Assembly (NCBI RefSeq): GCF_000010625.1 | Contig: NC_010296.1 | Location: 3,660,001 to 3,692,000 of the forward strand | Length of the DNA stretch: 32,000 bases | Direction of reading: 5' to 3' | Source: Microcystis aeruginosa NIES-843 | GTDB lineage: Bacteria > Cyanobacteriota > Cyanobacteriia > Cyanobacteriales > Microcystaceae | In this document: positions 1-32,000 of the stretch, one piece after another | Layout of the letters: each line of letters opens with the position of its first letter | How positions within the stretch are numbered: position 1 is the stretch's first letter | Notes under the pieces: model-generated | The model's database searches: none | Told to the model about the DNA's origin: nothing | What the model saw: the letters and a program-made list of their open reading frames with translations, nothing else | Made by a program: the position numbers and the translations under genes

Positions 1-1248
1 TTTAGGGAATGTCGAAAAGAGTTAGCTAAAGAAGGACTCATTGCCGAGTCTGCATTTGATGAGCTAACTAAAATTCTCACTTGTAAGTTTAACGAAGAGA
101 AAAGAGATGCTGAAGGCCTTGCACCCAATCGCTTTACATCTTCCTGGCTTCTTGGCAGTGGACCTCTAGCTGCTTTACAGCAAATGTTTACTGACGCAAA
201 ACAGACTTTTAATGTATTCCCTACGGGAACTCAAATTCAAATTAGAAGCAACGAAACTGTTGAAAAAATTGTTCGTGAATTAGAGCCTTTTGGTCTTTAT
301 GGTTTTAAGACACCACTTGGCTTGGCTGGAGCAGGAGGAGATGTAGTTGGTTCTGTTTATGAGGCCTTTCTTACTGGAACACTCCGAGGGGACTTAGGAC
401 AGTATTTAACCCCAAGACAATTAGTTGAGTTCATGGTTGAGATAGCTGATATAAAAATTGGAGAAAAAGTCCTTGATTTATCATGCGGAAGTGGTGGCTT
501 TCTTATTAGAGCGTTTATTAATGTCCGCAAAAAAATTCGATTTCTTGATTCTAGCCAAGATGAAAAAGATCATTTAGTTAGTAATCTTGTCACGAATAAT
601 CTATGGGGAATTGAGATAAATCCTCGGTTAGCCACTTTATGTCGAATAAATATGATTTTACATGGTGATGGCTATGAACATATTTATACAGGAGATTCAA
701 TTAGAGAAGATGTTTTTGAGAATACAGATGGACGCAGAACTGATTTTTTAAATATTGAGCAAAATAACGCAGCAATGTTTGATGTAATTCTCATTAATCC
801 CCCGTTCAATATACCCTATGAAGATTCTGCTACTTTAAACCGGTATTATCTAGGACGAGGTAAAGCTGCTCAAGGTTCAGACTATTTGGTTCTTGAGAGA
901 GCAATTCGACTATTAAAGCCTGAAACTGGACGTTTGCTAGTTATTTTGCCCCATGGTGTTGCCAGCGGAGTTTCCGAGACTGAAGTTCGCAACTTTGTGA
1001 AATCTCGTACACATATTCATGGTTGTATAAGCTTACCTGTCGGATCATTTAAGCCGTTTGGGGGGTCTAATGCTAGAACCTGTGTTTTGTATCTCAAGAA
1101 GACTACTGGAGACAATAAAAAGCGTTTTTTAGCACAAGCAGAACACGTTGGCTATGACATTACCTCAAAATATTATAGAGAAACTGATCTCAATGATTTA
1201 CCTGTTATCGCGGAAGCCTATCATAGAGTAAAACTAGAATTGCAATGA
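1..1248 (+). CDS. hsdM: Type I restriction-modification N6-adenine DNA methyltransferase (HsdM-like); 5' end lies outside the window
   Basis: Frame 1 is open from base 1 with no stop before the ORF-track Met at 184, so the gene is cut by the window edge. Motif order is gamma-class: SAM-binding DLSCGSGGFL, then catalytic LINPPFN. LGQYLTPRQLVEFMV is the typical HsdM pre-motif. Its stop overlaps the next gene's start (ATGA). Confidence 0.85.
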   Translation, partial: FRECRKELAKEGLIAESAFDELTKILTCKFNEEKRDAEGLAPNRFTSSWLLGSGPLAALQQMFTDAKQTFNVFPTGTQIQIRSNETVEKIVRELEPFGLYGFKTPLGLAGAGGDVVGSVYEAFLTGTLRGDLGQYLTPRQLVEFMVEIADIKIGEKVLDLSCGSGGFLIRAFINVRKKIRFLDSSQDEKDHLVSNLVTNNLWGIEINPRLATLCRINMILHGDGYEHIYTGDSIREDVFENTDGRRTDFLNIEQNNAAMFDVILINPPFNIPYEDSATLNRYYLGRGKAAQGSDYLVLERAIRLLKPETGRLLVILPHGVASGVSETEVRNFVKSRTHIHGCISLPVGSFKPFGGSNARTCVLYLKKTTGDNKKRFLAQAEHVGYDITSKYYRETDLNDLPVIAEAYHRVKLELQ

Positions 1249-1967
1249 CTATCGAGTTAATTAAACCAGACCCTTTAATATTAACAATCACTGAAGAATC
1301 AGCCCGTAGTATCGATACAGTTGATGCTGGTGCAGCTTATACACAATATTTGCATGAGCAAATAGGTGAGTTTGAACAGCAGCCTTTAGGAAACTTTGTA
1401 GATGTTGTATCAAGAAGCGTTAATCCACGCTCTAGTAGATATGCTGGTCAAATATTTGAATATATAGATTTACGAGAAGTAGATGATATTTATGGCTATA
1501 TATTAACTCTTAAACTTAATCAAGGAAATGAGATTGGAAGTACAAAACATCGCTTTCAAAAGAATGACATTCTCTTCGCCAAGATCATGCCCAGCTTGGC
1601 CAACAAAAAGATTGCGCTAGTAACTCAAGATGTAACTAACGCAGTAGCTTCAACTGAATTTATTGTTTTGCGAAAAAAATCACAAGCCGAGATTAATCTT
1701 TATTACCTTTTTCGGGCTTTACGTTCTGATCATTTTACCCGACAAGCGACAGCAAACGTTACTGGTGCAACGGGGCGACAGAGAATTAGCCCGTCTAGAT
1801 TACTAGAATTACAAATAATTGTTCCCCCAGAAGAGATTCAAACACAAATTGGAGATGCTGTCGAACAAGAGTTTACGCTAAGGACATTGGCGGCAGAACA
1901 ATCAAAGAAAGCTGATGACTTAGCTCAGCTTGTACTTGGTAATCTAACTCTTAGAACCGACAGCTAG
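1245..1967 (+). CDS. hsdS: Type I RM specificity subunit (HsdS-like), half-size with a single target-recognition domain
   Basis: 240 aa, against about 400-450 aa for two-TRD HsdS proteins. It has HsdS-type conserved-region motifs (STEFIVLR, TGATGRQRISPSRLLELQIIVPP). It is translationally coupled to the methylase by an ATGA overlap at 1245-1248. Confidence 0.75.
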   Translation: MTIELIKPDPLILTITEESARSIDTVDAGAAYTQYLHEQIGEFEQQPLGNFVDVVSRSVNPRSSRYAGQIFEYIDLREVDDIYGYILTLKLNQGNEIGSTKHRFQKNDILFAKIMPSLANKKIALVTQDVTNAVASTEFIVLRKKSQAEINLYYLFRALRSDHFTRQATANVTGATGRQRISPSRLLELQIIVPPEEIQTQIGDAVEQEFTLRTLAAEQSKKADDLAQLVLGNLTLRTDS

Positions 1968-1978
1968 AAAGCGCGGAA

Positions 1979-2100
1979 GGTAGGTTGGGTTGACGACTGT
2001 TACCCAACACCCCATCCAATAACCAGGCAAAATCATTTATAATTATTTGATAATAGGACATTGGTTGGGTTTCGTGCTAAATTCGTTGAGTATAGGCTAC
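1979..2100. repeat. GGTTGGGTT / AACCCAAC hairpin-type dispersed repeat (MITE-like, degenerate)
   Basis: taggttgggttgacgactgttacccaaca lies at 1981-2009 and ggttgggtttcgtgc...ataggctac at 2063-2100. A related copy, gtaggttgggttgaagcatgaaacccaac, lies near 13125. Confidence 0.4.
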
Positions 2101-2195
2101 ATATCAGGACAAGCAAAAGGGGGAATAGATAATCAGTTTTTAATAAACGGATTTAGGATCATTTTCCTTGGGTACTGACAGGAGGAACAAAACTG

Positions 2196-2516
2196 ATGCA
2201 GATAGAAATTCAAGGAGCCGATGCTATCAAAGTTGCTCAGGATATCGTCGAGATGGAAGGGGTGCAAGGCAGCTACGAAGTTATCTCCGAAGTGCAGAAA
2301 GAGGGAACCCTTGCTACCATCGCCACCATCATCGGCATTATTAGCGGAACAATCGCCATCGCTGAGAAATTGTACCAATTAAAGCGAAAAATTGACTCTC
2401 CTGAAACCCCGAAAATCGGACGAGTGTTAATTGTCAGCCAAAACGGCGATCGTCTGCTGCTCAAAGATGCTACCCTAGAGCAACTACAAAAACTCTTAGA
2501 ACAAGAAAAATCATGA
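2196..2516 (+). CDS. Small hypothetical protein (106 aa) with one central hydrophobic segment, coupled to the CHAT gene
   Basis: AGGAGG sits 8 nt upstream of the ATG. The hydrophobic stretch is LATIATIIGIISGTIAIA. Its TGA overlaps the ATG of the downstream CHAT ORF (tcATGAgg at 2513-2516). I recognise no family. Confidence 0.6.
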   Translation: MQIEIQGADAIKVAQDIVEMEGVQGSYEVISEVQKEGTLATIATIIGIISGTIAIAEKLYQLKRKIDSPETPKIGRVLIVSQNGDRLLLKDATLEQLQKLLEQEKS

Positions 2517-3073
2517 GGATACTGCATATTGATCTTCAGGAGAGGGGTAGCAATAGCGTTGAGTTCCGATTTTTCTGGGATAACCCCAACCAGACTCGTA
2601 CCTACACAAGATGCTTGAGTGAAATAGACCACCTAAGTAAAAAGGCCGACACCGATTACTATACCCGTTTACCAGAAGACCACGCCAGAACAGGACAAGG
2701 TTTGTACCGATGGTTAGATGGTACGGAGCGCATTCTACAGAACGAATTAGAGAGCCACCGGGGAGAGAAAATAGTTCTGGCTATCAGCACCAGCAAAAGA
2801 TTAGTCCATCTACCCTGGGAACTCCTACACGATGGTCAGGGTTTTTTGGTAGAGAAAAGACCTGCCATTATTCCCGTGCGGTGGTTTTCCAATAATAGAC
2901 CGAATCAGATTGTCAGTCCGCCGCCAAACCGTCCCCTCAACTTGCTCTTTATGGCTACCTCTCCGCTAGGCGTTGAACCCGTCTTAGATTACGAAGCAGA
3001 AGAGGGGCAAATTTTAGGAGCCACCCAGCGCAATCCGGTGAACTTGAGAGTAGAAGAAAGTGGTTGTTTAAAT

Positions 3074-4291
3074 AGACCTCTTGCATAATTTTTTTATGGT
3101 ATAATATAAGGTTTTGCTTTTTTCTCAATTCTTAGATTGAAGTGGAAAAAAGAATAAAATGTGATCTTAGGTCAGGAAATCATCTATAATTTTGCTATGT
3201 TTATTAGCAAAATTATGGATTATCAAAACTTATCAGATGAACAATTCAAACGCCGTTTCGGTGTGTATAAACAAACCTATAGAAAGATGGTAGAATCAGT
3301 AAAAAGTGTTGAAGCCGACTCTAATTCACCATCTAAAAGGGGACCGAAACCTAAACTATCTATAGAAGAACAAGTTTTAGTAACGTTAGAATATTGGCGA
3401 GAATATAGAACATATTTTCACATTGGTACAAGCTGGGAACTATCAGAATCAACTATATGTCGGATTGTAAATAAGACGGAAAAAATGCTTTTACAATCGG
3501 GAAACTTCCGTTTAAAAGGAAAAAAAGCTTTACTCAATCAAGCAGAGATACCGGTCATAACGGTAATGGATGTAACGGAAACTCCCATTGAACGCCCCCA
3601 AAAGAAACAGAAAGATTTTTTTTCGGGTAAAAGAGGTTATCATACTTTAAAATCCCAATTAGTAGCTGATCAAAATACAAAGGAAATTATCTGTGTCTTT
3701 TGTGGGAAAGGTAGAGGTCATGATTTTAGTTTATTTAAAAAAAGTCGAGTTCGTTTTCATCCTTTAACTACCAGCATAGAAGACAGTGGTTATCAGGGAA
3801 TAGCTGCATACCATAGTAATAGTTATACACCGAAAAAGAAATCGAAAAATAGAAAATTAACAGAGTTAGAAAAAGAGTATAACAAGGCTTTAGCCAAAGA
3901 AAGGATTATCATTGAACCTATAAATAGGAAACTCAAAATCTTTAAAATCTTATCCTGTAAATATCGGAATCGTCGTCGAAGATATAGTTTAAGAGTTAAC
4001 TTGTTGGCGGCTATTTATAACTGTGAGTTAGGGATAGGTATAGCAGCTTCTTAAAAGTTGCCTAAAGATTAATCAAGTCAAGGAGAATTTATTCTCAATT
4101 TTTATAATTGAGATAGTTTGTGCCGCTTAAATAAAGAGGTTTTGATAACCAAATTAAAGCAGCTCTAAAGAGTTTTGAGTTAAAAGTTAAACTTCAAGTT
4201 TTCATTCAGGACAAATGTACTGATTAACTAATTTTTTGGGGAAAATTAGTTAACCCATCATTATAACATATAATTAATTTGCAAGAGTTCT
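3074..4291 (+). mobile_element. IS5-family insertion sequence (PIF/Harbinger-like DDE transposase), 1218 bp
   Basis: The terminal inverted repeats are AGACCTCTTGCA (3074-3085) and the reverse complement of 4280-4291, AGAACTCTTGCA. A 3-bp direct duplication AAT lies at 3071-3073 and 4292-4294; bases 3070/4291 and 3074/4295 differ, so the duplication is exactly 3 bp. One transposase ORF lies inside. Confidence 0.85.
3215..4054 (+). CDS. IS5-family DDE transposase
   Basis: N-terminal HTH region (LSIEEQVLVTLEYWREYRTYFHIGTSWELSESTICR). Candidate DDE residues sit in VMDVTE, EDSGYQG and IIEPINRKLK. The ATG at 3215 (MDYQNL) is preferred over the GTG at 3161 used by the ORF track. Confidence 0.8.
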   Translation: MDYQNLSDEQFKRRFGVYKQTYRKMVESVKSVEADSNSPSKRGPKPKLSIEEQVLVTLEYWREYRTYFHIGTSWELSESTICRIVNKTEKMLLQSGNFRLKGKKALLNQAEIPVITVMDVTETPIERPQKKQKDFFSGKRGYHTLKSQLVADQNTKEIICVFCGKGRGHDFSLFKKSRVRFHPLTTSIEDSGYQGIAAYHSNSYTPKKKSKNRKLTELEKEYNKALAKERIIIEPINRKLKIFKILSCKYRNRRRRYSLRVNLLAAIYNCELGIGIAAS

Positions 4292-7020
4292 AATGAGTTA
4301 GGCTATGTAGTTCGGGAATATGACCAAGGCTACTTTGATGTCTTTCACTTAACAGGTCATGCAACTCATCAGGACGGAAAACCCTGCTTTCTCACCGAGG
4401 ATGAGTATGGCAACCAGGTTGATAGCGACACCAATGCCATTTATGATGCGATCAATCGTTCTTCTTTACCGCCTTTAATTTTCCTCTCTGGTTGCCGTAC
4501 AGGTTATGCTCCTGACAGCGCAGTTCCCTCCATGGCGGAAGAATTTTTGCACTTGGGGGCAAAAGCTGTTTTGGGTTGGGGAGAAAGGGTTCTAGATACG
4601 GATGCAGCAGTGGCAGCGAAGGAATTGTACGGACATTTATCCCAAGGGGAAACGGTAATTGAGGCCCTATCTGCTACCTATAGAGCCTTAATTGACCAGC
4701 AAGCAAGGGATTGGCATAAACTGCGCTTATATGTAGGAAACACTCTACCTCAAGCCCTAGTAACTCCCTTAAGGACACCGCAACGCACACAACTGCCAAA
4801 ACCGACAATTACCAGAGAATTTAGAGATGATGAAAATCGGCTTAGGGTGGTCAAAAGGGAAGAGTTTGTCGGTCGTCGTCGCCAGTTACAGAATTGTTTG
4901 CGAACGCTGAAAACGGATTGGGAAAAGGTTGGGGTACTAATTCATGGTATGGGAGGATGGGGAAAAAGTAGTATCGCCTCTCGACTGTGGGAGAGATTGC
5001 CTGAATCGGAAAAGCTTCTCTGGTGGCGACAAATTGATGAAGTTTATTTGATAAGAAAGTTAAAAGATAAACTCATCAATCCTAAAACTAGAGAACTTAT
5101 TGCTGATTTAGAAAACAATCAAATTGAACTTAAATCTCGATTATCTTACCTATTCATTCGGTTAGCTGAATTGGGAGAAAAACCGTTTCTTCTGATTCTT
5201 GATGACTTTGAATGGAATCTTGAACCCCGTGACGGTCGCTACATTCTTAAGGCTCCAGTCGCCCCGATTTTAGCAGCATTAGTCACGGCAATCCAAGAAA
5301 CGGGAACTGACCATCGGATTCTGATTACTTGTCGCTACGAGTTCGATTCTGATTTATTAGAGGCTTTTTTCTTGCAGGGATTAGAACCATTTAGAAAAGC
5401 CGAACTGACTAAAAAACTCGCTCGTCTAGCCAATTTTACCCCGGATCAACTTCCTGAACCTCTCAGGGAAAGGGCGTTGAATTTAGCCGATGGAAATCCT
5501 CGATTACTAGAATTTCTCAATAATGATGTTTTAGATAGAGAAGATGCAGAAGCTCAATTAGCTGAACTAGAAAATAGTCCCGATTTGTGGAAAGATAAAA
5601 TTATTTGGCAGGAACTGTACCAGCTTATCGATCAGCCATTACAGCAGGTTCTTAGTCATTGTTTAATCTATGAGATACCCGTCCCGATGGTAGCTTTAAA
5701 AGCTGTTTGTAGCTCCATTTCTAATTACCAAGGACAATTAAAACGGGGGTTAGATTTGGGGCTGATTGAGATTAGTTCTGAAGTTCAAGAAGAGGATCGA
5801 GTTTATCGTGTCTCTCGAATTTTACCTAATATTATTTCCTCTGTCCAACATCCGGTCGCAACAGAGGTTTATTCATTATCTAGGAAAGCTCATGATAAAT
5901 TATATGAATTATGGGGAAATAAAGAGAACAAAAACGAGGAAAGATGGGCAGAGATTTTTCGTCTAGCTTTTGCAGAGATAGAAAACCCTGAAAGGTTTAG
6001 GGAACAATTCGATAAGATGATCTCGGTACAATATCACAAAGAGGCTGATCGCGCCTACGAAAAAGAACTGAGAAAATCAAGGGAATATCTCATAAAAAAC
6101 CAAGGGCAAATCTATCAAAAACTAGAGAAGTACCTAGAGCAAAAGGATTGGAAAAAAGCCGACTACGAAACCGCTTTCATTATGTATCAGTGGATGGTTA
6201 TAGAAAATTTTGATAAGATATATGATCTTTTTAAAGAAGTATCGCTAGAGGTAATTAATGAGATTGACCGTCTCTGGATGCACTACAGCGAAAGGAAATT
6301 TGGCATTAAAGGACAGGCCAAAATTTACCGTGACCTTGGGGGGAAAGAAGAATATAATCGGGAAGTATGGGGTAGTTTTGGCGATTACATAGGTTGGAAA
6401 CAAGGAGAACGATGGTTTAATTTGGGCAATATGGAAGTAGCATATCGTACTCCAGAAACCCATTATAATCACTTCCCCGTACTAATGTACTGCCGAGGAG
6501 ATTTGCGTTATTGGGACATTTGGGGTGAGGTTTACTGGGGTTTTTATGGGAGGCTGGCTTATCCTGGGATGAATCCTAGGGGTATTGGATCTCTTCTCTC
6601 GCGTCAAGACTTAAAGGACTGTAGCATATAGGGTTACAAGATTTTGTGAACAATTATTAACGAGTAATTTTCCACGAAGCCATGCGGGTTCTGGGTTTTC
6701 GATACCTGTCACCGAGGGGTCAGCCACTCGCCCGATGTTTTTGTAGTATGGTTCCTACTAGAAAGTTATGGGTGAGAAAATCTTTGTGTTCTTTGTGCCT
6801 TTGTGGTTCTTTCTTGCGCTTTTTGGTAATCTTCACTGCAAATCATCCCATGTAGAATTTCTGGCAATTTATCGATTAAATTTCTGGCTTTTTGTTTAAT
6901 GTTTTTTATTTCCATAATGGTTTCCAAAATGACTCCTGACAGTTTACATTATCAACTATTCATTATTAATTAAAAGGGCGATCGCAAAATTACGCCTTCT
7001 TAAAAAAGAGATGAAACACC

Positions 7021-7665
7021 TTAAGCAAAACCCAAAGGTTGAAACTGAGTATCATTGATAATTTTAACCGTTTCCCCCGACTGCTTAATCACAAACAAAC
7101 CGCGCCGATAGGCATAGACATCTATCCCCTGATCAATTTCAATGCCTGCCACTGCCCCATAAACCCGAAACTCTCGAAATTGGGGGAAAGCAACCTTAAA
7201 TCGCTGTAATCGGCTGACAAAATCATCTACATCATCCCTCGACAGTCGAGATTTACATTCCACAGCCACCAACTCGCTCCCATTCACCGCCACAATATCA
7301 ATCTCCATTGCCGCCCCAGAACGCTTACTTTTCAAGCGACTCATCGTTTGGGTGACATCAATGCCCCGTTCCTGAAATAAACGCACAACCGCAGGCTCTA
7401 CCATTTCTTCAACGAATCTGCCCCAGCGTGTTGTTAGGTTATTAACAGCTTTGGTCGTTTCTTGTACCTGTTTTTTTAATTCTTCCATCGTGCGATTAGC
7501 TTCCTCTCTGCGGCGATCAGCTTCGGCACTGCGGCGATCAGCTTCGGCACTGCGGCGATCGGCTTCGGCACTGCGGCGATCAGCTTCCTTTTGAAACTCG
7601 GCAAATTGGGCCTCAGTTCTTTCAAATAACTTGTAAATATCGGCGATCGTTACAGCGTCTGACAT
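7021..7665 (-). CDS. PD-(D/E)XK nuclease-fold protein with N-terminal coiled coil (DUF3782-like cyanobacterial family)
   Basis: The C-terminal half has a D...E-x-K arrangement (MEIDIVAVNGSELVAVECKS). The N-terminal half is a charged helix with EADRRSA repeats. The ATG at 7665 (MSDAV) or the one at 7701 could be the start. Confidence 0.6.
   Translation of the reverse strand: MSDAVTIADIYKLFERTEAQFAEFQKEADRRSAEADRRSAEADRRSAEADRRREEANRTMEELKKQVQETTKAVNNLTTRWGRFVEEMVEPAVVRLFQERGIDVTQTMSRLKSKRSGAAMEIDIVAVNGSELVAVECKSRLSRDDVDDFVSRLQRFKVAFPQFREFRVYGAVAGIEIDQGIDVYAYRRGLFVIKQSGETVKIINDTQFQPLGFA
7508..7587. repeat. 21-bp tandem repeat x3.8 inside the CDS (encodes EADRRSA heptads)
   Basis: The unit ctgcggcgatcagcttcggca starts at 7508, 7529, 7550 (one a-to-g change) and 7571 (partial). 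Confidence 0.95.
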
Positions 7666-8137
7666 AGGAAGATTCTTCAAGCTTGAGGAGTCTAGTCCCA
7701 TTCTAGCGACTTGGCCCAGAAAAAATGTCCCTAGCTTCTCATCCGTGTTTTTTCAATCAATTATTGACTATCAACTAATCAGCGATCGCAGTTCAAGGGG
7801 AAGGGGTCAAAGGTCAAAAGGCGATCGCGTTTTTAATGGATAATAGGCAATTGACAATGGATAATTATCAACCATAGCTCCTGCGGCCATGGGCTACTAT
7901 TTTAATCATCAGGAAGAAATCAACCTGGAAATCACCCAAGAATGGGATCAGGTACAAATTAGCATAACGCGAATAGCTAAATCACCTTTTTACAACGGGA
8001 GGAAAGAAGTGACTTTTTCCCCGCCCTTCCCCCGAATGCACCCCGTAACTGATATAAGTAGAGATGTAGGTCTATAACCAAAATTGCCGCATCAGTTCGG
8101 TTAGGTGACTGTTTTTCGCTTGTCTAGGAGGGTAGAT

Positions 8138-10102
8138 ATGCTCAACGAATTAATTTATGAAGGATTAGGTTTAAGTGCTGTTTTCGGAGGACTATTCCTC
8201 TGGTCGCGCTCTGGTCTCGTCAGCAAAAATACCGCCCTTTTAGCCGCACAAGCGCAATTACAGCAAAGTAGCTCAGATTTGTTGGCTCAAGTCAAGGGTT
8301 TAGACGTGGCGCAATCAGAGTTAAAAGACGAAAATCAGCAGCTGCACGCCAAAATAATTCACATAGAACAACATTCCGCCCAATTACAGCACAAAGCTAC
8401 GGATTTAGAAAATTCTCTCCAGTCCCTCCAGCAAGCTGTCCATATAGGTGAGGGTGAAATCGAACACCTGAAAACCACCGCTAAGGAAATAGAAGCGGAG
8501 AAAGCTGGTCTGATGGAGCAATTAGAGGGAGAAAAAGCCCAAATTACTAGCCTAGAGGCACAGATTCAAACTTTAGAGCAGCAAAAAGGTGAAATTAACC
8601 GTCAATTTGATTTGACCAAAAAACAGACCACCTCTCTCTATAGTCAAATTCAGACCCTAGAACAGGATAAAACTCTCTTACAGCAAGAGCTAGAAAAAGC
8701 CGAGGAATTAAGGGCAAAAGTGGCCGATTTAGAGTATAAAAACCAAGAATTAAGCGATTTAGCCGCTCAAATTCCCAGCTTGCAAGGTCAAATTCAAACC
8801 TTAGAACAGAATCTGGCTCACCAAACAGAACATTATGAGCGAGGACAGCAAGAAATAGCCAGCTTACAGGGTCAAATTACCGGGTTAGAACAGGAAAAAA
8901 AGTCTCTCAGCGAAGATTTAGCCGCAAGTCAAACTCGATCGCTCTCTTTAGGCCAAGAATGCGACAATTTAACTATAAAACTCCAAGAAACCGTCGCTCA
9001 AGTGACAGCCATAACCGCCGAAAAGGACAGTCTCGGTGCTCATCTCGAAGCAGCTAAACTGGAGTTACAAGCTTTAGCGGCCCAGAAAGGGGAATTATCG
9101 GCAGAATTAAGCACTGCTGCCGAAAAAATTGCTAATTTAGAAGGGCAATTACAGGAATTAACCCAGTTACCGCAACAATTGGCCGATTCTCAGGCAACAA
9201 TTGCTAATTTAGAAGGGCAATTACAGGAATTAACCCAGTTACCGCAACAATTGGCTGATTCTCAGGCAAAAATTGCTGATTTAGAAGGGCAATTACAGGA
9301 ATTAACCCAGTTACCGCAACAATTGGCTGATTCTCAGGCAACAATTGCTAATTTAGAAGGGCAATTACAGGAATTAACCCAGTTACCGCAACAGCTAGAA
9401 ACCTATCGGGAAAACATTTCTAATTTAGAGATTCAACTACACCAGTTAAGTTCCGAAAAAGACCAATTAGAAACCACAACTTCCCGTCATATCGAGGAAT
9501 TAAGCCAACAAAATCGCCAACTAACTCAAGATTTAGAAGCCCAAAAAACGGTAGCTAAAGCTTTAGATAAGGAAAAAATTAAGTTTGAGGGTGAGTTAGC
9601 AACTAAGCAAAAAGAAATCGCCGCTTTAGTGGTTAAAATTCAAAACCTACAACAAGAAAGAGACGATTTCTCTCGACAAACTGCTCCCATTATTACTAAT
9701 GAACCAGAAGCAATTATTAGTGAAACTCCTGTAGTAGAAGAGCCGGAAACCACCCCGGTGATTGCCGAGGAAACTCCGGTAGTAGCAGCAGAAAAAATCC
9801 TGGTTGCCGATACGAGTTTAGAAGTGCAACCCGCAGCGGAGATAGTCCAAACGAGTCAAGAATCCGCCGAAAATACCCTAAGGGGAAAAAGCGTAGTTAT
9901 ACTAGGAACCTTCAGCAAAATCAGTCGCGAGAAAGCGAAATCATTGATTATTAATGTCGGTGGTACTGTTACCAGTTCCCCCAGTGCGAACACTGATTAT
10001 ATTCTCCTCGGTAAAGCCCCCGGTGAGAAACTCAAAAAGGCTCAAAAATTAGGCATAAAAACCCTTTCAGAAGCCCAATTTCTGCAAATGGTAGAATCCT
10101 AA
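8138..10102 (+). CDS. Membrane-anchored long coiled-coil protein with C-terminal BRCT domain
   Basis: GGAGGG precedes the ATG at 8138; the ORF-track start at 8105 is a GTG. The N-terminal hydrophobic helix is LGLSAVFGGLFLW. About 480 aa are Q/E/L-rich heptad sequence. The C-terminus, GKSVVILGTFSKISREKAKSLIINVGGTVTSSPSANTDYILLGKAPGEKLKKAQKLGIKTLSEAQF, resembles the LigA-type BRCT domain. Confidence 0.7.
   Translation: MLNELIYEGLGLSAVFGGLFLWSRSGLVSKNTALLAAQAQLQQSSSDLLAQVKGLDVAQSELKDENQQLHAKIIHIEQHSAQLQHKATDLENSLQSLQQAVHIGEGEIEHLKTTAKEIEAEKAGLMEQLEGEKAQITSLEAQIQTLEQQKGEINRQFDLTKKQTTSLYSQIQTLEQDKTLLQQELEKAEELRAKVADLEYKNQELSDLAAQIPSLQGQIQTLEQNLAHQTEHYERGQQEIASLQGQITGLEQEKKSLSEDLAASQTRSLSLGQECDNLTIKLQETVAQVTAITAEKDSLGAHLEAAKLELQALAAQKGELSAELSTAAEKIANLEGQLQELTQLPQQLADSQATIANLEGQLQELTQLPQQLADSQAKIADLEGQLQELTQLPQQLADSQATIANLEGQLQELTQLPQQLETYRENISNLEIQLHQLSSEKDQLETTTSRHIEELSQQNRQLTQDLEAQKTVAKALDKEKIKFEGELATKQKEIAALVVKIQNLQQERDDFSRQTAPIITNEPEAIISETPVVEEPETTPVIAEETPVVAAEKILVADTSLEVQPAAEIVQTSQESAENTLRGKSVVILGTFSKISREKAKSLIINVGGTVTSSPSANTDYILLGKAPGEKLKKAQKLGIKTLSEAQFLQMVES
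9128..9393 (+). repeat. 72-bp near-perfect tandem repeat x3.7 within the coiled-coil CDS
   Basis: Units start at 9128, 9200, 9272 and 9344. Each encodes IANLEGQLQELTQLPQQLADSQAT, with only a few substitutions (ggcc/ggct, acaattgctaat/aaaattgctgat). Confidence 0.95.
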
Positions 10103-10104
10103 AA

Positions 10105-10158
10105 CAGTTATCAGTTATCAGTTATCAGTTATCAGTTATCAGTTATCAGTTATCAGTT
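10105..10158. repeat. Heptamer microsatellite (CAGTTAT)n, STRR-like
   Basis: About 7.5 perfect CAGTTAT units lie immediately after the BRCT gene stop. Confidence 0.95.
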
Positions 10159-10192
10159 CACTGTTTACTGATTACTGTTCACTGAAAATACA

Positions 10193-10262
10193 CCCCACTT
10201 CCCCACTTCCCCACTTCCCCACTTCCCCACTTCCCCACTTCCCCACTTCCCCACTTCCCCAC
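10193..10262. repeat. Octamer microsatellite (CCCCACTT)n; the complement (GGGGAAGT)n matches the G-quadruplex pattern
   Basis: About 8.7 perfect units end 27 bp before the ATG at 10289. Confidence 0.95.
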
Positions 10263-10288
10263 ACCCTGTTCCCTTGATTACCAAAATT

Positions 10289-11167
10289 ATGAGTCAAAAA
10301 ATTGCCTTTTTAGGATTAGGAGTGATGGGAGCGCCGATGACGGTTAATCTTGTCCGTCGAGGTTTTGCTGTCAATGCTTGGAATCGTACCCCAGAGGGGC
10401 CGGGGATAACCATTGCCGGGGCAGCTGGTGCGAACATTCGTTCTAGTATCGCCGCCGCCGTCAGGGATGCCGAGATTGTCTTTACCTGCGTCGGGGATGT
10501 GCCTGACGTGGAAGCGGTAATTTTAGGACCGGGGGGTGTCATGGAATCGGCAGCGGTGGGAACTCTGGTGGTGGATATGAGTACCATTGGCTCTCAAGCC
10601 GCTAGGATGATTGGTAAAAAGCTAGAGGAAAATAATCTCCGTTTTCTCGATGCTCCCGTCTCTGGGGGCGATATTGGGGCGAAAAACGGCACTTTAACTA
10701 TTATGGTGGGAGGGAAAGAAGCGGATTTTCAGACTTGTCTGCCCTGTTTTCAAGCCATGGGCAAAACTATTCGCTGGTGTGGCGAAATCGGCAACGGACA
10801 AGCGGTAAAACTCTGTAATCAAGTCTTGGGGGCGGTTCACATGGTGGCGCTGTGTGAGGCTCTAAAAATGGCAAAAATTCAAGGATTAGACCCCAATTTA
10901 GTCATAGAAGTCTGTAAAACGGGGGCGGCGGGTTCTTGGGCTTTAGAAAATTTGGGACCAAAAATCCTCGCCCAAGATTTACAGCCAGCTTTTATGATTG
11001 AACATATTTTAAAAGATTTGCGATTAGTCAAAGAAACTGCCCAGACAGCCGGGGAAATTCTGCCCGGGACAGATTTAGCGGAAACTCTATTTAAAGTAGT
11101 AGCGGAATTGGACGAAGGCAAGGGAATTAAACAGGGAACCCAAGCGATGATTCGCGCCTACGATTAA
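10289..11167 (+). CDS. NAD(P)-dependent beta-hydroxyacid dehydrogenase (3-hydroxyisobutyrate / tartronate semialdehyde reductase family)
   Basis: The N-terminal Rossmann motif is IAFLGLGVMGAPMTVNL. DAPVSGG and the catalytic-Lys region GNGQAVKLCNQ are typical of the HIBADH family. The ATG at 10289 is preferred over the TTG at 10274. Confidence 0.8.
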   Translation: MSQKIAFLGLGVMGAPMTVNLVRRGFAVNAWNRTPEGPGITIAGAAGANIRSSIAAAVRDAEIVFTCVGDVPDVEAVILGPGGVMESAAVGTLVVDMSTIGSQAARMIGKKLEENNLRFLDAPVSGGDIGAKNGTLTIMVGGKEADFQTCLPCFQAMGKTIRWCGEIGNGQAVKLCNQVLGAVHMVALCEALKMAKIQGLDPNLVIEVCKTGAAGSWALENLGPKILAQDLQPAFMIEHILKDLRLVKETAQTAGEILPGTDLAETLFKVVAELDEGKGIKQGTQAMIRAYD

Positions 11168-11514
11168 GCATTTTGTTGGCGATAAATATCATCGGTACGG
11201 GCAGCCATGATGAAATCATTTTGATGTAATCCCCCCACGTCATGGGTCCACCAAGAAACGGTAACTTTACCCCATTCTGTCAATAAAGCGGGGTGATGGC
11301 CTTCTTTTTCCGCCGCTTCTCCCACGGCATTAGTAAAGGCGATTGCCCCTTGAAAATTGGCAAATTTATAGAGTTTTTGCAGACGGGGAATACCCTCGTA
11401 TTCTAAGAGATTCCAATCGGGAATTTTAGCCTGTAAAGCGGTAATTTCCTCGGCAGTGATAGGAGAAGAACCCGATTGATAAGGTTGACATTTTTGTTGA
11501 GCAAGTTCGGTCAT
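11164..11514 (-). CDS. phhB: Pterin-4-alpha-carbinolamine dehydratase (PCD/DCoH)
   Basis: 116 aa with the PCD signature EGHHPALLTEWGKVTVSWWTHDVGGLHQNDFIMAARTD. Confidence 0.85.
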   Translation of the reverse strand: MTELAQQKCQPYQSGSSPITAEEITALQAKIPDWNLLEYEGIPRLQKLYKFANFQGAIAFTNAVGEAAEKEGHHPALLTEWGKVTVSWWTHDVGGLHQNDFIMAARTDDIYRQQNA

Positions 11515-11574
11515 AGGGGTATCAATCCAGATTTTTTACCTTTATTATAGAGGAAAATCCCCCAGAGAAATTTT

Positions 11575-13077
11575 CTATTCTTCCTCTGACTCTGGAGAAC
11601 TGACCCAAGGAGTAGAAGATTCGGCAGCTTTCGGGAAAGAAAAAGATTTTTTTGGAGGAGAAGGCAATAATTCCAATTGTCGATTACCGGTTTTATAGCT
11701 AGTTTTATTTTTCTGCTCTCCCCGTCGTCGTTGGGAGGTTTTTTCCTCCGTGGTATTTTCGGCTATCACTTCATACAAAATCGCCCGTTTATCCTCTTGT
11801 TGCCCTTTTCTTAACACCCGTCCTAAACGCTGAATATATTCCCTGGTGGAACCGGTTCCCGATAAAATAATCGCGATGCGCGCTTCCGGCACATCAACCC
11901 CTTCATTAAGAACATGGGAAGTCACCAGAATTTTGTATTCTCCCTGACGAAAACGGGTCAGGATTTCATGGCGTTCTTTCACGGGAGTTTGATGGGTTAT
12001 GGCAGGTATTAAAAAGCTCTCGGAAATGCGGTAAACTGTGGCATTATCGTTGGTAAAAATTAAAATTGGTTCCGGATGGTGTTCACAGATTAACTCGGCT
12101 AAAACCCGCAATTTTCCCTGGGTTCCGGAGGATATTTCCTTCGACTCCCGGTGGGCCAACATGGCCCGGCGCCCTTCGCTACTTCTGGCACTAATCATGA
12201 CAAAATTTTGCCAACCATCTAAACCGGACAAACTGAGATTATTTCTTCTTAAAAAATCATTGCGAATTTTAATTGCTTCTTGATATTTTTCCTGTTCTTT
12301 GGCAGATAGTTTCACTTTAATTTGAATTATTTCATGATCCGCTAGGGCTTTTCCTGACAAGTCTTGGGGACTTTTTTGATAAACAATTGCACCAATAAGA
12401 TAATCTAAATCCTGATGACTACCATCACCGCGATCCGGTGTTGCTGTTAAGCCTAAACGATAGGGTGCGATCGAATCTTCCGCTATTTTCCGAAAGAAAT
12501 CCGATGGTAAATGATGACATTCATCAAAAATCAAAAAAGCGTAACGATTGCCAAGAGTTTCTGAATAAATTGCCGCACTTTGATAGGTGGCGATTAAAAT
12601 AGCACTATTATCCTTAGAACCTCCCCCTAATAATCCCACCTCGGCATCGGGAAAAGCCGCCAACATCTGGGCATACCATTGGTGCATTAAATCAATAGTC
12701 GGCACGATAATTAAGGTACTGCGGGGAGTCGATTGTAGAGCTAATTGGGCAAGATAGGTTTTGCCGGCAGCGGTGGGAAGGACAATGACACCCCTTCTCT
12801 GGGATTTTTTCCAAGCGATTAACGCTTCCGTTTGGTGGGGGTAGGGTTCCCGTTCAAAACTGGCAATTAATTCTAAATTGTTGAAAGCTTTTGCTTCATC
12901 TTGGAAGTTAATGCCCTCCTCCTGTAGAGTTTCCACGAGAGGACGATAATGAATGGCCAAAATGCGAAATCTTTCAATACGATCATCCCAAGTGGCAAAA
13001 TCTAGCCATTTTTTCCCCTTTGGTGGTGGATGGAGAATTAAGGTTCCTCGCTCATATTTGAGGGTGGGTAAGCGCAT
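11575..13077 (-). CDS. XPB/Ssl2 (ERCC3/Rad25)-like SF2 DNA helicase
   Basis: Walker A is LPTAAGKT and motif II is FDECHH. TATP and the helicase C-terminal motifs (VTSHVLNEGVDVPE, QRLGRVLR) are present. The N-terminal region is about 70 aa and the C-terminal tail is low-complexity. Confidence 0.75.
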   Translation of the reverse strand: MRLPTLKYERGTLILHPPPKGKKWLDFATWDDRIERFRILAIHYRPLVETLQEEGINFQDEAKAFNNLELIASFEREPYPHQTEALIAWKKSQRRGVIVLPTAAGKTYLAQLALQSTPRSTLIIVPTIDLMHQWYAQMLAAFPDAEVGLLGGGSKDNSAILIATYQSAAIYSETLGNRYAFLIFDECHHLPSDFFRKIAEDSIAPYRLGLTATPDRGDGSHQDLDYLIGAIVYQKSPQDLSGKALADHEIIQIKVKLSAKEQEKYQEAIKIRNDFLRRNNLSLSGLDGWQNFVMISARSSEGRRAMLAHRESKEISSGTQGKLRVLAELICEHHPEPILIFTNDNATVYRISESFLIPAITHQTPVKERHEILTRFRQGEYKILVTSHVLNEGVDVPEARIAIILSGTGSTREYIQRLGRVLRKGQQEDKRAILYEVIAENTTEEKTSQRRRGEQKNKTSYKTGNRQLELLPSPPKKSFSFPKAAESSTPWVSSPESEEE

Positions 13078-13080
13078 TTT

Positions 13081-13300
13081 TCAGTTATCAGTAAACAGTA
13101 AACAGTTATCAGTAAACCGAACGTAGGTTGGGTTGAAGCATGAAACCCAACGCCCGCTCATGTTACGCTACCGCTAACCCATCCTACAAATAATTGTGCC
13201 TCCCTACTTATCAGTAAACAGTAAACAGTAAACAGTAAACAGTATAAGTGAACTGAAAACTTACATCTGATAACTGATAACTGATAACTGATAACTGATT
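13081..13300. repeat. Composite intergenic repeat block: heptamer tracts (CAGTTAT/CAGTAAA and the inverse CTGATAA) flanking a GGTTGGGTT hairpin element
   Basis: cagttatcagtaaacagtaaac lies at 13082-13117. gtaggttgggttgaagcatgaaacccaac lies near 13124-13152. (cagtaaa)n lies at 13210-13243. (ctgataa)n at 13268-13300 is the reverse complement of the left tract. Confidence 0.85.
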
Positions 13301-13351
13301 CAAGGCTGACGGCGGCAAGATAGCTTATCGCTAGATCATATTGATCAGGTT

Positions 13352-13381
13352 AAAAAAAGAGTGTGAACTAACACACTCTCA
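13352..13381 (-). terminator. Rho-independent terminator of htpG
   Basis: Read on the minus strand, this is GAGAGTGTG-ttagtt-CACACTCTT followed by a run of 7 T, 33 nt after the htpG stop. Confidence 0.7.
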
Positions 13382-13413
13382 GCATATCGAAACAGCTAAA
13401 GTTTGGCAATAGA

Positions 13414-15387
13414 TTAAATCTTTTCGGTTAGCTTAGTCAGAACGCGATTGGAACGTTCCACAAAAGCTTGCATTCCCTCGGCATCAAATCCTTTTTGAGC
13501 GATTAAAGCTAAATCATAAACGTGCTGACAGAGCATTTTCGCTAATTGCGCCGATGGAGATTCGCCGCTACCGGTAACAATACTTCCCTGACTAATCTGG
13601 ATAATCTGTTGAATTAGGGGATGATTAGTATTAATCATCAGAATATGTTCTTCGGGGAAAGCCATGGCTTTTTGTTGCATCATTGCCGTCATTTCCTGTA
13701 AGCGTCGCATCGCTTCTGGAAGTAAGACAATTGCCGGGGGAGTAGCTTGGGGATCATCGGATTTCAAGGCTTCAGTTTTGATATTGATGCGGGAATTATC
13801 GAGGGCTTTGGCGAAGATTTCTTTGATCAATTCAGCCCGGGTTTTATTACTACCGGGATCGATAATTTCACTAGCTTGATCCTGTTCGAGCAGCGTCGAG
13901 TCTAATTCAGAATCAACCCGGGTGAATTTCACATCGGAGTATTCTCTTTCTAGGAAAGGAATAAAGTAATTAGTATCGATGAAAGAATCAAAGAAAAGGA
14001 TTTCTAAACCTTGATTTTTGTAGAGTTCAACGTAGGTGGATTGACTACGAGGATCGGTACAGTAAAAAACTCGATTTTCGTGGCGTTCTTTATGGCGTTC
14101 TAGGTAGGCTTTGAGAGTAGTATAACCTTCCTGTTCGATCGCTTCTAGGGGAGTTTTCGCCGTTGCTTCTTGCCATGCGTCACCTTCGGCGGTTTGCACT
14201 GCCACTTGTACTGGGGTTTCTAGGGGTTTGTAGGTAGTCCGATAGATTAAAATATCTTCTACCTGCTGTTTAAATTTATCCTCTTTCAAGGAACCAAATT
14301 TAATAAAGGTTCCCACATCTCCCCAACAACGAATATATTCTTTTGCGTCTTCATTGTATAGAGATTTGAGGCGATCAGCAATTTTTTTGGCAATAAAATC
14401 GGCAATACGGCGAACGGTGCGATCTTTGGTTAAAGCACTTCGAGACACATTTAAAGGAATATCTGGACTGTCGATAACTCCTCGCAAGGGCATCAGGAAA
14501 TCGGGAATAATTTCCTCGCAATGATCGCTGACAAAAACCTGATTACAGAATAACTTTAATTGTCCTTTTGAGACATCCACATCCGGTCTTAGTTTGGGAA
14601 AATAAAGAATGCCATTGAGCAAGAAAGGATAATCGGTATTCAGATGTACCCAGAGTAAAGGTTCTTCTTGGAAAGGATAGAGATAACGATAGAATTCTAG
14701 GTAGTCTTCTTTAGTCAGATTTTGAGGAGATTCTTTCCATAAAGCCCGTTGTTGATTAATCACTTCCCCATCAATTTTAATGGGAACGAGCATAAAATCT
14801 GAGTAGGTTTTGACTAACTGGCGAATGCGGGCAGGTTCTAAATATTCCCCTTCCTCATCCATCAAAGTTAGGGTAATAGTCGTGCCGATTTGGCTGCGGG
14901 AAGAATCGGTTAATTCAAACTCTGGAGAACCATCACAAGACCAATGGACAGGGGTAGCACCTTCTTGATAGGAAAGAGTATCAATCTCTACCTTTTTAGC
15001 CACCATAAAAGCCGAATAGAAACCTAGGCCAAAATGACCGATTAAATCGTTGGCTGATTTTTGGTATTTATTGATAAATTCTTCCGCACTGGAAAAGGCA
15101 ACTTGGTTAATATATTTCTTGATTTCTTCCCCCGTCATCCCGATGCCATTATCGGTAATTGATAGGGTACGATTTTCTTTATCGATGGCGAGATTAATTT
15201 CTGGTTCGGGGACTTCTCCTCTTGCTTCTCCTGCTAAAGAAGCCATTTTTAATTTCGAGATGGCATCAACACTATTAGATATCAATTCCCGTAGAAAAAT
15301 TTCATGGTCAGTGTAGAGAGATTTTTTGATAATAGGGAAGATATTCTCGGTATGAATCGTGATATTACCTTTTTCGAGTACCGTCAT
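13414..15387 (-). CDS. htpG: Molecular chaperone HtpG (Hsp90)
   Basis: The Hsp90 N-terminal ATPase signature is present (FLRELISNSVDA, ITDNGIGMT, IGHFGLGFYSAF). The ATG at 15387 (MTVLEKG) is preferred over the upstream TTG at 15471. Confidence 0.95.
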   Translation of the reverse strand: MTVLEKGNITIHTENIFPIIKKSLYTDHEIFLRELISNSVDAISKLKMASLAGEARGEVPEPEINLAIDKENRTLSITDNGIGMTGEEIKKYINQVAFSSAEEFINKYQKSANDLIGHFGLGFYSAFMVAKKVEIDTLSYQEGATPVHWSCDGSPEFELTDSSRSQIGTTITLTLMDEEGEYLEPARIRQLVKTYSDFMLVPIKIDGEVINQQRALWKESPQNLTKEDYLEFYRYLYPFQEEPLLWVHLNTDYPFLLNGILYFPKLRPDVDVSKGQLKLFCNQVFVSDHCEEIIPDFLMPLRGVIDSPDIPLNVSRSALTKDRTVRRIADFIAKKIADRLKSLYNEDAKEYIRCWGDVGTFIKFGSLKEDKFKQQVEDILIYRTTYKPLETPVQVAVQTAEGDAWQEATAKTPLEAIEQEGYTTLKAYLERHKERHENRVFYCTDPRSQSTYVELYKNQGLEILFFDSFIDTNYFIPFLEREYSDVKFTRVDSELDSTLLEQDQASEIIDPGSNKTRAELIKEIFAKALDNSRINIKTEALKSDDPQATPPAIVLLPEAMRRLQEMTAMMQQKAMAFPEEHILMINTNHPLIQQIIQISQGSIVTGSGESPSAQLAKMLCQHVYDLALIAQKGFDAEGMQAFVERSNRVLTKLTEKI

Positions 15388-15646
15388 ACGTTCAATCACT
15401 AAGGGTTTGACTATTCTAACTTTTTTATTTTGCTCGATAATGGCACCATTGATCACAGAGCGATTGCCCAACTTCTTCTAGGGGGATAACCGTACCGATA
15501 AAGGCATTTAACGGCAGCGGGGCGATTTCTAGAACTTGATCGCAAAAATCGGGGTTAATTGCCAGATTATCGGGGTTATTGATGACTTTGTGACTTTTGC
15601 AAGCGGTTGGTTGAGATTTGCTGATTGAGGGGGAATTGCAGTAGCT

Positions 15647-16744
15647 CTACTGTTCACTTTGCAGATATCCCTCGATCAAAATATCGGGATTGAGATAATT
15701 AACCGTGACATTTTTTAACTGTAAAGCTTGGCTCATTAACTGGAAACCTAAATCACCCACTGCCGTGGGTGCCTGGATTCCCCCGATGATTTTGGGCGCA
15801 ATAAAAGCGATAATTTTTTGTACCATGCCCTCAGCGATCGCCGCTGCACTTAAACCGCCGCCGCACTCCCACAAAACCTGACAAAATCCCCTCTGATAAA
15901 GATTTTCCATCACTAAAGTGGGTGTCACCTCGGTGAGTTCGATCACTTCCACGCCTTTTGTTAATAATTGTTGCTGAAGCTTGACATTAGAATCAATTTG
16001 TGTGTAAAGAAGCGTGGGAAATTGACTGGTATCCCAAAGATGGGCGGAGGAGGGTAAATCGAGCGATCGAGTCATGACCACGCGCAGGGGATTATGATCG
16101 GAGAGGCCGTGAGTGGTTAGGTGGGGATTATCTTGACGGACAGTGCTACCGCCGACGATAATCGCATCACAGGCCGATCGCAGTTGATGGACTATTTGGC
16201 GAGAAGCGGGGCTAGTAATCCATGTGCTATGACCGCTAGTAGCGGCAATTTTGCCATCGAGAGTCATGGCATATTTGAGGATACCGAAGGGTTTTTTAGC
16301 GGTGATGCGATGGATAAAACCCTGATTGAGTTGAAGACATTCGGACTCCTCCACTCCCACCAGCGTCTCGATGCCTGCCGATTCTAATCTTTGAATACCT
16401 TTCCCCGCCACCAGGGGATTAGGATCGATCATCCCTACCACCACTTTTTTAATGCCTGCTTGCACAATTGCCTCGCTACAGGGTGGAGTACGTCCATAGT
16501 GGTTACAGGGTTCAAGATTGACGTATAAAGTGGCACCACGAGCTTTTTCTGCTGCCTGTCTCAGGGCGAAAACTTCTGCATGGGGTTGTCCGGCCCCTGG
16601 GTGAAAACCTTCGCCGATAATTGTCCCCTCTTGAACGATCACAGCACCCACCAAAGGATTAGGAGAAGTCCGCCCCAAGGCTTGCCTAGCAAGGGTTAGA
16701 CATCTTTGCATCATTGTGCGATCGAATTCTGTTGCCCGGTCCAT
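15647..16744 (-). CDS. ribD: Bifunctional riboflavin biosynthesis deaminase/reductase RibD
   Basis: Cytidine-deaminase-type zinc motifs HAEVFAL and PCNHYGRTPPC sit in the N-terminal half. The C-terminal half is a RibD reductase domain (KYAMTLDGKIA...). Confidence 0.92.
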   Translation of the reverse strand: MDRATEFDRTMMQRCLTLARQALGRTSPNPLVGAVIVQEGTIIGEGFHPGAGQPHAEVFALRQAAEKARGATLYVNLEPCNHYGRTPPCSEAIVQAGIKKVVVGMIDPNPLVAGKGIQRLESAGIETLVGVEESECLQLNQGFIHRITAKKPFGILKYAMTLDGKIAATSGHSTWITSPASRQIVHQLRSACDAIIVGGSTVRQDNPHLTTHGLSDHNPLRVVMTRSLDLPSSAHLWDTSQFPTLLYTQIDSNVKLQQQLLTKGVEVIELTEVTPTLVMENLYQRGFCQVLWECGGGLSAAAIAEGMVQKIIAFIAPKIIGGIQAPTAVGDLGFQLMSQALQLKNVTVNYLNPDILIEGYLQSEQ

Positions 16745-16763
16745 GGTTTATTTCTCCAAATGA

Positions 16764-16857
16764 GGGGAATGGGAGTTGGGAGTTGGGAGATGGGGAGGTG
16801 GGGGAGATGGGGGAGATGGGGGAGACCACTTCGTGCGCGTTGCGGGGGGAGATGGGG
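16764..16857. repeat. G-rich degenerate tandem tract (GGGAGTT/GGGGAGAT units)
   Basis: ggggaatgggagttgggagttgggagatggggaggtgggggagatgggggagatgggggag...ggggggagatgggg. It starts 20 bp upstream of the ribD start, on the opposite strand. Confidence 0.9.
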
Positions 16858-16876
16858 AAAATAAATAAAAATAATC

Positions 16877-16932
16877 TCCTGAATACTGACTCCTGAATAC
16901 TGACTCCTGAATACTGACTCCTGAATACTGAC
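16877..16932. repeat. 14-bp perfect tandem repeat x4 (TCCTGAATACTGAC)
   Basis: Units start at 16877, 16891, 16905 and 16919, with no mismatches. Confidence 0.95.
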
Positions 16933-17001
16933 GACCGATAGCTAAAAAGCTGATAACTGAATTATTGATTACTTCTCTAATACTATTATTTTAACATGAA
17001 A

Positions 17002-17017
17002 TGTATCAACGAATACA
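17002..17017 (+). promoter_or_regulatory. Candidate NtcA binding site upstream of amt1
   Basis: TGTATCAACGAATACA is a perfect palindromic match to the NtcA consensus GTA-N8-TAC, about 200 bp upstream of the amt1 ATG. I saw no clean TAN3T -10 box at the canonical ~22-nt distance. Confidence 0.5.
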
Positions 17018-17214
17018 GAAATCTCAGATCAAAAAAACAAAGATCGAAAAACATTGACTACTCACACATCAAGATAAATCCCTAGGTGTTTGGTCTTCTG
17101 AAATGATTGACCTCTGTTCCTAGAATTTAGAGGTTGAACGGACATAATTGCTCGGTAATTATTTTCAATAGTAATGAATCGACCTACTAACTCAACAAAG
17201 TAAACGAATTAACG

Positions 17215-18651
17215 ATGAAACGAATTGCTCGAAAATCCGGGGAACTTGTCGGTTTGTTACCGAAAATTAACCCTGTCTGGTTAGCCTGTGTTCCCTTGTC
17301 TGCGATTATTTTTGTGGTTTGGAACGCGGCCGCACAGGCCCAGGATGCGAAACCCCTAACCCCCGAAGATGTCCAAAACGCCCTCAATACAATCTGGGTT
17401 TTAATTGCCGCCATCCTCGTGATCTTTATGAACGCGGGTTTTGCGATGCTAGAAACGGGATTCTGTCGCCAGAAAAATGCCGTTAACGTTCTCGCCAAAA
17501 ACCTGATCGTTTTCGCCCTCTCCACCATATCATTTTGGGCGATCGGTTTCTCCCTGATGTTTGGGTCTGTCAGTAACGAATTTTTCGGTACAGGAGGTTG
17601 GTTCCTTAGCAGTAGCGATCCTGCCACCTACGCCATGCCGAAATATTTGCCCACTTCGGTGTTCTTCCTGTTCCAAGTCGCTTTCGCGGGAACGGCGGCA
17701 ACCATTGTATCTGGGGCCGTGGCAGAACGGATTAAATTCGTCGATTTCCTCGTTTTTAGCTTAATTATCGTCGGTATCATGTACCCGATCACCGGTCACT
17801 GGGTTTGGGGTGGCGGTTGGTTAGCTGACCTTGGTTTTAAAGACTTCGCCGGTTCGACGGTGGTTCACTCGGTGGGTGGTTGGTCTGCTTTAACCGGGGC
17901 GGCAATTCTCGGGCCGAGAATGGGTAAATACATCAACGGTCGCACCAGTGCCTTACCCGGCCATAACATGAGTATTGCGACCCTGGGTTGTTTAATTCTC
18001 TGGATTGGCTGGTTCGGTTTTAACCCCGGTTCTGCTTTAGCGGTTAATGAAACTGTACCCTATATCGCTGTCACCACTAACCTCGCCGGGGCTGCGGGTG
18101 GCATTGCCGCTACCTTTACCGCTTGGGCGAAAGATGGTAAACCCGACCTTTCGATGATTATTAACGGTATTCTCGCCGGTTTAGTAGCCGTTACTGCCGG
18201 TTGTGATGGTGTATCCTATTGGTCGGCGGCAATCATCGGTTTAATTGCCGGTGTAGTCGTGGTTTACTCGGTGTCTTTCTTCGATAACCTGAAAATTGAT
18301 GACCCCGTGGGTGCCACTTCCGTTCACCTCGTCTGTGGTGTGTTGGGAACTTTAGCCGTCGGTATCTTCAACAAAGATGCGGGTTTAATCACCGGTCAAT
18401 TCCAACTGTTTATTAACCAAATTATCGGGATTGTGGCAGTAGGGGCATTTACCGTGATTGTTAGTGGTATTGTTTGGAGAATCCTCAAGGCTACCCTCGG
18501 TATTCGTGTTACTCCCGAAGAAGAAATGGAAGGTCTGGATGTGGGTGAACACGGAATGGAAGCCTATAGCGGTTTCGTCAAGGAGTCCGATATCGTTGCT
18601 GGTGGCCATTATGCTTCCAGTGTTGACATGGAAACGCCTAGCACTCGTTAG
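17215..18651 (+). CDS. amt1: Ammonium transporter (Amt family), first of a tandem pair
   Basis: 478 aa and polytopic, with Amt signatures ([46 protein letters not shown]). A signal-like N-terminus is present. Confidence 0.93.
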
Positions 18652-18825
18652 GTTAAACCTTGTAAAGATAGATTAATCTATCCCCGACAAAGTTAAAGAG
18701 AAAAGGAAGAAGGCCTCGCCCCGATGCGATCGGTGGCTATAATTGCCTTCTAAACCTTTTCTCTTTCGGTTTTTATCTCTTTCCAGACAGAAAAAATTAA
18801 TCTTGCTACTAACCACCAACCGTCA

Positions 18826-20250
18826 ATGAAAAAGATCGTAGGAATAACCATACTTTTGCTGGGACTAGGATTCAATTTCGGAGTTGCCCCGGTGTTTGCG
18901 GAAACCATCGCCGCCGCTCCCCCCAATCCGATTAGTGCTGGAGATACCGCTTGGATGCTGATCTCGTCGGCTTTAGTTTTATTAATGACCCCCGGACTGG
19001 CTTTTTTTTATGGGGGTTTAGTGCGTTCGCGTAACGTCCTCAACACCATGATGATGAGTTTGGTGGCCATGGGTGTCATCGGTGTAACTTGGGTGCTTTG
19101 GGGTTATAGTCTCGCTTTCGATGTCACCCCGGGTAAAAGTGGTTTTGGCGAGGGAATTGAAGCTTTTATCGGGGGACTAGATTGGATTTTTCTCAACGGT
19201 GTCACCGCCGCCGCACCTGACAATATCGGTTATGCACCCACCGTTCCCCATCAAGTGTTTATGGTCTATCAGATGATGTTTGCGATCATCACCCCGGCTT
19301 TAATTTCGGGTGCGATTGTGGAACGGGTTAACTTTAAAGCCTATTTTTGGTTTTTACTGCTTTGGTCCACCTTGATCTATTCTCCCCTAGCTCACTGGGT
19401 TTGGGGTAAGGGTTGGTTGGCAGCCACTGGGGCGCTGGATTTCGCTGGTGGAACCGTTGTTCACATTAGTTCCGGGATTTCCGCACTGGTGGCCGCCTGG
19501 ATGATCGGTCCGCGGCGTAGTTTTGGTGTCCAAACCTATGCACCCCATAATGTGCCGTTTGTTCTCCTAGGTATCGGTTTACTCTGGTTTGGTTGGTTTG
19601 GTTTTAATGGGGGTAGCGCGCTTTCTTCTAGTTCGCTGGCAGCCACAGCTTTTGTTAATACCACGATCGCCGCTTCGGCTGGTGGTTTGACATGGATGCT
19701 TATAGAATGGATTTTACGGGGTAAACCGACGGCGATCGGTATTGCTAGTGGATTTTTAGGGGGATTAGTGGGTATTACTCCCGCTGCCGGTTATGTGCTG
19801 CCGATCGGGGCGATTCTCATTGGTTCGATCACTGCCCTTAGCTGTTTTTTTGCGGTTAGTCTGCGGGCAAAATTGCGCTTTGATGATTCTTTGGATACCT
19901 ATCCTGTCCATGGTGTCGGCGGGACAATAGGGGCGCTGCTTACGGGGCTTTTTGCCACAAAAGCAGTTAATCCAGTCGGAAATGATGGTTTATTTTTTGG
20001 GAATCCGGGGTTACTGTGGACGCAATTTGTTGGCGTTGCCGCTACTTATATCTTTGCTGCCGTGGGTACTTTTGTTATCCTGAAAGTTCTCAGTCTATTT
20101 ATGGAGCTGCGGGTTAAACCGAATACGGAAGCAGAAGGGTTAGATGTTCCTGAACACGGAGAGGAAGCCTACGGACAGGAATTCGAGTTTGGTAGCAGCT
20201 TTTCCTACCAAGAAAATTCTCCGACCACAAATCCTCGAGAAAATTATTAG
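18826..20250 (+). CDS. Ammonium transporter (Amt family), second paralog
   Basis: 474 aa with Amt signatures (DFAGGTVVHISSGISALVAAWMIGPR, WFGFNGGSA, VHGVGGTIGALLTGLF). Confidence 0.92.
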   Translation: MKKIVGITILLLGLGFNFGVAPVFAETIAAAPPNPISAGDTAWMLISSALVLLMTPGLAFFYGGLVRSRNVLNTMMMSLVAMGVIGVTWVLWGYSLAFDVTPGKSGFGEGIEAFIGGLDWIFLNGVTAAAPDNIGYAPTVPHQVFMVYQMMFAIITPALISGAIVERVNFKAYFWFLLLWSTLIYSPLAHWVWGKGWLAATGALDFAGGTVVHISSGISALVAAWMIGPRRSFGVQTYAPHNVPFVLLGIGLLWFGWFGFNGGSALSSSSLAATAFVNTTIAASAGGLTWMLIEWILRGKPTAIGIASGFLGGLVGITPAAGYVLPIGAILIGSITALSCFFAVSLRAKLRFDDSLDTYPVHGVGGTIGALLTGLFATKAVNPVGNDGLFFGNPGLLWTQFVGVAATYIFAAVGTFVILKVLSLFMELRVKPNTEAEGLDVPEHGEEAYGQEFEFGSSFSYQENSPTTNPRENY

Positions 20251-20278
20251 CGATTCCAATCAGCTATCAGTCTGGCTA

Positions 20279-20302
20279 ACAGAGGCGAAATTTCGTCTCT
20301 GT
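20279..20302 (+). terminator. Possible stem-loop terminator after the second amt gene
   Basis: ACAGAGGCGA-AATT-TCGTCTCTGT forms a 10-bp stem with one G-U pair, 29 nt after the stop. No U-tract follows. Confidence 0.3.
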
Positions 20303-20525
20303 GAAACTGGGCTAAAAAATTCCGTTTTTGGTCGTCTTGTCTCTGTCACCGGGGATTGTGAGCCTGTCCGTCGCTGGCCAAGAATGCTCGATCGTTATTG
20401 TCCAGAGATTCTCCAAGACCCAAAAACTCTCCGCCAAGGCCGCATGAATAGCGATCGCTAGGGAGGATCAAGTTTTATCTAGATGGGCAAAACAGCAAAA
20501 AATTAGCGATTCCTACTGACAATAA

Positions 20526-21470
20526 TCAAGAAATTTGTAAGCCAGCTAACTCAGTAATTGTGTAGGTGGGTCTGCCTTTAACTTCCTCGTAAATTCTGCC
20601 GATATATTCTCCTAGTATTCCGATGCTAATTAGCTGCACAGAACCCAGAAAAAATATAGCGATCATAATCGTGGCAAAACCCGTGATCGGTGAGTCCGGT
20701 TGCTGTAAACGCCAATATAATACTAACAGAGCCATAATCAAAGATATCAGGGCAGAAAATAATCCTAGATAGGTGGCAAAACGTAAGGGGACACGGGAAA
20801 AAGATACTAGGCTATTAATAGCTAAAGATAATGATTTGCTAAAGGTATATTTTACTTCCCCGGCAAAGCGCGCATCCCGCTCAAATTTAACCGCAGTTTG
20901 TGGAAAGCCAATCCAAGCGCGCAACCCACGAATATAACGATTTCTTTCTGGGAGAGAATTTAATAGATCTACTACCTGACGATCCATTAAACAAAAGTCT
21001 CCTGTATCGGCGGGAATATCCACATCTGCTAGTCTTTTAAGCAAACGATAAAAGAGATAGGCCGTCAGTTTTTTAAACCAACTTTCTTGTTTTCTTTTGG
21101 TTCTTTGGGCATAAACTACTTGATACCCCTCTTGCCATTTTTCAATCATCTGGGGAATTAATTCGGGCGGATCTTGCAGGTCGGCATCTAAAACAATAAT
21201 TACTTGTCCTCGGCAAAAATTAAGTCCAGCAGTTACCGCCGCTTGATGACCAAAATTGCGGGCGAAACTGATATAACACACTCGTGAATCAGCTTTGTGC
21301 AGTTCTCGCAGCCGTTTTAAGGAACTATCTTTACTACCATCATTTACTAGGATTAATTCTACCGCCCCATCTAAATTATTCATGATGGCACTCACCCGGC
21401 GATACAGTTCGGCAATAGTTTCTTCCTCGTTATAGATGGGGACGATCAGAGAATATTTTAGCATTTGCAT
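20526..21470 (-). CDS. Family 2 glycosyltransferase, polyprenyl-phosphate sugar transferase type (ArnC/GtrB/DPM1-like)
   Basis: The N-terminus [13 protein letters not shown], the DGSKD motif and the DADLQDPPE (DXD) motif are present. Two C-terminal transmembrane helices are predicted. Confidence 0.85.
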
Positions 21471-21543
21471 AATAATATTTGACCAGTAATTGATTGAAAA
21501 ATCTGACTCCTAACTCAGAGAATTCTGCCGTCAATCTCTTTAC

Positions 21544-22413
21544 TTAGCGAAGAAAATCCTCGATCGCCTGTCCCGTCTCTTCCGGTGCTTCTTCCGGTAA
21601 AAAATGACCGCTGGCGATCGCCTGTCCAGTGACTTGATTAGCTCGCTGCTGCCAAAGAGCGATCACATCGTATTGACGTGCAATGAAACCTTTTTCTCCC
21701 CAAAGAACCAAGAGGGGAGAGGAAATTTTCCGGTCTAAATCCTGACGATCATGCTCTAAATCGATGGTAGCGGCGGCCCGATAATCGGCACAAGTGGCGG
21801 TTATTGTCCTTAAATCTCGAAAACAACGCTGATATTCCCCCAAAGCTTCCTCTGTAAAAGCGCTAAAATCTCGCCCCCAACTTTGCAAGCAATGTTGAAG
21901 ATAATAATCGGGATTAGCGGCGATCAGGGTTTCGGGAAAAGGGGAAGGCTGAATCAAGAAAAACCAATGATAGTAGGCAGTGGCAAAAGTTTTATCAGTC
22001 GCCTCGTACATCGCCAGCGTCGGGGCTATATCGAGTAAAACGAGTTTTTTTACCTTTTCGGGAAAATCAAGGGCGAGACGGTGGGAAACTCGCGCCCCTC
22101 GATCGTGGCCGATTAGATAAAACTCCTGATAACCCAATTTTTCCATCAGCAACACCTGATCGAGGGCCATGACTCGCTTGCAATAATTGCTAGAATCCTC
22201 TAGGGGTAAGGGTTTATCGCTATCCCCGTAGCCGCGCAGATCCGTGGCGATAACCGTAAAATTAGCCCCTAATCGGGGGACGATTTTATGCCACATTTGA
22301 TGGGTTTGGGGATAACCATGGAGCAAAAGCAGCGGAAAACCGCGCCCACCTTTGACACCATTGATAGTAATGCCATTAACTTCTAGCTGAAATTTCCGAA
22401 AATTTGTCAGCAT
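21544..22413 (-). CDS. Alpha/beta-fold hydrolase (haloacetate dehalogenase / epoxide hydrolase-like subfamily)
   Basis: HGYPQTHQMW is present, the nucleophile elbow is IGHDRGARV, and a C-terminal His lies in ASGHFLPEE. Confidence 0.75.
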   Translation of the reverse strand: MLTNFRKFQLEVNGITINGVKGGRGFPLLLLHGYPQTHQMWHKIVPRLGANFTVIATDLRGYGDSDKPLPLEDSSNYCKRVMALDQVLLMEKLGYQEFYLIGHDRGARVSHRLALDFPEKVKKLVLLDIAPTLAMYEATDKTFATAYYHWFFLIQPSPFPETLIAANPDYYLQHCLQSWGRDFSAFTEEALGEYQRCFRDLRTITATCADYRAAATIDLEHDRQDLDRKISSPLLVLWGEKGFIARQYDVIALWQQRANQVTGQAIASGHFLPEEAPEETGQAIEDFLR

Positions 22414-22573
22414 TTTTGCCTCCTGTCACTTTGGGGAAAGATAATTGCATCATCTGGCAAAAGTGACCCAATCAGTAAAGTTTTTTCACTATAGCCGCTC
22501 AAGCCGCTGCTTTTCTGGTAGATTAAAACCATTGGGTTGCTCAAAAATCAACGAGTTAAGCAGTAATTTGATT

Positions 22574-23491
22574 ATGATCTCGATTATCTATTCCGATGAA
22601 TTTCTCGATCACGATACAGGTATTTACCATCCCGAAAAAGCGGCGCGTTTAACGGCAATTGTCGGAGCTTTAAAACAAACAGAATGGCAGTCAAAATTAA
22701 CATGGCATTTACCGACACCGCTCGAAATTCGTGACGAAGTACTCCCTTTGATCAAACAAGTTCATAATCAAAATTATGTTGATATATTGCGGCGAATTTG
22801 TCAACAGGGTGGGGGAAGATTGGATGCAGATACTCCCGTTTCTGCGCGTAGTTACGATGTGGCGTTACTAGCGGTTAGTGGCTGGTTAGATGGAGTCGAT
22901 CGAGTCTTATCTACTGGCGATCCTGCCTTTATTTTAGCCCGTCCACCAGGACATCATGCCACTTCTAATTATGGCATGGGTTTCTGTCTGTTTTCTAATG
23001 CTGCTATTGCCGCCTATTATGCTTTAGAAAACAAAAGAGTGCAAAAAGTAGCGATTCTCGATTGGGACGTACATCACGGCAATGGCACCCAGGATATAGT
23101 CGAAAATCATCCCCAGATTGCCTATTGTTCCCTCCATCAATTCCCCTTTTATCCCGGCACGGGAGAAGCGAGAGAAACAGGTGAGTTTAATAATGTTTTA
23201 AATATTCCCTTATCGGCGGGAAGTACGATTAAAGATTATCAAGAACATTTTGAGGGGCAAGTCATACCTTTTCTGAAAAATTTTCAACCGGATTTAGTGA
23301 TTGTTAGTGCTGGATATGATGCCAATCAAGCGGATCCTCTGGCGGGAATTTGTTTACACCCACAAGATTATGGAATTTTAACCAAATACCTCTTAACTCT
23401 CAATAAACCGCTGCTTTTCGGCTTAGAAGGTGGTTATGATTTAGAAGCTTTAGCGGCTTCCGTCGTCGCCACCTTAGAAGCTTTGCTCTGA
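22574..23491 (+). CDS. Histone deacetylase-family amidohydrolase (AcuC/acetylpolyamine amidohydrolase-like)
   Basis: RPPGHHA, DWDVHHGNGTQ and SAGYDA...GGY motifs are present. The ATG at 22574 (MISIIYSDEF) is preferred over the TTG at 22445. Confidence 0.85.
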   Translation: MISIIYSDEFLDHDTGIYHPEKAARLTAIVGALKQTEWQSKLTWHLPTPLEIRDEVLPLIKQVHNQNYVDILRRICQQGGGRLDADTPVSARSYDVALLAVSGWLDGVDRVLSTGDPAFILARPPGHHATSNYGMGFCLFSNAAIAAYYALENKRVQKVAILDWDVHHGNGTQDIVENHPQIAYCSLHQFPFYPGTGEARETGEFNNVLNIPLSAGSTIKDYQEHFEGQVIPFLKNFQPDLVIVSAGYDANQADPLAGICLHPQDYGILTKYLLTLNKPLLFGLEGGYDLEALAASVVATLEALL

Positions 23492-23606
23492 TCCTATTCC
23501 GGGTAATCGTTACATTTCTTTAAAAAGATTGGTAACAAAGTGATGGAATGCGGTAAGGTAAACGATCGATAGAAAAAAACCCTTGACCTAGTTGCCTTTT
23601 AAGATT

Positions 23607-24800
23607 ATGAACTCGCTTGCGCCACACCTAAAAGCCAAAGCCCTCAAGCCTAATAGTCGTCGTCCTGCCAAAGAATTGTGTAGCGAGTGCGGACTTTGTG
23701 ACACTTATTATATTCACTACGTTAAAGAAGCTTGTGCTTTTCTCAATCAACAAATCGCCGATTTAGAAGCAGAAGCACACGGCAAAAGTCGCGACTTAAA
23801 TCAGGAAAATGATCTCTATTTTGGTGTTCATCAAGAGATGATGGCTGCCAAGAAAAAACAAGCTATTCCCGGGGCGCAATGGACAGGAATCGTCAGTACA
23901 ATTGCCTGTGAAATGCTCGATCGTGGTTTAGTAGAAGGGGTGGTTTGTGTGCAGAATACCGCCGAGGATCGCTTTCAACCGCAACCGATTCTCGCCCGTA
24001 CCACCGAAGAAATTCTCGCCGCTAAAGTTAATAAACCGACTCTTTCTCCCAATTTATCAGTCCTAGAAGAAATTGAAAAATCGGGCATGAAACGGTTATT
24101 AGTTATCGGAGTTGGTTGTCAAATTCAAGCCCTAAGAGCAGTAGAAAAAAAATTAGGCTTGGAAAAATTATATGTCTTAGGAACTCCCTGCGTCGATAAT
24201 GTCACCCGCTCAGGACTGCAAAAGTTTCTAGAAACTACCAGTCGTTCCCCAGAAACCGTGGTTCATTACGAATTTATGCAGGATTTTCGGGTACACTTTA
24301 AACACGAAGACGGCTCGATCGAAATGGTTCCCTTTTTTGGCTTAAAGACTAATAAATTAAAGGATGTTTTTGCTCCTTCCTGTATGACTTGTTTTGATTA
24401 CGTTAACTCCCTTGCCGATTTAGTTGTGGGCTATATGGGCGCACCTTTTGGCTGGCAATGGATTGTCGTTCGTAATGATACGGGTAAGGAAATGTTAGAG
24501 TTAGTTAAAGACCAATTAGATACCCAAGATGTCATGTCTAGTGGTGATAGAAAACAGGCGGTACAAAATAGCATTCCTGCCTATGATAAAGGTGTAACCT
24601 TGCCGATGTGGGCGGCAAAAATGATGGGAGTAGTAATTGAAAAAATCGGGCCTAAAGGTTTAGAATATGCTCGCTTTTCTATCGATTCTCACTTTACCCG
24701 TAATTACCTTTATGTTAAACGTAATTATCCTGAAAAATTAGCGGCTCATGTTCCTGAATATGCTAAAAAGATTGTGGAACAGTATAAATTGCCCGATTAA
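23607..24800 (+). CDS. bciB: FrhB-family Fe-S flavoprotein, probably the ferredoxin-dependent 8-vinyl reductase BciB / HCAR-like enzyme
   Basis: An N-terminal Cys cluster (CSECGLCDTYYIHYVKEACAF) is followed by FrhB/FdhB-like domains (VIGVGCQIQALR, GTPCVDN). Choosing BciB over other FrhB paralogs is an inference from cyanobacterial gene content. Confidence 0.6.
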   Translation: MNSLAPHLKAKALKPNSRRPAKELCSECGLCDTYYIHYVKEACAFLNQQIADLEAEAHGKSRDLNQENDLYFGVHQEMMAAKKKQAIPGAQWTGIVSTIACEMLDRGLVEGVVCVQNTAEDRFQPQPILARTTEEILAAKVNKPTLSPNLSVLEEIEKSGMKRLLVIGVGCQIQALRAVEKKLGLEKLYVLGTPCVDNVTRSGLQKFLETTSRSPETVVHYEFMQDFRVHFKHEDGSIEMVPFFGLKTNKLKDVFAPSCMTCFDYVNSLADLVVGYMGAPFGWQWIVVRNDTGKEMLELVKDQLDTQDVMSSGDRKQAVQNSIPAYDKGVTLPMWAAKMMGVVIEKIGPKGLEYARFSIDSHFTRNYLYVKRNYPEKLAAHVPEYAKKIVEQYKLPD

Positions 24801-24820
24801 TTAGGGTATGCTGAAAAAGT

Positions 24821-24888
24821 AGGGGCGCAACATTCGGATAGGAAATCTACGGTTTCAACCATAGGTTATCCCCCGAATGTTCACCCCT
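24821..24888. repeat. Long imperfect hairpin element (AGGGGCGCAACATTCGG...CCGAATGTTCACCCCT)
   Basis: The arms lie at 24821-24837 and 24873-24888 with two mismatches. It sits 21 nt after the bciB stop and may act as its terminator. Confidence 0.6.
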
Positions 24889-25007
24889 TCTTCGACAATC
24901 TCTTATCAGTTATCAGTTATCAGTTATCAGTTATCAGTTATCAGTTATCAGCTATCAGTTATCAGTGATTAATTCAATCATAGTCGATGATAGGTGATGC
25001 GTGAGGA

Positions 25008-25108
25008 CTAAATCTGGATGTTGTCAAAATTTCTCTTGACAAAAGCCTCTTGACATGATACTATATTCATAATGGAAAATCTGTGCGCCTACAAACCCTA
25101 TTTTCAAG
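25008..25108 (+). promoter_or_regulatory. Repeat core 1: sigma70-type promoter plus operator palindrome plus conserved leader (upstream of hicBA)
   Basis: The -35 TTGACA is at 25036-25041, followed by a 17-nt spacer and the -10 TACTAT at 25059-25064. The palindrome TTGTCAA-N8-TTGACAA spans 25021-25042. Confidence 0.7.
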
Positions 25109-25166
25109 TCTCAATAATCGCCAATAAAAGCTTAGATAGCGATAATTTTTTTAGGGATTGAGAACC

Positions 25167-25379
25167 ATGAACCATCAAAGAGAGTTTTATGTTGTCATTG
25201 AACGAGATAAGGATGGATATTATGTTGGGGAAGTTCCTCAACTTCGGGGTTGTTACAGTCAAGGGGAAACGATTGATGAATTGATGAAGAATATCAGGGA
25301 AGTGATTGAACTTTGCTTGGAAGATGACAATCCTGAAGATGTGTCGGAGTTTGTTGGAATTGAAAAGCTGTCTATCTGA
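25167..25379 (+). CDS. hicB: HicB-family antitoxin
   Basis: REFYVVIERDKDGYYVGEVPQLRGCYSQGETIDELMKNIREVIELCLE is the typical HicB/UPF0150 N-terminal domain. The ATG at 25167 is preferred over the TTG at 25158. Confidence 0.85.
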   Translation: MNHQREFYVVIERDKDGYYVGEVPQLRGCYSQGETIDELMKNIREVIELCLEDDNPEDVSEFVGIEKLSI

Positions 25380-25603
25380 TGCCAAAATTACCGATATTAA
25401 CCGGTGATGAAGTTATCAAAGCTTTAACTAAAATCGGGTTTCAATCTATCCGACAAAAAGGAAGTCATCTGCGCTTAAAACATGAAGATGGAAGAGTTGT
25501 CACCGTACCGGTTCATCGGGAGAAAACTGTCGGGAAAGGATTACTCTTAAAAATTTTGCGCGATGCTGAACTGACACAAGAAGAATTTATTCGTCTGCTG
25601 TAA
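25379..25603 (+). CDS. hicA: HicA-family mRNA-interferase toxin
   Basis: 74 aa. LTGDEVIKALTKIGFQSIRQKGSHLRLKHEDGRVVTVPVH is the HicA (YcfA-like) signature. Its start overlaps the hicB stop (TGATG). Confidence 0.88.
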   Translation: MPKLPILTGDEVIKALTKIGFQSIRQKGSHLRLKHEDGRVVTVPVHREKTVGKGLLLKILRDAELTQEEFIRLL

Positions 25604-25703
25604 TTCCCATCTTGATTGAAGCTTAATGTCCCCTTGCTAAATATAGTACAAAAAATCTGGCTTTGTCAGATCAGAAAAAGATGCAATCCAATCTTTCTGC
25701 TAC

Positions 25704-25805
25704 GTTTTTCTGGATTTTGTCAAAATTTCTCTTGACAAAGGCGACTTGACATGATACTATATTCATAATGGAAAATCCGTGCGCTTGCAGACCCTAGTTT
25801 TCAAG
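25704..25805 (+). promoter_or_regulatory. Repeat core 2
   Basis: The -35 is at 25732-25737, followed by a 17-nt spacer and the -10 TACTAT at 25755-25760. The core ends 17 bp before the stop codon of the oppositely oriented relE-like gene. Confidence 0.7.
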
Positions 25806-25822
25806 AATTTTCAAGGTCTAGT

Positions 25823-26077
25823 TTATTGCCCATAATGGGTTTTAGTACGATGAATATAGATTAACTTCTGTTCATCATTAATGGTGTAAAGTATTCTATC
25901 TTGATAACTTAAGCGAATTGAATAGAAACCCGTTAAATCTCCTACTAATTTTTTACCACTATAGGGAGAAATACTCAGGGTATCTTGGATAATTGACTTC
26001 AGTTTTTTCTTAAGTTTAGGGGTTAGCTTATCAACATCTTTTTTTGCTTCTTTGGTAAATCTGACTTCATAAACCAT
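25823..26077 (-). CDS. RelE/ParE-superfamily toxin
   Basis: 84 aa. YEVRFTKEAKKDVDKL...GDLTGFYSIRLSYQDRILYTINDEQKLIYIHRTKTHY matches the RelE/StbE pattern. Confidence 0.85.
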   Translation of the reverse strand: MVYEVRFTKEAKKDVDKLTPKLKKKLKSIIQDTLSISPYSGKKLVGDLTGFYSIRLSYQDRILYTINDEQKLIYIHRTKTHYGQ

Positions 26078-26340
26078 TAATCAATGTCTCCCAAGACTTC
26101 CTCGAAAGAATAGGTTTCATTTTCATTAATTTGCTGTAGAGATAGTTGTAAGCTTTCTCTTAAATCGGGAATAGAGAGTAATTCGATGGTTTCTTGTAAA
26201 CTTTCATAGTTTTTTTGAGAAATCAAAATTACAGAATCCTCCTGATTCTCAATGGCATAAATTTTGTTATCTTCCGTAACCGATTTAACGAGACTTGGTA
26301 AATCGGTTTGAGCATCGGCGATTTTAATTTTTTTGATCAT
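26077..26340 (-). CDS. Phd/YefM-type antitoxin
   Basis: 87 aa with the N-terminal DAQTDLPSLVKSV...VILISQKNYESLQETIELLS pattern. It overlaps the toxin start by 1 nt. Confidence 0.75.
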   Translation of the reverse strand: MIKKIKIADAQTDLPSLVKSVTEDNKIYAIENQEDSVILISQKNYESLQETIELLSIPDLRESLQLSLQQINENETYSFEEVLGDID

Positions 26341-26512
26341 AATTAATCCTTTTTTTGATGATGAAATAATAAAAATTATTGTAGGGATTTAACAATCTCA
26401 CCTAATCACACTCCAGACAGCATCCTCCTATAATTATCCATCATTGTAGTCATCAGTGATTAATTCAATCATAGTCGATGATAGGTGATGCGTTACTGGA
26501 CTAGGTAATAGG

Positions 26513-26542
26513 TGTAGGGGTAATTCATGAATTACCCCTACA
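26513..26542. repeat. Perfect palindromic element TGTAGGGGTAATTCATGAATTACCCCTACA
   Basis: 30 nt and perfectly self-complementary, of the GTAGGGG...CCCCTAC type also seen at 24820-24888. Confidence 0.9.
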
Positions 26543-26547
26543 ATAAC

Positions 26548-26650
26548 GTTTTTGTGGATGTTGTTAAAATTTCTCTTGACAAAGGCGACTTGACATGATA
26601 CTATATACATAATGCAAAATCCGTGCGCCTACAGACCCTATTTTCCAAAG
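26548..26650 (+). promoter_or_regulatory. Repeat core 3
   Basis: The -35 is at 26576-26581, followed by a 17-nt spacer and the -10 TACTAT at 26599-26604. The left palindrome arm has one change (TTGTTAA). Confidence 0.7.
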
Positions 26651-26671
26651 CATTCAAACTCTATCTTAATT

Positions 26672-26815
26672 CTACTTGCCAGAGTTGCGACAACATAGTT
26701 TTATATTCTCCATAATCGTTTGAGTATGGGGATGATTTTCCCCTAATCCTTCCCTGAAAATATTAATCGCTTCTAGATGGTTCCGCTTCTGTGTACCTGT
26801 CTTGGGAATGGTACA
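26672..26815 (-). pseudogene. Remnant of the C-terminus of a TPR-repeat protein
   Basis: The minus strand reads ...NHLEAINIFREGLGENHPHTQTIMENIKLCCRNSGK*, with a frameshifted ...RYTEAEP upstream. This is the TPR_12-type consensus, and there is no start codon. Confidence 0.45.
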
Positions 26816-26821
26816 ATAGTC

Positions 26822-27235
26822 CTAAATTATTGAGAGATACCAATTTTCATAACTAAGATTGGGAATATTTTGAAAATGCTTAATGTTAGCTGTAATCAGA
26901 GTATAATCACAATAAATAGCAGTCGCAGCAATAAACAAATCAATCGGGGTAATTAGTTGTCCTTTTATTCTAAGATTAACGTATATTTGAGTAGCTATAT
27001 CACTAATTTCACGATCATAACCAATTACTTCACTGACTTCTACAAGACGTTCAAATTGTTGTTGTTGATTTCGTGCATCTTTATACAATAAACCACTTTT
27101 AATCTCGTAATAGGTAAAGATTGAAAACGATATATAAGTATAGTGTTGTCGATAGATGCGGAATTGTTCAATTACTGCGGGATTGCCTCGTAAAAAATAA
27201 GAGAGGATATTGGTATCAAGTAATGCTTGTTTCAT
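26822..27235 (-). CDS. vapC: PIN-domain toxin VapC
   Basis: 137 aa. The N-terminus is LLDTNILSY (first acidic residue), and the PIN fold pattern continues through IDLFIAATAIYCDYTLITANIKHF. Confidence 0.85.
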   Translation of the reverse strand: MKQALLDTNILSYFLRGNPAVIEQFRIYRQHYTYISFSIFTYYEIKSGLLYKDARNQQQQFERLVEVSEVIGYDREISDIATQIYVNLRIKGQLITPIDLFIAATAIYCDYTLITANIKHFQNIPNLSYENWYLSII

Positions 27236-27468
27236 AAGTCATTTATCCGTCTTAAATCGAGTTGACGATTAGCTTCTGCTTCTTCGACAATCTCTTGCAT
27301 AGTATTTTCTATATCTGCTGCCATACCAGCAAATTCCATAAAGTCAACGTCTGGATGTTTTGTTTTTATAGATTGGACAAAATGCAGGATTTCCGGCAGC
27401 AGAGAAATGGGAGTTGTTTCAATTTCTTTAATAAGTTGTTCTTTGAGTGTCATAGCTTTATCAGTCAT
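27232..27468 (-). CDS. VapB-like antitoxin
   Basis: 78 aa, with a 4-nt overlap onto vapC. The start could instead be the second Met at 27453, because the first codons fall inside the heptamer tract. Confidence 0.65.
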   Translation of the reverse strand: MTDKAMTLKEQLIKEIETTPISLLPEILHFVQSIKTKHPDVDFMEFAGMAADIENTMQEIVEEAEANRQLDLRRINDL

Positions 27469-27533
27469 CAGTTATCAGTATCAGTTATCAGTGGTTAATT
27501 CAATCATAGTCAATGATAGGTGATGCGTTACGA

Positions 27534-27637
27534 CTAAATCTGGATGTTGTCAAAATTTCTCTTGACAAAGGCGACTTGACAGGATACTGTATTCATAATG
27601 GGAAATCCGTGCGCCTACGAACCCTCTTTTCCAACGG
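27534..27637 (+). promoter_or_regulatory. Repeat core 4 (weakened -10)
   Basis: The -35 is at 27562-27567, followed by a 17-nt spacer and a -10 of TACTGT at 27585-27590. Confidence 0.6.
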
Positions 27638-27840
27638 TCTTAACTATGATTGATGTGATTATTTGATTGACTATGATTCGTTCATTCAATCAATCAATCT
27701 TCATCTCTAATCCACTCTTAACTAGCTCCCTAATCACAGTCCATCAGATGATTACATCAACCACAGTCGATGGTGGTGGGTTAGGACGGATTGTTAGCTT
27801 GAAGTTAAAGCGGAAATTTCTGCCGTCTAACTACATTTTA

Positions 27841-27943
27841 CTAAATCTGGATGTTGTCAAAATTTCTCTTGACAAAGGCGACTTGACATGATATTATATT
27901 CATAATGGGAAATCCGTGCGCCTACAGACCCTCTTTTCCAACG
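27841..27943 (+). promoter_or_regulatory. Repeat core 5
   Basis: The -35 is at 27869-27874, followed by a 17-nt spacer and a -10 of TATTAT at 27892-27897. Confidence 0.7.
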
Positions 27944-28116
27944 CTCTTAACTATGATTGGTTCATTCAATCCATCTTCATCTCTAATCCACTCTTAACTA
28001 GCTCCCTAATCACAGTCCATCAGATGATTACATCAACCACAGTCGATGGTGGTGCGTGAGGACGGATTGTTAGCTTGAAGTTAAAGCGGAAATTTTGGCC
28101 GTCTAACTAGGTTTTA

Positions 28117-28219
28117 CTAAATCTGGATGTTGTCAAAATTTCTCTTGACAAAGGCGACTTGACATGATACTATATTTATAATGGAAAATCCGTGCGCCTA
28201 CAGACCCTCTTTTCCAATG
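28117..28219 (+). promoter_or_regulatory. Repeat core 6
   Basis: The -35 is at 28145-28150, followed by a 17-nt spacer and the -10 TACTAT at 28168-28173. Confidence 0.7.
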
Positions 28220-28286
28220 GTCTTAACTATGATTGATGTGATTATGTGATTGACTAGGATTGGTTCATTCAATCAATCTTCATCTC

Positions 28287-29233
28287 GGTGGTGATTCTGT
28301 AGTAGTGATGGCGGCTTAATCCTTTGCCAGGTGTGCATTGTAGTCATGGATAAAATACCAAACAGCCCCAACGTGATTCTCCATTTTTTTAGAGAAAGAT
28401 AGACTCTCTCTCACCAACCGAGAAATCCTTTGTCGAAAGGTATTATTTAATCTTTCAATAGGATTAGTTTGACCAGTTTCTTTCCCGACTGGTCGATGAC
28501 GTTTACTGGGAATTACTGTCTTATATGACTCCCAAAAGTCTGTGTAAGCAACTGCACATTGTCGGTAAACACCTGGTAAACTAGCCCAAAGTTTTTTGGC
28601 TGATTGACGACTCCTATCTCCGCGCATAGCAACCAATAATTTCCCTTGTATTTCTATCAATTAACCGCCAAATATAGACCTTTATCGTCTTAGAAAAAAC
28701 AAAAGACCACATTTCATCACATTCTCTAACCAATTTACCTTTTGGTTTGTCCGAAACCTTTATTTGACGGGGGACAGCCGCCAGTTTATTGTTGACATAA
28801 TTTTGTAACCATGACCAACTTACCCCTGTTACTCTAGCAATTCCTCGTCAGGAAATTCGTTCGAGCAAGAGTTTATCAATTAATTGTTTGGTTTCGTCAG
28901 AGACGGTTTTATTAGTGGGATTGATCACCAACTGACGACCACATTCTTTACCTTGACGTTTGGGTTTTCCATTATGAATAGAACCATTCTTGATCGTATG
29001 GTGAGAACCACAATTAGGACAGGGGAACGGAGGTGAAGGGGGTACTTTGTTCGGTGCTAGACTGATATTTCAGTAAGCCAGACAGGAGCCAGAAAAAGAT
29101 ATTTATCAGAAAAGTCATGATCAAGCTAGAGGTTTAAAGACTGATTCGAGCCAATTATTTTTATTAATAAATATTTTACACAATTCATACCAGGTAAGCA
29201 AGAGAGCTACGCCACTACTACCGAATCATTACC
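28287..29233 (-). mobile_element. IS1-family insertion sequence, decayed copy
   Basis: The terminal inverted repeats are GGTGGTGATTCTGTAGTAGTGATGGCG (28287 onward) and the reverse complement of 29207-29233, GGTAATGATTCGGTAGTAGTGGCG. The flanking 9-mers (cttcatctc and tcttttcgc) differ, so no target duplication is present. Confidence 0.75.
28316..29030 (-). pseudogene. IS1-family transposase (InsA zinc finger plus InsB core) with an in-frame stop and a frameshift
   Basis: The N-terminus is CPNCGSHHTIKNGSIHNGKPKRQGKECGRQ. An in-frame TGA lies near 28870 (ERIS*RGIARVTGVS). The frame breaks near 28650 (..REIIGCYARR versus ..AMRGDRSRQSAKKLW). The C-terminal part, YTDFWESY...TNPIERLNNTFRQRISRLVRESLSFSKK, is IS1-type. 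Confidence 0.75.
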
Positions 29234-29347
29234 TCTTTTCGCATCTTTATCGGGGGTGACGGGGGTATCTTCTGCGGTGATAATCCAAATGGTTTCTTCT
29301 GGCATAGCGTTCTCGTTTTTCGGCAATGGTTCTCCTTTATTATTCTA

Positions 29348-29627
29348 CCCACATTCCGCACCCTAAAGTGTCACATTGAAAATTTTATCTAAATCGTCAA
29401 AACGATTGCCGGCTCTGAATTACAGGCTAATTTGTTTGCCCAGCAGATGCACAATTAGCCCTAAAAATCTGATAGCTCTGATACCAAATTATTGAGATCA
29501 ACTCTCATTAAGCTGGCGATCGCTGACTAGAGTGTGACACTTCATAATTCTTAGTAATCGCTAAAAGTCTTACTATACAAGGGCTAGAGCAACTTTTGAT
29601 TTCAACGACTAGGGTGCGGAATGTGGG
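29348..29627. mobile_element. 280-bp MITE-like non-autonomous element
   Basis: Perfect 18-bp terminal inverted repeats are CCCACATTCCGCACCCTA (29348-29365) and TAGGGTGCGGAATGTGGG (29610-29627). An inner 10-bp pair is AAGTGTCACA (29366-29375) and TGTGACACTT (29533-29542). The element is flanked by the direct repeat ATTCTA (29342-29347 and 29628-29633) and has no ORF. Confidence 0.75.
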
Positions 29628-29683
29628 ATTCTAGTTACCCATTGCTAACTCACCTATAGAGATAGGGGTTAACTACAGAAACC

Positions 29684-29709
29684 AAAAAAGGGGGTTTAAA
29701 TACCCCCAA
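29684..29709 (-). terminator. Rho-independent terminator of argZ
   Basis: Read on the minus strand, this is GGGGG-tatttaaa-CCCCC followed by TTTTTT, about 34 nt after the stop codon. Confidence 0.65.
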
Positions 29710-29742
29710 AGCTCATAAGTTGTATGTTTTAGAGTATTGGTT

Positions 29743-31854
29743 TTAAACCGTTTCTACCAAGGGACGGGTTAACTTATCCAACTGTTGGGTTAACAGACTC
29801 AGGAATAAACCCACATCGGTGACAATACCGACGGATTCTACGGAACCTCGATCGCTTAATTTTGTCACCACGGCCGGGTTAATATCAACACAGACCATTT
29901 TCACCCCCGCCGGTGTCATATTGCCCACACCGATGGAATGGAGCATACTAGAGAGCATGAGAATCATGTCTGCACCTTGAATCAAGCGGGAATATTCTTC
30001 CTGTGCTTTAATTAAATCCATCTCCGTATCCGGAAGCGGACCATCATCGCGAATTGAACCGGCCAAACTGAAGGGGACATTATTCTTGACGCATTCATAC
30101 ATTACGCCTTTTGTCAATACCCCGGCCGATACAGCTTTGGCGATGCTGCCGTGGCGACGGATGAGGTTGATAATCTTGAGGTGGTGACGATGGCCACCGC
30201 GCACGGGGATGCCTTTCTGCATATCTACCCCTAAAGAAGTACCCATGATCGCCTGTTCCATGTCGTGAACTGCGATCGCATTTCCCCCCAGTAAAGCGTG
30301 AACGTAACCATCGCGGATTAAACGGGAGAGATGTTGCGCTCCTCCAGTGTGAATGACCACCGGACCTGCCGTTACTGCGACTTTACCGCCCTGGTCGCGA
30401 ATTTTACGCATTTCCCAGGCAATCTGCTCCACGGTTAACTCGACTCGGCGCTCGCTGGAAACCCCCGCACCCATAAAGGTAAATTCCTGGGTGCTGTTGC
30501 GTTGTTCCCTGGATTCCGCCTGTCGGATAGTACGGATGCCCTCAACTCCCACCATAACGCGATCGCCAGCTTTTAAATCCCGCAGCAGAGTACATTTTGC
30601 CGTTTTGCCTTCCGGACTTTCAGTGACGACGATGGCTGCATCCATGCGTTGATTTTCCACCCGCACCCATTCACAGCTAACCCGCACTTCCGTGGGATAG
30701 ATGGTGCTGACATAAAAATCATCGGGAGCGACCCCATCTTGTGCCACCACTGCGGTATTGACATCACAGATTTCTTGGGGACGAGCGGCCGCACCGAGGT
30801 CGATCAATTGTACCATGATCTCCTCCATTACCTCGTGAGAGGGTGCAGAAACGCGCACTTCGGCCGAGGAGGTACTTTGGCGCTCAATCCCTAAGGTGAA
30901 GTTTAAAACCTTGAAGCTGCCCCCATTTCCCACCACAACATCGAGAGCTTTATTCATAATTCCCGCGTCGAGCAGATGACCTTCTAGCTGGAGAATGCGA
31001 CTTTCAATGGTGACATTTGCGTGATGGTCTGGAATTAAGGGTTCGGTGGTACGCAGGGTTAAACATTTAGCGGCTCCTCCTGCTTTTAAGAACTCCGTCA
31101 GGGGAGTTTGTACCACTTCAAACCCTTTTGACACTAACTTATATTGTAAATCGTCACTAATTTTATTCATGACGATTACTTGACCGATATTCACAGCATT
31201 ACAAGCAAAGTTAACCGCATCGGCTTCTTCAACGATAATGCGTTTTTCTTCGGGAATTTTTAACTCAATTAACCGATTAGAATAGGCATCAAAAGCATCG
31301 GGATAGTAGAGGAGATAACCGCCACTAAGGGGACAAAAACAGGTATCAAGGTGATAGAAACGTTCATCGATTAAACGTAGGGATAAAACCTCTATATCGA
31401 GCCATTTAGCGATTAAAGGGTGGGAATCTAACTCAGTTCTGAAGCCATATCCTGCCCATAACCAACGTCCTTCCCGATCTAATAATGCGTCTCCTGCACC
31501 TTCAAAGGGTAAATCTTTGGGCAGTTCGTGAACCGTAAAACCGTTATCTTCAAACCACTGCTTAAAATAGGGTTCTTCTCCCTGTCTTTCTTTGTGTAAA
31601 AAGCGACTGAGAACGACTATTTTTTCCAGAACTAAACCTGCATTAGCGGTAAAAACCATGTCGGGCCAGCCTTTTTCTGGTGGGACTAAATCCACGAGCG
31701 CCCGATCTTTGAGAACATGATAAAGCTGCTGCCATTGTTGCCTAGCTTTTTCCTGGGAAGATTTGTGAATGTTGCCCTCCATCCAGGGATTAATCACATA
31801 ATCCACATCGTAATGATCGGGAGAACACATCAAAAAGCGAATAGTTTCAGTCAT
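29743..31854 (-). CDS. argZ: Arginine dihydrolase ArgZ/AgrE (guanidino-modifying enzyme domain fused to a LOR/SDH-ornithine cyclodeaminase-like domain)
   Basis: About 703 aa. The N-terminal amidinotransferase-fold domain (FLMCSPDHYDVDYVINPWM...) ends in the nucleophile motif GGAAKCLTLR. The C-terminal ~420 aa is a LOR/SDH-type region. This size and fusion match Synechocystis Sll1336 / Anabaena Alr4995. The ATG at 31854 is preferred over the TTG at 31866. Confidence 0.85.
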   Translation of the reverse strand: MTETIRFLMCSPDHYDVDYVINPWMEGNIHKSSQEKARQQWQQLYHVLKDRALVDLVPPEKGWPDMVFTANAGLVLEKIVVLSRFLHKERQGEEPYFKQWFEDNGFTVHELPKDLPFEGAGDALLDREGRWLWAGYGFRTELDSHPLIAKWLDIEVLSLRLIDERFYHLDTCFCPLSGGYLLYYPDAFDAYSNRLIELKIPEEKRIIVEEADAVNFACNAVNIGQVIVMNKISDDLQYKLVSKGFEVVQTPLTEFLKAGGAAKCLTLRTTEPLIPDHHANVTIESRILQLEGHLLDAGIMNKALDVVVGNGGSFKVLNFTLGIERQSTSSAEVRVSAPSHEVMEEIMVQLIDLGAAARPQEICDVNTAVVAQDGVAPDDFYVSTIYPTEVRVSCEWVRVENQRMDAAIVVTESPEGKTAKCTLLRDLKAGDRVMVGVEGIRTIRQAESREQRNSTQEFTFMGAGVSSERRVELTVEQIAWEMRKIRDQGGKVAVTAGPVVIHTGGAQHLSRLIRDGYVHALLGGNAIAVHDMEQAIMGTSLGVDMQKGIPVRGGHRHHLKIINLIRRHGSIAKAVSAGVLTKGVMYECVKNNVPFSLAGSIRDDGPLPDTEMDLIKAQEEYSRLIQGADMILMLSSMLHSIGVGNMTPAGVKMVCVDINPAVVTKLSDRGSVESVGIVTDVGLFLSLLTQQLDKLTRPLVETV

Positions 31855-32000
31855 ATTTTTTGACAATGAATATTCAGTATAAGTAGTCTGGAGATAAGTT
31901 TAGACCAATCTTCCATTATACTCTACTTTGCCCCGAAATATCACTAGGTCTAAGATTAGGACAATTCCCGCTCTACAAGCTAAAAACAGCCTTATTTTAG

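Follow-up and report, generated by a model that had tools for sequence, protein, structure and literature searches.

We analysed a 32,000-nucleotide stretch of the Microcystis aeruginosa NIES-843 genome (NC_010296.1, positions 3,660,001 to 3,692,000; hereafter the window), whose left-hand part carries a restriction-modification (RM) cassette, a small gene and a large gene interrupted by an insertion sequence (IS):

1..2076, + strand, RM cassette (N6_Mtase, Methylase_S)
off the window edge to 1248, methylase/endonuclease fusion (NIES-102 gene of 588 aa with HSDR_N)
1245-1967, specificity subunit (Methylase_S)
2196..2516, + strand, small gene assigned to the EACC1 family, 106 aa (ORF call)
2513..3073, + strand, CHAT-STAND-GUN4 gene, 5′ part, aa 1-187 (beta-rich N-terminal region and first CHAT half)
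3074..4291, + strand, IS5-family insertion sequence, 1218 bp (inverted repeats; empty site in NIES-102)
3161-4054, IS transposase ORF (DDE_Tnp_4, DDE_Tnp_1, HTH_Tnp_4)
4295..6631, + strand, CHAT-STAND-GUN4 gene, 3′ part, aa 188-965
2687..4711 (spanning the IS), + strand, CHAT caspase-like protease domain, aa 59-326 of 965 (Pfam CHAT 1.9e-17)
4862..5218, + strand, STAND NTPase P-loop core, aa 377-495 (Walker A GMGGWGKSS, Walker B LLILDDFE)
6101..6484, + strand, GUN4-like domain core, aa 790-917 (Pfam GUN4 3.5e-18)
6494-6496, R921, the equivalent of Gun4 Arg214
to 6628, hypervariable tail of the GUN4-like domain, aa 889-965 (pLDDT below 35)

The small gene is preceded by AGGAGG 11 nt 5′ of its start, and its TGA stop shares an ATGA overlap with the ATG of the large gene (2513), exactly where an initial annotation made from the letters alone had placed this overlap; the other sequence features it pointed out were likewise all found at the positions given. 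The large gene is split by an element whose transposase matches the IS5 family model NF033581 (198.8 bits), which has imperfect terminal inverted repeats and is bordered by a 3-bp target duplication, the direct repeat AAT (3071-3073 and 4292-4294). Its exact ends could be fixed because M. viridis NIES-102 (L001) holds the empty site: by blastn, window positions 1-3073 correspond to L001 5489-8561 at 100% identity and window positions 4292-7524 to L001 8559-11791. Once the IS is removed, the two parts join into one ORF of 965 aa whose product is the same as the intact NIES-102 protein (P0001), which bears out the reconstruction proposed initially, and the 106-aa protein is also 100% identical to its NIES-102 copy. 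The 3′ part is separately annotated in NIES-843 as a ‘GUN4-like protein’ (P0011). It comprises the CHAT remainder with H209 and C254 and, after a linker, the STAND NTPase, then a helical domain and, last, the GUN4-like domain and its variable tail. The module is dead in this strain, the IS5 element splitting the protease domain and leaving the predicted toxin gene intact and its activator dead.

The domain assignments of the 965-aa protein largely held up in profile searches. Pfam CHAT scores 64.1 bits (cut-off 24), and the catalytic residues predicted from the motifs FHLTGHA and FLSGCRTG, His209 and Cys254, are invariant in 26 diverse homologues, as are GxGGxGKS and D490. Foldseek matches of the CHAT domain comprise SAVED-CHAT 8tl0 (3e-7), Craspase Csx29, MALT1, caspase-9 and separase. 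The C-terminal GUN4 domain scores 66.6 bits (cut-off 29.2), the match stopping at model position 125 of 141. The proposed NB-ARC identity of the NTPase stands in part: a STAND NTPase is supported by Pfam AAA_16 (45.7 bits, cut-off 32.6), by relatives in which NB-ARC exceeds its cut-off (L047, L049) and by Foldseek matches to plant NLRs (9qlv, 1.9e-6; 7dfv, 2e-5), but in the 965-aa protein NB-ARC reaches 19.0 bits, under the Pfam cut-off of 23.5. It is safer to name this part AP-ATPase/NB-ARC-like STAND; the helical or winged-helix-like region that follows extends to ∼aa 780 (∼6073). No known-system model in PADLOC covers the large protein, save through its GUN4-like part.

The pairing of the two genes is conserved. 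A survey of the small ORF, as the initial annotation had advised, found that 71/76 related loci have a homologue 5′ of the large gene, mostly within 40 nt of it. This is far beyond chance, and the synteny extends to a sister clade (38-40% identical) whose large proteins end in TPR rather than GUN4. Tandem copies occur among the loci, and about 10 of 79 are truncated or frameshifted. The 106-aa protein itself has no direct Pfam match, the EACC1 model (PF19953) included, and that model is absent from all 120 matches listed of 798 homologues in the cyanobacterial branch. Profile comparison through an intermediate set nevertheless identifies the protein as a divergent branch of EACC1. A profile of its family (A3) finds the protein P0383 (3.5e-11); the Pfam EACC1 model is hit by 21 of 26 P0383 relatives (the A4 set), in two cases with more than the gathering score; and hhalign aligns A3 with A4 over 106 columns (probability 99.6%, E 3.4e-24). 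An acidic residue lies just before the hydrophobic segment in both, E36 here and mostly Asp in A4. A spacing of 3-11 nt separates distant EACC1 genes, too, from CHAT-AAA_16(-TPR) genes downstream of them.

The experimentally studied member of EACC1 is KrEACC1 of Ktedonobacter racemifer. According to a preprint by Evans et al. (bioRxiv 10.1101/2025.11.14.688446), it is cleaved by a STAND-fused protease to give a membrane-permeabilising fragment; the uncut protein is an autoinhibited monomer in which the N-terminal part lies in a sheet with the C-terminal strands, and the toxic fragment is of 7.1 kDa, with a putative site at Asp49, two residues before G-T-I-L. Because the 106-aa protein belongs to a family with such a protease-activated toxin, ‘substrate or effector’, one of three roles offered for it initially, is now the best reading. 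Direct alignment of the A3 profile with KrEACC1 is weak (probability 4.7%).

The predicted structure of the small protein is in keeping with this role. AlphaFold2 models a compact alpha/beta monomer (pLDDT 84, pTM 0.77) in which aa 1-31, predicted to be autoinhibitory, form a beta-alpha-beta unit and aa 57-106 an amphipathic helix followed by a beta-beta-alpha unit. Between them lie an exposed linker (aa 32-38, with invariant E36-G37-T38, within a lower-confidence stretch at aa 31-40) and a conserved Gly/Ala-rich hydrophobic segment (aa 38-56; Kyte-Doolittle 19-mer mean 2.0). The single hydrophobic helix noted initially is real as a hydrophobic stretch, but the claim of a membrane protein is overstated; AlphaFold2 puts the stretch within a soluble alpha/beta fold, matching the autoinhibited monomer of KrEACC1. 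It is unlikely that the protein is instead a permanent single-pass membrane protein that, rather than being a cleaved toxin, anchors the protease or senses for it at the membrane, as EACC1 was first interpreted in 2020 and as the anchor role among the three offered initially would have it. The hydrophobicity of the segment, its unbroken 23-25-residue counterpart in distant members, an acidic N-flank and a K/R/W-rich C-flank as the positive-inside rule predicts, and the strictly conserved small-residue pattern A43-G47-G51 would all suit such a protein, as would the conserved transmembrane helix of the original EACC1 description by Kaur et al. 2020 (PMC7159879). However, the confident fold models the stretch as strand plus helix, the summed Hessa-scale free energy of ∼0.1-1.7 kcal/mol is borderline for a transmembrane helix, a divergent homologue (L028) has just ∼14 hydrophobic residues there and, according to the preprint, purified KrEACC1 was a soluble monomer and affected liposomes only once cleaved.

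A second alternative is that, instead of being its substrate, the small protein serves the protease as a stoichiometric inhibitor or a chaperone, in the style of a subtilisin-type prodomain or an antitoxin. Its topology is ferredoxin-like (beta-alpha-beta-beta-alpha-beta), with weak ACT/PII/S6-like Foldseek matches, and such a topology occurs in some protease prodomains; ATGA translational coupling would also favour joint production of both proteins. The Foldseek matches are all non-significant, however (E above 0.02, TM ∼0.4), and deletion of EACC1 in the tested homologue, as described in the preprint, abolished toxicity rather than unleashing it, making this alternative highly improbable.

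We consider the locus to be, probably, an inactivated copy of a cyanobacterial EACC1/CHAT-STAND cell-suicide module of the abortive-infection type. In its intact form, as in M. viridis NIES-102, the 965-aa protein would be an NLR-like receptor with the GUN4-like C-terminal domain as input. Ligand binding would cause the central STAND NTPase to oligomerise, bringing the N-terminal CHAT domains together and switching them on; CHAT, presumably doing the job of a C14-like caspase, would then cut the co-translated EACC1 protein within its exposed linker, either at the invariant E36-G37 or close to it, with the N-terminal beta-alpha-beta unit on one side and the Gly-rich hydrophobic segment on the other. 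The freed ∼70-aa C-terminal fragment would self-assemble in the membrane and permeabilise it, with death or arrest of the cell as the outcome. The cutting step, the toxic action of the C-terminal fragment and the leakage of membranes are proposed here by analogy with experiments on a distant homologue (KrEACC1/KrAvs12). The predicted fragment (aa 37-106) has an estimated mass of ∼7.6 kDa, near that of the toxic KrEACC1 fragment; the specificity of cutting may differ, since the protease tested there is of another branch.

A defence role in cyanobacteria is suggested by the neighbourhood. The module had been noted to lie 3′ of RM methylase and specificity genes in a defence-type setting, and the RM cassette indeed adjoins the EACC1 gene, with an off-window ribbon-helix-helix gene on its other side; other Microcystis (L011, L045, L032) are without the cassette, which places its right edge at ∼2076/2077. 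Elsewhere, a type I RM system and a Tn7-like element adjoin the Tolypothrix locus, helicase/PLD genes neighbour L087, and toxin-antitoxin cassettes have inserted within the module; the tandem, truncated and frameshifted copies likewise speak for a defence-like turnover. Several loci sit among housekeeping genes, so the defence-island argument is just moderate. This setting also bears on whether the module regulates physiology or development instead of countering phages, acting for example in the programmed cell death of bloom collapse or as a HetF-like regulatory protease. Heterocyst development involves the CHAT proteases HetF and All2170, the family is concentrated in filamentous and colonial cyanobacteria, and EACC1-DnaK fusions have been interpreted as a link to general stress. 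Against this, the module is patchily present, genomes carry several divergent paralogues, alleles at one Microcystis locus are mosaic, pseudogenes are frequent, RM, toxin-antitoxin and transposon genes are neighbours, and the sole tested EACC1 system is triggered by a phage tail-connector protein, as reported in the preprint. We regard a regulatory role as quite improbable.

What the cell-suicide module would sense depends on the GUN4-like domain. A tetrapyrrole- or bilin-type ligand that switches the protease on, as suggested initially, is possible though doubtful; the small molecule could be protoporphyrin IX, Mg-protoporphyrin, haem, biliverdin, phycocyanobilin or a bilin made by a phage. 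Sensing of this kind by caspase-fused GUN4 domains is already published as a proposal (Kaur et al. 2020, PMC7159879), and the Pfam match is well over threshold, with profile matches to the solved porphyrin- and bilin-binding Gun4 proteins (PDB 7e2r, 4ykb, 1z3x, 1y6i). At most of the ‘greasy palm’ positions (F105, L116, V135, L143, I146, W150, V162, F174 and L177; PMC1084334) the family consensus has a hydrophobic or aromatic residue, and the P208-x5-R214 spacing is preserved as P915-x5-R921, Arg214 being required for porphyrin binding by SynGUN4. Yet this arginine, kept here, is lost in roughly at least 40% of relatives: the position is R/K in 14/23 aligned members and, by a crude motif count, in at least 48/110. 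Outside this position the pocket is hypervariable, as is the unmodelled last third of the domain; the alpha7-alpha8 region lies outside the Pfam match, and mean identity falls to 26% in the tail against 66-68% in the core. A pocket for an invariant metabolite would be expected to be constant. Also unfavourable are the protein-binding TPR repeats that take the place of this domain in the sister clade, and the alignment of the domain with positions 303-430 of the PADLOC model for PD-T4-6, a system recorded from E. coli. No link to chlorophyll-synthesis genes was seen at any locus whose neighbouring genes were inspected. A tetrapyrrole input would make the module a reporter of pigment-pathway disturbance, through photo-oxidative stress or phage takeover. 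This reading concerns the input only, and fits with an EACC1 output.

The architecture had been thought uncharacterised, but the pairing of EACC1 with a caspase has been in the literature since 2020 (PMC7159879), with an experimental test in 2025 (bioRxiv 10.1101/2025.11.14.688446); the kind of module is already known, its GUN4-like sensor excepted. That domain shares with Gun4/Ycf53, the Mg-chelatase cofactor, a homologous alpha1-alpha6 core, the hydrophobic palm and P-x5-R, but here it is the C-terminal domain of a 965-aa protease-NTPase, its alpha6/alpha7 loop and alpha7-alpha8 part are hypervariable or unmodelled, and many relatives are missing the critical arginine. In the searched passages of two papers on EACC1 systems, PMC7159879 among them, no GUN4-like C-terminus was linked to such systems. 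As in bacterial gasdermin and type III CRISPR CHAT systems (Craspase Csx29-Csx30; SAVED-CHAT), a sensor-activated caspase-like or CHAT protease would cut a neighbouring latent effector, and the CHAT fold matches 8tl0, 7y84 and 8eey; the effector, however, is neither a gasdermin nor Csx30, and activation is expected through the STAND NTPase instead of a cyclic oligonucleotide or CRISPR RNA complex. Closer still is the two-gene conflict system ‘System 4’ of Kaur, Burroughs, Iyer & Aravind (eLife 2020, PMC7159879), in which a 5′ stand-alone gene of ∼105-115 aa, with a strongly conserved central small-residue-rich hydrophobic segment and short alpha+beta flanks, directly precedes a gene that starts with a caspase-superfamily protease and goes on to variable domains, among them STAND NTPases and repeats; the cyanobacterial branch differs in escaping the Pfam EACC1 model (no match among the 120 listed of 798 homologues). 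KrAvs12 differs in that its N-terminus gives no CHAT match and its sensor recognises phage tail-connector proteins (preprint) where a GUN4-like domain stands here, and direct similarity between the two EACC1 proteins is marginal. In both systems, nevertheless, an EACC1 gene lies 5′ of a protease-STAND fusion, the small protein is modelled as a soluble autoinhibited monomer whose ∼7 kDa C-terminal fragment bears the hydrophobic segment, and the expected logic runs from sensor to STAND to protease to a cleaved pore-former.

The small and large genes of the module are translationally coupled in the window by an ATGA overlap, in which the TGA of the small gene meets the large-gene ATG at 2513. Insertion of a 1218-bp element at 3074-4291, flanked by a 3-bp AAT duplication, brings the large-gene frame from this ATG to a stop at 3088 and splits the CHAT domain. 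The features are as follows.

2196-2516, + strand: small gene, an ORF of 106 aa with AGGAGG 11 nt upstream
3074-4291: IS5-family element of 1218 bp with imperfect terminal inverted repeats
3161-4054: DDE transposase within the element (IS5 family match, 198.8 bits)

The empty insertion site is the intact allele of Microcystis viridis NIES-102: window 1-3073 is 100% identical to that strain, and the match resumes from the same three bases over window 4292-7524. With the element removed, the restored product of 965 aa is identical to the NIES-102 protein (P0001), which, with the ATGA overlap, bears out the two-gene, IS-interrupted module described in the initial annotation. The 699-aa ORF at 4532-6631 is 100% identical to the protein named 'GUN4-like protein [M. 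aeruginosa NIES-843]' (P0011). The window copy is a pseudogene inactivated by the IS5 element; it is the intact allele of NIES-102 that gives the system its practical value. Scans for promoters and terminators near the module performed no better than on shuffled sequence.

Direct searches did not place the small protein in a family. It gave no match to Pfam EACC1 (PF19953, Effector Associated Constant Component 1; gathering score 23.6 bits) even at E up to 10, none in NCBIfam or PADLOC, and in Pfam a sub-threshold match to DUF6556 only; of its 798 homologues, the 120 that were listed carry neither PF19953 nor any other annotation. A search with the cyanobacterial profile across 1.8 billion representative sequences retrieved 239 relatives, almost all stand-alone proteins of about 105-120 aa, some of them non-cyanobacterial-looking by composition. 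From one of them, P0383, a second set of 26 proteins was reached, 21 of which matched PF19953 at E up to 0.01, two of them above the gathering score (P0396, 27.3 bits; P0399, 27.8 bits). Comparison of the cyanobacterial profile with that of this EACC1-positive set by hhalign gave a probability of 99.6% and an E-value of 3.4e-24 over 106 aligned columns, the full length of the protein. The window protein also carries the EACC1 hallmarks, namely a length of 106 aa, the segment TLATIATI(V/I)GI(V/I)(S/G)G with invariant or near-invariant A43, G47 and G51, and flanks of this hydrophobic segment modelled by AlphaFold2 as beta-alpha-beta and beta-beta-alpha. As in EACC1 systems, its gene directly precedes one whose product begins with a caspase-superfamily protease, and distant EACC1 genes (loci L087 and L088) precede CHAT-AAA_16(-TPR) genes by 3-11 nt. 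The small protein is thus assigned to EACC1 by profile comparison with bona fide members, not by direct Pfam match. With this assignment about 800 unnamed proteins of cyanobacteria join the EACC1 toxin family, and the EACC1 system proves widespread among bloom-forming and filamentous species, a result useful for understanding how Microcystis in blooms resists cyanophages and how its cells die.

A distant homologue, the EACC1 and protease-STAND pair of Ktedonobacter racemifer, has been studied biochemically. KrEACC1 is a soluble autoinhibited monomer. KrAvs12 cleaves it, with Asp49 as the putative site, to give an N-terminal piece of 5.7 kDa and a C-terminal piece of 7.1 kDa; toxicity resides in the C-terminal piece alone, and liposomes leak only when the EACC1 has been cleaved (Evans et al., November 2025 preprint, 10.1101/2025.11.14.688446). 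The AlphaFold2 model of the window small protein (pLDDT 84, pTM 0.77) fits this autoinhibited monomer: it is compact, with a beta-alpha-beta-beta-alpha-beta fold to which one more strand and one more helix are added, and the hydrophobic stretch makes up a strand and the first part of a helix. Between the N-terminal beta-alpha-beta unit and the remainder of the model lies a linker of lower confidence (aa 31-40), and E36, G37 and T38 are invariant or nearly so immediately before the hydrophobic segment, the aligned position in the EACC1-positive set being mostly Asp. On the strength of this linker, these conserved residues, the aligned Asp and the KrEACC1 precedent, we predict a cut at or near E36/G37 that would release a fragment of about 70 aa; the position is proposed by analogy, direct profile alignment with KrEACC1 being too weak for residue-by-residue transfer of the cleavage site and the protease of KrAvs12 not being CHAT-type, as that of the window module is.

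The state of the protein before cleavage can be read in two ways. Hydropathy favours a membrane helix, the stretch averaging 2.0 on the Kyte-Doolittle scale, with an acidic flank on its N-terminal side, a basic and aromatic one on its C-terminal side and, in distant members, an uninterrupted hydrophobic run of 23-25 residues; its summed Hessa-scale energy is borderline. The AlphaFold2 model and the KrEACC1 biochemistry, on the other hand, favour a soluble precursor. Both views would be reconciled if the hydrophobic segment were buried before cleavage and entered the membrane after it. Two other roles considered for the small protein, an ACT/PII-like ligand-binding regulator and a prodomain-type inhibitor, were dropped because the ferredoxin-like Foldseek matches of its model in PDB and BFVD (ACT, PII, S6) were non-significant.

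The architecture of the large protein was determined on the restored 965-aa sequence. In Pfam, CHAT (PF12770, clan CD) scored 64.1 bits against a cut-off of 24, AAA_16 45.7 bits against 32.6 and GUN4 (PF05419) 66.6 bits against 29.2, the last over model positions 4-125 of 141, whereas NB-ARC (PF00931) reached 19.0 bits, below its gathering score of 23.5. The NB-ARC cut-off was passed by two relatives ending in TPR repeats (L047, 30.7; L049, 28.1), and many homologues of the large protein carry precomputed PF00931 matches. Foldseek searches with an AlphaFold2 model (mean pLDDT 70) related the N-terminal part to SAVED-CHAT, the Craspase protease Csx29, MALT1, caspase-9 and separase, and the middle part to the plant NLRs WRR4A and RPP1 (9qlv, 1.9e-6; 7dfv, 2e-5) and also to ORC/Cdc6. 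The layout of a STAND protein is present, a P-loop core with Walker A and B motifs followed by a helical/winged-helix region lying between effector and sensor, and an alignment of 26 diverse homologues showed no variation in CHAT H209 and C254, in the P-loop GxGGxGKS or in Walker B D490. The architecture originally proposed, CHAT/NB-ARC-like STAND/GUN4, accordingly holds, but 'NB-ARC' is for this protein a clade-level resemblance and not a Pfam-level match.

Homologues of the large protein number more than 1400, the named ones nearly all cyanobacterial. We collected 79 genomic loci, 76 of which had upstream sequence long enough to judge. A small-protein homologue lay upstream on the same strand in 71 of the 76, ending no more than 40 nt from the large gene in 58 loci, which makes the small gene a constant partner of the protease-NTPase core. 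The small gene is also present in the sister clade (38-40% identity), where TPR repeats replace GUN4; the small protein therefore follows the protease-NTPase core, and it is the C-terminal domain that can be swapped. At locus L014 (5182-8829) the large protein P0099 has a caspase-like Peptidase_C14 domain fused before CHAT and no EACC1 gene upstream, and may be a protease-cascade variant; at L034 the small gene is reduced to a remnant. Natural fusions of small and large proteins were absent among the 120 small-protein homologues listed, and the N-termini of the few longer small-protein relatives in the representative library are unrelated and without annotation. Tandem duplicated modules occur (for example L015, 830-4160 and 5671-8808), and the large gene is truncated or frameshifted in about 10 of the 79 loci; copies of one or the other kind were noted at L015, L021, L031, L033, L037, L039, L043 and L046, and L021 has an insertion of ~1.2 kb right before the GUN4-like domain.

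Alleles also differ within Microcystis. L011, L045, L032 and L038, compared with L001 (the NIES-102 locus) at 8372-10173, represent one locus in which the flanks, ~370 nt of the 5' large gene and the GUN4-like end are 90-98% identical while the central CHAT-NTPase region is without nucleotide similarity and ~61% identical at the protein level, a pattern that points to mosaic alleles formed by recombination.

The surroundings of the module are variable. The restriction-modification (RM) cassette of ~2.7 kb (window 1-2076, continuing off the window to the left) is found in NIES-843 and NIES-102, between a ribbon-helix-helix gene and the EACC1 gene, and is missing at the same site in other Microcystis (L011, L045, L032). 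The flanks there are the same, but a 76-aa ribbon-helix-helix-like gene precedes the small gene by 226 nt and no RM genes intervene. The RM pair is an insertion/deletion polymorphism. Many GUN4-type loci have a ribbon-helix-helix-like gene of 72-96 aa in front of the EACC1 gene, among them the following.

L001, 4527-4757: ribbon-helix-helix gene, lying off the window to the left
L011, 5227-5457: ribbon-helix-helix gene
L084, 9390-9626: ribbon-helix-helix gene
L025, 5169-5387: ribbon-helix-helix gene

Not all of the proteins encoded there are detectably related to one another, one passing Pfam RHH_5 and the others remaining sub-threshold; the gene might serve the module as a third component, a regulatory one. 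In Tolypothrix, two modules stand either side of a complete type I RM system beside a Tn7-like element, and in two genomes toxin-antitoxin-like cassettes, recognized by eye and not by family search, lie between the two module genes. This pattern of RM, toxin-antitoxin-like, tandem and truncated copies fits a defence role, although in some loci the module has ordinary neighbours.

Small cassettes between the EACC1 and protease genes were seen at L036 (2179-2445), L049 (5176-5857) and L047 (5668-5958), resembling by eye a ParD-like antitoxin and a HigB/HigA-like pair. Just downstream of the window module, 7021-7701 on the - strand encodes a protein of 226 aa, conserved in NIES-102, in which an ADRRSAE motif recurs and which matches DUF3782 and, weakly, PD-(D/E)XK, Card1 and Csx1-type nucleases. 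Further on, 8105-10102 on the + strand encodes a 665-aa coiled-coil protein with several near-identical repeats of ~24 aa, GQLQELTQLPQQLADSQA(T/K)IA(N/D)LE; the repeat number may differ between strains, since the region aligns with NIES-102 in more than one register, one alignment having 24 gap positions.

The interesting point of the system is what its GUN4-like sensor recognizes. The domain is homologous, by profile, to the solved Gun4 proteins that its profile retrieved. Tetrapyrrole sensing by GUN4 domains fused to caspases, kinases, trypsin and TIR was proposed earlier by Kaur et al. 2020 (PMC7159879). Mapped on Synechocystis Gun4, most of the 'greasy palm' residues are conserved here and P208-x5-R214 corresponds to P915-x5-R921, Arg214 being required for porphyrin binding in SynGUN4 (PMC1084334). 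The mostly kept greasy palm and the retained R921 would suit a small-molecule sensor, making the protein an NLR-like receptor triggered by a tetrapyrrole or bilin rather than by a phage protein, but several features speak against one unchanging tetrapyrrole ligand: R or K stands at the Arg214 position in only 14 of 23 aligned relatives (at least 48 of 110 by a crude motif count), the pocket-forming alpha6/alpha7 loop and alpha7-alpha8 part has a mean identity of 26% against 66-68% for the protease and NTPase, with pLDDT below 35 over aa 889-965, and TPR repeats take the same place in the sister clade. Chlorophyll-synthesis genes adjoined the module in none of the loci examined. We regard a tetrapyrrole or bilin as a predicted ligand with a minority chance of being correct, and think it rather unlikely that such a molecule, with a level that shifts during infection or photo-oxidative stress, is the trigger instead of a phage protein. 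Cyanophages are known to carry haem oxygenase and bilin reductase genes. Were the small-molecule reading true, the module would be a metabolite-guarding STAND receptor releasing a pore-forming toxin, and with a pigment-pathway molecule as ligand a metabolite-triggered NLR-like receptor. One protease-NTPase core bearing either a TPR or a GUN4-like end offers a clean natural experiment on GUN4-like sensing outside chlorophyll synthesis.

GUN4-like domains also occur in other settings. PADLOC v2.0.0 matched the large protein to no known-system model beyond BovA, weakly and at the catalytic Cys (1.2e-4), and PD-T4-6, in its GUN4-like part; the latter match (7.3e-17) joins model positions 303-430 of 450 to aa 787-923, window ~6092-6502, and this alignment makes the E. 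coli PD-T4-6 protein a candidate carrier of a GUN4-like domain. A Streptococcus paper on 'PD-T4-6' describes a PASTA-type kinase. By tblastn the domain had no match in phage genomes, and in plasmids its matches were cyanobacterial only, on 31 plasmids of which 25 are conjugative or mobilizable, with CHAT, NACHT NTPases, Ser/Thr kinase, ankyrin and SAV_2336-N-terminal domains as fusion partners (plasmid matches H1-H25).

In conclusion, this is the known EACC1-protease-STAND system in a cyanobacterial variant with a CHAT-type protease and a GUN4-type sensor, IS5-inactivated in NIES-843. The initial interpretation survives in its CHAT, STAND and GUN4 parts and in the small partner; its NB-ARC part is sub-threshold, and the kind of module it took to be uncharacterized was already known (EACC1, PMC7159879, 2020). 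Known too, from the same source, is the proposal that GUN4 fused to caspases senses tetrapyrroles.

Follow-up and report, generated by a model that had tools for sequence, protein, structure and literature searches.

Gene content of the NIES-843 locus

The window analyzed here is a 32,000-nt stretch of Microcystis aeruginosa NIES-843 (GCF_000010625.1 NC_010296.1:3660001-3692000), and all coordinates count from its first letter. A repeat search and a MAFFT alignment of the window revealed six copies of a 96-nt core (about 80 to 96 bp long across loci), all on the plus strand, at 25013-25108 (core 1), 25709-25804 (core 2), 26553-26648 (core 3), 27539-27634 (core 4), 27846-27941 (core 5), and 28122-28217 (core 6), with start-to-start spacings of 696, 844, 986, 307, and 276 nt. 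Allowing up to three mismatches, two independent sub-patterns matched only these six places in the 32-kb window, against chance expectations of 0.00 and 0.04. The alignment shows that the core as a whole is not palindromic. Between successive cores lie, in order, hicBA, a phd/parE-relE pair, a TPR gene remnant with vapBC, two units without genes, and a third such unit cut by an IS1-family element. A preliminary description of this DNA had proposed six co-oriented cores separated by these three toxin-antitoxin (TA) modules, the remnant, the gene-less units, and the IS1-cut unit; the repeat search, the alignment, and the two sub-patterns confirmed the cores, and Pfam and tblastn searches confirmed what lies between them.

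Ahead of core 1, an 18-nt relic (24886-24905), a perfect match to a piece of the vapB-like gene further along (27287-27304), precedes a run of (ATCAGTT)n heptamers (24903-24966, not assigned to a strand). The run lies upstream of the first copy of a 49-nt box (24957-25005, plus strand; 94% identity to the reference), the upstream module of core 1. The hicB antitoxin gene (25167-25379, plus strand; PF15919, HicB_lk_antitox, 4.5e-10), which is also among the gene calls of two related loci (L037 and L038), has its ATG 59 nt past the end of core 1 and is followed by the hicA toxin gene (25379-25603, plus strand; PF07927, HicA_toxin, 6.8e-21). Beyond core 2, a toxin gene of the ParE/RelE superfamily (25823-26077, minus strand; PF15781, PF06769, and PF05016, i.e., ParE-like, YoeB, and ParE toxins) ends with its stop codon 18 nt from the core, and its partner encodes a Phd/YefM antitoxin (26077-26340, minus strand; PF02604, PhdYeFM, 1.8e-08). 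The repeat search found the second copy of the box (26448-26496, plus strand), and after it comes a perfect palindrome of 28 nt, GTAGGGGTAATTCATGAATTACCCCTAC (26514-26541). After core 3 and the TPR remnant comes vapC, encoding a PIN-domain toxin of 137 aa (26822-27235, minus strand; PF01850, 4.6e-12). Upstream of it is a 78-aa vapB-like antitoxin ORF (27232-27468, minus strand) whose start is probably the second Met codon, at 27453; this ORF has no Pfam match, and its product shares 55% identity over 40 aa with the 69-aa antitoxin of another cassette, ParE84. A third copy of the box (27483-27531, plus strand), with heptamers before it (27458-27499), leads to core 4.

The remaining units carry no gene. 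Gene-less unit 1 (27635-27845, plus strand) contains an imperfect inverted repeat of 31 to 36 nt (about 27643-27678 versus 27732-27767) and a 55-nt insertion module (27785-27840), and unit 2 (27942-28121, plus strand) is 95% identical to it, in register. Of the third unit only the start is present (28218-28286, plus strand), interrupted by an IS1-family element (28287-29233, minus strand) with 21-nt inverted ends and a degraded transposase gene (PF03400, DDE_Tnp_IS1 fragment). Because the sequence beyond the element does not resume the interrupted unit, the insertion is associated with a deletion, through which the far end of the array in this window was lost.

Distribution of the core among Microcystis

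We identified 236 cores in 106 related loci. Within each locus the cores are co-oriented without exception, and no oppositely oriented neighboring cores occur in any of the 106. All loci returned by the two collection scans had Microcystis titles or flanking genes of Microcystis type, save one chance match in Coleofasciculus, and the phage, plasmid, and viral collections contained no cores; the cores are apparently confined to Microcystis. At their three main chromosomal sites, the preceding gene is bciB, one for an ArsP permease, or one for a DUF1611 protein; there is at least one more site, with the fourth preceded by a 692-aa gene.

The NIES-843 locus is one of a few chromosomal hot spots of Microcystis that share one layout, in which a conserved gene (here bciB) comes first, co-oriented cores follow, and, in arrays whose far end can be seen, a convergent NB-ARC/TPR (NLR-like) gene usually comes last. 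The stop codon of this last gene lies 21 to 300 nt from the last core, and for the NB-ARC/TPR family the core is its conserved 3' flank. Minimal "empty" sites, with a gene, a single core, and a convergent TPR gene, are seen in L018 and L024, and L012 and L017 have nothing but the permease gene, a single core, 75 nt of TPR remnant, and arginase. The antisense of the TPR gene 3' end directly follows 55 of the 194 unique cores, even where the TPR gene itself has been lost. The window holds such a remnant (26664-26843, minus strand), a frameshifted 3' end of an NB-ARC/TPR gene that spans the last TPR repeat and the C terminus and that, in tblastn, is 71% identical to a 62-aa remnant in L015 and also matches the C termini of TPR proteins.

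A closed pool of shuffled cassettes

Clustering sorted the 133 segments between cores into five TA types and the gene-less units. Every gene-bearing segment is one of the five type II TA cassettes, and the cassette pool is small and closed. Pfam assigns the TA cargo of the window to known families (HicA/HicB, ParE-RelE/Phd-YefM, and PIN/VapB-like), and related loci add the cassettes PIN141 and ParE84. Three VapB-like antitoxins are without a significant Pfam or NCBIfam match. Array maps of the 106 loci place each cassette type at two or three sites, in varying order and in constant orientation to the core. The same cassette at different sites is 92 to 98% identical, flanking cores included, and upstream and downstream flank classes pair freely around the core. 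Decayed cassettes are common, for example, with relE deleted or hicB truncated. At the bciB site, strains differ in which cassettes they carry, in how many, and in what order, and the cassettes recur at other core-bearing sites, in line with the cassette-array behavior put forward in the preliminary description. That description had named a scattered MITE without TA enrichment and a locus invariant across strains as outcomes that would refute it; instead, the cores are found at few sites, co-oriented, with gene-bearing segments that are all TA modules, and the cassettes after bciB vary.

Within the core, polymorphisms on the left track the upstream neighbor and those on the right track the downstream neighbor, with no sharp switch between the two. 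Strain relatedness confounds this association, which speaks only weakly against a precise crossover point. Such a gradual association fits ordinary homologous recombination between repeats, so that a dedicated new system is not required. The right-hand homology junction of the cores, at TTTTC, is fairly sharp.

Promoter-like sequence of the core

A consensus scan matched five of the six window cores at 10 to 11 of 12 positions, with TTGACA-17-TACTAT or TTGACA-17-TATTAT and a TG before the -10 hexamer. The promoter-like sites lie at 25036-25064 in core 1 (TTGACA-17-TACTAT with TG), 25732-25760 in core 2, 26576-26604 in core 3, 27869-27897 in core 5 (TTGACA-17-TATTAT, 11/12), and 28145-28173 in core 6. 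Core 4 has TTGACA at 27562-27567 and TACTGT at the -10 position (27585-27590). The earlier claim of a near-consensus sigma70 promoter in each repeat stands, by sequence, for five of the six cores.

Across loci, 147 of 155 unique cores have a predicted promoter that agrees with the consensus at no fewer than 10 of 12 positions. Conservation was scored on 107 unique cores retrieved via a pattern in the transcribed part only; among these, the -35 TTGACA is intact in 105, a second TTGACA is intact in all 107, at least 10 of 12 consensus positions match in 102, and the -10 position reads CATTAT in 23. Entropy at -35 is 0.09 bit versus 0.2 to 0.4 elsewhere, and both TTGACA hexamers are nearly invariant, whereas variation is found in the spacer and from +20 to +35. 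The similarity among copies may in part stem from recent spread or from gene conversion instead of selection.

From these features we infer that the core comprises a complete sigma70-type promoter and the initial 45 nt or so of the transcript, in which an A/T-rich -45 region would be followed by TTGACA, a 17-nt spacer with the second invariant TTGACA, and TGn-TAYTAT. The hicB start lies constantly about 55 to 60 nt past the core, and the hicBA cassette has no other upstream region. A solitary, diverged hicBA copy elsewhere (L007) retains the core from -45 onward, and the left homology edge at about -45 arises again independently at the permease site. The core is probably the propagated native promoter and leader of hicBA. 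Viewed as a mobile promoter, it is sense only to hicBA and is elsewhere convergent with toxin or TPR genes. Each unit has its own promoter-like site, and four of the five cassette types are antisense to it; because these point against the putative promoter, it would not be there to express them. We found no terminator-like site on the plus strand in 24700-28400.

A model for cassette shuffling and its alternatives

On balance, we favor a reading of the core as a promoter with its leader that has been propagated and serves as portable homology for cassette-shuffling recombination. Through recombination between directly repeated cores, a core and its cassette could be deleted, duplicated, excised, reinserted, or copied by gene conversion; this might proceed through circle excision followed by Campbell-type reinsertion at another core, through gene conversion, or through double crossover after DNA uptake. 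By any of these routes, cassettes would change order and site but not orientation. Each core would fire rightwards, transcribing hicBA in sense and, outside hicBA, producing transcripts, antisense or convergent, that enter toxin genes, TPR remnants, and the NB-ARC/TPR gene at their 3' ends, and such antisense transcription may damp or insulate these potentially harmful toxin, TPR, and NB-ARC/TPR genes. Homologous recombination leaves unaccounted for how five unrelated TA modules first became flanked by cores at a fairly sharp right junction. What emerges is an integron-like cassette array with a strong-promoter-like repeat and no integrase in sight, and in the literature searched we found no account of such a promoter-repeat TA array.

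Alternatively, the core and some 200 to 250 nt downstream could be an RNA gene in a tandem sRNA or antisense-RNA array, with the TA modules as inserted passengers and, as products, a hairpin RNA from the gene-less units and an anti-TPR or anti-toxin RNA elsewhere. Gene-less units do form tandem runs of up to 4 to 5 copies with a period of about 220 to 310 nt and a promoter-like core in each; the gene-less unit folds into a long, imperfect hairpin better than shuffled sequence does (z = -2.8 on the plus strand and -4.0 on the minus strand); and the cores that directly precede TPR antisense, even without the gene, would fit as well. We nevertheless regard an RNA array as unlikely. Rfam gave no family at gathering score and, within the cores, none even at E ≤ 5; on neither strand did RNAalifold find a consensus structure or covariation among 133 unique +1 to +45 regions (z of about 0); and the terminator search was negative. 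Past +45, moreover, the unit classes have unrelated sequence, and the gene-less hairpin is stronger on the nontranscribed strand, which is expected of a plain DNA inverted repeat. A search for a conserved peptide likewise found none.

A dedicated site-specific system, in which a recombinase encoded elsewhere recognizes the core and cuts out and inserts circles of core plus cassette, in the manner of an integron integrase acting on attC and attI, would account for the strict preservation of cassette-to-core orientation, the movement between at least three sites, the minimal empty sites, and the sharpness of the right junction. The core even offers a candidate target, a TTGTCAA-N8-TTGACAA palindrome overlapping -35. 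However, about half of the cores have TTGTTAA there, the boundary cores at the permease site are without the left arm entirely, and the polymorphism-flank association shifts gradually along the core. No recombinase was found in the window or among the recurrent ORF clusters within 10 kb of the 106 arrays, and attC-like sites are absent from 24801-28400, so we consider such a system quite improbable.

The core could also be a selfish or neutral repeat, MITE-like or a duplicated intergenic fragment, whose promoter likeness is incidental, the arrays being duplication and deletion scars in a plastic genome. Repeats abound in Microcystis genomes, another TA module, in strain PCC 7806, is enclosed by a 152-bp direct repeat of a different kind (PMC7935541), inverted repeats flank the core on both sides (the box upstream and a tail downstream), and small insertion modules, heptamer runs, and decayed cassettes are plentiful around it. 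This explanation is quite improbable as well, given the few sites, the strict co-orientation without dispersal, the two nearly invariant TTGACA hexamers beside a variable spacer and +20 to +35 region, and a hicBA cassette that has no other promoter region. Finally, the core as a minus-strand 3' untranslated region or terminator, shared by NB-ARC/TPR genes and co-oriented TA operons and copied with their 3' ends, would suit its start 17 to 21 nt past TPR stop codons and 18 nt past relE and a possible 10-bp, G-U-rich minus-strand hairpin, but it is very improbable, since that hairpin is only as stable as shuffled sequence (z = -0.5) and has no U run after it, and such a role explains neither the two invariant hexamers nor the sense arrangement with hicBA.

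Comparison with known systems

Chromosomal integrons, such as the Vibrio superintegrons with their many TA cassettes, resemble the Microcystis arrays in having co-oriented conserved repeats between unrelated small gene modules, strain-variable cassette number and order, an orientation fixed to the repeat, and TA cargo. Pfam searches revealed no integrase gene among the 19 window ORFs or the syntenic called genes of L029, and RYYYAAC-N35-130-GTTRRRY pairs in 24801-28400 numbered 0, versus 0.9 expected in shuffles. With neither intI nor attC found there, the integron reading is rejected, as the preliminary description had also concluded. The Microcystis array further differs in that no attI or Pc was found, the repeat is promoter-like rather than an attC-type imperfect palindrome, the cargo is closed (five TA types and gene-less units), and several sites exist per genome, usually with a convergent NB-ARC/TPR cap. 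Integron cassettes are promoterless, co-oriented with a common Pc, and expressed from it, whereas most Microcystis cassettes are antisense to the promoter-like site of their repeat.

NsiR1 arrays of Nostoc/Anabaena are also tandem direct repeats, each with a promoter-like site, and the gene-less units form runs of this kind. The Microcystis repeats, in contrast, are interleaved with protein-coding TA modules, and their promoter-like site is of the sigma70 consensus type, whereas the NsiR1 promoter is heterocyst specific. An NsiR1-type array, likewise set aside in the preliminary description, is rejected on the negative Rfam, terminator, and fold results.

Promoter-carrying intergenic repeats, such as the Correia elements of Neisseria, are scattered in both orientations, as a rule upstream of the genes that they drive; Matus-Garcia et al. 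reportedly described "putative mobile promoters" in 2012. Like these, the core is a short repeat with a seemingly complete promoter beside unrelated genes and a potential recombination substrate, but it occurs in few arrays, strictly co-oriented, and mostly convergent with its neighbors. MITEs share with it the short, noncoding, multicopy nature and, given the imperfect inverted repeats on either side of the core, some structure. The reading as a scattered MITE is rejected on the small number of sites (three main sites and a few others) and the co-orientation of all copies per locus; no target-site duplications were seen around the cores, and no partner transposase was found.

A parallel within the genus is in M. 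aeruginosa PCC 7806, where 152-bp "border repeats" fence a ParE/ParD-like module beside the MaOC1 orthocaspase gene (Klemencic et al. 2021, PMC7935541). There, too, a pair of direct repeats encloses a type II TA module, which lies downstream of a large gene of the defence or cell-death type and is variably present among strains. The border repeat has a different sequence, containing the inverted repeat GGGCGAAGCATTCGGA, and encloses a single module, with no promoter noted and no multisite shuffling described (PMC7935541). A copy of this border-repeat inverted-repeat type occurs in the NIES-843 window at 24821-24884, outside the array.

Six co-oriented cores and the modules between them

Repeat search and alignment across the 32-kb window identified six copies of a core of ~96 nt, all on the + strand, at 25013-25108 (core 1), 25709-25804 (core 2), 26553-26648 (core 3), 27539-27634 (core 4), 27846-27941 (core 5), and 28122-28217 (core 6). 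Two nonoverlapping sub-patterns of the core each matched only these six places in the 32 kb with three mismatches allowed, against a chance expectation of ~0, and the six co-oriented repeats of the preliminary description are thus confirmed. The content between them is also as it had been described: hicB and hicA on the + strand between cores 1 and 2; a gene pair for a ParE/RelE-like toxin and a Phd/YefM antitoxin on the − strand between cores 2 and 3; a PIN toxin gene with a small upstream antitoxin-like ORF (the vapBC pair) on the − strand between cores 3 and 4, along with the frameshifted 3' end that is left of an NB-ARC/TPR gene (26664-26843); two units without genes, whose start-to-start core spacings are 307 and 276 nt; and a third gene-less unit interrupted by an IS1 element (28287-29233).

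The promoter-like site in the cores consists of TTGACA, a 17-nt spacer, and TACTAT or TATTAT preceded by TG. The earlier claim of a near-consensus sigma70 promoter in each repeat holds, at the level of sequence, for five cores, which match the consensus at 10 to 11 of 12 positions; core 4 reads TACTGT at the −10 position. When 54 and then 236 core copies were compared, the part common to all of them reached leftward to an A/T-rich stretch (AAATTTCTC) near −45 and rightward to near +45 (…CCCTMTTTTC), relative to the predicted transcription start. Past the right edge lie a few unrelated sequence classes, namely, the hicBA leader, the relE 3' end, the TPR gene 3' end, and the gene-less tail. To the left, a 49-nt box, itself preceded by (ATCAGTT)n heptamer runs, precedes cores 1, 3, and 4; at cores 5 and 6 the box is diverged and accompanied by a 55-nt insertion. 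In many related loci, one class of spacers carries this 55-nt module (GGATTGTTAGCTTGAAGTTAAAGCGGAAATTTCTGCCGTCTAAC..., here at 27785-27840 and 28061-28116) and another carries a 28-nt perfect palindrome (GTAGGGGTAATTCATGAATTACCCCTAC, here at 26514-26541 between the box and core 3); both look like small mobile insertions.

Distribution and chromosomal sites

When one genome per species was scanned for the exact pattern, 28 stretches matched, 27 from Microcystis and 1 from Coleofasciculus, the latter being a chance match with no homology outside the pattern. A metagenome scan with a pattern from the transcribed part only added 68 stretches, whose flanking genes are of Microcystis type; no cores were found in phage, plasmid, and viral collections. 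By fuzzy search, the cores in all loci number 236, with the same orientation within every locus and up to eight copies per array. The core array is a real, nonchance, Microcystis-restricted feature.

Arrays start after, and co-oriented with, one of three conserved genes: bciB, a gene for an ArsP-type permease (with the core beginning 20 nt past its stop codon), and one for a DUF1611/DgcN-like protein. In L078, the array follows a gene encoding 692 aa, which makes a fourth site. The far end, where visible, is usually marked by a convergent NB-ARC plus TPR_10/12 gene of 560 to 1016 aa whose stop codon lies 21 to 300 nt from the last core, and PADLOC matched the NB-ARC/TPR proteins to a generic TPR model only. 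In some strains the permease gene is followed by one core, a 75-nt TPR remnant, and an arginase gene, with nothing else; there, the entire island is collapsed to a single core.

In four loci (L011, L024, L096, and L105), the DUF1611/DgcN-like frame runs into the (ATCAGTT)n heptamers, and therefore strains that differ in heptamer number differ in its C terminus (…LLSVISYQLSVISD). Outside the arrays there are also two solitary and more diverged copies of hicB(A) with a core (L002:7189-7658 and L007:470-700; Microcystis sp. BLCC-F210), one of them adjoining an unannotated ORF of 100 aa.

Toxin-antitoxin cassettes and their shuffling

Clustering of 133 inter-core segments yielded five gene-bearing types, every one a type II toxin-antitoxin (TA) module: phd/relE (n = 28), hicBA (n = 22), a TPR remnant with PIN137/vapB (n = 8), a TPR remnant with PIN141 and a 79-aa antitoxin (n = 6), and ParE84 with a 69- to 74-aa antitoxin (n = 6). 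There was also one double cassette, and gene-less units numbered ~60. Orientation relative to the core is fixed, with hicBA always sense and the remaining four types always antisense.

Every cassette type was found at two or three sites, in differing order. At the bciB site, the array in this window reads hicBA, relE, PIN137, and two gene-less units, and others read relE, hicBA, two gene-less units, and a TPR gene, or two gene-less units, PIN141, PIN137, three gene-less units, and an NB-ARC/TPR gene; further arrays start with PIN141 or with relE. With several contents and orders at this site, and some permease-site islands reduced to one core, the arrays vary between strains. Copies of one cassette at different sites, flanking cores included, are 92 to 98% identical, which is not below the identity between strains at the same site. 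Given the few sites, the co-oriented copies, and the strain-variable arrays, the core is neither a scattered mobile element of the MITE type nor part of an invariant locus, the two outcomes that the preliminary description had named as contrary to its reading, and we consider the structural and population-level claims on the array to be well supported.

Comparison with known systems and movement of the cassettes

The core differs from a MITE in both distribution and orientation. With NsiR1-type arrays it shares one promoter or promoter-like site per repeat and nothing else. The array resembles an integron array in layout and population behavior but fails on the traits that define an integron, namely, intI, attC, and promoterless co-oriented cassettes. 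The earlier judgment that the locus fits neither an integron nor an NsiR1-type array therefore stands, with the tests for intI, attC, Rfam families, fold, and terminators all negative. Promoter-bearing intergenic repeats, or "mobile promoters," would be a functional analogue of the core. In the literature searched, core sequence strings returned no papers and keyword searches gave no description of the repeat, in agreement with the preliminary description, which knew of no system with this organization. The nearest published observation that we found is a 152-bp direct repeat of different sequence in PCC 7806, which fences one ParE/ParD module beside the MaOC1 gene (PMC7935541); the examined part of a paper on type I TA systems in PCC 7806SL (PMC12390103) showed no link to the core repeat.

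As to what moves the cassettes, we kept an unlinked site-specific recombinase as a rival explanation. No tyrosine or serine recombinase was found in the scanned window ORFs or in the genes called in L029, a syntenic locus, and none was found among gene clusters recurring within 10 kb of arrays, where the recurrent neighbors are housekeeping, NB-ARC/TPR, ParA-like, HEPN, Uma2, and ABC1 kinase genes; attC-type sites were likewise not found, matching the earlier remark that neither an integrase nor an attC consensus was seen. About half of the copies carry an imperfect form of the 7-N8-7 palindrome that overlaps the −35, and the permease-site boundary cores lack it. The flank classes on the two sides of the core are freely combined. 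Polymorphisms toward its left side (promoter spacer) are associated with the upstream neighbor, those toward its right side (+25 to +40) with the downstream neighbor, and middle ones with neither; the association shifts gradually, with no sharp crossover point within the core, although the test is weak because the sequences are related. As a gradual switch fits breakpoints spread over short homology rather than a fixed crossover, we favor homologous recombination or gene conversion between cores as the probable means of movement, a mechanism that, like any antisense role of the core, we infer.

Function of the core

The most conserved feature of the core is its two TTGACA hexamers. In a set of 107 unique cores found via the transcribed part alone, the −35 TTGACA is intact in 105 and the second TTGACA in all 107, at least 10 of 12 consensus positions are matched in 102, and entropy is 0.09 bit at the −35 versus 0.2 to 0.4 in the spacer, the −10, and the transcribed part. 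The second hexamer lies in the promoter spacer, 14 nt downstream of the first (25036-25057 in core 1), and is invariant in 155 of 155 unique cores, exceeding the −10 in conservation. Because promoter geometry leaves it unexplained, it may be a protein-binding site.

Other roles for the core fared poorly. For a leaderless small ORF (MENPCAYRPSFP...), with its ATG ~8 nt after the −10, substitutions judged by eye from aligned cores, with no statistic, are mostly nonsynonymous, and codon 10 of the core 2 copy is a stop, which argues against a conserved peptide. For a structured small RNA in +1 to +45, there was no consensus fold on either strand (z = −0.1 and −0.5), and Rfam searches at the gathering score (whole window) and at E ≤ 5 (locus) gave only noise, none of it within cores. 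An extended, imperfect hairpin does form in the gene-less unit (z = −2.8 and −4.0), a consequence of the inverted repeat that the tail makes with the next box in the DNA; the scan of the locus detected no terminators. As the RNA-fold, Rfam, and peptide alternatives were not supported, a rightward promoter is the best-supported function to be read from these sequences, and the cores are likely to have promoter activity.

In the hicBA cassette, the core is the sole upstream region, with the hicB ATG ~55 to 60 nt past it, and in the solitary hicBA copy of L007, core homology begins at about −45 and is kept onward. Together, these features suggest that the core is the native hicBA promoter and leader. 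The predicted promoter would be sense to hicBA and convergent or antisense to the toxin genes, TPR remnants, and NB-ARC/TPR gene; that it regulates these genes by antisense or insulates them is speculation. Should the cores prove active, each toxin gene and NB-ARC/TPR gene of an island would face a strong convergent promoter, and harmful genes would be under a form of antisense control or insulation not yet reported.

Microcystis genomes are extremely plastic and carry very many TA and defense genes, and to our knowledge, how these modules are reshuffled is poorly understood. Here, five TA modules differ from strain to strain in their order and chromosomal site, beside NLR-like genes and without a visible recombinase, and one short repeat would set the docking sites and fix cassette orientation. 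A broader reading, which we regard as improbable, is that the core serves an undescribed cassette system as a recombination site that is also an active promoter. A trans-encoded recombinase or a core-made RNA would then move core-plus-TA units between a few docking sites at the 3' ends of NLR-like NB-ARC/TPR genes and outward promoters would give antisense control of the toxins and the NLR-like gene. If true, TA and defense modules would have a dedicated counterpart of the integron that is promoter-based and lacks an integrase. As the system is small and closed, it is experimentally tractable.

Edges of the array in the window

The IS1-family element at 28287-29233 has a degraded transposase. 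Beyond it (29234-29306), the interrupted unit is not continued, and all that is left ahead of argZ is the 5' end of an ORF on the minus strand (ATG at ~29306); hence, the far end of the array is missing, which suggests that an IS-associated deletion took out the remaining array and the NB-ARC/TPR gene.

At the near end, just after bciB, an imperfect inverted repeat (GGGGCGCAACATTCGG ... CCGAATGTTCACCCC) at 24821-24884 resembles the 16-bp inverted repeat GGGCGAAGCATTCGGA of the PCC 7806 152-bp "border repeats" (PMC7935541). At 24886-24905, an 18-nt stretch (CTTCTTCGACAATCTCTT) identical to part of the vapB-like gene (27287-27304) is fused directly to the heptamer run and is probably the relic of a deleted TA cassette. 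In two other loci (L003 and L016), bciB is separated from the first core by the ParE84/69-aa module. Defense and mobile-element genes are numerous at the left end of the window (184-6631): a type I restriction-modification system is represented by its methylase and S subunit, and there are also a CHAT-domain fragment, an IS whose transposase is of the DDE_Tnp_4 type, and an AAA_16/NB-ARC-like protein of 699 aa that carries a GUN4 domain at its C terminus.

Follow-up and report, generated by a model that had tools for sequence, protein, structure and literature searches.

A repeat of about 93 bp with a predicted sigma-70 promoter at the junctions of toxin-antitoxin cassette arrays in Microcystis

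The repeat and its cassettes in Microcystis aeruginosa

The window analyzed here, a 32-kb stretch (32,000 nucleotides) of the Microcystis aeruginosa NIES-843 genome, contains exactly six copies of a repeat core, all on the plus strand, as determined by a profile search with nhmmer; the original prediction had counted the same six. An alignment of the copies spans about 105 nt, and the boundaries of homology delimit a core of about 93 nt that runs from TCTGGATG to TTTTC. Copy 1 (25013–25105) is located upstream of a hicB-hicA cassette (25167–25603, plus strand; hicB at 25167–25379 and hicA at 25379–25603), which fills the interval between cores 1 and 2 and is the sole cassette oriented in sense with the core promoter. 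Copy 2 (25709–25802) adjoins the 3' end of a convergent gene for a ParE/RelE-like toxin (25823–26077), which together with a Phd/YefM antitoxin gene (26077–26340) constitutes the minus-strand cassette between cores 2 and 3 (25823–26340). Copy 3 (26553–26645) is followed by a minus-strand pseudogene (26672–26776) that encodes a C-terminal fragment of an NB-ARC/TPR protein, the TPR tail ending in EAINIFREGLGENHPHTQTIMENIKLCCRNSGK at the stop codon, and then by a convergent cassette (26822–27468, minus strand) composed of a PIN-domain VapC gene (26822–27235) and the gene of a 78-aa antitoxin (27232–27468); both lie between cores 3 and 4.

The remaining copies, all on the plus strand, are associated with gene-less units of 276–307 nt at cores 4, 5 and 6. 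Copy 4 (27539–27631) and copy 5 (27846–27938) each head such a unit, that of copy 5 being about 276 nt long, and the spacers of these two units (27632–27845 and 27939–28121, within 27632–28121) display no ORF family, terminator or significant fold. The array closes with copy 6 (28122–28214). Downstream of it lies the remnant of an IS1-family transposase gene (28316–28660, minus strand), which ends the array in this strain, whereas an NB-ARC/TPR gene is found at this place in other strains. A companion repeat, U1, occurs on the plus strand upstream of cores at 27483–27531, 24957–25005 and 26448–26496; it lies in front of many cores, after the 5' end of antitoxin genes encoded on the minus strand.

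When one genome per species was scanned with the leader pattern, 20 loci were obtained, of which 18 belong to Microcystis, and a scan of metagenomes with the promoter pattern added 75 further loci. A profile search over all loci, which cover 8–14 kb each, located 223 core copies in 94 Microcystis loci, with up to eight cores on one contig and mixed copy orientation in none of the 94. The spacing between copies clusters at 220–350 nt for gene-less units, about 625 nt for hicBA, 815–850 nt for relE/phd and 1000–1260 nt for PIN pairs. The conservation statistics rest on 196 aligned copies, in which a conserved block of about 80 nt extends from AAWTTTCTC, just 5' of the −35 hexamer, to TTTTC at about +34. 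BLAST searches of phage and plasmid collections with the core gave no match, the core was absent from viral contigs in two pattern scans, and Rfam returned no match for the window at gathering thresholds and only noise for the array at E ≤ 10. The element is not described in the literature that was searched on Microcystis transcription start sites and dRNA-seq, toxin-antitoxin (TA) arrays, mobile promoters, small RNAs and integrons. On balance, the core appears to be an intergenic module of about 93 bp that is specific to Microcystis. A separate look-up with HicB for transcript-derived contigs matched metagenome contigs only, and these break at the repeat.

Two other identities were considered and rejected. 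The core does not resemble a miniature inverted-repeat transposable element or insertion sequence: TCTGGATG and TTTTC at its two ends do not form inverted repeats, its flanks are not duplicated, the orientation is uniform within every locus, and the copies are clustered at few sites. An open reading frame across the core, MIGDALRLNLDVVKFSLDKGDLTGYYIHNGKSVRLQTLFSN, is interrupted by an in-frame TGA in about 80% of copies, and a test for period-3 variation was not significant (p = 0.12), with several common polymorphisms being synonymous in this frame. The encoded peptide matches only 13 hypothetical ORFs of Microcystis, which are spurious calls on the repeat.

Promoter, leader and palindrome of the core

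The pattern TTGACA-N17-TAYTRT has six plus-strand matches in the window (at 25036, 25732, 26576, 27562, 27869 and 28145), where 0.02 are expected. These correspond to the six cores and bear out the original reading of their hexamers, namely TTGACA, 17 nt and TACTAT, with TACTGT in core 4 and TATTAT in core 5. The predicted promoter of copy 1 (25036–25064, plus strand) comprises the −35 hexamer TTGACA (25036–25041), a 17-nt spacer, a TG dinucleotide (25056–25057) and the −10 hexamer TACTAT (25059–25064), and places the start of transcription at about 25071–25072. The TG, one base 5' of the −10 hexamer, constitutes an extended −10 element that had escaped the original prediction; it is found in the window copies with the exception of core 4, in which it is replaced by GG. 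A second TTGACA, located 8 nt after the first (25050–25055 in copy 1), is also present as predicted.

The promoter elements are strongly conserved among the 196 aligned copies. TTGACA is kept at the −35 position in 194 of them, the spacing between the hexamers is exactly 17 nt, and the three bases before the −10 hexamer are TGA in 157 copies and GGA in 37. The −10 hexamer itself is TACTAT in 78 copies, TATTAT in 67 and CATTAT in 27, with rarer variants besides. Its second and sixth positions (A2 and T6) are near-invariant, its first position is changed from T to C in a subfamily of 30 copies that retains the TG extension, and its third is divided about equally between C and T, as expected for a working promoter. 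Three positions of the spacer vary at 0.40–0.42. Promoter-critical positions are less variable than the remainder of the core (Mann-Whitney p = 0.014), and about 99% of copies, gene-less units included, retain intact hexamers. Four copies with a spoiled −10 hexamer (TGCTAT) have gained TATAAT 8 nt downstream, which is anecdotal because the four represent a single lineage.

Because the metagenome loci had been retrieved with the promoter pattern, the test was repeated on 42 copies that had been ascertained by means of the leader. Of these, 41 have TTGACA; T1, A2 and T6 of the −10 hexamer are invariant, and the sites that vary are once more spacer positions together with positions 3 and 5 of the −10 hexamer. 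The conservation is thus not an artefact of the way in which copies were found. The second TTGACA is present in 196 of 196 copies, partly owing to how copies were found, and together with the discriminator and ATGGAAAATCC it is as invariant as the hexamers, although a sigma-70 promoter does not need these segments. Additional constraints or homogenization by gene conversion therefore contribute as well.

At the level of sequence, these data support the assignment of the core to the sigma-70-type promoters (type 1, SigA-like, in cyanobacteria), as the original prediction of an unusually perfect sigma-70 promoter had proposed, and the promoter is probably active in the rightward direction. When the minus strand was read by eye, the left arm of the palindrome described below had no consistent −10 partner, and the only match of a promoter scan on that strand is TTAACA-16-TATTGT in core 3. 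The minus-strand RNA of the core folds with a z-score of −2.4 into a hairpin that is not followed by a U-tract.

The predicted initial transcribed region of copy 1 (25071–25105, plus strand) reads AATGGAAAATCC-N-TGCG...TTTTC. The leader AATGGAAAATCCGTGCGCCTACAGACCCTMTTTTC is conserved across the six window copies, and in the promoter-ascertained set the first 34 or so nucleotides of the predicted transcript are conserved in blocks, consisting of AATGGAAAATCC, TGCG and scattered C and T residues up to TTTT, so that the original proposal of a conserved leader holds. The hairpin proposed for it fares less well. The GGAAAA/TTTTCC complementarity is present, but its stability is that of shuffled sequence (z −0.8 to +1.1), and no secondary structure of the region is supported. 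Neither this helix nor a 5'-terminal AUGGA/UCCGU helix displays a single compensatory change, and the paired fraction equals that of shuffles; the covariation expected of the hairpin was thus not found.

A strong predicted promoter followed by a block-conserved leader in each unit could also signify that each core forms the 5' portion of a gene for a small regulatory RNA, tandemly arrayed like NsiR1, with the 34-nt leader as the functional RNA. The frequent tandem gene-less units, which occur in runs of up to four, would agree with such a gene, as would the contig with eight cores. Against it, no terminator-like site was found downstream of any core, and the entire transcript of a gene-less unit has no more folding stability than shuffled sequence (z −0.49). 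Beyond +34 the sequence differs by cassette type, and within the window no trans target complementary to the leader was detected. Together with the absence of covariation, of leader stability and of an Rfam match, these results make a small RNA gene quite unlikely.

The −35 hexamer of copy 1 is contained in the right arm of a 7-8-7 inverted repeat, TTGTCAA-aatttctc-TTGACAA (25021–25042). The palindrome exists as originally described, and it is perfect in five of the six window cores (0.03 expected), with one mismatch in core 3, where the left arm is TTGTTAA. Across the genus, by contrast, conservation within the element is lowest in the left arm. Of 196 copies, 72 have an exact left arm; it reads TTGTTAA in 65 and is absent or replaced in 59, and it is missing in the whole TGAAAAA subfamily and in the first copies beside the permease gene of site C (see below). 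The mean variability of the left arm is 0.21, as compared to 0.001 for the right arm, which overlaps the promoter. An alignment of many copies thus upholds the −35 and −10 elements but not the left half of the palindrome, which is therefore no defining part of the core.

The geometry of the palindrome had been taken as that of an operator for a dimeric helix-turn-helix (HTH) repressor, to be bound by a local antitoxin. Apart from its overlap with the −35 hexamer in most window copies, this reading could invoke the second TTGACA downstream as a third half-site. The poor conservation of the left arm, and its loss from a subfamily, leave the claim unsupported. In addition, cores are also found at sites that lack nearby TA genes, and the local HicB, a protein of 70 aa, matches HicB-like/UPF0150 families only, with no DNA-binding family detected in it by Pfam. 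We regard an operator function of this type as very unlikely.

The core as a recombining junction between cassettes throughout Microcystis

The ORFs around all core copies were clustered and mapped. The core is the junction in co-oriented arrays that comprise hicBA, relE/phd, two PIN/antitoxin pairs, parE and gene-less units; this context, which is not visible from one window, was no part of the original prediction. The arrays reside at three recurrent chromosomal sites, and one genome has a further, fourth site. Site A, to which the window belongs, lies downstream of histone-deacetylase-like and FrhB-like genes. Site B lies downstream of epimerase-like and DUF1611-like genes, and site C downstream of the genes for a 445-aa protein and a 321-aa permease-like protein, the neighbours of sites B and C being named from sequence only. 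Arrays often end at the 3' end of a convergent NB-ARC/TPR gene, identified by Pfam, for the product of which PADLOC returned a generic TPR match only. Some strains carry a single core devoid of cassettes at sites B and C.

At site A, strains differ in which cassettes they carry and in what order. The array of the window contains hicBA, relE-phd, vapCB and three gene-less units. Three others, located at site A or unplaced, consist of relE-phd, hicBA and gene-less units (L047), of phd, hicBA, relE, PIN141-antitoxin and vapCB (L069), and of vapCB, hicBA and relE (L099). The cassettes hicBA, relE/phd and vapCB share 95–99% DNA identity between sites A, B and C and keep a constant orientation with respect to the core, and the flank class on the upstream side of the core places hardly any restriction on that of the downstream side. 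The near-free combination of flanks and the shuffled cassettes identify the core as the junction of the arrays. The genes phd and relE, both PIN genes and their antitoxins, parE and NB-ARC/TPR lie on the minus strand, and only hicBA lies on the plus strand. Counted by independent cassette types, this amounts to about five on the minus strand versus one on the plus strand, a bias that is suggestive but statistically not significant.

The cores themselves are mosaics, which is indicative of homologous recombination. Every pair of adjacent common polymorphisms displays all four gametes, 89 haplotypes occur among 154 copies, and the linkage of internal polymorphisms to either flank is only weak. 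After correction for bias, columns 19–24 of the alignment track the upstream flank, while those from column 28 onward do not and weakly track the downstream flank. Two types of truncated junction start at columns of about 25 and 34, which are the edges of the 8-nt spacer of the palindrome; other left boundaries are located at columns 12 and 14, one of which is a microhomology inside vapB. The pattern is compatible with a preferred crossover in the palindrome, with linkage being lost between columns 24 and 28.

A crossover at this position would also be expected if the core were a site-specific recombination site, an analogue of attC at which the 7-8-7 repeat serves an unlinked tyrosine or serine recombinase and the promoter is secondary. 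Simple recombinase core sites consist of short arms around an asymmetric spacer, and the 7-bp arms and asymmetric 8-bp spacer of the repeat match this geometry. The co-orientation of the arrays, the fixed orientation of cassettes, exchange between sites, the end of upstream-flank linkage between columns 24 and 28 and the two independent truncated junctions at the spacer edges all speak in its favour. The left arm, however, is exact in a minority of copies only and is missing in a subfamily that forms arrays, and breakpoints occur along the whole core, with four gametes at every adjacent pair and further left boundaries outside the palindrome. No recombinase gene is conserved in the flanks: among those of the 94 loci, judged by recurrence and with Pfam applied to part of them, only housekeeping and NB-ARC/TPR clusters recur. 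Pfam detected no recombinase family among the 20 proteins of the window except the IS1 transposase remnant. A regular-expression search of 24900–28400 revealed no pair of attC R'' (RYYYAAC) and R' (GTTRRRY) boxes on either strand, and no element-spanning fold of single-stranded DNA is supported (z −1.5 to 0). A dedicated site of this kind is thus unlikely, and homologous recombination or gene conversion between cores, the simplest account, is also the most likely one when compared to a dedicated integrase.

Ongoing gene conversion, to which the mosaic cores attest, could also have kept alike a set of copies of which only one class matters. The core would then be the promoter and 5' UTR of hicBA, with all other copies as non-functional by-products. 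The cassette hicBA is indeed the only one in sense, and because its HicB matches no DNA-binding family, an external promoter for hicBA makes sense. In many strains, nevertheless, the permease and DUF1611-like sites keep single cores that have an intact promoter but no hicBA, the hexamers are intact in gene-less units too, and variation is concentrated at promoter-tolerant positions. The restriction of function to hicBA is accordingly improbable, to about the same degree as a small RNA gene.

The explanation that we favour, with moderate confidence, is that the core combines a promoter module with a recombination junction. According to this explanation, the core would carry a strong housekeeping-type promoter (TTGACA, 17-bp spacer, TG and TAYTAT) that fires rightward, and the transcript would start about 7 nt after the −10 hexamer, with its first 34 nt or so conserved. 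The co-oriented cores would provide the shared homology at which TA cassettes and gene-less units stack into arrays. It would most likely be homologous recombination or gene conversion between cores, and not a dedicated integrase, that duplicates, deletes and reorders the cassettes and carries them among the chromosomal sites, of which there are at least three. Since cassettes keep a fixed orientation to the core, hicB-hicA would be read in sense and the other TA operons met head-on. The promoter would face the toxin end of these operons and the 3' end of the flanking NB-ARC/TPR gene, where antisense or colliding transcription could damp or insulate the convergent genes. That transcription from the core both drives hicBA, the HicB of which lacks a detectable DNA-binding domain, and opposes or insulates the convergent TA operons and NB-ARC/TPR is a tentative part of the model, and we consider it rather doubtful.

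Relation to known systems and significance

Sedentary chromosomal integrons, such as the Vibrio superintegron with its VCR/attC sites, hold TA cassettes and promoter-bearing gene-less cassettes (PMC11014356, PMC13108822). The Microcystis arrays share with them the co-oriented repeats of about 100 nt between small cassettes, many of which are TA pairs with promoters of their own, the frequent gene-less units, a strain-variable order and content of cassettes, and internal promoters that, in sense or antisense, may modulate neighbouring cassettes. By contrast, no integrase was detected beside the Microcystis arrays, attC R''/R' boxes are lacking, as is an imperfect palindrome that spans the element, and a consensus promoter lies within the repeat itself. 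Their breakpoints are spread through the repeat, pointing to homologous recombination, and they occupy several sites, often against an NB-ARC/TPR gene, instead of a position behind attI/Pc. The core arrays thus work most like a sedentary chromosomal integron, yet they do not pass for integrons, as neither an integrase nor attC was found.

A more elaborate proposal regards the arrays as an integrase-less, integron-like platform for TA and defence genes. In such a platform the core would be the attachment site and the 7-8-7 repeat the crossover for an unlinked recombinase, while an antisense RNA with a conserved 5' handle would check captured toxins, and the 3' ends of NB-ARC/TPR (STAND) genes would serve as anchors for the whole. 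We judge this combination as improbable as the site-specific reading on which it builds, although site-specific recombination with an antisense handle would be considerably more interesting if true.

The preferred account of a promoter-bearing homology module has parallels in other elements. In the minimal mobile elements of Neisseria, cassettes are swapped by homologous recombination in conserved flanks after transformation. As in Microcystis, alternative cassettes occupy one chromosomal slot by means of shared flanking homology and no dedicated recombinase. The homology in Microcystis, however, is a dedicated intergenic repeat of about 93 bp in place of housekeeping flanks, which makes stacking into arrays and movement between sites possible. 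NsiR1 of heterocystous cyanobacteria (Nostocales) is a tandem set of short, terminated and structured small RNAs with a regulated, non-consensus promoter. It resembles the Microcystis units in the head-to-tail arrangement of intergenic units, each with its own promoter, in a cyanobacterium; the Microcystis units differ in that they display no terminator or supported structure and enclose protein-coding cassettes. The Correia elements of Neisseria, dispersed repeats that carry promoters, likewise place a functional-looking promoter beside unrelated genes within a short intergenic repeat. Unlike these, the core has neither terminal inverted repeats nor target-site duplications, and its copies are clustered at few sites with a strictly uniform orientation per cluster.

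The genomes of bloom-forming Microcystis are plastic and contain very large repertoires of toxin-antitoxin and defence genes. For the genetics of the genus, the core represents a strong promoter candidate, and it may serve as a marker for the strain typing of bloom populations. If its promoter is active, captured TA operons and the neighbouring STAND-type gene would receive convergent transcription from a common, possibly co-regulated source, which, if true, would constitute an unusual layer of control over toxins. A dedicated homology module of about 93 bp would offer a cyanobacterium a simple, recombinase-free route to integron-like cassette dynamics, by which cassettes could be stacked, exchanged among strains and copied from one chromosomal site to another.

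Small insertions upstream of the cores

Core 3 of the window, one of the ~93-nt promoter-bearing repeats that join the toxin-antitoxin cassettes of the array, is immediately preceded by an insertion at 26513–26542, which constitutes a perfect 30-bp palindrome (TGTAGGGGTAATTCA followed by TGAATTACCCCTACA). The same palindromic insertion lies ahead of 61 of 160 cores at other loci, and its insertion point in these 61 is constant, adjoining TCTGGATG. The insertion resembles a small mobile or REP-like palindromic element that favours a particular target. An insert of ~55 nt (GACGGATTGTTAGCTTGAAGTTAAAGCGGAAATTT..CCGTC...) is found between U1, the upstream companion repeat, and cores 5 and 6 (27786–27839 and 28062–28115, respectively), and also upstream of 28 cores elsewhere. 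This insert is a second small element, with an insertion point common to that of the palindrome.

Altered predicted promoters and a common antitoxin N-terminus

The predicted -10 box of the core is spoiled (TGCTAT) in four copies that precede phd, at the core-bearing loci L083, L091, L093 and L056, and each of these copies displays a new TATAAT 8 nt downstream. The TATAAT may compensate for the spoiled -10, but the four copies represent one lineage.

The antitoxins encoded at 27232–27468 of the window and at loci L004, L012 and L010 contain a common N-terminal motif, M..KE.L..EIE..P..LL.E.L.F, and none of them matched a Pfam family. The motif is common to the partners of three different toxins, namely two PIN proteins and one ParE.

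Tandem repeats in the window

Tandem heptanucleotide repeats, TTATCAG and variants thereof, are located at 24889–24974, 10080–10193, 13071–13128 and 27460–27495. Among these sites are the array's left edge and the 5' end of the ORF for the vapB-like antitoxin. A 72-nt unit, detected as overlapping 144-nt units, is present in five tandem copies at 9052–9483 within ORF 8105–10102, whose 665-aa product is a coiled-coil protein carrying a BRCT domain at its C-terminus. Another tandem repeat, of 21 nt (GCGATCAGCTTCGGCACTGCG; 7492–7596), seen as four overlapping 42-nt copies at a spacing of 21 nt, lies within the minus-strand ORF 7021–7701, a DUF3782 protein gene.

Array ends and internal junctions

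Most arrays are closed by intact NB-ARC/TPR genes that encode proteins of up to 1016 aa. In NIES-843, the place that this gene occupies in other strains is taken by the remnant of a degraded IS1-family transposase, which is present as frameshifted pieces on the minus strand at the array end (28316–29036). C-terminal fragments of NB-ARC/TPR proteins are found directly after many cores within the arrays, both in the window (26672–26776, minus strand) and at many other loci, implying that the core and the 3' end of the gene were copied together. A further type of junction, upstream class U5, occurs in L011 (core at 4037) and its relatives, where a truncated vapB coding sequence is fused to the core. 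The fusion point is a microhomology between GTCTGGATGTTTTG in vapB and TCTGGATGTTGTC at the left end of the core, and this sequence arrangement is evidence for illegitimate or microhomology-mediated deletion within the arrays.
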